A DNA stretch of 64,000 bases from Oikopleura dioica (lineage: Eukaryota > Animalia > Chordata): NCBI GenBank assembly GCA_907165135.1, contig OU015569.1, positions 8,308,001 to 8,372,000 on the forward strand, in the 5' to 3' direction. Positions 1 to 64,000 of this stretch are shown one piece after another. A program made the translations under genes and the position numbers. A model generated the notes under the pieces. It saw only the letters and a program-made list of their open reading frames with translations, made no database searches and was not told the DNA's origin. Positions within the stretch are counted from its first letter, which is position 1. Every line of letters starts with the position of its first letter.

Positions 1-656
1 ATAGAGAGTGAACCCTTAAAAAAGCAAGAGAATCCATCACAGGCAGCATTTGATGAATTCGTAGCATTTCAAGCGAAAGTCTCCTTCAACGAACAACGGA
101 TGTACACTTCAAGAGCTTACACCATTGAACTCGCCAAGAACTGCAGTCGACTGGATTTCTTTGGTGAGTTAAGATTTTTATAAATAATGTAAGAATTTTC
201 TCAGATGGTGAAAAAATCCCTGCTTTGTCAGCAACCTGGTATTCCGCCCTGCGAGATTCATACGGACTTCCGAAAAATACGCGAGCTCTCAACTTGGATC
301 ATGTGGAGTATCGAGCTCCAAGAAATGATGACGAGGAACGTGCGATACAGAGATATTTTCAGATGTATGAAGATTTCAAGGTCCGGCCAAAGGTCCTCAC
401 TCCATACAGCTGGGAGTTCATCGAGGAGAAGTATCTCTACCACTGGGTCAATGGCTGCTCAAACCTTAGCTACAATGAGCTCAAGGAAGAAGATCATAAA
501 CTCCAGTATCAGATTCTCACAAAGCCTGAAGAAGTGCCAGAGGCAGGCCCCCCACTTCAGGTAAAATAAAAATTTATATTTTATCTAAAATTATCAATTT
601 AGGTTTACAAAATGCCCGACGAGGAAGAATCTCCCGACTTCGACGAGGTCCAGTAA
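1..656 (+). CDS. CENP-B/Tigger-type HTH protein, paralog 1 (5' part lies before the window; at least 3 exons)
   Basis: Spliced translation ...EPLKKQENPSQAAFDEFVAFQAKVSFNEQRMYTSRAYTIELAKNCSRLDFF|DGEKIPALSATWYSALRDSYGLPK...PPLQ|VYKMPDEEESPDFDEVQ*. The segment LSATWYSALRDSYGL resembles the HTH_Tnp_Tc5 motif FxASxGWLxxFKxRxGI. The exon structure is the same as the copy at 1738-2567. No DDE domain. Confidence 0.65.
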
Positions 657-1737
657 CTCAAAAAACGAATGACGGCTGCGATTGTTGTAGCGACAAGACT
701 CATACCTAGGGACTTTCACGGAAAAACGACTGCCCTTCGATTTTCGTAAAAATTTCCTTAAAAGTATGGATTTTTCAGCTGATTCTGATGATACCAAAAT
801 CTTTTTGATCGGATAATGCTGCGGAAGACAAACTCAAGACTACTCTTAAAGCTGACCGATTTTTCACCCGAGTTTTCTGGGTCACTTGCTTATTATTTTT
901 CGAAAATTTCTTTGCAAACATGAAGCTTAGGACTTCCGGGAACTTTTTTGTGTTAATCACCCGGTATTGTTTGCATCTGATTCCGTGTACTGGGTCAAAG
1001 CAAGCACCCACTGAGATTATGGCGCGCGTTAATGCTTTTCGGGCTCCCCGCGCAGCGTGCAAAGCACTAGCGCGCCGTCACTTTTACTTAGTTATCTGAT
1101 GATTGTGGCCGACTAGTAGAACCAAGTAAATTTATTTTTTGAGAGATTAAGAAAAAGGGTCTGATAGAAAACATATCGAAAAAAGAATGACGAGGCAAGA
1201 CGAGCTCTATACTTTTTCGATCTTTGAAAGATAAATTCGATGTTTTTCATAATATTCAATATTTTTTGCCAATTTTTCGATCATATTTGGAATCAGCAGG
1301 TAAGAAAACATGTTTTTTCTGAAAAATCAAGAAAAACGGATGGCTATTTCGGGTAGTTGGGAAAGCGAAAATTGGGCCCTCGCGCTCCCGTGATAGTCCC
1401 TACTCATACCATTGCCTCAGTATACTAAATAAGTGTTGCGCTTAAAATCTCCTTCATTTTAGTTTCCTTTCTAATATTATGATAAGCCGGAAGAATGAAA
1501 TATAATGATGTTTGTCTAATTATAAAACTATTGTTACACTTGCTAAGCTCATAATTAAGATTAAAGTCTTCCTTGTTTTCTATTTGAATTATTTTTCATA
1601 CTTATTATCAATTATCATCAAGCGCCTTCGAATATCCATATTTTCACGCTTGTAGCTCACTCCGTCTATTAAAACTGCTCTTTCAATTTAAAATCTAACC
1701 AAATGATTATTTTAGTCTGAAAACTCGAATCATCGAA

Positions 1738-2567
1738 ATGCCAAAACCCACCCTTACGGACGAGATGAAGAAAATCATCCGCGATAAGTACGACTCCACG
1801 GAACCAAAGATGAAAACAGCCGATCTTTGCGAGTGGGCGGAAAGGGAACTCGGCAAGCCGATCTCTGCTGCAGTTTGCAACAATATCAAAAAGACGTCGA
1901 AGCGAAATAAGGAAAGGGTTCATCTTAGAACTTTACTGTGGCTTTGTACAAATCAAGTTCATCTAAAGTGAACCCTTGAACAAGCTTGAGAATCCGAAAC
2001 GAGCCGCTTTCGAAAGCTTTGTCGCTTTTCAAGCCAAAGTTCTCTTCAATACTGCACGAAATCGCACATCGAGAGCATCCATTATTGAAATCGCTCAGTA
2101 TTGCAGGGAGCTCGAGTTCTTTGGTAATTCTAAGATTTCACTTGGTTTTTAAAAGTTTTTTTAGACAAGAAGAGTATTCCTGCGTTCACTCCATCCTGGT
2201 ATTCGAATCTCCGTGATTCATACGGTCTGCCGAAGAATACTCGGCCTCTTCAATACGCATGGAGGCCAATTGTTCGAACTGCTGCCGAGAGACGCGAAAG
2301 AGATAGACTAGACCAGATGCGTGCTGAATTCAGGGTCCGACCCAAAGTGCTCACTCCTTACAGCTGGAAATTCATCGACGACTGCTTTCTCTACAACTGG
2401 CTCAGCCGTAGCCACAAGGAACTCGATTATGACACTATCCCGGCTGACCGCCCTAAAATGCCCGTACTCCAGGTAATAAGCAATATCTTTTATTGACTAA
2501 AAACGATATTTAGGTCTACAAGATGCCCAACGAGGCAAAATCTCCCGACTTCGAAGAGATCCAGTAA
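1738..2567 (+). CDS. CENP-B/Tigger-type DNA-binding protein, paralog 2 (psq-like HTH + Tc5 HTH, no transposase core)
   Basis: Exons 1738-1916, 1969-2123, 2165-2472, 2514-2567: MPKPTLTDEMKKIIRDKY...LCEWAERELGKPISAAVCNNIKK...FTPSWYSNLRDSYGLPK...PDFEEIQ*. Collinear with the copy at 1-656. Confidence 0.7.
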
Positions 2568-2983
2568 TTCAAGCAACCAGTGGCGGCTGCAATTGTTGTA
2601 GCGACTCGACTCCTGCCATAGCCTTAGATTTACTAAATTGGTATATATGATTCTGTGAAGCGCCTTTTTAAATACTGCTAGAATGATATATAGATATGTT
2701 TGAATTGAATAAAAATATAAATCCAAAAAATTAAAAAAGACAATTCTTATTTATTTATTTTCAAAACAGCAGGTTGAGCAATGAATTAATGCGGTTTTAC
2801 TGAGCTATGAAAAGTAGTTCGAGTAGTTTCGCGGCGCTAACAATGGTCTGCATAATGCATTCTATTGGTATCAGTCAATAACACATACAAAAGTCGCACT
2901 TGAGGTCGGCATGTTTAACTTTCACAAATGATGCCTTCCATGAAAGTGTTTTATGATCTCAGTTCACTCGAGAATTTTTGAAG

Positions 2984-5899
2984 ATGAAACTAACCAGTTT
3001 GGTACTAACTGGTGGGGCTAGCAGCCATGCTGCTGTCTGTAATCCAGTTGTCGATATGCAAGATAATAATCGACAGTATGAAGGCTTATTTCTTCAAGGT
3101 AAGCAATAGCCAATAGGTAAAAAGCAGTTGAAGTAATATCAAAATAGGGGGAGTAAATGATTATGACAAGTGTGTCTACTTTATTGATAGAGCTGAAACG
3201 TGGGCAAATGCAGCGCAGGAAAGGCTTATTAGAGATGAAGAAGGCGACAAATTATGGGAGTTAAAAAAGCATAAATCTGTAAGCTTGAAAGTCATGCCAA
3301 AATATCGTTCCGATGCATGATGGTTGTAGCAACCCAGTCTACTGTCGAGGAATGCTCGCATCTATCCATTCTCAATCACAGGAACAAAAAATTGAACAAT
3401 CAAATTTGCGACAAGAAGAAACGTACTGGATTGGTCTTCGAAATCATTGTCTAAATTGCGAGTTTGACTGGGCAGATTTGTCACCAATCGATTATACCAA
3501 GTGCGTTCAGAATAGTCTTTTTTCGCCTACAGTATAAAACGTGTTCTTCAGCTGGGGTGATGGAGAGCCAAATAATGCTGGCGATGGAGAGGATTGTGTG
3601 ACCAAGGGTGATCACTGGAGTAGCTACACGTGGAACGACGATAACTGCTCCAAGCCTTACAGATTTATGTGTGAAGCCTACACCTCTGAAATTCATCCTG
3701 CTCCGGACCCATGGGAGTCCGCGAGCGGTGGATGCAAGACTGGCTGGACCAAGTTCGGGAACGGTTGTTTCAAATCGTTTGGAGGCAAACAAATGAACGG
3801 CGAGGACGCTCATTGGAAAAATCTCGCTGATGCTAAGGCCGCATGTGTTGCTGCCTGGCCAGGATCAACTCTTGCTGTTTTTCATAACCATTACTACCAA
3901 TACTTCGCTACTTCTCAGCTTCACGAGCTTGGAGTAACAACATGGATCGGAGCGGAGAAAACATCCAACCAAGATCACTATTTTCACTGGATGGATGGTA
4001 GCAAAATGAGCTTCACAAACTGGGCTCCTGGTGAACCAAACGGTAAACACTTTATTAACTATTATCGAATATATCTCAAACTCCGATAGGCGAACTGTCT
4101 GGTGAAAATGGCGTTGAAATGTATGCCAAAACAAATTACGAGTTTGGATCAAAAGCAGGATCTTGGAACGATATCTGGGTCGATCACCATAAAGGCATAG
4201 TATCATTTCAGTATTCTGATGTTGAAACTGATCGAGTCGTTCCTAGATTAAAATCATTCAAAAACAATTTGAGTTAGTTGTAATTTTTGATAACTAAATA
4301 AAGCTTACATGTGCAGTCACGTCGTCGACCCTATGGAATCAGGGACTGGCCCGAATCCACTTAATTGCCCTGATGGTTGGACACCTTATCGACACTTCTG
4401 CTATAAGTTGGAAGGAGCTCAAGAATCCGGTCATAAATCGTTTGATGATGCCAACGGTAGTTATTCGTTATAGACAAACAAAAACTATTTTCTTAGCTGA
4501 TTGTATGGCACAAGATAAACGTGCGAAATTAGCCTCGATCATTGATGATCACGAGTTCAACTTCATCAGGTCGATGTTTTATAAAACGCTCGATCTTAAC
4601 AAAGGAACTATCGTGAGGATTAAAGCATATCTTCTTAGCATGTTAAATCTACATTGAGAATACTCCTGGTCCATGGATTGGCCTTGAAATTCGACAGGAC
4701 AAAGATGGAGCAGTCAATGGAAAGTGGCTTGATGGCTTCTTGTACCAAGTGGATTATTGGGGAAGCAAGCAACCTGATGGAAATATCATCCCAAAAGATG
4801 GATCAAGAGCATGCGCCTTCATGGAAGTACCGACTGGTTTTTGGAAAATTGCCGATCAAGATTGCAAACAGGAACAGTTTCACATTTTACGGAGACAACA
4901 ATTATGTATTGGCGTGAAAGTTATTTTTAAAACTCTCAAAAAGAGATACCCATACGTTTGCAAATTAAACATTGAAGACCTCGACTTTAATCCAGATCAC
5001 TGGGAAGACAAAAGAGGAGAACCATTAGACTGCCCAACTGGCTGGACTGCCCTCGTTTCTGACGAGCATGTTTGTGTTCGTGCAGGAACTGACTCTTTCA
5101 ACTGGCAATATTTTTTAAATATATCTCCTTGTTATTTTTATTATAGGTTCGAAGCCGAAGGCAAGTGCTCGCATTGGCATTATGGAACTGGCCACTTGGT
5201 CTCTATTCACTCTGAAACCAAAAATACTGAAGTAAAAGCACTCTACCAATCTCTTTCGGACGTAAGTCTACACTCTACTAGTAGAAGGTCATCCATAATT
5301 ATAATTGGGCATTATAGAAAGATTTCTGGGTTGGGGCTAGGCGAAATCCAAACAACGCCTTTGTATGGACCGATAATACGGAGTTTCTGTATACAAAGTG
5401 GTCACAAGGCGAACCATCTGGAGAGTGGCAGGTAAAGATTTGTGTGAAATTTCTGCTTATTGAAATGGATAAGGGTGTTGCTGAAGATTGTGTCCACCTT
5501 CGTAATGATGGCTATTGGAACGATGCCTATTGCGCAGATGACTACATGGGATACGTTTGCCAGATTTCAAGAATGTACTCTAATTGCGTCAGTAAGTCAC
5601 TTAGTGTATTTTCGTAAAGTTAAAATTGATTAGGCACACCAGAAGCTGACAAAGAAATTTGCCCTGACGGACACGACGAGCGCTCTTGCAATCTTCTAAA
5701 ATGCTGTTGGGATCCAACAGCAAAGAAGAAATGTTACATGCCTGGGGTAAATCGAAAAAAAATTATCAATACCTATCTGAATTCATAGCTTGGAAAAAGC
5801 TCTGATGGAATGAGCCCTGGTGCAGCTGCAGGAATTGTGAGCGGGGTTTTTATCGCGCTCAACTTCGCTCTCTTTGCCTTTTTTACTTTGCGAAATTAG
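2984..5899 (+). CDS. Multi-C-type-lectin type I membrane receptor (mannose-receptor-like) with a juxtamembrane trefoil domain
   Basis: N-terminal MKLTSLVLTGG; at least 4 CTLD repeats (YWIGL, WGDGEPNN...EDCV...WNDDNC, WAPGEPN, WGSKQPDG, EDCVHLRNDGYWNDAYC); trefoil-like CV...EICPDGHDERSCNLLKCCWDPTAKKKCY; TM segment AAAGIVSGVFIALNFALFAFF. The exact stop is uncertain (5899 or about 5944). Confidence 0.85.
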
Positions 5900-6489
5900 A
5901 ACTTCTCATTTTTATACGCCTGCGACTGTGGAAGTATCCTTCTGAATAAATTCACTTTTGATAAGATGTTGAGCTGAAAAAATAATTTATTTTATAATTT
6001 CCTCAGTTCAGCAGATGTTGATCAACCCCTCCTCAACTAGGCTACAGTTTATTACTACAAGAGTGTTTCATTCAGGTTTCGTCCAGTTAGAGGGTCTTCA
6101 TCGTGTTTCGGATCCATTCTGTATGAGCTGCGACCTAAAGAATTTTCTTAGATGGGAAATTCAAATGAATTATTATGAACCATATTTATGCGGAAAGTCA
6201 AAGTGGCGGCCCGTTTCTAACCTCGATTAGCTGTTTTTACAATACGGTCATTATTATCGTTGTTGTTCCGAGGATTAAGATACTTTAGATAATTATTATA
6301 GATATGCTCCCCGATATCCTTGGCATGATGATTCAGAAGAACGCGAATCCGGGGAATCCCCGCTACATCTATCGGACTAGATAAAAATTGTTCAGAGCGT
6401 CAGGCGTGGGCTGTTTGATTAGTATAGACATGTTAAACACTGATTATCAAATCTTGATTATCTTTGCTTGAGTTTTTTCTCTTAAGTAC

Positions 6490-8549
6490 CTTGGAAAATA
6501 CTGACGGATTTCCAGCAGTGTCGCATTGAACACCCCAAGACATTACTCCAGAAACAACCGGTCGTCCGTAGCCATTGTCGCAAATCAAACCGCTTCCCGC
6601 ATCTCCGGGACATCGACCAGTCGAAGACTCGTCGTCAGTCTGCCAGTTTGGATTTCCAGCGCAGAATTCTTTCTCTCTAGATATTTTTACTCATAAATAC
6701 TTCTATACGACTTACGAATCGAAATCGCCATCAGCATAGGTAGATGTGAGGGTGCAGTGGTCAGCTGGATAAACGTTCACCGCGCTCTCGCGGAGAACGG
6801 CCGATGAATCGTCGTAATTATTGTTCCATCCGGGCACATGGCACATTTGCCCGGCGTATGCGTCTTTGTCGGGCAAACATGCAGTTTTGTAACAGTTCTG
6901 ACGATTACAGACCGCCGGTGCGCTCTCCTTTGATAAATCTTGTCTCAAATAACATTCAGTTGCGTACCTCTAGGCTTTCGACTTTCACGATGGCAAGATT
7001 GACACCGTTAAGAGCATCTGGGTGGGCTTCCCATCCTAACGCATTGACGTAAAATTCTCCCTTCTCGAATTTATTCTGGTTGTGGTCGCCGATTCGAATC
7101 TAAACAGGTATTATAGCTTGCTATTTTTTACGAGTTTCAGATAAATACCACAATCTTCTCGAAGTCGCCATAAAAACAGGAAGCAGAAGTCAGAATAGCA
7201 TCGTCACTGATAATAGTTCCAGCACAGCGATAACAATCACCTTCACCGGGGCAAAGGTTAATTCTCGCCATCCAGGGATAAGTGTTTCTCTTAGCTGTTA
7301 CTCCCATAAAACGCGATCTCGCGAAACCGAAGCCAGACTCGACGTCATTTGAACAACCTTCAGATAACTTTGATGGAATTCTCTCGGAGCCAGGTTCGAA
7401 TCCCCACGCAGGTGTAGGCGCAACTTCGAAACTCTTCTCTTTCTTTTCATTTGCAGCGGCTTCTTCTGCGCTAGCAATAACACTGTCGATCCAAGCAATT
7501 TGGGTGTTGACTGATGCGAAGACAGAAGGTTGACCTTCGTCGGAGCAGTCGACTCCCATGAACGAAGACCGTGTACAACAGCGGAATCTCCATCGATGCA
7601 GACCAAAGGACTGCCACCATCACCCTTTTTATAAATGGTTAAAATACCGATATATTAAATCACCTCGTTTATTTTTATCTTCATACCTGGCAGGCGATTT
7701 CATGTCCATCGACTAGCTTGTTACCATTACGATCTGGAATACCGGCACAGAACTGGCTTTTGTCTCCGATAGGAAACTCTCCAAAGGTATCCGTGAGTCT
7801 ACTGTTCGCTTCGCAGTATTTTCCGGGCATAATGTTCAAAGCGACATCACGTGGTTTGAGTGAGAGCTTGTCCTTTGCGAGATTTCCCCAGCCAGCGACC
7901 CAGCAGTGTCGTCCAGCTTTAGGAGCTGTCTCAGCAAGACAAGCGTGCTCGAAGCAGTCACGACACGCAGCCGGCTTCGCATCATTGAGCGAGGGCACTT
8001 GGAGAAGGCAGACGTCATTATGGATGCCGAGACCCACACCAAAGTCGTCAGGAACATAAAATGCCTTTGGCGAGACAGAAAATGACCACGGTTCATCGGA
8101 GTATAACAAACTCCTTCGACCAATATTGATAGAGAACTAATGATTTATTTTAATTTTTTATAATTAACAAAAAATGACTTTGGTATAATTTAGGTATACC
8201 TAAATACAACTTACGTTATACGATATATCACGAGTTAGATACTTAGTTAAATACTTACATCAGCTGGATTGCCAGTGGCACAACAATGTCCTGCAGTTAG
8301 GATCCACTCGTCGTCAATGATTGTTCCAGTGCACTTGAACTCACCATTTTCAGAAATGGGAGCGATCCAAGGCCATGCTTTCTCACTGGCGACGGTGCCA
8401 CCGAAAATATTTCCTCGCGCATCTCCAGCATATCGACGTTGTCGATGTCGTGTGCAGCTTTTTAGTCCACTTGGAAGTGAACTCTGTGCTGCTTCCCACC
8501 TCAGATTCTGAGCAGCTATAGACGAAAGCAGGGCCGTCCCGAGCTTCAT
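6490..8549 (-). CDS. Secreted two-domain trypsin-family serine protease homolog, catalytically inactive
   Basis: Signal peptide, then IFGG...WPW...CTGTIIDDEWILTAGHC...HNDVCLL...CWVAGWG...CQGDGGSPLVC. Second domain: RFMG...YPWMARI...CAGTIISDDAILTSASC...VNLAIVKV...CPGDAGSGLIC...GVMSWG. The last exon was not resolved, and there is an apparent 1-nt frameshift near 7555. Confidence 0.85.
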
Positions 8550-8975
8550 TTCTCTCTCTAACTATAACTCCACGAGTCCGAGGAAACTCTGAGCGCGCTG
8601 AGACCCGGCAGAGACTGATAGCAATCGCCGAGAAACGACGGCATTCGAAACGCTAACCAGCGCATACACCATTCCAAAAATTCTTGTGAACCACATTCAT
8701 GGTCAATTCAGAATTGACAATTTTATGATATGTGAGTTTATGTTGTCGTTGGTTACCACTTCTTATACAGAACATTGTTGCCTAGAAAATAAGACCTCTT
8801 GCGGTTAATAATAATTAGTAAACTAAAGTTTATGAAAAGATAGAACTGAATCAGCGCAATCATTCACAATTGCTCTTTCATCTATTGTGACGACGATTTA
8901 CGATTCAGTGGAGTAAGAGGGCCTCGGGGTCTCGCAAGAATAATTGAAGCTCATTTGCGCTGAGAGAAGAATAAA

Positions 8976-9878
8976 ATGAAGATACTGCTCTCATTTTTGA
9001 TATTCTTCGCGTCCAGTGCTGAAGGAAGACGAGGTGGCGGAGGAAGAGGAACCAGCGGATCGAAAGGTTCTTCGGGTTCAAAAGGATCGTCTAGTTCAAA
9101 AGGATCTTCCAGTTCAAGAGCTCCATCGGTATGTCCATTAAAATTTGCGAGTTCGATGGAGACAATCGTTTTAGAAAACAAGCAGTAATGGTTTCAAATA
9201 CACCCCTACAACATACAAGCCAAGTAAAATGTCATCAGGCTGGAGCAAAAATGCGAAAACCGCCGCAGCTGCTTATCTTGCATACAAAGCTCTAAAGAGA
9301 CCTCGTCATATTCTCTACACAGGGTCTGAGAATTGCTTGTTTTTTTTTATTCAAGTTCAATCATAGATACGGTTATGATGGCGACGATTTTGAGTGGAAC
9401 GATTCTTACGGCTACAATGGAGAAGTCTTCGGGGACACCGTCGAAGCATGTTTCACATGCGAGAGCATTAACAACAACAACCCTGTTTGCGAAAGAGCGG
9501 ATATACTTTCAGCAATAACGGACGTTCCGGTTGAGATATGTGGGCTTGGTAATGTTTGTGCCACAATTTTCGGACAACTTGAAAACAACGATTACATATT
9601 TCGCGTAAGATTTTTCGTATCTTAAAAGAATCGTCACTGGATTTTAGCGTCGATGTGTTCCGACACGAACATACACGGATTTGATGCAAGGATACTCTTC
9701 AAATTCTTGTGATCCTGATTATCCAAATGCCGACCTCTACTGCAACTTCTGCGACAATAACCTTTGTAATGGGTGGCGCATCACTCAACTTCCGGATGAA
9801 ACACTCGTTAGCTCCGGCGAGGTCGTCGCTCCTTCTTCACTCCTTCTCTTCGTCATACTGGCCCTCTTGAAGATTTAG
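8976..9878 (+). CDS. Secreted/GPI-type Ly6-uPAR (three-finger) protein with a Gly/Arg/Ser-rich N-terminus
   Basis: Signal peptide MKILLSFLIFFASSAEG; RRGGGGRG plus (G/S)SKGSS repeats; CFTCESINNNNPVC...EICGLGNVCATIFG...RRC...SC...LYCNFCDNNLCN (the Ly6 CCxxxxCN-type ending); hydrophobic C-terminus PSSLLLFVILALLKI*. Confidence 0.75.
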
Positions 9879-10537
9879 ACCAAATCATGTTCTGAACCAA
9901 AAATGTCCACTGAAAATCCAATAACAAACATGTTAGATGTTCACAGAAACTATTTTCTAATCAATTGCCTCTCTAATAAATCTAACTCATCCAAAAACAA
10001 CCCACAGGTCTTGTTTTGCTTCATCTACAAAAAAATAAGTTTATCAACAAAATCTTTATCTACGATAACGACAATTTATTCTATCGGTTTAGCGGTTGGG
10101 GTAGAGTTTTAGCGAGTGAATAAATTATTTAGGGTTAGGGTTACGGCTTGTATAAGTTTATCAAGCCTGTCTGAGAACTACTTATGTACACACTATTTGC
10201 GGTCTTCGTTGTTTTTATGCACTTGTATAAAAGTTTACGATGAGTATAATTTTTCTGGCTTATAGTCGTCAGAGGGTTCCGCGAGAAAAAGAGTTATGTT
10301 GCTAAAGCAGGTTGTCAGCTTGAAAGCGAAAACAAATGGGTTCTGTATTTAAAATTACATTTCCAATTAGAGATGATATTTGAAATTTTCTAGCGGATTT
10401 TAAGGATTTCTAACGTTTTTTGAAATGTGAAAAGGCATTTTTGTGAACTGCGGCTTTTCAACGGGAAAGAGAATGATCAGAAACTTCTCATAGGAACGTA
10501 TGAAAAACAATATTTGTCAAGATAGGTCTTGAAAGTC

Positions 10538-10948
10538 ATGCGCGGCGAAGCTAGAGAAAATGCTTTGGATCTATCTGCATCTGTCTCAGTGCTCAGACGA
10601 GGAAGCATATTCATCTTTAGCGAGGGTGAAGAGGTATGCAATAGCCAATTATCCTGACTTATTCTAAATCGCAAGGAAACTACTATCGAAATTGTGGATC
10701 GTAATTTGGGGAAAGTCAATCGTTTCGAGACGCTTATTCGTCACTCAACGGATTACGCTTCAGATCATGATGGTAAAAATTATGACTTTATTTTTAGCTA
10801 ATAAACATTGTTAGATTCTGACACGGAAGCGTACCTATCAGATACGTGCTCGGAGATCTCTAACTTCTCCTTCACTTCAAATGTCACGACAGGAATCGTT
10901 TTTGCAAAGACAAAAACAAATCCAGACAGAAATATAAAAAGACGGTGA
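10538..10948 (+). CDS. Hypothetical small spliced protein
   Basis: Three segments join in frame through GT-AG introns (MRGEARENALDL...EGEE|ETTIEIVDRNLGK...DHD|DSDTEAYLSDTCSE...KRR*). No recognisable domain; start uncertain. Confidence 0.35.
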
Positions 10949-11540
10949 TAATTAAAGCAAAAGTTCATAGACTTTTGAGTAAGTGGAACCGTCTATCACG
11001 TGAGAATCACGCTCGCATCGAGAATATTATAACAAGTATAATTAATTCAGACAAGGAGTCGAAATTTTTTATCTTCCAATTTTTGCCACAATTTTGTTTG
11101 CAAATTCAAAATTCTAAAATGATGATGAATAATGATATTATTATAATATTACTTATGTTCATTCATTAGGTATTATATGTGAGTCCTGTATGATATAGAT
11201 AGGGATAGAAATTCAACTGACATTACCCGAGGGATAAATCTATATTTTGATGATGTTTCGAATTGTGAAACGTTTGAAAAGCAAGCCAAAGACGTCGCGG
11301 AACTAACCGAAACCGGGCTCCTACTCAGCGGCCCCTGTCGATGGTGGCGGAGCACAACTTGACCGACTATGGAGTGTTTTAGTACGCGAATCTGCAAGCG
11401 AAAATAAATGCTATCGGTGAATGAGTAACATGAGTATAAATGTTCTTCTATTGATTCTGTATCGATCGCAGCGGGATATCGATAATATTTGATGAGCGCA
11501 TCCCTTTTTTCGCCATTTCAGATTTTTGTATTCTGCCGTG

Positions 11541-11550
11541 GTCACGTGAT
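11541..11550. promoter_or_regulatory. CLEAR-like E-box (GTCACGTGAT) upstream of cystinosin
   Basis: 9/10 match to the TFEB/MITF CLEAR palindrome GTCACGTGAC, about 350 nt upstream of the CTNS ATG at 11899. Confidence 0.45.
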
Positions 11551-11898
11551 ACTTGCGTGAGTCTCGAGCAGACCAGCTAAAGCTGAAAATTCTGAATTTT
11601 CAATAAAGAACAGCTACTTTCCATACGCGACGAAAGTAAAATCGAAACAAGGTGAAACGCGTGATTGAGTCTGATCCGTAGCACACTGCGCACTCGGCAG
11701 CCACCTCAGAGCAGCTCCCTCAAAAACAAAAGAAGTGAATTTGAAAAAGAAAACGATCGAGGAAACTACCCACAATCTAAGCAAAAAAAAACAAAATAGA
11801 ATTAAAAAAAGGAAGAAATTACTCAGATAAAAATAGAGAAGACGAGGGAGGAAAGATTACTCACAAAGACTGATACGTGATTGGAAAGAAGCCAGAGT

Positions 11899-13717
11899 AT
11901 GAAGATATTGTTATGCTCCTTGCTTGCAACGAGCGGAGTAGTGACCGGCTGGTTCGTGGAGAAGGAGATCACCGGATTCGCGAACCAGCCGGTTGAAATC
12001 CCGCTCACATGGGAAGAAGAAGATACTGAAGGTAAGTTTCAATACATAGGCGGGTCCTAGGGTCGCTCACGTTCAAAGGCACTTCTCACCTCGTTAACAA
12101 CGAGACCCACGGGGCCACAAGCCCCTTCCTTAAGCTTCTTACCTATCAACCCTCTTTACGAATGATCAGAAATCCCCTTTGCTAAAGTCACCCCTGAAAC
12201 AAATATGAAAGAATAAGTTGTTATCCAGGTTTAAGATTTATCGATCTGTTTATACGCAAGAAGCACCAATGAATCCTCGATCGTGTGTGCGGACCGAACA
12301 GACTCCAAGATTGAAGTGCCGGCAAATACCCTTCCGGCTGGCAATCACAAAATGATCCTGTTAGAAAGATCACAGACCGCCTCGGACCAGCTCATGCCAG
12401 TTCCCAACGAAAATTCCCAAGATGCCTCATTTTCTCAACAGTTCATTCTCAGACTAAATCGAAATTACAGTCTATTCATTGTCGATCAAAGTATTGGTTG
12501 GCTTTACTTCTTTTTGTGGTCGGTGTCCTTCTACCCGCAAGTAATCATGAATTTCCGTCGAAAGAGCGTCGTTGGCTTTGGATTCGATTATTTGGGCTAT
12601 GACTACGTCGGCTTTGCTGCTTTCTCGCTTTACAACTGTCTCTTGTTCTGGAGTCCTGCTGTGTTTAATCTTTATTTGGACAATTATCCTGGTGCAAGCA
12701 ACCCTATCCAACTAAACGATGTGCTTTTCTGTCTTCACGCTGTGCTCATACAAGTGAGTAGCAAACAACTCATATAGCGGATCTTATTCTCGTTTAGACA
12801 GTGAATCTTTATCAATGCCTTACCTACGAACGTGGAGGACAATCATTATCAAAAGTCTGTGTTTCTATCCTTGTGCTCGTCGGAGTTGTTACAACTGCGC
12901 TAGTGATCGTAGCTCATCTGGGTTTGTCCGAAAATATCGGCTGGTTTCAAATTCTGCTCATGGGCAGCTATATCAAAGTTGGAAGTAGTGTTATCAAGTA
13001 CATTCCTCAAGTACTGCTCAACTACAAGCGTAAATGCACTCTGGGCTATGCGATCGACATGGGTAACAATATTTTTGATAACAAGAAGGTGATTGCCATT
13101 TCAGCTATTCTCGATCTGAGTGGAGGAACTGCTTGCTATCTTCAAGTCATCGTTCAATCCGTCAATGCTAATGGTCTGTTCAAGTCATTTTATTACGTTT
13201 TTCATGATCTTATAGATATGACAATCATAACTGGCAACTCTGGTAAATTGGGAATCGGGCTGGTGTCTGTCTTTTTCGACATCATTTTACTGACTCAGGC
13301 ATCGTTTTCACTGCTGAAAAGCAATATGCCGCTGAAGTAGCTCAAAATAATGTTGCAAGTTGAAAACAGTGAAAGCATTTCTGCTTGTATGGAAAGAACA
13401 ATGAACAAAAACTGCTAGAGCTGGAGAAAGAAGTTGACGAGGAAAAATCACCCTTTGTTTCTCAGCGATTGGGATCATTCTTGGGATCTCGCGTTGGCTT
13501 TTCTCCAACCACCTCTGCAGTTCTTTACCACGGCGGCCGCGGCGATCTTCTCGCTTCCACAGCCTCCTTCCGAGATGTTTTCAATTCTAAAATGGACGTT
13601 CAACAAGAAGAAGTGAGCTTTAAATCCAAAGAATATCAAAATCAAGTTCTAGGTTTGGGCAAATGTAATGGAGTCTGTGACAGGCTCAAGGCCTGGATTC
13701 GGATTGGATTCAAGTGA
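11899..13717 (+). CDS. CTNS: Cystinosin (lysosomal cystine transporter, PQ-loop family)
   Basis: IGWLYFFLWSVSFYPQVIMNFRRKSVVGFGFDY; PIQLNDVLFCLHAV; IKYIPQVLLNYKRKCT; GKLGIGLVSVFFDIILLTQ|HFCLY. Signal peptide from 11899. Confidence 0.92.
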
Positions 13718-14394
13718 AGGGTTTCAACGCAGCTCTAAGTGAATTTCTGATTCAACTATTTGACTGAAAACTCGTGTTGAAATCTAAACAGACAAAACAT
13801 TGTGAATCAACGCGTCTAGAATACTTGAGAAAGAAAGGATAATGCTGCTAAAACATACTCGTCTGCTACCGTTTGTTATTATTCACTTGTGTACATCTGT
13901 TCCATACTTCTAGTGAATATAAATCCTTCGAAGAGTTTACATTGTAAACTTTACATAGAAGTGGATTATCTTCTTTTTCTGGTGGATAATTTTAGCAATA
14001 TCGAGCGATTGAGCAGTCTGACTCAGATATTTTCCCTCAGTGGAAGCATTCGTGGGGCATTTTCGGATTTTGTTCCCAGCAGCGAAGTTGCACTCCCGCC
14101 GCCGTGTTTGGCGCGTTTTTGAGCCGCTCCGAGCCGAAAAAGGGCGCAAGTCGAGGCGATTGGGTTCGAAACCTTGCGCGTGGGCGCGTTCTGGCGGCGC
14201 TATTGGTTTTCCCCACCCCCGGGGCCACTCGGAGTGCTCGGCACGAATTTCGAAAAAAACTAGCTCATCTCATCGGCCATAACGGCCAATTGCTTCTTTA
14301 TTTGCCACTCTTGAACTTCAGACTTGGCGCTTCAAAATACGAAAAGAAAAACAATAAACAAACAAAAAGAGTAGCGAAAACCTAAAACGAAAAA

Positions 14395-15721
14395 ATGGGT
14401 GCGACGAAACGAGGACGTAGCGCAGCGGGAACGAAGCGAAAAGCTGTCGAACCAACGCGAAAATCGGATAGAGCGAAGCGAAGGTAAAACTTTAGACTAA
14501 CAGCAAACGTCCTAAAGTGTCCACCTAGCTACGTACCACGAGATGATGATGGAGTCATTGTCCAAGTGCTGGGATCGAAGAAGATCAACGGAGTTGAGCA
14601 TTTCCAAGTCAAGTGGTCGGACGATGTTCGACCAAAATCCTGGGAGCCAGCAAAGAATGTTCTCAAAGTAGCAAAATCGCTGGTGGACGACTATCAAGCA
14701 AATGAGCCTGCTAGTGACCAGAAACCAGCGCAGAAAAAGTCAAAGGCAGCGCCTAAGCGCGGACAGTCTGCAAAGAGAACCAAAAAATCATCCGCTGACT
14801 CTGAAAGCAATACTGTTGTTGGTCGATCGATCAAAGACGGACGGGTAGAGTACAAGTTCAAGAAATCAGGAAAGACAAAGACAATCCCTCTTCACAGTAA
14901 GTCCTGCGAAATTCTCACCGATTGACCGATCTTAAAAGAACTCGACGAAGAAGAACTCGAGGCTGTCCAGAAGTACGAACGTAAAATCAAGAAGGGTGAT
15001 TTCCCAGAGGAACTTTCGACGGAAGGCGCAAGCAGTGCTGGCCCGAAAGTCTTCAATGTCGAGGTTAATTGTTTCTGATAAACCCGCTTGCTGAATGTTA
15101 ATTTTAGAAAATTCTTGACCGAAAAGGAAGTGGCAAGAATCGAAGATACTTGATCAAATGGGAAGGCTACAATAGGTAACTTTCACTCGAATCGCTGATA
15201 AGTAGCTTGTCTTTTCCCAGCCACCATAACACGTGGGAACCGATCACTAACATCGAGCCAGCGAGGAAAATGGCCAAGGCGTTTGACAAAAAACAAGACG
15301 CGCTGGACGAAGAAGAGGCTACAAAAGATTTCGAAGTGGAGAAAATCGTCGAGGAAAAAATTCGTCGCAACAAACCGTGCTTTTTGGTCAAATGGAAAGG
15401 ATTCAACAGAGAGTATGTTTTGGCCGAATGTTGGAAGAACCACTTTAATTAATTATTTTTAGCTACAATACATGGCAATCAGCCGATAGTCTTGCAGACT
15501 GCTCTGAGATTCTCGCCGCCTGGGAAAGCGTGAAACAGAAGAGATTAGAATCACAGCGTCAAGCTCGTGAGAGAAGAGAGAAGAGAAAGGAAGAAAGAAA
15601 GGTCCAGCAAGCAAAGGAGAAAGCTGAAGCTGCCGAAAAGGCTGCGAAGGAATCCGCCGCGTCATCAGGAAAAGAATCAGCTCCAGAGAAGAAGCCCGAA
15701 GATGCTGCAAAGGAGAAGTAG
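14395..15721 (+). CDS. Multi-chromodomain nuclear protein (3 recognisable chromodomains + 1 degenerate)
   Basis: FQVKWSDDVRPKSWEP; FNVE|KILDRKGSGKNRRYLIKWEGYN|SHHNTWEP; FEVEKIVEEKIRRNKPCFLVKWKGFN...YNTWQSADSL; degenerate NTVVGRSIKDGRVEY. Basic N-terminus and Lys/Glu-rich tail. Confidence 0.85.
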
Positions 15722-16535
15722 AGCCAATGGCTCTTCATTTTTCATTTTGAGCATATTTTCTTTGACCTTTCTTGTTCATCCTTGACGTTGAATCCGGACA
15801 GAAACGACAGGACTTCCCAATTCCAGCGAAGCCTGAATTTTAATCGAAAGGTTAAAGTCGTTTTTAACGAAATTCATTTTTATTGTACAAATGTGAATAC
15901 GTCACGGACCTAGTACTAATCCTAAAATCCCCTTTACATGACTCGCTGTTTTCTCCTTCCGCATAGACCCCTGATGTATTAAAATTCGCTTACCATTTTA
16001 TTCACGAAATCTTCCGACTAGTATTGATATAAGCGGCTTTTTAAGTCAAACGGAGGCGAAAACTACCAGTTTTCCTTGCAGATACTTTATTTTTCTTGCG
16101 CTTTCAGGTTGACAATGGGTCTTAAATACTGGAAGACAACAGAAAAATAATTTATCCATCAGCAAATCAATTTTTCTGCACAAAAACTACGAAAAAATGC
16201 CCTACTGATTGTAGTCATTCGCCGATTTATGCTGCATCAATTATGTTGATCATCGATCATTCTATTTCCTGTTTCTACAGATATGTATTTACTGTATCTC
16301 ACTGCTTGATACTTTTCTTTGGTTTTCAAGAGTACTGCCGGTCGGCTAGGTGCAGTTTTCTATATAAGCAAACGACCCATTTCTTTGACGCACCTAGTCA
16401 ACTTACTCGATCTTACTATATAAATAAAAACGCAATTTCAAACTCTGTTGTTTTTATTTAGGTCTTTCAATATTCACAGATTTTTGAGCAGGGTTGGCAG
16501 TACAAGTATTTTTTAGTCTAGTTTCTTCCTTGATT

Positions 16536-17804
16536 TCATGAGCTCGGGGAGATGTTTAGCCGTCGCATTTGCTCATACAGTCGCGCTTAAATTTTAGAAG
16601 TGAGTCTATAAAAAGCTGATAAGTTTACCTCTTGCGTGGTTGTAAAGATCATATTCTAGTTTTAAGGCAGTTTCATTCGCAAGATACTCCCTTGCAGCGT
16701 CAGTCATTTGTTTTTTGTTGACGGTATAAGTGTCGTTCCGAATTTGCGAGAGGTGATTCACTGCGCCAGCGAAAAAATCCGGCAAAACTTTTTCGAATAC
16801 ACCTAGAGAACCTTTCAGCTCTTCTAAAATCCCGACAACCACGTATTTTGAGTCAATATTTTGTTTGGCCTGCTGGACGGAGGACTCGTGTCGCTGAAGA
16901 CAGCTTCTATCGTTTCCACAACTATCAATCAAGTCACAACTATTTTTCGTCGCACAAAAATGAAAAATGAGAAAAGTTGGGACTCTTTCATATATGGTAC
17001 TGTGTGCCAGATGGGTTCTGTACATTCCCTTCGTCTCCCCGTAATGCAGTCGTCGATGCTTTCGTTGAGAATGTTGGACGGAACTTGTTGCTTAGATCTT
17101 CCAGCATCTTGCGCTCGTTTGTTTCCAAATCGCGAGAAATAATAGAAGCTAGCGAATCTATCCACAGGATCTCGAATGAGATTTATATAGACTGGTTCTG
17201 CCCATTCAAACTGGTCGAAGTCGATGAAATACTGGTGTCTTTAGAAGGCTTTATGAGTTAGCACTGACTAAAGAGGTTTTCCTCCAAGTTGATGAATAAA
17301 GAGCCCGACCTAGTGTACATGACTGGCTGATCCTTAGCATAATTCTTTAATTCATTCATAAATGACTTTTGCTGTGATATTGTTCTGTCCGGCGTTTCAC
17401 CAGCTTCGAAGACTGCTTTTGAAAGAAATCCATTTTTACGTGAGAGCTGATTTACGAGCATTGACATCGTTTGACTTCCACATTTGGGAACACGGTTGTA
17501 AACCACAACTCTGGGGTGGATCGCGTCTGATGTTACATTGAGATCGCTTCTATGAACGAACTTGCTGTCAGCTTCTTTGTGGTCATTCTTGCCGTGCGAC
17601 TTTAACAGAGTTTTATAAATAATTTGAAATCAAGCAAAATAGACGAAGATAGAAAGTGATCTTGCTGACCCTGCTCTTTTCTCTTACAGCATTGCTTTCA
17701 CTTTCTTCTATATCAGAATCATCAAGCATAACATGAACCAGGAAGATTAATAAGAGAACGAGGAATATCTCTTTTCGGCGATGTAGAACTGAGCGAAAAC
17801 ACAT
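16536..17804 (-). CDS. Uronyl/heparan 2-O-sulfotransferase family (UST-like), type II Golgi protein
   Basis: N-terminal TM (IFLVLLLIFLVHVML); PAPS loop VYNRVPKCGSQT; RISNEIYIDWFCP; YIPFFCG-like TVPYMKES; AKQNIDSKYVVVGILEEL; C-terminus LYNHAR|ARLYEQMRRLNISPSS*. CG in the PAPS loop is closer to UST than to HS2ST1. Confidence 0.85.
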
Positions 17805-18148
17805 TCTCTTGCCCGATCAAGTCACTCGACGTTTTTCCCAACTAGAATTAAGTCTTGCCGGAAAAGCCGATAAACCTCGTCGCAGCGGTTGAAACTTGAC
17901 GTGAACAGCCCCAGGGCGTAATTGACCTAGTGATGTCAACTCGATCCCATTACTTCAAATGGTATTTATGTACCTCTCAAGAAGCTACGACATTGATTAT
18001 TGGCTACGCAATATTGGTAATTCGAAAGCATACAACTACACGTGCCCTGCGACTAAACAACACAACAAAAATGCATAATAATTTCTGAGATTTATTAAAA
18101 ACGTTTTGTGAGAAGTGAAACGCGTGAGATGATCGAAATAGGAGTCTT

Positions 18149-18585
18149 CTAGCAGTCCTCCATATTGGCAAGCGACGACTTAATTTCAGTGTTATCGACT
18201 TCGAATCTACTCTTTTTTGCGCTTACCGTATTGCTGAGTCGCTTTTTAGTTTTACCAGCAGCCTCACGAGGAGAGCCCCCTTCTTCGAAGGTAGCTTTGT
18301 GAACAGGGACTTGCTTTGCTGCGTCATTTTTCTTCATTAGAGGGTTGCCTTTCGCTCCTTTTTGGAGCGTGTAGTCAGCTGAGTCGAAGTATTGTCGACC
18401 GCCGCCCTAAAAGAATTTCCAAATTTTTACCATTTTATTATCGTCTAACTCACCTGGAGTTTCTTCATAAGCATCCCCGGGCCTTTCCTCTTTTCGAGAT
18501 TCCCGTACATAGATCTCAGCTTGGACTCTTGCTTCTCCAATTCATTTCTCTCCGCAAGTGGCTTTGGATTGCCTTCACTACTCAT
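18149..18585 (-). CDS. ENSA: Endosulfine (ENSA/ARPP19 family) PP2A-B55 inhibitor
   Basis: MSSEGNPK...EKQESKLRSMYGNLEKRKGPGMLMKKLQ|GGRQYFDSADY...; one GT-AG intron. Confidence 0.85.
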
Positions 18586-19036
18586 GTTTTTCAATTCAAC
18601 TACTCAAAAATCGAGCTTTTTGCACTGAAACTGCAAAACTGGTTTATTGTTGCAGAGATGCGTTTTAAAATTGCGTTGGATTAGGCGCCATCATTCTCAC
18701 AAATCAAGATAAAGTCGAGAAAACCGTTTCTACGAACCCGTTTCAGGTTCATTGGAAAATTACCGACAATTTATGTCTGATCACCATGCAAGCCTGCATT
18801 AGTTATAGAAGCGAATTTCAAGTAGAAAAGTGGTGTAAACACTTTGAATCTTCATTTTCAGGGGCTTAGAGTGTTGTATTAGTTAACAGATGAGCAAGAG
18901 AGGAGTGACATCGAAAGTTAAAGATCAATGTAATAAATAGATTTTTGAACGTTTTCAGGGGCTTTGTAGAAGAGTTGCAGAGCTTATTTTATTTCTTGCG
19001 CGCAACACTTGTTTGACTACGATTTCGTTGAATAAC

Positions 19037-19831
19037 CTAGTGGTCGTGGCTGGAAGCGGGAGCAGCAAGAGCTTGGATGACAGTTTATTAATAGTGATAC
19101 TTAATCGAATCCACCTTTTCTGTTAGCCCAGATAGCGGCTCGCTTAGCTCGGTATTCAGCTCGGACAGGCTTGGATTCTCGGTTGAGGACGGTCCACTTA
19201 TCAAAGTAGTACATGAGTCCGGAAAGACCGAGAGTTCCGGCCTTGGTGAAGGAGTTGACGTCAACGTAGAAGTTGGAGAGGTAGGAACCTAGAGACGAGA
19301 ATAAGTATTTTCAAAATTTGATAAATTATGAATGAAATCGATGTGGGGCTTACCAGGCATGCCAGAGGTGGTAGTAACGGTGACAGAAGTTCCTTCGGGG
19401 AGGTTGTCGGCTTCGGGGTCACCCAACTTCTTTCGCATACCAAGTCGGATGAAGAACCATGGGACGGAGATAAGGAGACCAGCCCAGAGAATGAACTATT
19501 TCTAGCTTTATCGAGTGTAAAAGAAACGAGTTTACCTTGAACTCGGCGTAAAGAGTGAAAAAAATGTTCACTCGGGAGTTGACGCCAAGTCCGGCTCCGA
19601 CGGGGATGGTGGAGATCTGACCATCGTCCTCGCATTTGAGCGAAGTGGCGGAGTGGCCCTGAAGAAGATTTATTGGTCTCTGACTACAGGGACAGCAGTA
19701 TTCGAAATATTGCTGGTACTTACACCATCGGGGTAGTTCCAGTCGTTGAAGTAAGCATCTCGGGCGGGCTTACCTCCCAAAACCTTGGGGGTGCAGGAAA
19801 GGAAACGGATGGGTCGGGCCAGACGATTCAT
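19037..19831 (-). CDS. Unidentified single-pass protein with a mitochondrial-type presequence (about 200 aa)
   Basis: MNRLARPIRFLSCTPKV...YPDG|GHSATSLK...LYAEFK|LWAGLLISVPWFFIRLGMRKK...MP|GSYLSNFY...WANRK|ALAAPASSHDH*; four GT-AG introns; Arg-rich, acid-free N-terminus. Confidence 0.55.
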
Positions 19832-20195
19832 ACTAAAGAGATGAAGAGGAAAGAACAATAGGGAAACGACTTTTTGTCACAGATATGAAATCAGTTGAGA
19901 AGTTTTAAGAACTGAAGAATGAGACACTTCCCAGGACGAATTAGTGCGAAATCATTGAACTCGATATTAAATAATAAGAATATACAACAGTTGATTAAAC
20001 GTCTGATTATCTTTGGGAGAGTCGAATTAAAATCAAATATGATTTTCTTCCTTTTAGAAAATGTGTTTAATTTGAAAAAATTAAACAAGGAAATCAAGAT
20101 CGGCGCTATTTGAAGATCAGCAGAAATCGGTTTTAGAATCATCGGAATTTTAAAGCTAGAACGAATTGTTTTGAATTGAAGTTTCTCCGGCGGAT

Positions 20196-20684
20196 CTAGG
20201 CCCTTTCACTTGGCAGATTGAAGGTAAAAAAGGCGCCAGCAGCGACAGTAACAGCGCCTGGAAAAACTTTTACTTTTTATCTATTTAGAACGTATTTACC
20301 GATAAGCCAGCTGATTGGAAGGGAGCCGCCAGTCTTTTCTTTGTCCGTGTAAACGTACTGGTTGGTGTAGGACTTGTGATCTTCCTGGCGCAAATCGCCG
20401 ACGAGATAGTCTTGGAGCAGCTCCCGCGCGTCTGCCGAATGGCCGACGTCTTCGAAACCCTCGGTCGCATCGACGCCTGCGCACTCGAGTAGGATCTCTT
20501 CGCCGCCGGGATGCTCGGACAGAAACTTGGTCACGTCATAGACCTTTGATCAGTGTTTAACTTTCGCCTTGTTAATTTCTCAGTTAATTAGTCATCAGTT
20601 GTTAACCTTGTTATGGATAACCATCCAGCAGTCCTTGCCAGTGTTGTGCTTGCCGACTTCTTCAAGAGAAAACACCTTCGACAT
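20196..20684 (-). CDS. CYB5: Cytochrome b5, tail-anchored
   Basis: [26 protein letters not shown]|[43 protein letters not shown], followed by a C-terminal hydrophobic anchor. Confidence 0.95.
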
Positions 20685-21370
20685 TTTTTTTTCTGAATCG
20701 GGAAAGAAATTGATTATCTTAGTTTTTCACCCTTGGAGCGTTATTGGAGCAGACTTTTGATAATACAGAAAATATGAAGTAAGCGTGAAGAATATTTTTG
20801 ATATAAGTTTTCTAAATGCCACTTTGAGTATTTAGACAGAGTCATATTTCGAAAATTGAAAATATAGACGGATCAATAAAAAAGATGAACAACAACTTTT
20901 TTTTGCGTTACGTAACGAGCCTAATGAAGCCTTTTAACGAGGAAAAACTGCTGCATCATAAAATGAAACTGAGTAATCAGCAATGAACGGATTTACCTGC
21001 GGATAGAACGCTAACCCGGCGGGGTGGAATTTCTAGTGCTTTCTCTCTCTCGCTCAGGGCGCCTTGATTGGGCGCGCATTATTTGCCTCGCAACTCGACC
21101 CGGGCTAGCGTTTGCGCCGCATCGTTCATCGCGCGTAAACGCAAGTAAGAGCACATTTCAGGACTCTCGATACTTTTTGACTCTTACGCAAGTGAAGACG
21201 GAGCTTTTCTTTTGTCAAAAACGTGACCTCTTTTGATTGGGCAATTTAAAATTAAAGATTTTTCCTTAAAAAATCGTGAATAACAGAAAATAGAAGACAG
21301 AAAATAAAAAAAAAGAATGATCGCGTGGACATATCAAGAATTAGCATATATAAGGTAAATAGAAAAACAT

Positions 21371-22567
21371 CTATTTGACGAGGTTGAGGGAATGGAGTCG
21401 GTCTTTTGTTTCCCAGCCGGCGTAGCCCAAACTCGAAAGTTGCTTTTTGATGCGCGAAAGTTTGCTATCTACTTCGTTTTCAACAATAGGAATTTCGAAG
21501 CGATTTTTCAGTTCGAAGTCAACCGGGCTCAGTGATGGCAGATTGAACACTTCTGCCGGGCGGGAGATGATGTCTTCCAAGCGCAGAAGCGTACACTTGC
21601 CCGAGTAGGTTTTCGCGATTTCGGTGCACTGCGGAATCAGGTTCTCGAGCATCTAAACCGAAACCATTCTATTTCGATTCTTTTACAAATTACGACTCAC
21701 AAGAACATATTCACTGATTGCATCCATGTAGTGGTCCGAGGTAGGCAGTGTATGGCGTTCGTTGACGACTTCGAGTGCCCACTGTCGCGGGTTTTGAACG
21801 ATAAGTCCTATCTGTGCCGTTGGCGTCATGTTAAAAGCTTTCTCCGCGACTTCGAGAAGCTCTTTCTCGACTGTCCTAAAATCAAAACTAGCCACTGTAG
21901 AAATAGCGACTCTTACTTTTCAAGCGCTTGCTTTGTCGAGCGTTTCCCAGTCGTTCCAATTTTCACGGCGCTAGGAGAGTCTACGTCGTTCTTCGCTCTG
22001 GTGTAGCTTCTGAACTGCTCTCGAAGCAGTGGCATGATGTACAGTTCTCCGCCATACGCTTGCTGTGCGCTTTTGATCGGAACTGATCCAAACAGGGATC
22101 CTCTAATAACGTCCCTCATCATTTCCTAAAGAGTTTTTAGTCTGTTGATTTGTTTTCACCGAGATTTTTACCATTCCACAACCAGCTTGATCTAATCTAG
22201 GCGCTTCTTTTGGCGATCTGTACCAATCAGACGCCTTTTTGAAGAAGTACTCGGAAGCAACTCGGAATCCATCTGAGCCAAACGAAAACTCCTCCGATTC
22301 TTCAAATAACTTTTCCAAAATGTCGTTTTGCCTCTCAAGTGTAGGGGCGAATAAAGTTATTGGTGATGTTGTCGCTTTACTAGGGATAGCTTATTTTTAT
22401 GTAAAAGTCATTCAATCGACGAACGGTAGAAAGGGCTGAGAGTCGAGTTCAAGTTGTTCGAGTGTTTTAGAGCAGAATCTGTCCGAATAGCCAAAGTAGA
22501 ATGAGGTAAGGACTGAACTCAGCCAAAACAACTGATAGCTGTTTAGACGAAATCGAGCCACAGACAT
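21371..22567 (-). CDS. Type II membrane protein with a degenerate sulfotransferase-like fold (TPST-like)
   Basis: Signal anchor MSVARFRLNSYQLFWLSSVLTSFYFGY; PITLFAPTLERQNDILEKLF (position of the PAPS loop); IGLIVQNPRQWAL; LLRLEDIISRP; IKKQLSSLGY. These resemble the TPST segments FLLMVRDGR, VHYEQLVLHP and MLAKLGY. Confidence 0.45.
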
Positions 22568-22727
22568 ATCTTAAAAATGCTAATCAGAGAAGAGTAAGAG
22601 TAAGAAGAATAAGAAAAATATTTTTATGAAGTAGAAAATAGAGCAAATAAAAGATGTTGAGGGTTGGGTTTCTTATCGGCGTTCGGCGAGGTTCAATTTT
22701 GAAATGTCGAAGGGATCTGCTCGAGTA

Positions 22728-23704
22728 TTAAACTTGAAACTCTGTCCAGATTTTATCTAAAAAGCATTTGTATAAGGCGAGTCTGTTGACTGTAACCTTG
22801 TAAACGTCCACGGCATCCGCTGGATTCAAATGCGACCTCAGATCTAATTTGTTTCTGCTTGAGGAAGTCTTCTTATGCTGGCCGACTTGTCTGTGTCCTT
22901 TGACGCAGTGCTCCCACAAGCATAAAGAGTCTTCTGTGCTCACCGGAGTATTTTGGAGCTCTCTTTTATACTCAGGCAAAAGTGCTCTCGACTGAAATGA
23001 TAAAATCTTCAACGAAGGAAAAGATGAATTTACTTACAGGAACAGAGATCCGCACATAATTCGTCGATAATTCCTTCGTCCCTGGTCCTGACTGAGACGC
23101 ATTTTCAGGAAAAAGTGGCACTGGAAAAAGACGCTAGGGAATAACAAAGATTACGAACGCCTGATAATTTTCATTTACGTGATTGACAGTGTAATCCTTG
23201 ATGCGATCGTCTTTCAAATCGTACGGATTGGGCGAAGACGGGCGAAATATGCCTTCAGTTTTTTTCGAGACAACTTCATGACCCTCACTTTTTTCAGACT
23301 CAAATGATTCGTCGCCGCTTTCAAGCAGTAAAAAGTTTTCGGTTTCTTTCTCAAACGAGGCGAGGCACTCTTCTTTATTCTGTCTTCGGAAGTCTGCCGC
23401 GGAAGCAACAGCATCATCTGTCAAGTTATATCTTCTCGTGTACTCTAGATGCTGCTCAATCCAGTTTCGCTCGACAAGCGGTTCCCTACAACTGCTCGTT
23501 GCAAAGAAAGCGTTTCTTTGATGACTACCTTGGGCTTGGAACTCGGTCCAAATTCAGACTTTCGAAAGAATCAAATTTTAGAGTCGACAAGTGCTTCTTC
23601 TTTTCGAGCTCCTCAGAGACTGATCCATCTCCGATAAGCCCTATTTGAATTCTTTGTTGCTCGGCATGCAATGTCTCCTTAAATTTGGCCCGATCCCGAG
23701 ACAT
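22728..23704 (-). CDS. Hypothetical protein (about 4 exons, not recognised)
   Basis: Open frames 23704-23530, about 23545-23150 and 23012-22728 with codon-like composition. The first junction was not resolved. Confidence 0.45.
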
Positions 23705-23781
23705 TCTTTAAAGAAAATTACTGAATTTTGAAGAATACACGTTTATCAATTGTAAATGAGTGCTGAGAGTCAAGGGCTAGG

Positions 23782-25472
23782 TCACCATGGCAGTTCTTCT
23801 TCTCCAGGCAGTCCAGGCCAGCCGCCTTTCGGTTCTTTTGGGCCTCCTTATATCAATATTAGAAAATATAAATTTAAAAATTCATTCACCCTGCTCGTAT
23901 TTATAATTTTCGTTATTGGCCCATTCTGGCCATTTACCACCTTTTGGCGCTGACGATTTCTCGTAGTTTTCTGGTGGTCTGATCATGGTTCCTCGGTTAG
24001 GCGACCATTCTGTCATCTTCTTTGGCTCGTTTGGACGCTCCATTGGAACACCATCAACATCATCATCATCTGAAATGAGTAGAAAGTAAACCTCGTTCGT
24101 AGAACTTCAAAATGCTTGTCGACATACCGTCAGAGGAGGATGGCCGCTTGACACGTTCTTTACGAAGTGGGAAGTCGCTGAGAGGGGATCTTTTTCGATC
24201 TCTGTCTCGACTTCGCCTTCTATTTCTGCTTCTGGAACGGCGATTTCTACTCCTTGAACGACGCCTTCTATCCTGGCTTCGAGAACGTCGTCGTCGAGGC
24301 TTGTCTTTCGAGGCTTTGTTTGCCTCAATCTTTTGTAGCTCTTTTCGCTTTTCTTCGATTAATCTTGCCTTCTCGGCATCGAGTTCTAAAATGAGCCGAT
24401 ATGAATTTGAAAAACACTTAATTTCTCACCTGCTTTTTCTTTCTCAATTTTTGAAGCTCTTCATCGATCAAACGCTGCGTGATTCTTGCAGGATCTTCGT
24501 GTTTCGGCTATTAAATACTATTAAAACATAAGAATCAAGATTACATACCTGTAGAGCTTTTCGCCCTTCAGACCAGCCAAAGCCGTCGTCGCCGTCAGCG
24601 AGCATACGCTGTCTGACATTTTCTTCTGCAATTCTTCTTTTCCTTTCGGCACTAGAAAAAATGAAACGGCGTCTTTATTTTATGATTTACCTAGCTTCAC
24701 GCTTTTCTCGATATATTTCTTCGGCGGTTTTCTCGGGTGTGATAGATATTCTAGTGTTTTTGGAGCCTGTCTTTTGCAATCTGGGTCTTCTTGGTGATCT
24801 GCTATCGCTTCGTCTTTTCGTGCGAGATCGTGAGCGTTTTCTTCTGGACCTTGAACGGGACCTTGAGCTCGACGATGATCTTGAATATCTGCCTTCTCTT
24901 CGGCGAGCTAGTCGCCTGTCTCGCTTTTTGCGATCATTGTGATATCCTTTCGAGTAGCTGTCTTCCGAAGATGAGTTACGATATGTTCTAGCCAAGTCAA
25001 GGCCTCTACGACGGCCACCAGGGCCATCATAGGCATCTGATCTTTTCACCTTCCGTGATCGTTTTCTGCTCCTCGATCTGCTTCTTGATCGGCTTCTTGT
25101 CCGCGAGCTACTACTAGATGTGGAGCTTCTACTTGAATCGCTACTTCTGCTTCTTGAGCGAGAGCGTGACTTGGATGGGCTGGATGAGACTCTTCTTTTT
25201 CGAATAGTCTGTAATTGAGTATTTTTGGAGATAGCTCCCGCATTTTTCATTCCGTTGAGTTTCTCGAATAACTTCATCACCCAGGAAGTGAAACTTTTGG
25301 ATTTGTCTTCCAGGAAAGGTTCCAGTTCAGAAGCCATTTCTTCTTCCGACTTTTTGCGGGCCAACATGACCATGATGAAGTCGGGCAGTTCATCGTCGAT
25401 GAAGGCATCCATCGTGGTGAGCTTGGATTTAATGGCCAACCGTAACCGCTGCGGAACATCGTTGCTTGTCAT
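23782..25472 (-). CDS. ZC3H14/Nab2-type N-terminal PWI-like domain + RS-rich protein, no CCCH fingers seen
   Basis: RLRLAIKSKLTTMDAFIDDELPDFIMVMLARKKSEEEMASELEPFLEDKSKSFTSWVMKLFEKL matches the ZC3H14 N-terminus. It is followed by long RS/SR tracts, a coiled coil and ...GGWPGLPGEEELPW*. Confidence 0.75.
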
Positions 25473-25935
25473 CAATTATTACGATATCGAATTTCTAAAG
25501 TATCACTATGAGCTATCCACGTGAAAGTAATGGAACGTTGAAGCGACGCTTTGTCTCATGTTAAAATGAAAATGAGATGAGAGAGAAATAAGTACAGTAG
25601 GTAAAGGGAGAGAAAGAATGTTTACCGGCCAGTGTGAGAGATGTTGAAGAAATCGTTTTTTCATTAGGACTTTTCATGCAAGAAAAATGGTATCGCGTTT
25701 TTTGAACTGTTAATTGTGAAAATCTGCTGCTGACGCCAAGCCCTAAATAAAAACATCAACATTCATCCATCACATTGTTGGCTCAGACTAACAAAGTCTT
25801 CGCAAGCTTATCCGTTTGCTGCAGCGATTTAATAGAAGTACGATTGAATTAATATACAGAAAAAAATAAAAGTAATTTTACATGTTGATTGCGCGATTCG
25901 GAAGAGAAGGAAAGTAAAAAAATAGCTAGGATTAC

Positions 25936-26966
25936 TCAAATGTTCGTCCTTTGGTAAATATGACGTTTGGTCGCTGTGGAACTTGATGCAAGACTTTGAA
26001 TAGACTCTTCTGAGGCAGTATCGTTGACTCTTACAGGGCAATAGCCCGCCTCACGATTTACCTTGAGACCAGCTTCACGGAAAGCAAATGCGCCAGAGGC
26101 GATGACCACTACCCAAGAGGAAATCATACAGGGCCATATAGAACCTGAATTAATTTTCTCGATTGACAAGCACTCCTAATCTACCTTGGTCGTTGAAGAG
26201 TGACGTCCCAGTTGTTAATAAATGAGCGATAACAACGAAGACCGGCAGATGCCAAGAGTTTTTTAGGCCTTTATTCAAACTTGAGCCAAGAATGACTGTC
26301 CAGGAACAGTGATTGAATGTAAGTGCAGCTGATAAAAACGCACTGAAAATTAAATAAAAGATCGCACATAGAAAATATTCTTACCCAGTTATATAAAAAG
26401 ATGGACTTCCATGGGAGACACCATCGATCTCAAGACCCGGACTGCCTGGTCCAAGAGCCGCAGCCATTACATTCATTGAGTGAAAGAGACAAGAAATAGT
26501 GCCGAAGCCAAGTCCGAGTACGAATTGCCCAGATGATCCCGACATGCCCGACCTCGCGCTTCCTCGGATGTTTATTGACTCGAGCCGTTGAACTGCATTT
26601 GCTAGGCCCCAAAGACTCAAAAGTCGGAAACCCTCCTAGAGAAAAGATAGGTCCTCGTCAAGCGCATAAATCTTCTCAAACCTGGACGAAGACTGATATT
26701 AAGGCGGCGAATGTTAAATCATCTTGTAGAGCGGAGCCCGAAGGCGTCGCAGAATACCAGATTATCCAGAACAAGGAGCCCACGAGTAAAGAGACTAACC
26801 AACTAAAAACCAAATCAAAGAAACTTGTAAATTCCTTTTCTTACCAAAATCCGCCGAAGATCCAAAAGAGCACTCTGATACTGTTCGGCGCGATGAATAT
26901 GGTAAACATTGACAGTAGCGGGGCCAATGCGACACCAAGGACGCCGAGGAAGAGGCGGAAAGACAT
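25936..26966 (-). CDS. APH1: Gamma-secretase subunit APH-1
   Basis: MSFRLFLGVLGVALAPLLSMFTIFIAPNSIRVLFWIFGGFW...; GLGFGTISCLFHSMNVMAAALGPGSPG (GxxxG and ALGPG motifs of APH-1). Confidence 0.9.
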
Positions 26967-27080
26967 GTTTAAGTCGCTCGCTTTATTTTTCTTACTCAAG
27001 ATCTAAAATGAATGCGTCAGGAAAAAGAGTGGTAATGTTGAACGTTGTTTTTGCAAATAAATAGACAGTCGTGAATTTGA

Positions 27081-27971
27081 TCATTGATCCTTGGTCTCCA
27101 CATCGTAGTTGTACCAATCTGGCTTGAGATGAGGAGATGGAGCAACACCGACGGCGGGCAGTCTGAGCGTCTCTCCAGGGTTGAATTCGACTGTAACACC
27201 TTGTCTCAAGGCACCCTACGTTTTTTGAGCATCACATCGAGTAATATGGCTGTTACCTCGCCCTTTTCAACAATAACTTTCTGGATGATTTGGTCTTTAG
27301 CTCTGAGGATTTCATTTTCGTCAGCATATTGAATCATTTCGTTTAACAATTGAGGAGCAGTTGCATGAAGGTAAGCATGCTTGTCGGCAACGCCGCCGAC
27401 GTTCTGGGCGTGGCTGTAGTATCCGCTGCTCATTCCGATTGCGCCGGTTTGGGCAGAAATTCGTCTAACGTCTTGGACCTGAAACAGAAGCATAGACACT
27501 TGAGAGTTTGAAATTTTCGTACCAATCTGTCTTTGGATCGAACTTCATCCTGGAAAAGCATGCCGGCGTATGTCTGCCAATGGGCAACCTAGATTTTAAA
27601 GGATTAAAGTGTCCAGCAAAGAAGCTGCTTACGCGTTGGGATGTGAACCAGTATTTGTAAAGGAATCGCGAAAGAGCGCTCTTGTGGAATTCGTACTCCT
27701 CGGGTGTATGCTGCTCGGGATCGTAGTAGTAAGGGCCCTCAGCGACGCCGAAAACGATGTTCATGCCAAGGCCGAGGCCAAGGCCCATGAGAAGACCCTT
27801 CATCAGATCCACAGTAAATTTGCTAAATTATTCATTAAAGGCGGAAACTCGCGCTAGAAATTGTCACCTCTTCTCATTTCGCTGGTAGATCTTCGCGCCA
27901 GCCGTTTGTTGGAAATACGCAAAGCCGCCAAAACGAAGCGATGTCAGCGGACGGCTGACTCGGCCCAACAT
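27081..27971 (-). CDS. Complex I accessory subunit NDUFB5 (SGDH)-like, with a C-terminal extension
   Basis: Presequence MLGRVSRPLTSLRF; TM segment; GVAEGPYYYDPEQHTPEEYEFHKSALSRFLYKYW compared with NDUFB5 [32 protein letters not shown]; then ...VQDVRRISAQTG. Confidence 0.65.
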
Positions 27972-28349
27972 TTCCGCTGTCTAAATCTTAACCCGTCTTT
28001 TATTGCGATGATAATTTGATTTCACACGCGTTCAAAAGCTGTTGCAAACTAAAATCCAGTTTCACGAAGGTGACTCATCGGAAGGAATAAAATTATCAGA
28101 ATCTGCGAACATACAAATATTGCAGTATAAGAGCATTGGAAGGTTCTCTCGCGCTGAAAATATAGAGAATGGAGTTGTTTGATTGGCTCGAGAGTTGAGC
28201 GCGCTCGTAGCGCAGCAGCGCGGGACACCCTCCGGCCTCTCCGAGAATTTAACCGCTTTTCTCACTCCTTTCCAGTTCTTTTCCTAGCTCACTAAACCTC
28301 ACTCCAAACGAAATTAGTGAAGAGAAAGTGATCTTTAGTTTGCATCAGA

Positions 28350-29237
28350 ATGAACAAAATCATCGAAAAAGTGCGTTCGCGGAAGCCTTCGCCCGGAGGA
28401 GGCTCCGAATCCAAGACGCCGTCAAAAAGTGCGAGCCTCTCCAGTCTCAATATCTCCTCGACGAACACACTCGGTTACGGAAACCTGCGCTGCGCAGTGG
28501 CCTTGCCAGAAGGTGAAGATCTCAATGAATGGATCGCTTACCACATTTCTGATTTCTACAAGCAGGTACGGCCAGTGGAACGCGTTCTTTTCAGATGTTT
28601 TAGAGAGGTTGAAAGACTTCGATGCTCTACGGCGCCATTCTGCCCACATGTACGACTGCCAAGTGTCCAACCATGTCAGCGGGGAAACATTGGGACGGGC
28701 TTTTCTTTCTACCAAATTATTTATTTTCAACTCATTTTCAAAGCTCGAGGAAAGTTATCTTTGGCAAGAAGTGTCCGGCTCCCAGCCGAAGCCGCTCCCA
28801 GCAGCAGAATACGTTGACAAGTAATTTTTCTCGTTTTCTCTCTATATTCGATGACTAACTTGAAGCGAAGTTTGATGACGTGGATCAACGAATTACTCGA
28901 GGATGAGAAGATGTTCCCCTCAGCTATCAATGTGCCTTTCCCAGCACAATTCCGCGACAATGCTTTTAAAATCATAAAGAGACTCTTTCGAGTTTACGCT
29001 CACATCTACCTCCATCACCTCCAGGTTAGAATCGCAAAAAAATACACTGTTTTGTCTCAAAATAGAGAACTAAGACTTCGCTCTAAGGATGTTCGGGAGA
29101 TGAAGATGGAGCCTCATCTGAACTCGAGCTTCAAGCACTTCATTTTTTTCGTGCAGGAATTCCAGCTCATTTCCTCAGAAGAACTCAAACCACTGCAGGA
29201 GGTAATCGATGTGCTCACCAAAAAAGTTCCCTGCTAG
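28350..29237 (+). CDS. MOB kinase activator (MOB1-like)
   Basis: [25 protein letters not shown]; CPTMSAG; VPFPAQF...[16 protein letters not shown]; [19 protein letters not shown]...ELKPLQEVI. Confidence 0.92.
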
Positions 29238-29553
29238 TTTCTTCCCTTTTAATCTTTCCAAGAATTTTACTATCTTTCGAAGATGCTGTTTATCAAACTA
29301 CTGCTTTCTGTGATCTCATTCTAAATCAAGTCGCTCCAGCACAAGAATACGCTATTAGTTTTCGTTTCTTCTTTATCTGTAGCCTTCCTTTTGACTGGAT
29401 ATTTTTGTGATTGCTCATTCTTTTTTGATTTCTCTGTTCTGTAACGTTCCGAAAATTCAGCTTTTAAAATTGTTCGATTCAAAGTTCCTTTTTCCTCTTA
29501 CACGCGTGCTTATAAGTTCCATTTTTAAGAAATTCGCCATTTTGAAAGAAAAA

Positions 29554-30963
29554 ATGGATTGGGGTATCGAAAATGACGAAGAAACATGGAGCGACGATGA
29601 CAAAGACGAAGAAATGGCAACGATGACAGTTGCAGATATTCTAGTTCTTCTGATTTCGGGCGATCTTCTCCCTACAGAAGACACGAAAAGGCTTGTTTTC
29701 AGAGATAGCTTTTCATTTTCGCCAGATGAGACGCTCGCAACTCTTTTTTTCGATGATATCCCTCCTCCTTCCAACCAGCTGCTCACCGATGCTTTGATCC
29801 ATTTTGTGTCAAAAAACGAATATCTCAAAATTTCCGAATTTCTGCGGCTTTCTCCTGTTGACGCGAACAATCTTTGGTCGAATGGGGATCTCGCCGTTCA
29901 CAGAGCAAAGTCGGTGGAGGCCCTCAAAAGGTTGAGACAAGGTGGAGCTAATCTTCTGCTTGAAAATGACGAAAAGAACAGCCCTCTCTCCCTTGCTCTC
30001 AGATCTGGAAACTCCCGAATGGCCTCTTACATTCTCTCATTTGCTGAAGACGAAGGCTCTCTGATCAATCAGCCATCTACAAAACAGTCTGGTTATTTGG
30101 AGATATTAGAATACTTTTTGCGAATTTTCGAAAATAACGATATGGACAATCAAGGGATTCACACAACCCTGCGACTCTTCAAAATGTCACTCACTTCATT
30201 TAATAGATTCGGATTAAAAGCGTCTGAATCTGACAGAGAAACAGCTCTTTCGTCTATTTGTAAGGCTGTAAATTCAAAAGAAATCTCAGAATCGGCAGTT
30301 TACGACGCCATTTACGATCAATACCCTGCTGATATTGGGAAACTCTTTGAAGAAATCATTTCTTCTTTACTTTCGGAAAGTCCTGGTGTTTTTGATGAGC
30401 CTGAATCTGATAATCTTGGCGCAAAAGCTGGCGCGAATTCTCCTCCATCGCCTGAAAAAACCCGTCGAGTTATGGAAGTAGAGAGAAACTTTGAGCATCT
30501 AGATCACACTGCTGATATTCAAATTCATTCGTGGGGAAATTCGCTAGAAGAAGCGTTTGAAAGTGCTGTGCTGGGAATGTTCGACTATTCTGTTCCATTA
30601 GAAAAAGTCGATCCACGCAAAATGATCATCATCGACTCGAGGGCGAAAAAGGGCTCAGATTTAAAAGGTTAATCTCATTTATTCTTGATCTTCTCAACCA
30701 GCAATTTCCTAGACATTCTTTTCCTTGTTATGCAGGACTGTTTGTACGAAGCCGCTACGGATCCTTACTTCATGGCTAGAGAAGCTAAAGTGCTCAGCCT
30801 CGACCGAGAGAAATGCAGCTGTAAGATGCAGCTGAAAGGGGAGGAATTCGATCTTCAGAAGCATGGCGGATTCGGAACAGAAGTTAAAGCCGTCACACAC
30901 TCAGCACTAAATATTATTGAAACAGAAAAGAAAAGCGAAGTTTGGGTCATCGTCGATATCTAA
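29554..30963 (+). CDS. Ankyrin-repeat / archease (RtcB cofactor, ZBTB8OS-like) fusion
   Basis: One stop-free frame runs from MDWGIEND through ankyrin-like NGDLAVHRAKSVEALKRLRQGGANLLLENDEKNSPLSLALRSGNSRMASYIL into archease FEHLDHTADIQIHSWGNSLEEAFE. After one short intron it ends ...GTEVKAVTHSAL...VWVIVDI*. Confidence 0.88.
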
Positions 30964-31062
30964 ACATTTTCTATTTCCTGCAGCCAAATATCTTGTTCGT
31001 TCACTGAAAATGCCTTCAAAAGAAACCAATTTTAACGTTTGGCGTTCTTAAGAGATAGTCAA

Positions 31063-31668
31063 ATGTTACGGACTAGTGTTATTCGTCGATCTCTATCATT
31101 ATCAACACAATCGATGGTTCCTGGTAGAGTTCCGTTCTGGAGAAAAGGCACAAAAGGTGAACCAGAGCCAAAAACAACAGTCAAGAGGCCCGAGTACGAA
31201 GAACACATCGACTTATCGATGCCTCACAATCGGCAAATCAAAGTAATTGACAGTAGATTATCTTCATTTTAACGAAAAATTAAGGATGGCAAACTAATCG
31301 TCAAACGAAAAGGTGACGACTGGAATGACTACACTTTTGGCGCAGAGAACGCTCGCAACACCGATCCGCTCTTTCTCTCCAAAACAGTTATGGTCGACAA
31401 TCCTGAAGACCCTGCTTCTGTTGCCATGGCGTTACAAAAATTTGAACAGTCAGTTTCTCAGAATTGTTGAAAAATTATTATTTGTTTCAGGTTTCAAACT
31501 CGTGAAGGAATAAACAGATACTACGGGTATGGATACAGATTTAAAGAAGGCAATACACAGAAACGGCGAAGGCTAGCTTATAACGAAGTCAAAAAGACGG
31601 CAAGAGATGAGCTTAAACGTAAAATTGCTTTTACTATGTTAATGCGCCAACGTTCACAGTCTGATTAA
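31063..31668 (+). CDS. Mitochondrial ribosomal protein bS21m (MRPS21)-like with an N-terminal extension
   Basis: FLSKTVMVDNPEDPASVAMALQKFEQ|FQTREGINRYY...QKRRRLAYNEVKKTARDELKRKIAF compared with MRPS21 FIARTVMVQ...[25 protein letters not shown]; presequence MLRTSVIRRSLS. Confidence 0.7.
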
Positions 31669-31711
31669 CAATTCAAATTAAATAAATAAATAGTTTCTTC
31701 CGGTCGTGTCT

Positions 31712-33513
31712 TTAGTAGCTTCCATAGAAAATGTATTGAGTCAAAGTGAGTCCGACGAGAGTTGTAATCGTCCAGTCGTTTTTCAACTCGCTTGTTTCAG
31801 GGCTCCATTGTAATGTTAATCAAATGCCTTCGCAAAATCAGCGATTTAGTAATAAAGCAGAACATCAGAGCCGTTCCTGGAATAAATCTTTCCAACAACC
31901 GCAACTTCAGCATTTTTATGTTCTGCTTCAGTTTTCCACTCGGGTGACCGTCTGTTCACACAGTCAGCAGGTTCATCGGCCTCTGCAGCGTAGATACGTA
32001 AATTGCAGTTGAAAATCACTGCGTCAAGATCGCCAGGTTGAAAAATGTTGAGTTTAAACTCTTCGTGACTGATAAATGCCACATTGAAGAGTGATTTCGC
32101 ATCATCCGTGGGACAGTAGTCAGTAAATAAATCAACGCCCCCACCGGAGCAATCGTAAAGAGCAAATCCAAAGTCAGTAGCGTCGTGAGCAAGCTTGACA
32201 TGCACTTCTGTCCCGACGGCATACTCAGTAGCGTCCGTCGCAGCTGTAAACGTTCCACCGTCATCGACAGTGCCGATCTTTAATAACATCAAAAGTTGCC
32301 GAAAAACTTTTTTATCAGGATAAAGATTTGTTAGTTTAATGTCATTCCTGAAGCTCAATATTCAGAGCAGTTACGATTTCTGCTGCCGTCAGTGTGAAAG
32401 TGATTGTCTCTTCTGTTCCATCATTGTCGACGCTGTTTTCAAGATTGACGCCACTAAATTTTTTCAATTCCAAGTTGTCAGGGTGCCTAATAAAACCATT
32501 TTTTCTAAGTGAAAAAACCGGCAGTACTTACGCCATGAAACAGTCGATCTTGAGTGGTGGCGAAATGTATGAAACGATGGTTCCTCCGACGTCTTGATAA
32601 TGATGGCCGTAGATGGAAACCGTCGTGCCAGAAGAATCAGTCTCTGTTTCGACAGTCCCACATTCATCAAAAGCAATATTGATTAGGCCTTCCGAATCAA
32701 ACTGACAATTTTCGTGAAGACTGGCGATAGTAGTTGCGTGGTCTGATGCCAAAACTTTTGGGCTGGACACGTAGACGCCAGTGTAGTCGTCCGGAAGAGC
32801 CGGGTATCGTTCTGCTCGGCAACTGTCACTGATTCCAATCGAAAACCCACTTTGAATGCTGCAGGAGCCGCTGAAAAGAGCACACTCTCCAGTGCTTGTT
32901 CCTCCATTTAATGCAGGTCTGCAAATAAAATGATTTTCTTCTGAGCATTGTTCTGTCGACCATGTTCCATCATTGTGACTCATTGTAGCGCAATCATTGC
33001 TGAAAATTGTTTATTAAAAATTGTTTTATAAAGATGATAGCCTATCCTTTCATGAATATAAAAAATATATTATCATAACTATAAGAAATATTATTACAAT
33101 AATGCCATCTTTACCTTCCAGGTTGTCCATCTGCCCAATTAAACCATGTGATGTCTACACCCTGTGTGTCACGCCATTGGGAGTCAGCGTTATTTTTCGT
33201 AATGCCTATCAAAATTTTAATTGGTATCTAATTTGCCATCATCTTTTTTAAAAGCTTACCAATAAGAATAGGACCAGGTTTGCCAGTCGAGGCGAAAAAA
33301 GTTTTCAAATCTTCATTATCTGAGGACGAGCGTGGAACTGCTACGACTTTATTCAATGCATCACATGATACTTCAGCATCCTGTAAATCACGTGGATTGG
33401 TAGGCACCTCCTCATTTTCGCCTATATTACTTTTTATTTCATCAGTTGGACGATAATTTCATACCTTTTGCTACTTGAAGTAGCAGAAAAATCAGCACTT
33501 GCCGTAGATTCAT
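31712..33513 (-). CDS. Secreted C-type lectin + zona pellucida (ZP) module protein with a hydrophobic C-terminus
   Basis: Signal peptide MNLRQVLIFLLLQVAKG; CTLD (ILIGIT...WFNWADGQP...DCATM...WSTEQC...FICR); ZP-N (CS...CQF...ECG...IDC); ZP-C (EVHVKL...LYDC...YCPTD...FKLNIF...VIFNC...ADCVNRR); tail WTITTLVGLTLTQYIFYGSY*. Confidence 0.75.
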
Positions 33514-33773
33514 CTTTCGTTAATACAAATGGTAGCATTTTGTTTCGAAAATAACACGTGTTCTAGAACTGAAGCTAAGTTTTGAACTTTGTTCATTTTT
33601 ATCCGCTTGAATACGGTGGGAAGGATTCAAAGCGTGGACTTTGAATACTTGCTAGAAATTCGATCGCTAATCATCGGCTTTGCCCTCTCACTCGTGATGT
33701 TCATAAGGTTTATAAGTTGATTTACCATCAGAATTCACGATTTGGGAAAAACGTGAGCTCCAAAAATATAGAG

Positions 33774-34459
33774 ATGAAAATAACTCCGCTTTTGATACAT
33801 CTGGGCACTGTTTCCCCTTCTAGCTATCACATGGAAAGATTCGAGCTGCGAGAAGAAATCATCTACCCGCAAAATCATGTGACTACGACGGAAGAGCCGC
33901 CTAAGTGAGAGTTCTTTAAGATCATTGATCTAACATCACTTGTAATTTATAAGTTATAAATCATAAGTTATGATTTTTTCTATGAATGTCTTAATTCACG
34001 AAGATAAAAAAGTGAACTATTACCAGGAAACGCCACTGGAAAAGCTTAAGAAAAAATATGAAGAAGCGGCTCTTAATTACATGCACAAAGTTAAAGAATG
34101 CCAAAATGGGAGTGAAAAGGCGGATGAGAAACTTTTTGTTCTCGATCAGAAGCTGTCGCAGGCAATTAACGGCTGTAATCAAGAAAAAGATTCGAAATAA
34201 CCGTCGAATAATTTCATCAACTAATTTCAATTTTGAATTTTTCTCAGTGAAGGATGGAACCGCGTCTCAAGCAACAATTGATGAGCAACCCTGCAAGAAG
34301 AAAAAATCATTCAAGGAAAAAATCAAGAAAATCTCGGGAAAAGATGCGAAATGTCAAAGAAAGATCACCAAATTAGAGGAGAGGAGGAATGCGATCGCGG
34401 CCGAAATTCAAACTCTCAGTAAGAACTCACAAGAGTTCTTGCAATTATCCTCATTCTGA
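33774..34459 (+). CDS. Hypothetical Lys/Glu-rich coiled-coil protein
   Basis: Three ORF segments (33774-33905, about 34025-34195, about 34250-34459) separated by short AT-rich gaps; no domain recognised. Confidence 0.4.
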
Positions 34460-34865
34460 AAACAGATATTCAGAACGGCTTTACATATTTGCTTTTTCGC
34501 TGAAATAAATGATATTGAAACTTGACAGTTTTTTTTTAATAGGCGGCGATTTTTAAAAGCGTGTTCGTGGTTGATACTTTTTACTTTTATAATCATTTAA
34601 CAGCCGCTAATGAAACTATTAAATGGTCTGAAAACATGACACGGTGTAAAAAATCGCGTGAGGGCGCACACGCACATGCGCCAGTTTAAGTATTTCAAAG
34701 AAGTTTTCGCTCTTTTGTTAGAGCGCTTTTCAAAAAGGCCATACATTGGTCATTTCTACATTCATATAATTTCATTCAAGAATTTTTTTTTCATCAATAC
34801 GAGAACCTAATCGTAGGAAGAGATCGAGATTTTGAGAAAATACACGAACGCAAAGCAACTTATCA

Positions 34866-35478
34866 ATGCGACTCCTCGTTGTCTTCATCATCGGATACGT
34901 TTTAGCCAAGAAGTCACAGCTCGTGTGTACGTCTGCCACCGATATAAAAGACTGTATTTTCAAAAATGAAGGAATCGGCTTAAGATCACTCGAATTTCAG
35001 TGAAGGTTATGGCGACGTTTAAGCGTCTATTTGCGGATTCCAATAAGATCGAATAATGGAGTTAACAAAGAAAAATGACCTTGTTTGGGATAAAGCAGTG
35101 CAAATCATGCTCACCGTAGAGTCCCTGCAGAAGAATATTACAAGCAAGGAGGATCTTGCCAAGGCTATACAGAAGTTTTCATTCAGCGACGGGATTATCT
35201 TCGAACAGAATGAGATCAAGGTAAACTAGCACAGCGTTTTCGTTGCGCGAGGATAGTAACTAACTTATAAATAGATGTAACAGATGATTGTACGTAAAAT
35301 TGTGTCATTTGTCGGCTGTCTTTCTCGACAATTATCTCCCTTAGCCTTTAATGATGGCAATTTCAACTTTCAAACTTGGCTCGCTTCCGGGCGCATGCAC
35401 CTGTCCAGTCTGCATCATTCCGCCAACAGAGCGTTTTACGATAGAATCACTATTTATTTTCTGGCATGGCTCACTTGA
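34866..35478 (+). CDS. Hypothetical small secreted protein
   Basis: Signal-like MRLLVVFIIGYVLAKKSQLVC; exon MELTKKNDLVWDKAVQIMLTVESLQ...EQNEIK followed by a GT donor. The first junction was not resolved with a GT donor. Confidence 0.35.
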
Positions 35479-35805
35479 GTTTTAGTTATTATCTTTTTCC
35501 TTGCAACTTATCGGAACAAATTTATTTTTCGTGGATGGATATTTATCCATTGTTCTTTCTAAAAGTCTTTTTTCAAAGAAAATCATTTGTGTTTAAAATT
35601 ACATTCTTCTTGATTTACTATCAAGTGCAGAGCTACTTCCGGCAGGTGTCCAGACAGCGGGGTTTTTGTGTGAAGTCTCTGACGTAAAATATTTTCGTTT
35701 CTTGGCCCGGGGAAGATCAGTTTTTCGCAGTCACACAAGACTAATACTATTAGCAGTCATTATACTATCGGTATTAAGGCCCGCGTAAAGAATCAGGAAG
35801 ACCTA

Positions 35806-36620
35806 TTGTTGAGCATGGAAAAACAGGCTCAGGAAACTCAGGCTGGCCTGGCTCACTTAGCTTTGAAAAATGAAGCAATGGAAAGAACGCTAGAATCTGC
35901 ACACGATCAATCCGAAACTAAACTTGGAGAATATCTGCAAAAGCTGGAAAAGAAGTCGCGTAAGCTTCATGAAAAACACAGTACTCTTCTTTCAAGTACC
36001 GTGAATGCTGCAAACTCCAAAATCGAAAATGCAATAGCGAGAATTAATGAAACAGAAACCAGAATACGGTAGGATTCTCTTTTGAGAATAAGAATGAAAG
36101 GGGATTAAGAATGGTAAATCGTCAGACAACTATGCTCGAAGATGCGATCAATGCTGAGAAAAAACGACATCATGAGGTTCTACTGATTAGTATTAATATT
36201 ATATTAACATCTTTTTACAAGGAAATACAGAGATTACAGGCTTCTATCGTCGACAATGAAAGACTTGCAAGCGTTCAGGAAAATGTCAACTTGCTTCAGG
36301 TAAACTTTATTTGAAAGTCTAGTTTCACTTTGATTTTAGAAAGATCTTAGCAATCTGCGAAAGGAGCTCGATGGAAGTCTGGATAAAGAAACTCCTCCGA
36401 GGTAAATGATCAAGCAGAAAACTAGCTTATGAACGAAACCTCGTAGCTTACAAAAACTCGAATACCGCGTCGCAACAATGACGGGACAATTGAACCGCGA
36501 AAGGACCGAGGCCGAACACAAAGTGAAATCGCTGACAAGTTGGATCAAAAAGATTTTCGCCGGCGTCAAAAAGGACTTTGAAGGACATTCAGCGATTCTC
36601 AGGTAATTTTCCGGGTCCTA
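35806..36620 (+). CDS. Hypothetical coiled-coil protein (ends uncertain)
   Basis: Heptad-rich exons 35806-36069, about 36110-36175, about 36220-36300 and about 36340-36600 with GT donors. Confidence 0.45.
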
Positions 36621-37092
36621 ACGGTCAAAATTATTAACGAGTGTCCTCGTTGCACCGCGGGAACATCAATAGTAAAATTTTCATTTGAAGCGAAAAATTT
36701 ATTACCGCTCATTCTTTGAAAGTTACTCATAAAAAACCATATCCATTTTAAAGTGTCACTGAGAAATTCCAGTAATTATGCAATCAAACGGAACAAATAT
36801 TACTGAGACTATGTATTCTTTACGTTCTATGACAGTGTCTATGCTCTGTACATGCTAAAATCGGAGATAAGATATCTCAATATAGTACCAATTTGATCAC
36901 GCGAGAGGGTCAGTTATCTTCAAGAGGGGAAAAGAAAGGATCTTACAGTGCAAGACTTACACAAAAAAGACATCGCCCGCAACAGGTATATCGTGATCAT
37001 CGCAAATTCGAGAATCGTCACGACTTGTACGAGTTGCTCTGTCACCAGTCCTAAATGTATGATTTTACTAAATAAATCATCAAGGGTTCTTT

Positions 37093-37700
37093 TTACCTTC
37101 GCGATTGGTTGTTGTATCCTGGAAAAGCCCGATCTGGGATAGTAGCGCAAGAGCTCATTCGTCTTTCTCGTCTCCGATCATCCAACCTCTAAAATTTAAG
37201 TTCAACTTTAATACAATGAAGGATATCTTGATTGAGCGTTACTTACGAAGTAAATACACAGTCCAAATCCACAGACAATTGCTAAAAGCAGGAGGACGAG
37301 GGCAATACCAATAATTGTTATTATGTACGGTCCGAACTCTCCAGCTGAATAAAGAGCATGATTTTTTTCATCCAGTTAGGAAATATTACCATAATAGATA
37401 TCCAATCGACAAGCAAAGTCGCTAGCCTCACAGAGCGCTGGAGTCGCTAAAAATTTTATTTATTTCTAAAATCATCAGGACGAAAGTACTCGGGGGTATT
37501 GTTGGGAGAGCAGGACGTAGATGCCCACTGACACCTTGATGGAACAGTTCAAGAGGCATTTTCGTTTATTTTCAAAGTCTCTTTCAAATAACTGATATTT
37601 TGGTCTTGATGATTCTTGCAAAATGAATTATCAAGAGTGAGGAAACTGGAGCGCGATTCAAAATTTTGCGATAGGAATGCTCCTGAATCACCCACCCCTT
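37093..37700 (-). CDS. Hypothetical single-pass membrane protein, 3' part only resolved
   Basis: ...ATPALCEASDFACRLDIYY|AGEFGPYIITIIGIALVLLLLAIVCGFGLCIYF|RLDDRRRERRMSSCATIPDRAFPGYNNQSRR*, joined by GT-AG introns. The upstream frames contain stops. Confidence 0.45.
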
Positions 37701-37835
37701 GATTCAGGATTCCTGATGAACCGGCGACGACTCCTCAAATGGGTCGGTCTAAAATGGTCAAAGGGGCCCCAAAGCTTAGAGTTAACTTGATAACATCAAA
37801 ATTGTCTTTGATAATTTAGTCATAGAAACGGGGTT

Positions 37836-38085
37836 CTCCGCTTTGTGTTGGTGCTAAAAACTCACAGTGGCCAAGTACGGGCAGGTGTCAAGCTGTGCAA
37901 ATAGGATGCAACGGACCCACCGACACGCGTAACCTGTTGCGATGTCCTGCAGAGACTGGTCCTAGCACCAATTTCGAGCAACGCTCGGTGTGAGATCGCT
38001 TCAAAATCAGCAAGCTAAGCCGAGGATAAGTTCAAAAGTGAAGTTTTAAAAGAGTAAAAATTGGAATTTCATAAAATCAATTACC
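37836..38085 (+). repeat. Arm A of a diverged inverted duplication (partner 38540-38810)
   Basis: 38 nt identical to the reverse complement of 38773-38810 (ctccgctttgtgttggtgctaaaaactcacagtggcca). Similarity is strong to 37996 and weaker to about 38085. Confidence 0.9.
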
Positions 38086-38539
38086 TTGTAAATTACCTCG
38101 TAATTTTTTTTTTGTAGATTTTGATTCTGAGGCCGAAAATAATTTTATCTAACCAAAGCTCACCTAAGCCTGCCCTAGACAAGAAAGTTCGGGTACCAAT
38201 TGGTACTGTCTGCTCAAAATATAGTCCAGGAAAATGTTTCAAGGCAAAAAGAGCAGATTATAGATAGCGATACCGTTTCTTATATTTTTATATTCTTGCC
38301 AACCGAGGCTCTCAGAAGTTGAGAGCATTTTGCAAGACCTGTTCGACCCTGTTGGTAAACCCAGGCTGCGCATTATGAAACTCTGGGTTGGTAAACCTAG
38401 GTGACCGCATGCCACCTTAATCTTCGCTTATAAAAAATATTTTTCATGACTTTATTATGACCCAGGGAATCTAGATTTTTATGACGATTTTGGGGTTCAT
38501 AATCGAAATCTCCGTAAAAAATAAACATATAAGGCGAAA

Positions 38540-38810
38540 TTTCATAAAATTTCAATCTTTATTCTTTATATCTTCACTTTTAACCGGCTGAGCTTGATCC
38601 GATTTTGCAGCTCAGTTCCCCTTATTTATGTTAACATTGGCTCAATCCATCTCACACCGAGCCTTGCTCAGAGTTGGTGCTAGGAAAAGTCTCTGCGGGA
38701 CTTCGCAGTGCGTAGCACATGTCGGTGAGCCCCTTGCATCCTATTTGCACAGCTTGATACCTTGCCCGTACCTGGCCACTGTGAGTTTTTAGCACCAACA
38801 CAAAGCGGAG
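38540..38810 (-). repeat. Arm B of the inverted duplication (partner 37836-38085)
   Basis: The reverse complement aligns with arm A and carries an extra insertion of about 35 nt near 38610-38645. Confidence 0.9.
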
Positions 38811-38865
38811 TGAGCCATAGAAACTCTTCCATAAGAAATTCGCATGATAATCCTTTAAAACAGAC

Positions 38866-39190
38866 ATGGTAAACTTATTTCTTAGCAACATTACTGCGCA
38901 ACAAGAAAAGATCGACGAAGATATGAATTCTTTGAAGATCGCCATCGAGAAAACATTAGACGATTCAAATGACCTCAGGAGGAAGCTCGTTCAAAATGAT
39001 AAAGACCGGGACTTGCGGCTTGCCAAACTAGGTGAAATAGGAAATTTGACTGCGTTTCTAACTGTTCTCAGAACTAACCGTGAAAAACAAAGATGACATC
39101 GCCGATCTGTCGGAACGTATCTACAAAATGGAAATTTTGGAGAAGAAACTTCGAAACCATCCCGAGCTCAAAGAACTAATTGGAGGCTAA
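38866..39190 (+). CDS. Small coiled-coil protein
   Basis: MVNLFLSNITAQQEKIDEDMNSLKIAIEKTLDDSNDLRRKL...LAKL|...DIADLSERIYKMEILEKKLRNHPELKELIGG*. Confidence 0.5.
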
Positions 39191-39378
39191 ACTTTTTTTT
39201 GACCCTTTAAAAATTCTATAAAGCACTGCCAATAAAATAAATTCTGCACGAGAAACAAGTCCGACTTTCATTCCATTCGTGCTTTTTGAACAAGGAGCCA
39301 AGATTGCGCAAATAGCCAATCAAGCTTTCTGAATGTGACACTAGCTACTAGAGAGTTCGTAAATGTTAAAAGCATAAC

Positions 39379-40615
39379 ATGAAGGTAAGGCATTCTAGCG
39401 AAGCGTACGTCATCATTATTCTCGTAGATTTTGTTCGTGGCCCCTTTGAGTGCTGGGTCTGGAAATAGTTCAAGGGTCACAAAAGTAAATAAAAGTACCT
39501 ATCGTCTACTATATCTGTTAGTAACAACCGTTTCTGTCTATTATCTCAATTCTGAGACCTGAAAAGTACGACGTCCAAACGCATTTGTAGCTTCCTCAAT
39601 TCTGCGAATCATGAAGTCGAGCTTGTTAACGCCCTTGAAAACCCCTGTTTTCAGGTAAAAAAAAAGCTAAGAACGAAGTGTCAACGTAAGAAAGATTGAG
39701 GGTACTTACGACTTGGGCATTCTCCTCCACGCCTTCAAAGCGGGTTCCTTTTGGCAAAAAGCAGGACTCTCGATTCCTTACATCGTTATCTATGGTGGAA
39801 CGGACTTGAATATTGATGTTACAACGGATCACAAAGCATCTCTTATAGAAAACATTGTTACAAAAGCAATGAAACGGATCTGTTTTACGAAAGATTTCGT
39901 TCAACTGGCAAGCACCCGCTGGCCCTCAATAACACACTCTTTTCAAGGTAAGACTGTTTCGGAAAACTCTTCTAGTTTTTAGCTCAATCAATAAATCTGC
40001 CCCAATGCCACGAGAATTTCGTTTACAGTCGTCGATCAGAGCTTGTCATTGTCGCAGGACTGAGGTATTGCTTTCTGCCTGGATAAAATAAAAGTGTGTT
40101 GAAGACCTGTAAAAGACATCCACTTCGGAATAGATTGCTTCGAGAAACTGAGAGAAGATTCAACGAGGAACCATTTGAGATTAATGATTATTGGACCCGC
40201 AGTGGATCCGGTTTACGCTGAAGCAGTTTTCGCAAGGATTGAAAAATCTACCAACATCGAGTATATTCCCTTCCTGGAACAAGAAAAGCTATTTGAAAGA
40301 GTCTCCCGAGCACTTTGCAGCATAAACAGTTCTTTGTCAGAAGGGCAATCTGCAGCTATACTTGAAAGCATGGCCCTTGGAGTTCCTGTCCTAGCGCGAA
40401 ACATTGGCGGGAATAGATTCATAGAAGCAACGAACACACTTTACGATTGTCCGATTACATTCTGCCAAAGATTTGAAGAGACCTGCTCGAACGAAATCAG
40501 ATGGAAAAAGACCTCTGAAGACTGCGTTAATTTTGTCAAGAAAAACCACTCTCCTAATGCTGAACGAGATTTTTATTTAAATGTCATAGACGAAGCCAAA
40601 AAAACTAAATTATAG
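39379..40615 (+). CDS. GLT1D1: Glycosyltransferase 1 domain-containing protein 1 (GT-B fold)
   Basis: MK|ILFVAPLSAGSGNSSRV; IPYIVIYGGTDLN; AGLR|PVKD; IIGPAVDP; NSSLSEGQSAAILESMALGVPVLARNIGGN; NHSPNAERDFY. Confidence 0.9.
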
Positions 40616-40672
40616 CCAAAATATCTTTCCTGACAAGTTTCAAGCAATAAATATTACAAACCACAAAAGAGT

Positions 40673-41700
40673 TTATTTGATAGAGAGCCAAAGAAAAATC
40701 TTTTCTTTCAGTGAGAGTGTTTGACTGTTACTGGTACATTGAAAAGATTTAGAAGTTGTTTTTGCATTTCTAAGATTATTTTCCTTCAGCAGGACAGGTG
40801 CAGTCTTCGTAATAATTTTATACTTTCTCTGGCTAGGATAACGTTCTAGGCGGGCTTCCCAAGATGATATAAGCTCCGAAGCGTGGGTAGAAATATCTTT
40901 TTTCGTGGAAGAAAGTCTTCTCCCATCAACAATCCTCTTAACAGTTCTCATCACTCTCATAAGGAATAAATATGAAAAACGTGTACGTAGGCGAAATAAA
41001 TACGACGGTTTCATTGTTTTTAACTACAAAAGATTGTTCTCATAAAAACTCTGGACATGTTCAAACATTAAATTCCTCACTGAGGCCTGCATTCCGACTA
41101 GCCAAAAAGTACTGAAATCCTTCTAGATCAAGGTACCGATCGATTCAAGAGTACAGGATATTGGAAAGCAGTTCAAGGTTCTTTCAATTTCAATCTTCGT
41201 CTTTTGGGTAGTCAGCTGGTTGCGGTGGTGTCTAGGAGAGCACCGAAGAGTAAAGTTATCTCTGTCCGTAACTTATGATACTTTATTCTTTCGGGTACTT
41301 TTTCTCTTGAAGTCGCAACATGGCGATTCACAATCGTTGGGGTCACCAACGGGCCACCCTCGGCCAATACAACTCACTCGGAGTTTCGAACTCACAACCT
41401 CGAGATTCGTTTCGCTGGGGTCTACCAACGGGCCACTCGGGGCCGGGTGCTGGGTCAAAAACGGTCGGTTTATTTACGAGCGAGATCCAAGCGCCCGCTA
41501 AATTTATTTTCGTTCTTTTTATAAAAGTGAATATCTTTTCAATATTCATGAAGATACATAAACAATTTATCTAAAAAATTAAGAGCTCGATAATTAGAGA
41601 TAACTGATGTCTTCGTTGTCGTCATGGAAACAGAAAGATTCGTCCGCAGAGAAATTTTGGAAAGTTACGCTATCAACCGAGAAAATTGAATTTAGGAGTG
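40673..41700 (-). CDS. Possible multi-exon hypothetical gene
   Basis: Segments ...PEWPVGRPQRNESR|GWPVGDPNDCESPCCDFKRK join through a GT-AG intron; the ORF 40673-41014 lies downstream. The overall model was not resolved. Confidence 0.3.
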
Positions 41701-41844
41701 GTTTTCTAGAACACGAGGATTTGTTATCATTTTGAATTAAAAAGTAATCAGTTAAAAGGAGTCTCATAAGAGTAGAAGGCTAAAAATGTCAAAAACGGTT
41801 CCCTTCGGCGCCTCAGTAAGTGTTGAAAACCACGAATAGCAGAA

Positions 41845-43318
41845 ATGTCGCTTCCTAGAGTCTCGAGGACACTGCCTCCACATTTGGATCCTACTAAGTC
41901 CGAGGTTATCGGAAGATCGTTGAAATTATTATTCACTTTGAAATCAAGGAAGAAAACGTATTTTTAGCTGGCGTTCGAAGAGCGCATGTTTCCAAAGCTA
42001 AATGCAGAGATTCAATTTGACAGAGACCAAGAAACGAGAGAACGAGCTTTGAAAAGTCTCTGCGATTTATCCCACAATCAAGTGAAAGCCTATCAAATTT
42101 GCTCGGTAAGCTTATTGATATTAAACCTTATACTGTATTATTATATTATACTGTAATACTATATACTGTATTAGCAACACTTGTACTTAGCATGAAAATA
42201 ATTCATTCTCAAAGGTAACATTCTTGACTTTCATTTAGCTTGGGCTTATGGACTCAATCGGAAAAATCTTAGACGACCCTAACGATCTCTGCCGAGAACT
42301 AGCAACAGAAATTTTCGCCGTCATGTGCACGCACAACATTGGACGAGATGCAGCTCTTAAATTTATTCCTAAATTGTCAGAACTTTTTTCAGGTACAAAC
42401 GGCAGATCATGGCTCGTGCCTAATTTTTACTTAGAGAAAAACGAGAACACGCGCAAAAACGTACATAAAGCTCTTTACTACTCGTCCGAGCTTATTCGAG
42501 GCGTTACTCAGGAAAGGTTTGAAAGGAACCCTATTGATCTTTGACGAGCAAATATAATGAGAACATGCTTTCAACCTCTTATAGATGATTGAGAAAAAAC
42601 TTATTCCTGTGTTTATCAATCTTCTTAAAACAGAGATCGATGATGTTCGTTGCTGGATCATTCAGGTAACACCCCAAATTGTGCTTCTTTGGCGAAATAA
42701 TACTATTAAGACTTTTCATAATTGTTTACGATTTGCTTCGGACGAAGCGCTCCAAAATCAAGGTTTCGAAACGCTCAAAGAACTCCTCGAAGTAGATAAT
42801 GAAATTATTGTGGAATACACACTCAGATCACTGGCTGAAATTACGTTCAACTCTGCCGGAAAGGTAGATTTATAATGAAATTCGGAGTACTCAGCAATTA
42901 TTTTATTTAGGCGCGTGCAAACTCTGACGAGAAACTTGCTGACTTTCTCATTACTATCATCAAGAATAAAAAACGGGGTGTCGAAGTTCGCTCTGCTGCG
43001 TGTGCTGCTTTGGGCTCAGTGTCTATTACTTCACATGGAAAGATCAAATCTGTCGATTGCAAAGCACTTCCACCACTTTGCGACCTGCTCCAAGAAGATA
43101 ACAGCGAGGCCAAGTAAGCCTATCAATCCAAAATTCACCTTATTGTTAAATGTAGACTCATGTCGTTGACGTGCATCTCGATCCTCTCAGAGGTGCCAGA
43201 CGGACGAGCCTATATGCTCGAAAGAGCTGACCTCATCCGTCCCTACATTATGTCCAAGGACGACCTCGTCGCTACAGCCGCAAAAGAATGCATGAGAGTT
43301 ATTCAATGGAAACCGTAA
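41845..43318 (+). CDS. RSPH14: Radial spoke head 14 homolog (RTDR1), armadillo-type repeats
   Basis: MSLPRVSRTLPPHLDPTKSE|LAFEERMFPKL...TRERALKSLCDL...IGRDAAL...VRSAACAAL...GKIKSV...LSEVPDGR...AAKECMRVIQWKP*. Confidence 0.9.
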
Positions 43319-43439
43319 ATAAACTTGTACTATTTTCTAAACGCTAACTTGCACGAAAGCCACGTTGGCAAGAAGTGAATGTCTTGACTTGTCTATTTTT
43401 TCGCAAATGTCTTCAAAAATATATTTTTATGTTTTGTTG

Positions 43440-44264
43440 GCTAGATATGCCTACGAGGCAAAATAACAGATACTTTGTAGTTTCGTTTATGGTTGAGTTG
43501 ATGCGCCAGAGAACTCAAGGAGTTATTACTTCCATCGTGAGATCTTTAATCAGACTTGTTTCGGTACTGAGTAAGTAAAGGGAACTTGTGATGTGCTCTA
43601 GGCGAGGTGTGGAATCTTGAGACGCACATACGACGACTGGTAAACCAGACGTCTGGAAGACCGCTCGGTTGGTTCGACTTTAAAGGGTTCACTTTCTCGA
43701 TTTTTATCACAGAGACAATGACCCACCAAACTGCCGTAAACCATCATGGAGAGCACCTTGTCTACACATCGAGCAGAAGTGCTCTTACCGGATTCACGTA
43801 TTTTTGTTAGAGTTCTTATCTGTCATTTCTTTCTTAATTTACTTTAAGTCTTCCTATGATTAAGTTTATTACTCTATATATCCGCATATAGAAGCATTAG
43901 AAAGAAGATATAATAATTTTGATTTTATTCGAACTCATACGTAGTTTCTTCGTGGCCATCTTATTTATGAACAACTATTATGACAAGATTCCAGAGATCT
44001 ACCACTTCCCTATTCTCGTTATTTTGTTTGGGGCGTTTGCAATTTTGCTCTCTGCTATTTTCATGGAGTAAGAATCACTTCCTATTGATTACTTTTGAAA
44101 TAACTCATTCGTTCAGAACACCAAAAAGCAATCCCATCGATCAGGAAGAGCTCCCTTCATTCATCGCTTCAGAAACAAGCAATAATTATGTAGAAGACAA
44201 ATGTCCGAATTATAGCGATCTTAGCATATGCGTTCCCCCTCCAAAATACAGCGAGGTTGTTTGA
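43440..44264 (+). CDS. Single-pass membrane protein with a C-terminal PPxY motif (5' end unresolved)
   Basis: KIPEIYHFPILVILFGAFAILLSAIFM|ETPKSNP...CPNYSDLSICVPPPKYSEVV* through a GT-AG intron. Confidence 0.45.
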
Positions 44265-44459
44265 TGATCAACATCACAAATAAAATGCTGCCCATCATTT
44301 TTTCGTTTCAAATACTTGCTGTCCTTTATTTGATAATTATAATAGATACAGGTTTTAATACAGAAATATTTATTGCTGTGTTAAGCTTGATAGCGTACTC
44401 AGGCGATTTACAGATGTTTTGGGTGTTTTGGCTACAGATTATTATTGTAAATCGACAGA

Positions 44460-45944
44460 TTAGCGAATGATGAACTTACCTTTGATTAGTGAAGAAAGTT
44501 TGGAGATTGATTTGTTTTTCTGCTCATAAGGTGCGATGATAGGATAGGGCGACGACATTGTTTTTTCTTTATCATACGCTCTTTTGAGGGTAACAGTGAA
44601 ATTCTGGCTCTTCTTAGACGTTGTTTGCCAATCGTCTTTTATCAGTTGAATACTGCTGTTTGGGATGACCGGATGCACCTGAATAAATTGAAATTTTGAA
44701 AGAAAGAAGATTGATTACCTTTTTGATTACTTCTGCTAGAACAAATTGCGGTTCTGCGTTGCGATTGACCCTAATATGGAAGAAACCAGCAGGTTTGTCA
44801 AGAGAAATAAACCAGAAGTGTGCTTTTTCACCTCAAGTATTCCATCCATAGTTGTTATTTGTAAACGGAGTTTTTCTAGTGTGTCAGATAGGTCATCAAA
44901 TGTCCCGTGCAAAAGGACGGTGGCGCACTTCATGAACCATGCCGTGACAGTTAAAATCACAAATAAGTTGAGAAGAATGGAAGCCCCAGAATCGGTTAGT
45001 CGAGGGTCGCTTCCAAGGAGCACAAAGACGTCAGATAACATGATAACAATCAGTGAAGCGCCACTGAATGATGTTTAGTGAACATATTATTTTTTTAATT
45101 TACTTGAGCGCAAGAACGGGATGCGGTTGATCTGTAGAAAAAAGAATCACTTTGAATAGGCGATGGAACTCCGCTTGAAGGGGGTTCGTTGAACAGGATT
45201 TTATCAATTTCGTAAAATGATTGCTGCCGGGATCCAGAAAGTAATGAATTAACAAGTTGAATGCAAATATTATCCCTCCAGCAGAGATGAGAAATGGGTG
45301 CCGAAAATGATGAACGGACTCATCAGATGACACAAAGACTCCTAACGAGTAGAATATACTAGACGCGCACTTGATAATCGTCAGGAAAAATGATGTCAAT
45401 GAGGCTTATTAAAAGTTAGATTTGCAAAATAAAAGCCTCCGTACCTATTATAATCGCGCGATCGAAGCCGTGATGATAGCTCGGAGATGCAATTTTAAAC
45501 CTTGCCCATTGTTCCACAAGTGATACGGACAAAACTAGAATTTGTACGAAAGAGATGAAGATAAAAGTGCTCAACGCAGACGAGTGATCCGAAACGACGA
45601 AGTTGAGAAGATATAAATGGGCAATAATTGTAAAGACTAGTCCTTTGATGACTCTGAGGGATTCTCTTCTGGCAAAAAGAACGGCAGTTTCGGCGAAAAA
45701 CGAACTAGAAAAAGTAAATTTATTGTGGATAGAGACAAAGACTGACTTACGAGAAGAAATTCGTACTAGAAGCTCGCAAGGGGCGGATGGTGCTGTTTAA
45801 GTAAGATTTCTGCATTTCCGCCTTCCCAGTAAGATACGGGTCTTGCTCCGGGTCTGGGTAGCTGTACTTGTCAGCATAGCTGCCGATATCGATTGTCGAA
45901 CGTTCTTGTACAGGAATAACGTCAGGAACTGGTCCAATCATCAA
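44460..45944 (-). CDS. Hypothetical multi-pass membrane protein
   Basis: Several hydrophobic segments (STFIFISFVQILVLSVSLV; SSIFYSLGVFV; GGIIFAFNLLIHYF; ILLNLFVILTVTAWF; LFLLTNLLVSSILG) spread over at least 5 exons. Confidence 0.5.
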
Positions 45945-46475
45945 ATCTAAATAAGCTTAGAGTCAACAAAGTGAAGATTATTTTTATTGCGAAGTGTCAT
46001 GAAATTCCGGTAAGAAAAGCGTTAATGTGACTAGGTGTGACTATTAAGGAATTTGCATGGAATGAATTGGAGGAATACTGAATATGCCAAGGAAAGGCTG
46101 ACGGGTTAATTCAAGGGCGTGAAAGAATCAATAGAATAACAAGCCAAAAATTTGTATAGGCTAGAAAGGAAGTTAGAAAGAAATACAGATCATAATTAAT
46201 ACATGATTAGGCTTGAGCAGTGGTTGCAAGCTTTTAAGGCATGCATGCGTTTCATTTTATTTTTCGATTATTACACGTAAGAATGTAAGCAGTGAATGAA
46301 TTAAATAGAATCAACTAGAAAAGGGAATAATACAAAAAAAAACGGTTTAGAGGTGAGGTAAAATCATCGGGAACTCGAAATTTGGTGAATTTGTTGTGTA
46401 ACGAGTTACTATATATACAGCTGTTAATAGTGTATAAATTCAACTAGAGAAAAATTTTGATACTCCGATTGGGGA

Positions 46476-49400
46476 CTAAGGTGAACTATTTTCATCTTCA
46501 GGTGAATATTTAACTGGTTTTATAGAACAAAGGAAGGAAGCGGAATAGCTAGCGCTGACAGAATATCGTTGGAACTCGGACATTGAAAGAGGATACAATC
46601 CAAAGCCACAAGGGTCGATTTGAGCATAAACTAGGCCGTATTTGTTGACTTTATCAATGCACTCGAAACGCTTCTCCAAAACAACTGTCTTGTCATTCGG
46701 ATTGAAAATGATGATTTCTCCCTAGGAGCAAAATTTTAGATTTCAAGAAATTTTGAACATTTTACCTGATTCGTAACTGTGATAAGAGCACTATGGTTCG
46801 TAAATCTACATGACTTTGCTCTGAGCATGAGGGATCCTTCGAGCGCAGTCAACTTGAACTTCTTCTTTGAAAGCAATTTCGGTAGACTGAAAACTTTCAC
46901 TTGCTCTTCAGTCGTAACCATCAAGTAGTGATGGTTTGACTTCGAAGGCGAAGAAGTCCCAACAGCTCCTTTTGAATCCATCACGGTGATATTTATAACT
47001 GGGGCGCGGTGTGACAATTGCAGCTCCTTTCCATTAACCAGCTCTACAGCTCGCTCGGAACGTTTACTATAGTCCGGAACATTCAGCCCGTACATAGCCA
47101 CGCAACCACCCGCGGTACCGACAAAAAAGGACGGTGAGATCCCATGCCCGTCTTTTGTGTAAGTTGTTGCAAAGTACGTTACTCTCACTATTGCCGCCGT
47201 GCGAGATGTTTCTGCTGATGGAATTTGCGTATTACGCATCACAATCTTATTTATATTCATTTATTTTTTCTTGCACACTTGTACTAACCTCTCTTTCTTG
47301 TTTCATCTCTGCTTCAAGTCGTCTGTTCGCCTCGTCTATCTTCTTTGATTTTCCGTTTCTCTGCAAGCTCATCGGCCTTCTTCCAGATGACCTGATTGAG
47401 CCTCTATTTCTTACGCGAATCGAGCTCCGGATTCTTCTCATCGACTGGCGCAGAGATTGCTTCATATTCGAGAATCGAGAAAGTCCTCCCTCTTGAGCTG
47501 GATCTGCATTCTGTAGCGTGCATTTAGCCACCACAACATTCATTATTCTAAAAACAATTTACTAAATGATCAGCAATAAGAATAACCTGTAGTCGAAGAG
47601 CGCATAACCATGACTCGTTCCAATTCCTACAAGACCCCACGATGACTCAATAGCAACCGAAGTGATTGCAGCTGGCGGCATCATTTGGCCGATACAATGA
47701 GCCTGGTATCCTTTTGGCTCGTATCTATGGGCGTCCTTGCTTTGTAGGGCAGGATGTCCCTTCCATACCACGCTTGATTGATCTTTTACCACGTCTATCG
47801 TTTTGTAGAGAGGTTTGTTATCGTTCGAGTCTGATACGAGATGAACAATAACAACTTGTCCAGCTGTTCCACCAATTAGTACAGCCCCTGACGTCGGACA
47901 TATCTCTATTTTTCTAATCCCTAGTCGCGGGTCGTCGGAATAAGGATCAAACTCGCCGACCTTCCGGAATGGTGGCCACTCCTCTAAAATGGAAGTCAAG
48001 CTCAATTATTAGTAATGCTTCGCATATACCTTCTTCTTCTGGCTCGCCCTCATCGTCCGTTATGAAATAATGAGCAGTTTCAATTTTTGCAATCAGTTGA
48101 AAGTTGTTATCACACAAATCCCATATTCTAACAGCGCCATCTTCGTGCCCGGTCAAGATCACCGGACAAAGTGCGTCTTCTTGATCCGCTGGTTGATGTG
48201 AAAGCTTCTTGCCTCCGTTGATTGGCCACGCTCTTGACGAGTACTTTTTATCATCTCCTTTGCACAGGTTTTTGATCTTTGCCAGAATAGTTTTTGATAC
48301 TAAAAATGCTAGAAAGACTTGAGTGTAAGCAAGTCACCTTGGGACATGTTGCAGCCTGTGAGTGCTGAAGAGTGCGGGGAAGCCAAGTACGGACTCCTTA
48401 ATACAGGCCAATTCGGAGATATCAGGTCAATGGCGACAAGCTCTTCTTCGCAAAGAACAATTAATGCCTCCGCATCTCCATTTTTAGTTGCAGTAAGACG
48501 GTAGTCGATGATTTTTGAAGAAAAGTCAAAGGCGACTGTTATGGTTGAAGAGCAGACAGTTATTGAATATCTGATGATCTGGAGTAAACACATTGCACTA
48601 TATTTCTGTTTTACCTATCACCGTAAGACGAGCGAGGAAGACCGCCATGAATTATTTTGATGTCTTTTAATTTACTTAATCTTTGTATAGGTTTGCATTT
48701 TTCATTCCGCTCACACAGCGAGCCATAAATATTTGCGTATTCGGAAGAGCATATGCTCTCGTCGAGATTCCAGACTAAGGTCGCTCCGTCGTTAAATCCT
48801 AATTGTAAATGTTAATTGAAGTAGATACTAAATCAGTACCAATATATACTTGTCTCTTATCAAACCAGTCGAGCGCTTCAATCTGCAGATTATTTTTCGT
48901 GTAGAATATCTTGTTAACTTCTTTTGAATCAAGGTTGAAGATCACCGCGACTCCTCGAGCATACGCAATGGCTATTTGATTCCCTCGAACGTGGATTTCC
49001 TCCACCGCCCGTAGATTGTTGTATTCATCGGAAAGACAAGACGCTATCGTAGCGTGATTTAGGGCTTGGTCCAATTCATTATATTTTCTTTCACATGTGT
49101 CCGCTGATAAGCTGAAGATGTCTCCCTAAATCCAATCTTTATTCATGACCATGATTTTTCCAGGATACCTGATCAGTTCCACATAAAATTAAGTTACTTC
49201 TTGGATAATATTCTATAGCTGTCAGTTCCACACGTGTTTCAGGCTTGAAAGTGCATCTCAAAGCTAGATTATTTTTGAGAAGTAGTCTTCTTTTTTAAGT
49301 TACCTAGCCCCATTTCTCCTTTAGTCCCTGTTTTCAAAGGGATAATATGAAATATTTGCAAACTCCAGTCTTCCAAGACAGCAGCTATTGCACCCCGTCC

Positions 49401-49695
49401 CGGAAGCCATTTTACTCTGTTTATAACAACCTCATCTTCTGTTGCGCCGATCATTTCTACACCCGGTGCTCCGTAGATTCGAATACATCCTAATCGTGAT
49501 CCTAAAAAATTCTACACTGGCTGCTTTCAAGGAGACCGAACCGATAGCGAGTAAGTTTAAAATGGGATCAATATCAAGACATGTTGGTTGAGTTGGAAAG
49601 CCGTGTGTGATCGAAGCAGAGAAGTTGTAGTCCGCTAGACGTTTGTCGTAGACGTCCGGGCCCGCATCCTGCCGGCCGCGTAGAAAATTGAGCAT
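46476..49695 (-). CDS. LLGL: Lethal giant larvae (Lgl/LLGL) WD40 polarity protein
   Basis: HGFPTQPTCLDIDPILNLLAIG; FDFSSKIID...LIVLCEEELVAIDL...PYL; LTGHEDGAVRIWD; FRKVGEFDPYSDDPRLGI; aPKC site cluster KQSLRQSMRRIRSS; no C-terminal R-SNARE, so not tomosyn. Confidence 0.9.
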
Positions 49696-49753
49696 TCGCG
49701 AAGACGATTTCCGGCTAGTACATCTGAATTGCAAAAAATAAGAGATGGATTGA

Positions 49754-52294
49754 TTACTGAAAATCAGTAGAATCAAGATCAATGAGCACAGATTCACTCT
49801 CGTCGGTAGAGTCTTCAGTGAATTCACTTGAAAGTTCCCACTTTTCAAAGCCGGGCCAATCTTTCCGCCGAAGCGTGCCTTTTCCGCGAAAAACGCCCAT
49901 TGATCCATTCTCTTTGAAGCTGGTGGCGAAAACGCCACTATAAAAGTGGCTGGAGTGGCACTCGTTCGCCTTCATATGGGTTTTGCCAGACATAAATTGC
50001 TGCAGTTGAGGTGCTATCGAGATCGTGCCCTTTTCATCTTCCTAAATTTATGGAAATGTAAACGAAATAAAACTGAGTCCGACTACTTTTTGTTGTTTTT
50101 CAAGCAGCACATTCATCAGCACACCGGTAGACGCGAAATTCCCATCACACGTGTAACAATAGCGCAATTCATCTTTTCTGTCGTCTTCGTGAAAAATGCC
50201 AAGTCGTGAGGCAATAAAATCGTCCCGTAGATTTACTTGGCCGAAAGTATGCCACAGCCCTGTCGATGGAGACCTGGCCTCTACCTTGATCGATCGCATA
50301 GATGAAAATTGCAAATTGGTGATTCCAGACTCCACCACTCGGTACTCGATTTGGAACGAGGATAGAATATTTTCAATAGCGCTGAGATTAGCAAAGAATG
50401 CTTTCTCAGATTGCCGCGAAGTTCTGGACACGGAAACGAAAGGAAACTCGGTCGATTTTTGATCTCCTCTTTTGAAATCAGTGAAAAGATGATGAGTTTG
50501 TTTTCTTTCAAAATATTCGAATTTTCGAGAGATGACAGCAGAATGCAGATGATAAATAGACTCTTCGCGAGCTTGGATGTTCTTATCGCTCAGTTTTGGG
50601 CCACAGAAAGCCTCTTTGACAAAGGGCCCTGGCCGTTTAGATGAAACGTACTCCAAATGACCAGACATCGCCAAAACACTCAACATATACTTTTCAAGAG
50701 CAGAATAAAACTCTGCCAGTTGCCCATAATAGATCAAGGACTTGCTCGAATCATGTTGATTGCTGTTAACGATTATCTCATGGTCGAATAACTGTTTCAA
50801 CTGATCCGCAGTCAGTCCTTTTTTAGACGTTTCTTGCTTCGAAGTTTTTAGCACCATATCTCGCTCTTTTGTTTGCGAAGAAATAGCGTTAGGAATCGCT
50901 AGGGCGTCTTTGAAAAGAACATATTCAGCATGTTGTTTTTTGAGAAAGCATTTATTCGATTCATTCTTCAAATGCTTCACATGGTCTTTTTTCTGGATAA
51001 AAACATTCAATATTTTACATACTATAGTAATACATATGTAATACATAGTGTTTGACTCAATACTATAATGATCAATTACTTTCTCTATATGTCGAATTAA
51101 TCCGTGCCTAAAGCAGCAGCTTTCGCCGCCTTGAATCTCTTCAACTCGTCGTGTCCTTTTGTCGAGCACTAAAAATTACTGACACACTTGAATGCAAATG
51201 AAAGATACCTTTTTCTCTGCGTCTAAACTGAACTTTTCATCGAATTTTTCTTGTTCCTCGTTCCATAAATTACTCGCCTTCTTCGCGTGACTTATTGCTC
51301 CAAGAAGATTCTTTTTCGAAGAAATTACATTTTCTACGGCGTCACTCGGCAGAGATCTGAGGCTGCAAAGTTTTTGGAAGCGAAAAAAGGACTTTTCAAT
51401 GGCATCGACGTTGAGCCGCGGTCGACGGATGCGCTTGTACATGAACGCAGTGAATAAATCTGATTCACTTGTGATTTCCCCATTTCTCAGCTTTATATGT
51501 ATTTCTGCAGGCGTTACACGCTCGTCCTGAGCGCTTACAATTTTCTGAACATGCTCAGAGATCGTTAAACTCCCGCTGCTTTCTTTCTTTTTGTTTTTGC
51601 TCAGTAAGTCAACTATTTCTTTGTCCAAGTTCAATTTGGAAAAACAAGGCAGCTCTTCCGAAGCGTACTCAAGACTTCCTTCCCAAAAGTTTTTCTCAAA
51701 GCTCATTTGATCGGTGATTCCTGAAGACCATCTTCTCTCAATAGAGTCGATTGTCTCTTCGTCCAGAATAGTTTTCAATCTTTTCCAGCGCACGTCCGCG
51801 GGCGAGCCTATCGAAAGCTTCGCAAACTCCTCGCTGTAGCTTCTGTTATATTTCTCAAGTAGAAGACTTTCAAAAAAGCTGATCGAGGTAACGACATCGT
51901 GCGCAGAGTAAGGTTTTCCTTGCTTGAGGCGCCAACCAGGCGTTCGTACTCCTGATATTCCTTCTTTGTGAAAGTATTTACTGTAAAATATGACAAGATG
52001 GAGGCGCACAGTCGGATTTGCTGTTAAAAATTTTTCATTGAACTCGTGAAGATCCCTGTGTTTTGTATTCTGCTTTCGTACAGGAGGCTTTCTCCCAGTA
52101 AGTATTTCCTTAGCCAAATATTTAAGATCGTTTGATTTCTCTTCAGCGATTTTTGTCTTCATTTTGCTCAGGGACTCTTCAAGTGGGACTGCTGTTGGCT
52201 TTAGCCACTCTAGATTGTCTTTGAGGAGCAAGTTGGACGACGACAAACTCCGCGAGAGCACTATCGGCCGAACTCGCTTTGGAATTGAAATCAT
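49754..52294 (-). CDS. Mitochondrial seryl-tRNA-synthetase paralog with degenerate catalytic motifs (SLIMP-like) and a long N-terminal extension
   Basis: Presequence MISIPKRVRPIVLSRSLSS; RPRLNVDAIEK...(SerRS arm); DALAIPN; YYGQLAEFYSAL; EYRVVE...SIKVEARSP...FGQV...DDFIASRLGI...LRYCYTCDG...LMNVLLEKQQ|EDEKGTISIAPQLQQFM. Confidence 0.75.
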
Positions 52295-52752
52295 TCTATA
52301 AACATTTCTTCTTTTAATTTCGCGTTTTCCTTTCGGCAGTTTATTTCTTGGAGCCCTGGAGACACAAACGTGGGCAGCTAGTTACGAAAGGCCTCGACAG
52401 TGGTACAGCAGGTTATGAACTTCAGGAAATAATTACGCAGCTGGTGCGGGGCCTTGATTACCATTATTCGGCCAAAGGCGCCTCAGTCTTCTATCGAGTC
52501 TCTCGAGTCTTCTCTCGAAGTTTTCTGAAATATGAATCATTCCAATATATTTAATACTAACCTAAAATTACCGTAGTCTCTCAAAACTTCGATCAACTCT
52601 TGTTCATCCATTTGCAACTCTTTTCAGCTCTTGAATGTCTCAGTAAGATATGAGAACAAGTTTTTGAATTATGTACAGGTTTATTAGTAAGGATTTGTGA
52701 AATCAATAGAAATATGTACAGTTTTTAAAACATATCAAAAGTCGACAGTGTG

Positions 52753-54125
52753 TTAATTGTTTAGAATATGGCTAATATTGTGAGGAATGTTGGAGGTATT
52801 TGGATGCATGGACATGTTGGAATTAGACTCGTTGTAGTCCAATTGTAAAGCGTAGAAGAAGTTTGGATCCGCCCAATTCTGGCCTGGTTGATTAACGCCC
52901 CATTCTGAAATCGGCCAACTGAGGCAATCAAGAGGAGCTTCGCCCATCTGGAAGTTGTTCTTAAATGATGTAGAGAGTGAAGAACCAAATATCTGTTACT
53001 CGTACCGAGAATGATTGCGCGCTGGGCTGACTATAGATAGGAGCAGGCATATGCTTTCGCGACTGCTGCTGACTTTTTTCATTGGAAAAGTAATTTGTGG
53101 CCGGAATAGGCGTAACTGGAAATTCGTTGAGCTGATGAATGTACGGATTCGTCAGTGAGTCGATCGAAAAGGTTGAATCAAATCCAGCGGAGTTCTTGTT
53201 CGAGGGCTTCTGATATTTTGAGACAGGCCGCGTGTCCCACGATGAAGCATCTCGCTTTCTTTCTCGTGATTTCGGTTGCTTTGGAACGCTCTTAATTATT
53301 ATTTTCATAGGCTTATTATTTTTACGCAAACCTTATGAGCCCGTTGAGTTTTGTTTGTTTCCGCCGCTCCACTCATATCCACAGCTGGCGAGAAGAGCTT
53401 CTTCTTGACGGTAGATTTGATAGGCGATTTATGAATGTTCATGTCCCAGGGTCGCGCTACTGTAAGTCCTTCCGGATCGAAGTTTGATTTAGCTGGCGTG
53501 TTAAGCTGATCGTTGCCTTTGCGACAGGAAGCTTCTGATATCAGATGATTGATGTTGAACTGTTTGGACGACTTCGAAGGAGAGTCAAGCGAGGCTGTCT
53601 GGCACTCTACGCTCTTTGGGTAGACATCAGTCTGCGTAATAGACGATACACAAGTCGGTTTCACTATGGATCTTTTAGCACCATTCTTATCGGAAAGCTA
53701 TCGCTATTTAGTTACCTTGGACGTCTCTATCTGTTTTGTATGTGATAGTTTGCGTCGAAGACGAAGTAGTAGACACTTGTTTTAGTTTCGTCAATTCTTG
53801 TGTTACAGCTTGCAAGTACTCGATCACCATCTCGCACAACAGATAATTCGGTATTTTCCACGTTTTCAGGTCTTTGTTTATATTCTTCTGGACACCAGGA
53901 GTGCCAACCTTGATCTTTGCTATGCACGTCTCGAGGTAAGAAATTGGCAAAAGACCTTGCATGTTGAGAAAAGCTACTTTCCAGTTTCGACAAAATCGTT
54001 ATAGATGCGGAAATACCTTTTGTCAGACGCTCACGTCGCTCTTTCTCCTTCCCACGAACAATATCTGGGTTTTTTCTTTTCCATGCGTCCACTTTCGTGC
54101 TTTTCCTGTACTCTTATCACAAGGG
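52753..54125 (-). CDS. Divergent bHLH transcription factor (start unresolved)
   Basis: RGKEKERRERLTK|VAFLNMQGLLP (basic region + helix 1), a long loop, then KIPNYLLCEMVIEYLQAVTQELTKLKQ (helix 2); long Ser/Pro/Asn-rich C-terminus. Confidence 0.6.
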
Positions 54126-55750
54126 ATGAGCAATAATATTGACGACTCAATTTTAATAACATGTTTTTTGTTGATATCCTGCTTGTGTAAAATGCTCTTA
54201 AAGTCAACCCTGCACTGATTCCATTTCGCGAGCGATCCGAACGTCTATCACTCTTCAAAACATTTTATCAAGAAAGGAACTTACAATGAATTTAACTATA
54301 TTTATTCGAATATTCTATTTAAAAAGATTTAAGAGCAGTAAGGGATAATATATAAGTCCGTCCGTTCCGGGCGGGGCGAAGTTCTGAAAAACTAAAAAGA
54401 TGGAATTTGTTCAAGAAGGCTAGAAAATTTAACATGAGTTCTAACAGAGGTTAAAGTGATCAATGCGGTGGGAATTCTACTAAGAATAAGCGATGGAAGT
54501 CGCCCAAGATAAAATTTGAAAATACTAGTGGGAATTATCGTTAGATAGTTTTCAAAAGACAATCCTATCTAGCGATTTTTCTATCAGGAAACAGTTTCAG
54601 TGCAACTCTTCCTAGAATAAATAGTTAATAACAAGAAGGTCGATTATTTTGGAAATTCGAAAATTTTGATTCAGCAAAAAATTCATTTGTGCTGTGAGAG
54701 GTCAAAAGGTATTGCTTGGGATAATTTTAAATTTAATTTTTGGTTCGAAAACTGTGTCGACAGAGGGAAAAATACTGTGTGAACGATGGTATAGTCAGTA
54801 TCAAATATTATTCCACGAAATATATAAAAAAGATATAAATATATCAAATAAACAATTGAACCTGAAAACGCGAATTATTGATAATTGATCAGTTGGGAGT
54901 ACACTCTCCCAAAAGGTCATCAGAAAAACATAATGCACGAGGAATAAGTTCTAAATATATAAAAGGCGCTCGAAGAAAGACCTTCGAAGTTGAACAACAG
55001 CAAATCACGGAAAACAAGTGATTGAGATGCTGTCAATCTCTGCCTATATAAAAAATATTAACAAACTCCGTTCAGCGTGAGAAACGCAAAAAATAATTTG
55101 AAACAAACCATTCTGGATATTCGTTGGAGAATGGCGGTCTCATAGAAAATATAATTCAGATATTAGATGTTAGAATGGGAGGTGCATAGAGAATATGACA
55201 CCGGAATAAGAATGATTGAATTGGGGCCTGAAGACGGACTGCTAGAGAATAGCGCCGGCATTCTTGAGGCTAAACAACGAAAAATTGAATAGAAAATATA
55301 ATAGAATTGGAAATATCGGGGAAATCGATCGATTTCAAAAGAATCATATATCAGAGATATAATAAGTTGGTTGGGGTTGAAAAACCCTTATGAATTTTAG
55401 AGTTAGAGTTTGTTTAAAGGCTCGAATTTGAAAGGCAAAGAAAAAACCAAAAACGTAAAGAGAAACATGCATAAATTATGAAACTACAAAATAGAATATT
55501 GAAATGAATGAGAATGTTTGATTTCTTTAGTCAATAACGTGGTCTGAACGTCTTCCAGTGCTGAAATTTGGCACTGATGATGACATGTAACTTAGATGAA
55601 CTTATAACTATTGAAGGAAAACATCTGATAGGAGTGTCGGATACTGTTAATATTCTAGGGGCGGTCAAGACATCAAAAAATCAGGTCTGGACTTAGTAAC
55701 TCGACTTTTATCCACTCTTGGTCGGACGAAACAAGTCTCTAGCTATTTTT

Positions 55751-58446
55751 TTAACATTCAGCGTCTAGGATGCTTTCCAGAAGTTCTTTGTCGCGATTGA
55801 GCGTCTTTAAAATCAGTTCGATGTCGTGTGGTGAGGCGGGGCAGCGGTTACCAGTTCTCTGCGCGTTACGGATCTCGGCGATCACCCGGCCCGCCGCTAC
55901 GTTGCGCATAGCTTCGCGAAGCTACGCCAGATTAGTTCTTATCCTTATAAAACCTAGCTTCTCACCTGATCAAGCTCTCTACTCTGATCCATGATATGCT
56001 TCCTCGCCTTGTCGTATTCGCTCTTGTAGAAATCAGATTGTCGACGGGCGTTTTTCTCCAGCTACGTTAAAATTAAGGCTCACAAGATCGACGCAATGAA
56101 ATACCTGTCTGTAAGCATTTTCCGCGTTGTAAAGATCTTTCTTGAGCTTCATGTTCTCTTGCTGAAGCAATTCCTCATTGAAACTACGACTGTGGCTGGA
56201 GCCATCGTTCCCTTGGAGCACAGAATTTCGAATAGCTGTTGTGATAGAGTTCTGACTGTTCAGCGAGTTCTGAATTGAAATCGGAGAGGACGAACCGATG
56301 CCGTTTGAGCCCGCGACGCCACGTAAATTATTGCTGAAGTTGGTCCAGTCATTGAAGCTCCGCGATGGAGGCGAATCTTTCCTCCAGATGTTGCCTTCAT
56401 TGAATGAGTAATTTGCGCTCTGGGTTCTTCTTCGCGAGAACTCATCTACGAGCGCCGTCTCGTGCTACAAAACGAAAATTAATCGAACGAATGAGTGCCA
56501 CAACAAGTACCGGTTGCGCGGGACCAAAGTAGCCAGATTTCGCTTCCTCTTCCTGCGTTTCATTATGGAACTCGTTGATGTCGGTTATCTCTCTAAAAAC
56601 ATCTGGACTCCATGGGTCAGACTCTCTCGTTTTCTCCTCATCTTCAGGATGTGGAGGCCATCTAGAGCTCTTGTGATCTTCATGAGCATCCCGTCTACGT
56701 GGAGACTCAAATTTAGGGCTGTTAGAGGCCACAGAAGGTGAACTTGGCGACTGAAAAAGTTTCATGAGAAGTGATTTTCGTGGAAGAAAGATTTATCAAA
56801 ATTATAACGTAGACAAGGAAGATTTACCTGAGCAGTAATTCCAGAGTTGTTATTCCAAATCTTAGGCTGAGGAATATCTATCGAAGGCTGATTTGTTTCT
56901 GCCTGTCTTTGCGGCCTCGGTATTTCTTGCGAAGTTCTTCCCCAATTTGATACTTTCGCTGTCTTTAAACTTCCGTCTCCATTGTTCCGGAAATTAGAGA
57001 AAGACTGTGTTCTTCCTCTTCCTCCCTCCGAACCGGAGACAGAGTGGCGCATGTTTCGCGCTTCTAGCTGATCTCGTCTGCGTTGTCTAATAACGTATTG
57101 AAATTTTAACAGAGCTAGGCGAGCTTACCTTGCAAGTTCAAATTGAGCGTCCGAAGATGTTCGAATTCTCATCTTGCCCTGGCCTCCGATTTCGCCGTCT
57201 TCATCAAGCTGTTCCACATGCGCGAAAGCACAAAATGGGCCTCTGGGACAATAGCCTGTTTGTTGCATATCGTGGCACTTAGTCGACTTGTAAATGTCCG
57301 GATGAAACTGCTGCTCAGTACGCGTGTGACACATACAACAACTGTCCCCTTTCTCGCACTAAAGAAGAGGATCAGTATTTGCCTCTGAAAAAGCTCACTT
57401 ACTTTCGCTGGATCTTGCCAATCATCTCCCACTTTTTTCACTGCAGGACATGGCGTCGATCGATATTTGAATTTTTTGGGATTTCGTCTTCGATCTTTAG
57501 GATTATGGAAATGTGGACAGGCGTATCCTTGACGGCAGAGGCGCGGCGGGCGTTTACAAGTGTCCGTTTTGTAATTGCTCAGGACGAAATCAGCATTATT
57601 CCACTAAATATAAGCATTAAGGGGAGCGATAAGAAAAATGAATCTACCTTGTTGTCATCCAAAGAAAGTTTTTCTTGGAGATCGCCTTTAGACGAAACCT
57701 CAATTCCACAAGAAGCATCGAAAGTGGGGCTTCGAAGGTCATCAGCGCCATGTCCGAAAGCACAATGGGGACCGTTTTTCTCACAATGTCCATTTTCGTC
57801 CGTTTCATGAATACACGCAGCTGTCTATCGAGTCATTTAATCAGATGAACTTTCTCGCAATCGTTGTTTACCTTGTAATAGCGGAGGTGATATCTTCGTT
57901 CAGTATCGCCAGTTACCCGGTGAAGATACGCACAACTGTCTCCATCAACACACGTTCCTGTTGTTTCGTCGTATCTGAAGCGAAACTTTTACAACGCACT
58001 CGAGAACGGAGATACTCACTTATTACAGTAAATATCTGGGGAATAGTTGAACGGCTTGTCAGCGCGCTGAATTGGTCGTCTTCTCCGTTGATTCTGGAAA
58101 TGCCAGTTGAAGCAGGTAAACGGGCGATGCTGTGTGCACTTGTGTTGCAGGAAAAGAGGACATTGGTTCACCCTGGAAAATGGCAGTTGAAAAAGAATAA
58201 GAGTATATGCAATTACCGAAAGTTTTTCAAGTATCCCAGGTGGTTGGGCTTCTCGTTCTTTGTTATTTGCGAGAAACAGTCGTCGGAACCAGCTTGTTCA
58301 GTTTCATTTTTCGTCGGCATGCGGTTCGCTGCTTCCGGGTTCATTTTATTACCGCTGTTCTGATGAAGCCTGTCATCGATGGGGAAGTTATAAGATTGGG
58401 AGTCGTTTATCGCTGTCGTGGGAGCCATGAGCGTCTCAGTCGCCAT
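55751..58446 (-). CDS. UNK: Unkempt CCCH zinc-finger RNA-binding protein
   Basis: EKPNHLGYLKNFR|...CPLFLQHKCTQHRPFTCFNWHFQNQRRRRP...YSPDIYC...HRVTGDTERRYHLRYYK...CHTRTEQQFHPDIYKSTKCHDMQQTGYCPRGPFCAFAH. Confidence 0.93.
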
Positions 58447-60171
58447 CAGTCGCTCAGCGCACAACCGAAAAGATCATCTAAACTCTAATCTTATGACAGG
58501 ACGGGAATAGAAATGTTGAGCTTGGCTCAATTGTGTTGAACAAAGGCGAGATCCCGCGCCCACGTACACCAGCTTCTTTACCCGAGACCTGAATTCTCGT
58601 CAATATTTTCGAGTTCTGCGATGACTAAGTACATGTTCGATACTTCGTCATCATCTCAACCCCGCCCAGCCTATCGATTGCTTTTCAGAGCATTCCCCTC
58701 TTTTTCTCGGCACGAGCCCTCTGCTAACAATCCCCTCGAATTATGGGCGTTCACATAAAAGGCCAGTGTCCTTTCATGCTTCGCTGGGGACGGGGATGAT
58801 CTCTTTCACAGCGTCTTTTTTTTAGTAAACTACCACAATTGCCGCCGGCCGTGGCGAGAGACTCTCAAGCCTATCTTTCAAAAATTAGGTTAAATTTTTC
58901 CAAAGTCTGTGGAGATGTGCCTTTACCGTCGACTGACAATGGCCTCAAACGGGCGCACTGGCACGGGGCCAAGTGGATCTTTGGCGGATTTGTGTAACTA
59001 ACTAAACGAATCAACACAGTGAAGCCAGGGTCATGAGCTCGAGCAACTAACCTGTCTGGTCTTCTTCCACTGGACAGCCAGACTCGTCTTCTGCGTCTAC
59101 TCAGTTTACTCTCAACTGGGGCACTCTCGTCTACTTTACACGTGTTTATAGGTGTTTTCGAGGCGTACGTTCAACAATTCGCCCAAAATACTACTTGGAC
59201 TGAAATTTTGACTCTGAGACAAGTGTGATACAGTCTAAGAGGCTTCGATTTTTTTTGTGAAAAAGATAGAGGGCGCTTGGTTAAAAGTATTTTTGGTTGT
59301 TTTCGAGTTGAGCTGTTTGCGTTCAGATAGATCGCGACTGAGGGGGCGCGGGCGCGTGACTTGCGACCCATTTGCGAGCACACGTGGGCTTCGACACCCA
59401 GCTACATGCGGCCAAAGCAGCCCAGTTGACCTCCTTCCGCACTTTATTGTTGTGAGAGTACTTCCGGCCCCAGGAACAGAACAGAGTACTCGAGAGTCGA
59501 CGGAAGCCGAGAAGGGCTGAACAGCTCCGCGCAGAACGGACGTGCGCTCGCGATCGGCCCGCGGCGCCATTCTCAAATACTACTGGGCCAGTCCGGGGCG
59601 TGGAAATCCCAAATGTCGAAAACAACCATCACCAAAGCAAACCCTCAGAGATATCTGATGCAAACGTGGATCTTCAAACTAGATATGCTCGACCGAGCCC
59701 TTCCATGATTGATTTAAATCGATTAGGGTAGCTATCAGAAGAGAAAAGCTCGGCGCGCGGTGCTGACACGCCTACAAAATTCAAATTTGCCTTGAATCTT
59801 CAAAACTTGAAAACACATTTCGCCGACCAGTGCTTTATCCTTCTTCGAGCTTGAAAACATCCTATTTTCGCCAAGACTAATTTGCAAAGTTCATTTCTCG
59901 CGTGCTAGTTGTCCCTTACTGTTACAACGATTTACTGTTAAAAAACATTTTGTCCTTTTTTTAAATGCAACTGAAATGAATCTTCCTTGTTTGATATTTA
60001 AGTGCAAACTAACTTAGGTCTTTTTCAATATATTTGTTTGTTCCAGTGTTTAAATTTATCCGTGGGCAGTGCTAACACTAAAAAGGAATGCGAGAATTTT
60101 AACGGTAGTGTAAAAAGGGTGCGGTTAAGTGGGGAAGACGTGTTACAGAAGTGAACTTAGGGGAAAAATTA

Positions 60172-63100
60172 TCAGTCAGAGTCAGAATCAGAGTTGATTA
60201 CATTTCTTCGACCTACTCGCTTCTTCATAAAATCATCATCGTCTGACTCGAGGTCATCTGGAGTTTCGTCATCATCGGATTCCAATTCCACGATTCTACC
60301 GTACTTGGCCTTACGCTTTACAGGTCGCTCGTCCTCCGAGTCAAAGTGATCTTCAGCTTCCATGGACTCGTCATCAGAGACCGACTGTTCATTGATCTCT
60401 GACCCATCGTCAATGAAGCTGCCCATATCATCGTCCATGTCTTCGACTATACTCTCTTCAGGGTCATCTTCGTCGTCAGTCTCTTGACGAGGAGGCAGCT
60501 GAGAGCGCCGTTTAAATTTTCGCTTCTTCCGGGAAGCACAGACGGACGCATTGTGCAAAACTAAATTCAAGTAAATATACTTGAAAATAGATAGTAGAGT
60601 AAACTTACTGTTATTATATTCTTCCTCTGAGTCGACTATTTCACCAGTAGTCTCGGCAATCATTGAAGATACATTAGCTTGAGAGTCGAATAAGAAAGAA
60701 TTCTCTGGTGGTTTCTGGGTATCTGGGGCCAGAATTGGATTGAATGACCGTCTCGAGGATGAGTTTGCGGATTGACTATCAGACACGTGCAACCCGTTCG
60801 AGGAGTGACTCTTCTGGGGCTGATCAGGGGAATCGTCAGAGTCGCTTGAACCGCCGAAAAGTAAATCTGATGCTTCTTCTGTAGTTAGTTCGTGAGCATC
60901 ACCGGGTTTTATATCGTCGGGCTTGGAATGCTTTAGGAGAATCAATATTTTCTTCATATGTTTGGTAATTTCGAATACAGAAAAATAAAATTATTTGATC
61001 CTAGCCTTAGACGTTTCTCTTATATGCTGATAAATCATCGAAGAAGAGCGTTCATCAATCTGCAGTTCGTAAGAGTCTGCCGTTGCATCAGAGTCGAAAT
61101 CTTCATCTTGCTTCAAGTCCAGATCTTGTGGAAGATCACCGATTCCACTCATTGTGCCATCAGGGTTCGATTGGTTCTTAGCCGGGTCTGTCGTTTCCGT
61201 ATCGAAGCTGTCGAATTTGAATTCACCAGGCGCGAATCTTTGTGTCACCTGCACCGCATCATCAAGGACTGACACCTCCCGATTTGCCTGTGACTTTTTG
61301 GGACTCGTTGGGAGGGGTGATTTTTCGTCATCATCGTCCTCAAAAGGTTCATCACCTCCGATAGACATATTGCTAACGGACTCGTTCAAGTCATCCTCGA
61401 TGAGCGCTGCGATACGTTTCGGAGGAGCAATTGTTGAATTAAGTGATGGGCGTGCCTCGGGAAAAAAAGTCTGCTCCAAATGATTGATTTGTGCGCTGGC
61501 GGAGCCACCAACAATTTCAAGCTCCATCTGATCATCATCATTGCTATCGTCAGATTGCGCGTCAATGTTGAGCTTGCTTCTTCGAGTTGGGTTTGTCTGA
61601 CTCGGTCTTTCATCTCTTGCACTTGGAGAAGATGATGGAGATTCCTTGAAAAGTCTTTTCTTCATATAATCGTCCGGGGTCGTATTTAACTTATCCATGT
61701 TCATGCGGTTAAAATGCGGCGAGTTCGTATAGATATTATCTGCGCGATACACCTTCCGTTCTGGGACTGGCGAAAGATCCTCTTCGCTGGAAATAAGAGA
61801 AACCACTTGTGACTCCATCTTTGGCAGCATAGGCGGCTCCGGCTTTCTCCACATGTTTTGTTTGTAAGCTTCACCTGGCTCTTCTTTCTTTATTGGACGA
61901 ACGAAATCAAGCGAGTTTCCAAAGATTCGCGCCTTTCCCGAATTTTCTCCGCTCGATGTACCTGCGGAGAGATCGTCGAAATTAGGTTTCTGGAACGGTA
62001 TTCTTGAGAAGTCAACATTCGAGTTCTCCGTTAAAGGATTACGAGGTGGATATTGCGGATAGGGAATAGCTTCTTTTGGCAAGTCGACATCCTTCGGGTA
62101 GTACTTCTTGACGCTTTGTCCACCAGTTCCAACAGTGGCAGCGATTTTTCTCAGATTTTGCTTGTCCTCCTCAGTCAGTTCTTCCTTTTGAACGTCAGGC
62201 GCTTCAAATGCCAGGTCATGATCGTGAATACCTGCGTGGAAGCTTTTGAAGGTATTCAATTTCTCCAGTAGTTCAAGTAGTTGAGGGTAGACTTTTCGTT
62301 TTTTAGCAACGACGGCTAACGCCTTCTGTGTCTCTAAAAAGGAGTTAACTTCAAATTCGATGACGGATCAAGCACATACCTGAGCACATGTTTTCCGCAT
62401 CGGAAACTGGTGGATTGAACAATTCACGAATGTCGGAGTCCGTGAAGAGTCTTGTTGGATCGTCGTTTTCGCCGTTGTTCTGGCTGATGATGGACTTCTT
62501 GAAGAGCTGCTTTCGGTAGATTTTCTCTTCGATAGTGTCGCAGGTAATTAGCCGAAATACTACCACAGGTCGAACTTGCCCAATTCGATAGGCCCGGTCA
62601 ACAGCTTGGTCATCTCGCGATGGATTCCAATCGGGATCGAACACAATGACTCGAGTAGCTGCAGTCAATGTCAATCCAACGGCACCTACTCCTGTAGTCA
62701 GCATAAAAATCTTGATCCTCTCGTCTCTCTGGAATCTCTGCACCTTCTCATCTCGCACAGGGATCTTGTCTTTTCCATCCATTCGCATGTAGTTAATGTC
62801 TTTCTCCTCCAGAATTTTCGCGACAATATCCAAGATTTTAATCGACTGCGAGAAGATAAGCATTTTAGCTGGAATGATGGCGTCAACAAGCTCTGACAAG
62901 ACTTTCATCTTTCCACTCTCCTCGAGGAGTGTGTCCAAGTCGCAATCATGAATTCTGTTCGCTGCGCATTCGTTAGCCAAAGTCTCATTGAAAGAACCTT
63001 CAAATAAACCGGCCGCGCGACAAGCATTGTTGGCCATTCTGCGCGGATGATCGCAGATTTTCTTCAACACCGTGCATTGCACAAGGGGAGATGCCTTCGC

Positions 63101-64000
63101 CATCAATGCATTTCGCACGTCGTCTGATGACAAGAAATCTAAACACATGGATTAATAGAAGACGCCAGTTGTCGAAACTTACCCTTGTAAATTTTCATTT
63201 GTTTCGCTGTCATCTTGCACCAAAGTACGAAGTCATTCTTCGGAGGAAGTTCTGGGAAAGAAGGCCCGTCTCCCGAGCCTCCCGATTCTGCTTTCTCGTT
63301 GACTTCATCCTTGGTCCTTCTTAGAATCCAGAAATCAGTCTTGTCGCGCAACACCTTGCTAAGCATGTTCGCTCGATGGACCTCGTAGGAACGCGCATTT
63401 TTGGTTCGTCCTATCTCGATCGGCTTTTGATACTCATTTTTAAAGGTAGCCTTTTAACAGTTCAAAACACATGTAAACTTTTTAAATCGCGTTTCTTTCA
63501 GATTAACTCTGTTTTAACTGGCCTGGTTCATGTCAAGAATTCTATCTTGGCTCATAACGCTCATCAGAGTGAAGAAATCGACGAGTTTGTTCATCACTGG
63601 TGTACCGGTCAGAAGAAGTCGGTGCGTTGACTTTATCCCGTCGATTGCCTTTGACGATTTACGGCTAGCATTTTTGATGTTGTGGGCTTCGTCCAAGATC
63701 ATGTAAGGCCATGTCCAGTCCCGTCCGTTCTTCGAGTTGAGAGCGTCCATGCTCGTACGGCAGACGCCGTAGGAGGCAATGACAACGGCTGACCGACAGG
63801 CTTGGGCGTGATAAAGATCTCTCTCGCGCTTTCTTTTCGCAATATCGCCAGAGAAGCGAAACTGGGAGACATTGGGCACCCACTTGCGGAGCTCAGCCTC
63901 CCAGTTCGGAATCAACGAGGTGGGAACGATGATCAAGAAGTGCCGCGCTTCGCCCATATCGAGTAGAGCGCCGATGAACGCTGCCACCTATCAGAAGACT
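60172..64000 (-). CDS. ERCC6L: SNF2-family DNA translocase ERCC6L/PICH (N-terminus beyond the window end)
   Basis: LIIVPTSLIPNW...WPYMILDEAHNIK...RLLLTGTP; LRRTK...KNDFVLW; VLKKICDHPR; ESGK; LIFSQS; LLT-type MLTTGVGAVGLTLTAATRVIVFDPDWNPSRDDQAVDRAYRIGQ; EEKIYRKQLFK; long acidic disordered tail. Confidence 0.88.

What the first reader, a model, noticed from the sequence alone, without database searches (positions are those of the whole stretch)
29554..30963. Ankyrin-archease fusion in one uninterrupted reading frame
Seen in sequence: 306 codons (acidic start, about 2 ankyrin-like repeats, helical region, Pro/Ser linker) run without stop or intron into a complete archease that starts at Met 30472 and keeps DHTAD and the C-terminal ...VKA...VIVDI. 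Established: archease is normally a stand-alone protein of about 140-170 aa that activates RtcB in tRNA splicing and XBP1 mRNA ligation. I know of no ankyrin fusion but could not search. Inference: the added module could tether the RNA ligase complex to a new partner or compartment, and internal SL trans-splicing might yield both long and short forms.
Basis: partly seen in the sequence, partly recalled or inferred. Interest (0 to 1): 0.78.

Follow-up and report, generated by a model that had tools for sequence, protein, structure and literature searches.

The report
Ankyrin-repeat domain fused to archease
This is a real two-exon gene in which a roughly five-repeat ankyrin domain is joined by a floppy linker to a complete archease (the helper that switches on the RNA ligase RtcB), and relatives carrying the Oikopleura spliced leader keep and express the same long form, so these animals probably make their archease only as this fusion.

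Summary
The fusion is real, but the frame is not uninterrupted. Exon 1 (29554-30667) runs without a stop from the start codon through the linker into the archease domain. A 45-nt GT..AG intron (30668-30712) holds an in-frame TAA at 30670. Exon 2 (30713-30963) finishes the 454-aa protein. An environmental RNA contig confirms the splice.

The archease part passes Pfam's threshold and keeps the DHTAD aspartates, the conserved lysine and the ...VDI end, whose free carboxylate binds metal in the human RTCB-Archease structure.

The N-terminal part scores below Pfam's ankyrin threshold here but above it in distant orthologues. A 14-sequence AlphaFold model gives about five ankyrin repeats (aa 73-276). 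It also shows a disordered Trp-acidic N-terminus and a disordered, fast-evolving linker.

The same architecture occurs in at least five deep lineages, including Oikopleura dioica CBY24274.1 / E4XF86 (467 aa, named only "Protein archease"). N-terminal dN/dS is about 0.1.

RNA contigs from four lineages carry the O. dioica spliced leader 10-15 nt upstream of the long-form ATG. One has the full leader and one ends in poly(A).

Met 30472 is not conserved, so a short trans-spliced form is unsupported. No stand-alone paralogue was found. What the ankyrin module binds is unknown.

The parts
29554..30667 (+). Exon 1: start codon, N-terminal module, linker and the first 62 residues of the archease domain (aa 1-371 plus the first base of codon 372)
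   Evidence: Open frame. The N-terminus MDW... is conserved in all orthologues.
29557..29604 (+). Disordered Trp-acidic N-terminal motif, [DE]-W-G/A-x(3-8)-W-S-acidic (aa 2-17)
   Evidence: Conserved in every lineage. AlphaFold pLDDT is about 30.
29770..30381 (+). Ankyrin-repeat solenoid, about 5 degenerate repeats (aa 73-276)
   Evidence: AlphaFold model: pLDDT 81-96 for aa 110-280 and 53-63 for aa 71-110. Z about 11, rmsd 2.8 A over 143-146 residues to DARPins and tankyrase ARC. All top Foldseek rows are ankyrin proteins. The profile search hits ankyrin proteins down to E 7e-23. Pfam Ank_2 is 22.4 bits here but above threshold in orthologues P0011, P0160, P0162 and P0188.
30394..30480 (+). 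Disordered Pro/Ser/charged linker (aa 281-309), which includes the non-conserved Met 307 at 30472-30474
   Evidence: pLDDT below 50 from aa 284. Identity to O. dioica is 30%, with in-frame indels; linker dN/dS is 0.59 against 0.07-0.11 in the flanking domains. The Met is absent in other lineages.
30481..30667 (+). Archease domain, N-terminal part, with DHTAD at 30502-30516
   Evidence: Pfam PF01951, 52.6 bits, model positions 1-52. Aligns to human archease 5yz1/8btx at E 1.7e-13.
30668..30712 (+). 45-nt GT..AG phase-1 intron holding an in-frame TAA at 30670-30672
   Evidence: Spliced orthologues. Same position in L003. An RNA contig joins 30667 to 30713.
30713..30963 (+). Exon 2: rest of the archease domain (Lys 430 at 30886-30888, Asp453-Ile454 at 30955-30960) and the TAA stop at 30961-30963
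   Evidence: Pfam PF01951, 48.8 bits, model positions 59-136. Aligns to the very C-terminus of human archease.
29524..29531 (+). Candidate spliced-leader acceptor (TTTTTAAG) 22 nt upstream of the ATG. This is inferred only.
   Evidence: Sequence. In relatives the SL is joined 10-15 nt upstream of the homologous ATG. Not shown for this species.
28350..29237 (+). Upstream Mob1/phocein gene (context: conserved neighbour)
   Evidence: Pfam PF03637. The same neighbour lies upstream in L001, L003 and the distant L008.

Best explanation
One gene (29554-30963, two exons) encodes a 454-aa protein with four parts. These are a disordered Trp-acidic N-terminus, an ankyrin solenoid of about five repeats, a disordered linker of about 30 residues, and a complete archease domain.

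Shown: the mRNA for the long form is the mature product in relatives (spliced leader, then ATG, ANK, archease and poly(A)). Both modules are under purifying selection. The fusion predates the split of at least five deep lineages, all of which use the Oikopleura spliced leader where a 5' end is available.

Inferred from the human RTCB-Archease structure: the archease moiety works as in other organisms. It docks into the RtcB active-site groove. It supplies the DHTAD Asp, the conserved Lys and the C-terminal Asp-Ile carboxylate to the third metal and the GTP gamma-phosphate, which allows RtcB guanylylation and multiple turnover. Because the C-terminal carboxylate must stay free, an added domain can only sit at the N-terminus, and that is where it is.

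Inferred, not tested: the ankyrin module and the N-terminal Trp motif are protein-binding elements held on a flexible leash. They raise the local concentration of archease at a partner, which could be RtcB or its complex, or a localisation factor. The fusion is probably the only archease of these animals.
For: Gene model.

Archease identity and key residues: (52.6 and 48.8 bits against a cut-off of 25). Searches align it to human archease up to the last residue. (PMC10944509) shows that Mn(C) is bound by Archease D51, D178 and the carboxylate of I179, and that K156 contacts the phosphate.

Ankyrin module.

Conservation: full-length fusions P0001, P0003, P0169 (O. dioica), P0160, P0162, P0163 and P0188, plus genomic loci L002, L006, L007 and L008. 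Between deep lineages the N-terminal part is 26-33% identical and the archease part 51-67%.

Selection: for L001 against L003, dS is about 0.44. dN/dS is 0.107 for the N-terminal part, 0.066 for archease and 0.59 for the linker, and linker indels are in frame.

Expression of the long form: the spliced leader (sequence from PMC6883708) lies 10-15 nt before the long-form ATG in L009, L012, L013 (all 40 nt) and L014, which ends in poly(A). In the window's own species, RNA contigs cover 29779-30134 exactly and 30512-30667 with the splice.

No stand-alone paralogue: among proteins of 80-255 aa, no full-domain hit exceeded 45% identity. The nearest hits are fragments of fusion genes.
Against: No read or contig of the window's own species crosses the linker-archease junction. 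The raw RNA runs labelled with the species name gave no reads at all at 92% identity or more, so they were uninformative.

The window protein's own Pfam ankyrin score is below threshold. The structural Z of about 11 lies in the range that the tool warns can arise for any helical repeat.

The partner of the ankyrin module, and any effect on RtcB, are untested.

The search for a stand-alone paralogue is limited by its word index and could not scan this genome itself.
Confidence: 0.78

Rival explanations
1. Two products from one locus. Besides the long form, internal SL trans-splicing at the AG at 30468-30469, or internal initiation at Met 30472, yields a conventional stand-alone archease of 148 aa. 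This short form does the RtcB job, and the long form does something else.
For: Met 307 lies four residues before the conserved ERNFEHLDH, and an AG sits two bases upstream of it. The organism's relatives trans-splice.
Against: There is no Met at or near this position in O. dioica (P0001, P0003, P0169), P0160, P0162 or P0163. In those lineages archease can therefore only be made as the fusion.

All four SL-bearing RNA contigs start at the long-form ATG.

No SL-joined contig for the internal site was found in the metagenome collection. The control for the 5' site was also blank, so this negative carries no weight.
Confidence: 0.1
2. Annotation artefact. Two adjacent operon genes, an ankyrin protein and archease, merely look fused because the upstream stop was lost in this assembly or the frame is open by chance.
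For: These genomes have tightly packed genes and polycistronic transcripts. L001 and L009 RNA contigs span two genes.
Against: The frame is open across the junction in every lineage, despite a linker that has only 30% identity and changes length by whole codons. Single RNA contigs run from the SL through both domains to poly(A). An independent O. dioica reference gene model has the same 467-aa product.
Confidence: 0.02
3. The ankyrin module is an intramolecular regulator rather than a tether. It would mask the archease tip or its N-terminal strand until a signal or partner releases it. Alternatively it has a separate role unrelated to RtcB and is fused only for co-expression.
For: Human archease shows N-terminal strand swapping, and only the monomer fits RTCB. 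A bulky N-terminal domain could therefore influence that equilibrium. The ankyrin domain is under purifying selection of its own.
Against: The linker is long (25-35 aa), disordered and poorly conserved. That fits a leash better than a defined intramolecular contact. No data bear on it directly.
Confidence: 0.1

Closest known systems
Human archease (ZBTB8OS; PDB 8BTX, 5YZ1; in complex with RTCB 8ODO/8ODP)
   Same: The archease domain aligns over the full domain to the last residue. P0001 aa 313-458 gives E 4e-34, and the window's exon pieces give E 1.7e-13 and 7e-14. The DHTAD Asp, the Lys of EVKA(V/I)T and the C-terminal Asp-Ile are all kept. These are the residues that PMC10944509 places at Mn(C) and the phosphate.
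   Different: Human archease is 167-179 aa with only a short flexible N-terminal tail. This protein has 306 extra N-terminal residues that form an ankyrin solenoid plus a linker.
Oikopleura dioica CBY24274.1 / UniProt E4XF86 'Protein archease' (467 aa)
   Same: It is the orthologue, with the same architecture, the same intron position and the same upstream Mob1 neighbour.
   Different: It is only 60% identical in the N-terminal module and 89% in archease, and synonymous sites are saturated. The window therefore comes from a clearly different lineage. E4XF86 has no Met at the linker-archease junction.
Peptide-binding ankyrin domains (DARPins, tankyrase ARC, ANKRA2/RFXANK)
   Same: These are the best structural matches to aa 73-276 of the model. 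Z is about 11 with rmsd 2.8 A over 143-146 residues. Foldseek TM-scores normalised by the target reach 0.63.
   Different: Sequence identity is 13-16%, and Foldseek E-values are only 0.01-0.08. The repeats here are degenerate, with long insertions in repeat 4. No specific ankyrin family could be named as the donor.
Archeases with long low-complexity N-terminal extensions (P0006-P0009, P0164-P0168; for example Sycon ciliatum 'protein archease-like', 217 aa)
   Same: The extension sits at the N-terminus only, and the C-terminal ...DI end is kept.
   Different: Those extensions are low-complexity and carry no Pfam domain. Here the extension is a folded, conserved ankyrin domain.

Membership tests
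Archease (Pfam PF01951) | Profile match above the curated threshold over the whole domain | tested here: met
   Exon pieces score 52.6 bits (model positions 1-52) and 48.8 bits (positions 59-136) against a cut-off of 25. Spliced orthologues score 109-128 bits over positions 1-136.
Archease (Pfam PF01951) | N-terminal metal-binding Asp in the DHTAD motif (human D51 in isoform-1 numbering) | tested here: met
   LDHTAD at 30499-30516 aligns to human LDHTAD. Its role comes from PMC10944509.
Archease (Pfam PF01951) | Conserved Lys (human K156) and a C-terminal Asp-Ile whose free carboxylate binds the metal (human D178, I179) | tested here: met
   EVKAVT and ...VIVDI followed directly by the stop codon align to human EVKAIT and ...VIIDI at the chain end (roles).
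Archease (Pfam PF01951) | Stimulates RtcB guanylylation and multiple-turnover ligation | not testable with these tools
   This needs a biochemical assay.
Ankyrin repeat (Pfam clan CL0465: Ank, Ank_2, Ank_4...) | Profile match above the curated threshold | tested here: not met
   The window protein scores 22.4 bits for Ank_2 against 27.3, and 18.3 bits for Ank_4 against 22.7. The threshold is met in homologous modules of distant orthologues. P0011 scores Ank_4 48.3 and Ank_2 38.5. P0160 scores Ank_2 35.4, P0188 scores Ank_2 33.1 and Ank_4 28.0, and P0162 scores Ank_4 30.5 and Ank_2 28.4.
Ankyrin repeat (Pfam clan CL0465: Ank, Ank_2, Ank_4...) | Stacked helix-turn-helix repeats of about 33 residues forming a solenoid | tested here: met
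   AlphaFold model from 14 sequences: pTM 0.65, pLDDT 81-96 for aa 110-280 and 53-63 for aa 71-110. Z is about 11 with rmsd 2.6-3.0 A over 143-146 residues to five-repeat DARPins. Every top Foldseek row is an ankyrin protein. Caveat: the tool notes that a Z under about 13 can be generic for helical repeats.
Ankyrin repeat (Pfam clan CL0465: Ank, Ank_2, Ank_4...) | Homology to bona fide ankyrin proteins by profile search | tested here: met
   The profile of the N-terminal module hit 290 proteins at E<=1e-3. Most are long proteins matched in many stretches, at E down to 7e-23, on profile positions of about 84-210. The three that were sampled are ankyrin proteins by Pfam.
SL trans-spliced mRNA of Oikopleura type | The 40-nt spliced leader joined upstream of the start codon | tested here: inconclusive
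   This is met in relatives L009, L012, L013 and L014 (SL sequence from PMC6883708). It is not shown for the window's own species.

The most novel reading that the evidence does not exclude
In the SL-bearing, Oikopleura-like clade the ankyrin-archease fusion is the only archease. Its ankyrin and Trp-acidic module would then be a lineage-specific adaptor that docks the RtcB activator onto the ligase complex or onto a compartment. It could take over a job done elsewhere by accessory tRNA-ligase-complex subunits. If so, the fusion would act as a 'Rosetta stone' pointing to a so far unknown physical partner of archease.
Probability: 0.2. Interest if true: 0.7.

Novelty: new variant of a known kind. 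Interest (0 to 1): 0.45.

Why it matters
Archease is known as a small stand-alone cofactor that binds RtcB only transiently. How it is brought to the ligase in cells is poorly understood.

Here a whole animal clade has made its archease for a long evolutionary time as a fusion to a protein-binding ankyrin domain, and apparently has no stand-alone copy. That is a natural experiment. It shows that a large N-terminal cargo is compatible with archease function. It fits the structural requirement for a free C-terminus. The ankyrin domain and the conserved Trp-acidic tail also give a handle for fishing out partners of the RNA-ligation machinery.

The finding is a lineage-specific domain fusion, not a new mechanism. 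The gene model has been sitting unremarked in public databases.

Tried and rejected
1. Raw RNA reads of three 2026 runs labelled with the species name (X7-X9): no reads at 92% identity or more anywhere in 29100-31300, not even on the Mob1 3' exon. They probably come from a different cryptic lineage, so they are uninformative.

2. Scans of the metagenome collection for SL joined within 30 nt of the archease start, and for SL joined within 30 nt upstream of the long-form ATG as a control: both blank. The negative for the internal site therefore carries no weight.

3. First AlphaFold run with five close orthologues: pLDDT 42.8, unusable. It was replaced by the 14-sequence run.

4. Foldseek against the PDB gave no row at E<=0.001. 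The ankyrin assignment rests on the agreement of several weaker lines of evidence.

5. Literature: no paper holds both 'archease' and 'Oikopleura'. Papers holding 'archease' with 'ankyrin', or with 'domain architecture' and 'fusion', are unrelated.

6. The search of earlier findings: nothing on archease or RtcB in this genome.

7. A donor for the ankyrin module: the profile search found only generic ankyrin proteins outside the clade.

8. The spliced 454-aa window protein has no reference, so it was never handed to the search tools as one sequence. Its two exon pieces and the full-length orthologues were used instead.

Full report
**Observation**

Frame 1 from ATG 29554 is open to 30669.

The title does not hold. 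An in-frame TAA lies at 30670-30672. It sits in a 45-nt GT..AG intron (30668-30712, phase 1) that splits the archease domain. Removing the intron gives a 454-aa product.

The splice is supported three ways:
- Spliced orthologues read ...SDLK-D-ILFLVMQ....
- The genomic orthologue L003 has a 40-nt intron at the same codon.
- A poly(A) metatranscriptome contig that matches the window ends at 30667 and continues with the eight bases of 30713-30720.

**The archease part**

Both exon pieces pass Pfam's threshold for PF01951. They score 52.6 bits on model positions 1-52 and 48.8 bits on positions 59-136, against a cut-off of 25. Both align to human archease structures, the second piece up to the last residue (orthologue).

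The human RTCB-Archease structures (PMC10944509) show how archease works. It contributes D51 (in DHTAD), D178 and the terminal carboxylate of I179 to a third Mn ion. K156 and D178 contact the phosphate. All of these residues are present here:
- DHTAD at 30502-30516
- Lys 430 at 30886-30888
- Asp453-Ile454 followed directly by the stop

A free C-terminus is thus part of the active site. That explains why the extra module is N-terminal.

**The N-terminal part**

In the window protein Pfam's ankyrin models stay below threshold (Ank_2 22.4 against 27.3 bits, aa 83-162). A language-model search pointed to ankyrin proteins.

A profile of the module searched against 1.8 billion representatives gave 290 hits. 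Most are long, many-stretch ankyrin proteins, with E-values down to 7e-23. The search also found distant orthologues of the whole module, and in these the ankyrin models do pass threshold:
- P0011: Ank_4 48.3 and Ank_2 38.5 bits
- P0160: Ank_2 35.4 bits
- P0188: Ank_2 33.1 and Ank_4 28.0 bits
- P0162: Ank_4 30.5 and Ank_2 28.4 bits

With five close sequences AlphaFold failed (pLDDT 42.8). With a 14-row alignment spanning the lineages it gave pTM 0.65. pLDDT is 81-96 for aa 110-280 and 53-63 for aa 71-110. Residues 1-72 and 284-306 are disordered.

The folded part superposes on five-repeat DARPins and tankyrase ARC domains, with Z about 11 and rmsd 2.6-3.0 A over 143-146 residues spanning aa 73-276. 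All top Foldseek rows are ankyrin proteins, though none reaches E 0.001.

**Conservation and selection**

Full-length fusions exist in at least five deep lineages:
- the window
- the O. dioica group (P0001, P0003 and P0169, which is CBY24274.1 / UniRef100_E4XF86 'Protein archease', 467 aa)
- P0160
- P0162 and P0163
- P0188

Genomic loci L002, L006, L007 and L008 show the same order of parts, interrupted by small introns.

Between deep lineages the N-terminal module is 26-33% identical and archease 51-67%. The window is 60% and 89-91% identical to the O. dioica group, with saturated synonymous sites.

Between the two closer O. dioica-group sequences dS is about 0.44. dN/dS is 0.107 for the N-terminal module, 0.066 for archease and 0.59 for the linker. 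Linker indels are whole codons. The frame has thus been kept open across a fast-evolving linker, which excludes a chance or mis-joined frame.

A Mob1 gene lies directly upstream in the window, L001, L003 and the distant L008.

**Expression**

No read of the window's own species crosses the junction. The environmental run X1 gave an exact contig over 29779-30134 and the spliced contig over 30512-30667. The three raw-read runs carrying the species label gave nothing at all, even on Mob1. I take that as lineage mismatch, not silence.

In relatives the evidence is direct. RNA contigs L009, L012 (O. dioica group), L013 and L014 begin with the 3' part, or in L013 all 40 nt, of the O. dioica spliced leader given in PMC6883708. 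The leader is joined 10-15 nt upstream of the long-form ATG. L014 runs to a poly(A) tail. The long form is therefore a mature trans-spliced mRNA.

**The short-form idea**

Met 30472, preceded by an AG at 30468-30469, could in principle start a stand-alone archease. However, that Met is absent in O. dioica, P0160, P0162 and P0163. In those lineages archease can only be made as the fusion.

Scans for SL joined near the internal site found nothing, but the control for the 5' site was also blank. I put about 10% on a minor short form in this species.

**Is it the only archease?**

A search with the archease domain alone among proteins of 80-255 aa found no full-domain hit above 45% identity. The closest hits are exon fragments of fusion genes.

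A search among proteins of 252-801 aa found, apart from these fusions, only archeases with low-complexity extensions.

Both searches are limited by the word index, and I could not scan the rest of this genome. 'Sole archease' is therefore likely but not shown.

**Mechanism**

Shown: a conserved, expressed ANK-linker-archease protein with an intact archease active surface.

Inferred from the human structure: it activates RtcB guanylylation in the usual way.

Inferred without a test: the ankyrin domain and the conserved disordered Trp-acidic N-terminus ([DE]-W-G/A-x(3-8)-W-S-acidic) bind a partner and hold archease near it on a flexible leash. Autoinhibition, or an unrelated second role, cannot be excluded.

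**Novelty and score**

The protein is a certain member of the archease family with a new architecture. The architecture has been in public databases since 2010 under the bare name 'Protein archease'. I found no paper that discusses it.

It is a lineage-specific domain fusion and not a new mechanism. It would interest the RtcB field as a lead to archease partners, and it is otherwise a modest finding.

Noticed in passing
window 29557-29604 (aa 2-17); the same motif in P0001, P0003, P0160, P0162, P0163, P0188, L006, L007, L008: A conserved disordered N-terminal motif has two tryptophans 3-8 residues apart in an acidic stretch: [DE]-W-G/A-x(3-8)-W-S-[DEG]-[DE]-[DE]. It looks like a short linear binding motif. 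From memory, Trp-acidic motifs of this kind are recognised by several adaptor proteins. The partner here is unknown.
   Followed up: partly
window 28350-29237; L001:1-435; L003 upstream of 1165; L008:661-1004: A Mob1/phocein gene lies directly upstream of the ANK-archease gene on the same strand, in the window and in three other lineages. The RNA contig L001 spans the Mob1 3' end, the 243-nt spacer and the whole fusion gene. This could be a polycistronic precursor or an assembly join.
   Followed up: partly
L009:1516-5106: In one relative the SL-bearing RNA contig continues 100 nt after the archease stop into a second ORF of at least 1197 aa. This looks like a polycistronic transcript. The window has a different downstream neighbour, a small ORF from 31063 with no Pfam hit.
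   Followed up: no
window 29100-31300, runs X7-X9: Three 2026 bulk RNA-seq runs carrying the same species label as the window gave no reads at 92% identity or more on the three genes of this stretch, apart from two partly laid reads per run at 31098-31171. The window protein is only 60% (N-terminal module) and 89% (archease domain) identical to the O. dioica reference protein. The species label probably covers deeply diverged cryptic lineages.
   Followed up: no
L013:1-8: The metatranscriptome contig L013 starts with ACATGGGG before the complete 40-nt spliced leader. This looks like the tail of a template-switch oligo, so the contig probably represents a full-length capped cDNA.
   Followed up: no

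Follow-up and report, generated by a model that had tools for sequence, protein, structure and literature searches.

A conserved pseudo-synthetase gene of Oikopleura dioica, probably derived from a mitochondrial-type seryl-tRNA synthetase and extended at both ends

What does a chordate do with a seryl-tRNA synthetase (SerRS) whose active site has decayed, and is such a protein SLIMP under another guise? These questions are raised by a locus in a window of 64,000 nucleotides (the whole stretch of O. dioica DNA that we analyzed), which the initial annotation had read as a SLIMP-like dead mitochondrial SerRS. SLIMP is a monophyletic clade that arose when SerRS2 was duplicated at the root of the bilaterians; it is defined by a collapsed pocket and a kept coiled-coil and always occurs alongside SerRS2-alpha (PMC10570016). 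Most invertebrate bilaterians are reported to have it and chordates not to have retained it (PMC10570016), so the annotation's description of it as mainly an arthropod protein is outdated. The reading that we prefer, and regard as reasonably probable, is that the locus encodes an expressed pseudo-synthetase derived from a bacterial/mitochondrial-type SerRS, most likely a former SerRS2, that was kept for a non-catalytic role. The gene model is as follows, with all coordinates given in the window:

52294-49754, minus strand: SerRS-derived nuclear gene of Oikopleura dioica, four exons, 777 codons
51209..52294, minus strand: exon 1, 362 codons, delimited as an open reading frame (ORF)
51208-51169, minus strand: intron 1, GT-AG, 40 nt; its retention introduces an in-frame stop
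51108..51168, minus strand: exon 2, 61 nt, predicted basic tip of the coiled-coil arm, with a conserved K-[RK]-F-K-A-A-K
51107-50986, minus strand: intron 2, non-canonical GC-AG, 122 nt
50087..50985, minus strand: exon 3, predicted second arm helix, 'AIPN' motif and class II catalytic core up to motif 3
50086-50042, minus strand: intron 3, GT-AG, 45 nt, placed by conservation, spanned by no read of the window's own lineage and present also in L001; its retention introduces in-frame stops
49754..50041, minus strand: exon 4, last SerRS strand (GTISIAPQLQQFM), conserved tail of ~47 residues (HFYSGVFA...WPGF) and acidic end
49756-49754, minus strand: stop codon TAA, at the end of exon 4
49723..49726, minus strand: spliced-leader acceptor of the next gene (LLGL-family), ~28 nt past the stop

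The product thus begins with a presequence-like N-terminus, followed by an orphan region of ~280–300 residues, the SerRS arm with the class II core, and a conserved C-terminal tail of ~70 residues. Homology searches and structural models were run on each exon separately.

At the first junction, the SerRS-like part could instead be a separate operon gene, trans-spliced at 51169, behind an independent upstream ORF (52294-51176). The downstream neighbor is indeed trans-spliced, O. dioica is rich in operons, and the exon 1–exon 2 junction is spanned by no reads of the window's own lineage. However, 32 RNA reads from three runs of a sister lineage (X6-X8) match up to 51209 and then continue in frame with the exon 2 sequence of that lineage (L003). 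Exon 2 lacks a start codon, the lineages do not share the first Met of exon 3, and the position and phase of intron 1 are conserved in L001 and L003, that is, across three lineages. An upstream ORF and a SerRS-like ORF are likewise paired in a distant relative. Since RNA reads run from the upstream ORF into the SerRS part, the two belong to one gene, as initially annotated, and the two-gene arrangement is the least probable of all the alternatives considered here. The locus is accordingly one expressed four-exon gene, with its exon 1–exon 2 join read in the sister lineage.

Both introns anticipated at the outset exist, with shifted boundaries: intron 1 runs from 51208 to 51169 instead of 51210-51170, and intron 2, first drawn as GA-AG at 51102-50993, is GC-AG at 51107-50986 in a spliced contig of metatranscriptome X1, which is identical in sequence to the window and omits 50986-51107. 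L001 and L003 carry intron 2 in the same place but with GA-AG ends. A further in-frame intron of 42 nt within exon 4 (49991-49950) was suspected because reads break at 49949, and was rejected, as homologous sequence runs on without a gap in L001 and in the reads themselves. Beyond the stop codon, the loose end of the X1 contig at 49726 corresponds to positions 20–37 of the O. dioica spliced leader, and the next gene encodes an LLGL domain (E 4e-13); the SerRS-derived gene and this LLGL-family gene form an operon-like pair.

The relationship of the central part to SerRS was recovered by several profile and structure comparisons. Exon 3 alone matched the SerRS structure 1ser (HMMER, E 7.6e-5) and the TIGR00414 serS profile (E 1.1e-5), the latter at 24.6 bits, far under its cut-off of 301.65. 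The family profile reached E 3.6e-8 against bacterial SerRS, and in hhalign it aligned to canonical SerRS at E 1.6e-13, with 269 columns spanning the 'PN' motif through motif 3. The AlphaFold2 (AF2) model of exon 3 (pLDDT 74, pTM 0.73), built from an alignment that included SerRS sequences, retrieved SerRS for all of its best 50 PDB matches in Foldseek (TM 0.72–0.77); for the core, the language-model atlas likewise returned nothing beyond generic SerRS, and an atlas structure match reached TM 0.81. When exon 3 and exon 1 were used in word-based protein searches, Oikopleura-lineage contigs alone were retrieved, and a further search with two SLIMP-like sequences gave no named relatives. The SerRS catalytic-domain framework noted from the outset is therefore present, and the predicted structure keeps the SerRS fold and the motif 1 region.

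With regard to the type of SerRS from which the gene descends, the family profile scored 36 bits against bacterial SerRS, 25–26 against the mammalian mitochondrial enzymes and 18.6 against human cytosolic SerRS; given this order, sequence comparison favors descent from the bacterial/mitochondrial type. A duplicate of cytosolic SerRS (SARS1), or a pseudo-synthetase of the cytosol or nucleus whose role is unrelated, would agree with the nearest language-model cluster, 'Serine--tRNA ligase, cytoplasmic', although its value of 0.88 falls under the 0.9 trust level, and with a distance of only ~7 bits between the mitochondrial and cytosolic scores. The order of the scores points the other way, as does the N-terminus, which in every lineage is basic and rich in Ser and contains no acidic residue, and we regard a cytosolic or nuclear protein as quite improbable. 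Residues 1–30 of exon 1 have a presequence-like composition, with five Lys/Arg and no Asp/Glu in the first 25, which suggests import into mitochondria.

Between the N-terminal region and the core, the predicted helices indicate that a long basic SerRS-type coiled-coil arm is retained, although Pfam did not match a Seryl_tRNA_N domain. The first long arm helix would occupy residues ~286–362 of exon 1, where a partner helix predicted at residues 317–361 comes from a poor exon 1 model (pLDDT 37). On the exon 3 side, 'AIPN' follows a confidently predicted helix (residues 2–28, pLDDT 80–88). The arm carries a net charge of +12 over 127 residues, and conserved Lys is abundant. In SLIMP, recognition of the tRNA T-arm uses a conserved arginine of the arm (DmSLIMP R123, human R146).

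In contrast to the framework, nearly all of the catalytic invariants have been exchanged. The two degenerate motif regions are:

50426..50494, minus strand: degenerate motif 2 region (HHLFTDFKRGDQKSTEFPFVSVS), located by MAFFT and hhalign alignments
50099..50149, minus strand: degenerate motif 3 (CDGNFASTGVLMNVLLE), located by HMMER alignments to 1ser and 2dq3 and by hhalign

In motif 3, Val (50122-50120) takes the place of the invariant Arg (R386 of T. thermophilus) in all of these alignments, which bears out the replacement noticed initially; the motif reads DGNFASTGV in four of four O. dioica lineages, against the canonical NGSGxAxxR. Motif 2, canonically fRxE, a loop Arg and HQFxKVE, has a loop ~10 residues shorter and lacks FRxE and the loop Arg; neither MAFFT nor hhalign aligned a conserved residue to its R, its E or its loop R. 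Motif 2 had been called unrecognizable, and while its erosion is clear, the wording was too strong: R172/D174 of exon 3 form a possible vestigial R-x-D that could be a remnant of the motif 2 RxE, within a stretch (exon 3 residues 128–175) that AF2 modeled at pLDDT <50. No TxE motif could be aligned by HMMER or hhalign, and E-x-SS-x-S appears as T/S-F-G/A-Q/N-V-N (E343 to T/S, S345 to G/A, S346 to Q/N, S348 to N), with further replacements at Q354 (I/V), R356 (S) and T380 (N). TxE, E..SSxS and T380 are elements that we take to bind serine and the adenylate in the T. thermophilus enzyme. With the ATP- and serine-binding residues gone, aminoacylation has very probably been lost. A catalytically dead SerRS-type protein was indeed suspected at this locus; the motif losses, together with the O. 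dioica spliced leader on the mRNA of the next gene, place such a protein in a chordate.

That the protein might be the sole mitochondrial SerRS, still active through an unusual active site, would be in line with the R-x-D remnant, with the high conservation of the pocket-lining stretches between lineages, and with another mitochondrial SerRS being unreported (PMC11384887). On the other hand, replacements affect the Arg of motif 3, the loop Arg of motif 2 and the Thr, Ser and Glu that bind serine, the distant relative has degenerated differently at the same positions, and no mitochondrial tRNA-Ser gene is known for O. dioica (PMC11384887). An active enzyme is thus very improbable. Similar decay is found elsewhere: the degenerate bacterial SerRS paralogues P0011 and P0013, recovered by an exhaustive search, share a class II core with an eroded motif 2 and a replaced motif 3 Arg, and carry the Seryl_tRNA_N arm. 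Unlike the O. dioica protein, they are bacterial, of unrelated origin (a separate clade, 100/99) and devoid of extensions. Another match of that search, the repeat protein P0008, was set aside as a chance match inflated by repeats.

The extensions set the protein apart from the SerRS to which its core is related. Exon 1 residues ~31–285 constitute an orphan region, predicted to be all-helical, for which profile searches of Pfam, NCBIfam and PDB gave no matches and the language-model atlas returned nothing; across profile, word-based and atlas searches, its homologues lie within the same gene family only. The ~280 extra residues originally noted between the presequence and the arm are therefore real and have no homologue beyond the gene family in these searches. 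The C-terminal tail, too, had no profile match in Pfam, NCBIfam or PDB, and as judged from these comparisons the N-terminal region of ~280 residues and the tail of ~70 residues are lineage-specific.

All parts of the gene are under strong purifying selection. Across four O. dioica lineages, dN/dS is 0.05–0.11 for the gene, with 0.06–0.09 for exon 1 and 0.04–0.11 for exon 3; for exon 4 it is 0.16, and of the 19 sites at which this exon differs from the sister lineage, 12 are third codon positions. Orthologues of exon 1 share 73–74% identity, the degenerate pocket stretches are nearly unchanged between the O. dioica lineages, and the motif 2 stretch is almost invariant across them. The arrangement extends to a distant marine relative (L008), in which an N-extension ORF (24% identity to exon 1, E 7e-9), a dead SerRS ORF and a tail follow in the same order; in an in-frame join test, a canonical 43-nt intron could connect the ORFs. 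The tail motif of exon 4 also recurs there.

With the architecture established, we return to whether the gene is a true SLIMP orthologue, kept in appendicularians and lost from other chordates, which would act as it does in Drosophila: as the inactive, arm-bearing subunit in a heterodimer with a so far undetected SerRS2-alpha, as a regulator of mtDNA linked to LON, or as both. The architecture agrees with the published definition (PMC10570016), in that this SerRS paralogue of mitochondrial type likewise has a collapsed pocket and a kept coiled-coil arm, and both share a change from Q to a hydrophobic residue in 'DFQ'. SLIMP has also been described as fast-evolving yet conserved and essential (PMC10570016), a profile to which we liken that of the O. 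dioica protein. An exhaustive search of 1.8 billion proteins gave only 14 matches, among them two of three SLIMP-like animal sequences, and in our phylogeny the family is sister to these three. The support for this grouping is nonetheless low (58/35), long branches attract, and the tree contains the SLIMP-like sequences as unnamed entries, with named SARS1, SARS2, SLIMP, SerRS2-alpha and chordate SerRS2 left out. Moreover, hhalign scored higher against canonical SerRS (99) than against the SLIMP-like set (77), and the same changes occur in the degenerate bacterial paralogues. With a tree support of 58/35 and a profile that is not closer to the SLIMP-like sequences, SLIMP orthology is not supported, although it keeps a minor probability.

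Several biological differences argue in the same direction. SLIMP, which chordates are reported not to have retained (PMC10570016), always occurs with SerRS2-alpha, an active partner that has no arm, and with mitochondrial tRNA-Ser genes, and for O. dioica neither a mitochondrial SerRS nor a mitochondrial tRNA-Ser gene is reported (PMC11384887). SLIMP furthermore has no counterpart of the ~280-residue orphan region and has lost its C-tail, where the O. dioica protein has a new one. We therefore consider a SLIMP orthologue unlikely and a former mitochondrial SerRS (SerRS2) the most likely source. From the initial comparison with SLIMP, the collapsed pocket and the retained arm (the latter partly inferred) stand, while the phylogenetic check returned only a weak SLIMP placement beside three unnamed sequences, and orthology is the less likely reading.

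SARS2, the mammalian mitochondrial SerRS, is the likely ancestor type. It has the same fold as the O. dioica protein (PDB 1wle and 7u2a; TM 0.71–0.74) and is similarly bacterial-type, with an arm and with N- and C-terminal additions, which in SARS2 are specific to mitochondria. Unlike the O. dioica protein, SARS2 works as an active homodimer whose motifs 2 and 3 are intact, and its N-helix and C-tail, both short elements that bind tRNA, have no detectable similarity to the O. dioica extensions.

Appendicularian mitochondria have lost nearly all of their tRNA genes; for O. dioica, PMC11384887 gives a mitogenome with tRNA-Met only and an HMM survey that scored the mitochondrial SerRS as absent. 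On these two statements, the initial suggestion of a duplicate adapted to aberrant mitochondrial tRNA-Ser becomes unlikely, and a SLIMP-type heterodimer would have no known tRNA-Ser gene or SerRS2-alpha partner. With its catalytic residues gone and two extensions added, a gene that is expressed and conserved must have acquired another job. The loss of mitochondrial tRNA-Ser genes may have freed SerRS2 from catalysis, leaving a non-catalytic dimeric tRNA/RNA-binding protein that would carry or hold cytosolic tRNA-Ser after its import, or pair with a dual-targeted cytosolic SerRS. SerRS arms recognize cytosolic tRNA-Ser. Among the mechanisms considered, such a tRNA/RNA-binding protein is the most likely, at somewhat less than an even chance; next comes a SLIMP-type scaffold role in LON protease and mtDNA control, itself rather unlikely.

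Mitochondrial synthetases have been put to comparable uses elsewhere: the yeast pre-mitochondrial LysRS precursor is a carrier in tRNA-Lys import, and the fungal mitochondrial TyrRS CYT-18 acts in intron splicing. By analogy, the O. dioica protein may likewise be a mitochondrial synthetase scaffold for RNA handling, with the difference that LysRS and CYT-18 are still active enzymes. A broader proposal, which we advance speculatively and hold to be slightly less likely again than a SLIMP-type role, is that appendicularian mitochondria keep dead synthetases, SerRS included, as presequence-bearing carriers or holders that escort cytosolic tRNAs into the organelle or inside it, with the extensions serving as import or docking modules.

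If the preferred reading of a former SerRS2 is correct, the mitochondrial SerRS of O. dioica, scored as lost together with the mitochondrial tRNA genes by the survey in PMC11384887, would have persisted as a scaffold that selection maintained and that gained extensions once catalysis had become useless. Gene inventories that deduce loss from intact-motif HMMs would be corrected accordingly. The gene would represent a chordate counterpart of, or parallel to, SLIMP, which is itself reported absent from chordates, and a natural experiment in synthetase functions beyond charging, and it may make the supply and handling of tRNAs in tRNA-less animal mitochondria approachable by experiment.

Between positions 52294 and 49754 of the window, three long minus-strand ORFs occupy differing frames, and our model of this SerRS-like gene comprises four exons and 777 codons:

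52294-51209, minus strand: exon 1 (1086 nt)
51208-51169, minus strand: intron 1, GT-AG
51168-51108, minus strand: exon 2 (61 nt)
51107-50986, minus strand: intron 2, GC-AG
50985-50087, minus strand: exon 3 (899 nt)
50086-50042, minus strand: predicted intron 3, GT-AG
50041-49754, minus strand: exon 4 (288 nt)

An RNA contig and reads show that the gene is transcribed and spliced. One contig from metatranscriptome run X1, whose sequence equals that of the window, skips positions 50986-51107; this 122-nt intron places the end of exon 2 at 51108 and the start of exon 3 at 50985. Donors at this site vary: the window has GC-AG, the orthologous contigs L001 (~1934-2205) and L003 (~1250-1327) have GA-AG, and the length of the intron across the three ranges from ~78 to 272 nt. 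The initial annotation had considered that the upstream reading frame, its '372-aa ORF', might be a separate gene. Three runs that bear the same species label (X6-X8) provide raw oligo-dT RNA reads that, at <90% identity to the window, align over 51209-51256; 32 of these reads run on into sequence without a window match. This continuation is exactly exon 2 of L003, a genomic contig of a sister lineage, in which a GT donor immediately after the homologous '...AEKK' codon precedes it by 44 nt. Exon 1 is therefore spliced in frame to exon 2 in the sister lineage, and the upstream ORF is part of one gene. Three X8 reads instead pass at window position 51206 from exon 1 into sequence similar to intron 1 of L003, and probably represent unspliced pre-mRNA of that lineage. 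In-frame stops and the same intron in L001 point to intron 3, whereas a further suspected intron at 49991-49950 was rejected, as L001 and the reads are uninterrupted across it.

An X1 contig of the next gene downstream has a loose end at 49726, the reverse complement of which corresponds to positions 20-37 of the published 40-nt O. dioica spliced leader (PMC6883708); the acceptor lies at 49723-49726 (minus strand). The downstream gene, extending on the minus strand to about 48300, carries an LLGL domain (PF08366, E 4e-13) and belongs to the LLGL/lethal-giant-larvae family. It receives the spliced leader ~28 nt past the SerRS-like stop codon, a spacing that makes the two genes an operon-like pair. 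On the other side, only ~50 nt (52295-52348) separate the SerRS-like start codon from a plus-strand ORF beginning at 52348, itself without a Pfam match, an arrangement suggestive of a very compact bidirectional promoter region; the 'tttatag' immediately 5' of the ATG could be a spliced-leader acceptor.

For a single protein, the sequence evidence for SerRS descent is weak (PDB 1ser, E 7.6e-5; TIGR00414, 24.6 bits against a cut-off of 301.65), and HMM surveys would consequently overlook the gene. The SerRS catalytic framework proposed in the initial annotation is nevertheless borne out at the family level: the family profile matches Aquifex and Thermus SerRS (E about 4e-8), and an hhalign comparison with three canonical SerRS aligns 269 columns, 'PN' motif through motif 3, at E 1.6e-13. 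An AF2 model of exon 3 (pLDDT 74, pTM 0.73, with low confidence precisely around motif 2) recovers SerRS chains as all of its top 50 PDB matches; in the Atlas it matches a SerRS cluster at TM 0.81.

The residue roles used below we take in part to be those of the T. thermophilus enzyme. Other assignments follow PMC10570016. All four O. dioica lineages compared carry replacements at most of the invariants defined from three canonical SerRS: motif 2 has neither FRxE nor the loop that bears its Arg, the loop being ~10 residues shorter; E-x-SS-x-S has become T/S-F-G/A-Q/N-V-N; DFQxRR reads DFIASR; T380 (T. thermophilus numbering) is Asn; and the motif 3 Arg is Val. The motif degeneration noted earlier thus stands for motif 3 and the FRxE loop, qualified at motif 2 by a conserved R-x-D that could be a relic of RxE. 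This caveat aside, the substitutions make catalytic activity very unlikely.

The protein is under strong constraint, with dN/dS of 0.04-0.11 in exons 1 and 3 and 0.16 in exon 4 (0.09-0.11 for unsaturated pairs), and the degenerate pocket stretches are themselves nearly invariant among O. dioica lineages. The predicted arm segments are basic (net charge +12). The N-extension has no similarity in Pfam, NCBIfam, PDB or the Atlas, and the C-tail none in Pfam or NCBIfam. Two contigs depart from the common pattern. L002 (87% identical) tracks the window as far as '...APQLQ' in exon 4 before diverging wholly (~1125 to contig end), through either chimeric metagenome assembly or a genuine difference in structure that would remove the conserved C-tail; in L004, a low-coverage metagenome contig, the frame of the N-terminal coding region (1-240) does not match that of L001, probably through assembly error.

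An exhaustive search of 1.8 billion representatives returned only 14 matches. Among them, P0007/P0020, from TARA metagenome contigs, share ~21% identity with exon 3 and are also degenerate at catalytic positions. An ORF of 387-399 residues lying 70 nt upstream shares 24% identity with exon 1 (E 7e-9), and a canonical intron of 43 nt (GTAAGA...TTTTAAG) would connect this ORF in frame to the SerRS-like one; the tail that follows has the same F-Y-[SA]-G...WPG[FY]E pattern as the O. dioica C-tail. This three-part architecture of N-extension, dead core and tail is therefore older than the lineage split. Two further matches of this search, the bacterial SerRS paralogues P0011 and P0013, retain an intact Seryl_tRNA_N arm, have an eroded motif 2 and lack the motif 3 Arg. 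They group in a clade of their own (100/99) and may represent a class of dead SerRS in bacteria.

SLIMP, which arose at the bilaterian root, kept its arm and lost its pocket, invariably occurs together with an arm-less SerRS2-alpha and did not persist in chordates (PMC10570016). Three unnamed hits, P0014, P0017 and P0024, resemble SLIMP in their degenerate motifs; the only full-length PDB matches of P0014 and P0017 are mammalian mitochondrial SerRS, the best match outright for P0017. In an LG+C20 tree without named reference sequences, the Oikopleura family is monophyletic (97/97) and joins these three with support of only 58/35, while its hhalign scores are 99 against canonical SerRS versus 77 against the SLIMP-like set. 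SLIMP orthology is the less likely reading. PDB profile scores (bacterial 36 bits, mammalian mitochondrial 25-26, human cytosolic 18.6) favour a bacterial/mitochondrial-type origin. Since only tRNA-Met was found in the O. dioica mitogenome and all mitochondrial aaRS except Gly, Phe and Met were scored as lost (PMC11384887), we favour descent from a SerRS2 whose catalytic function went once mitochondrial tRNA-Ser had been lost, the protein being retained in a non-catalytic capacity.

The fold, predicted arm and extensions are conserved and the catalytic residues are gone. Such a protein would be imported into mitochondria, may dimerise via the conserved motif 1 region and could bind nucleic acid through its basic arm. 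A SLIMP-like LON/mtDNA scaffold appears rather unlikely, and other structural roles share what remains beside it and our preferred reading. That preference, held at somewhat less than an even chance, is that the SerRS-like protein may bind tRNA or RNA as a holder or carrier, with imported cytosolic tRNA-Ser as one possible ligand; in this it would be analogous to yeast pre-LysRS, which serves as a carrier.
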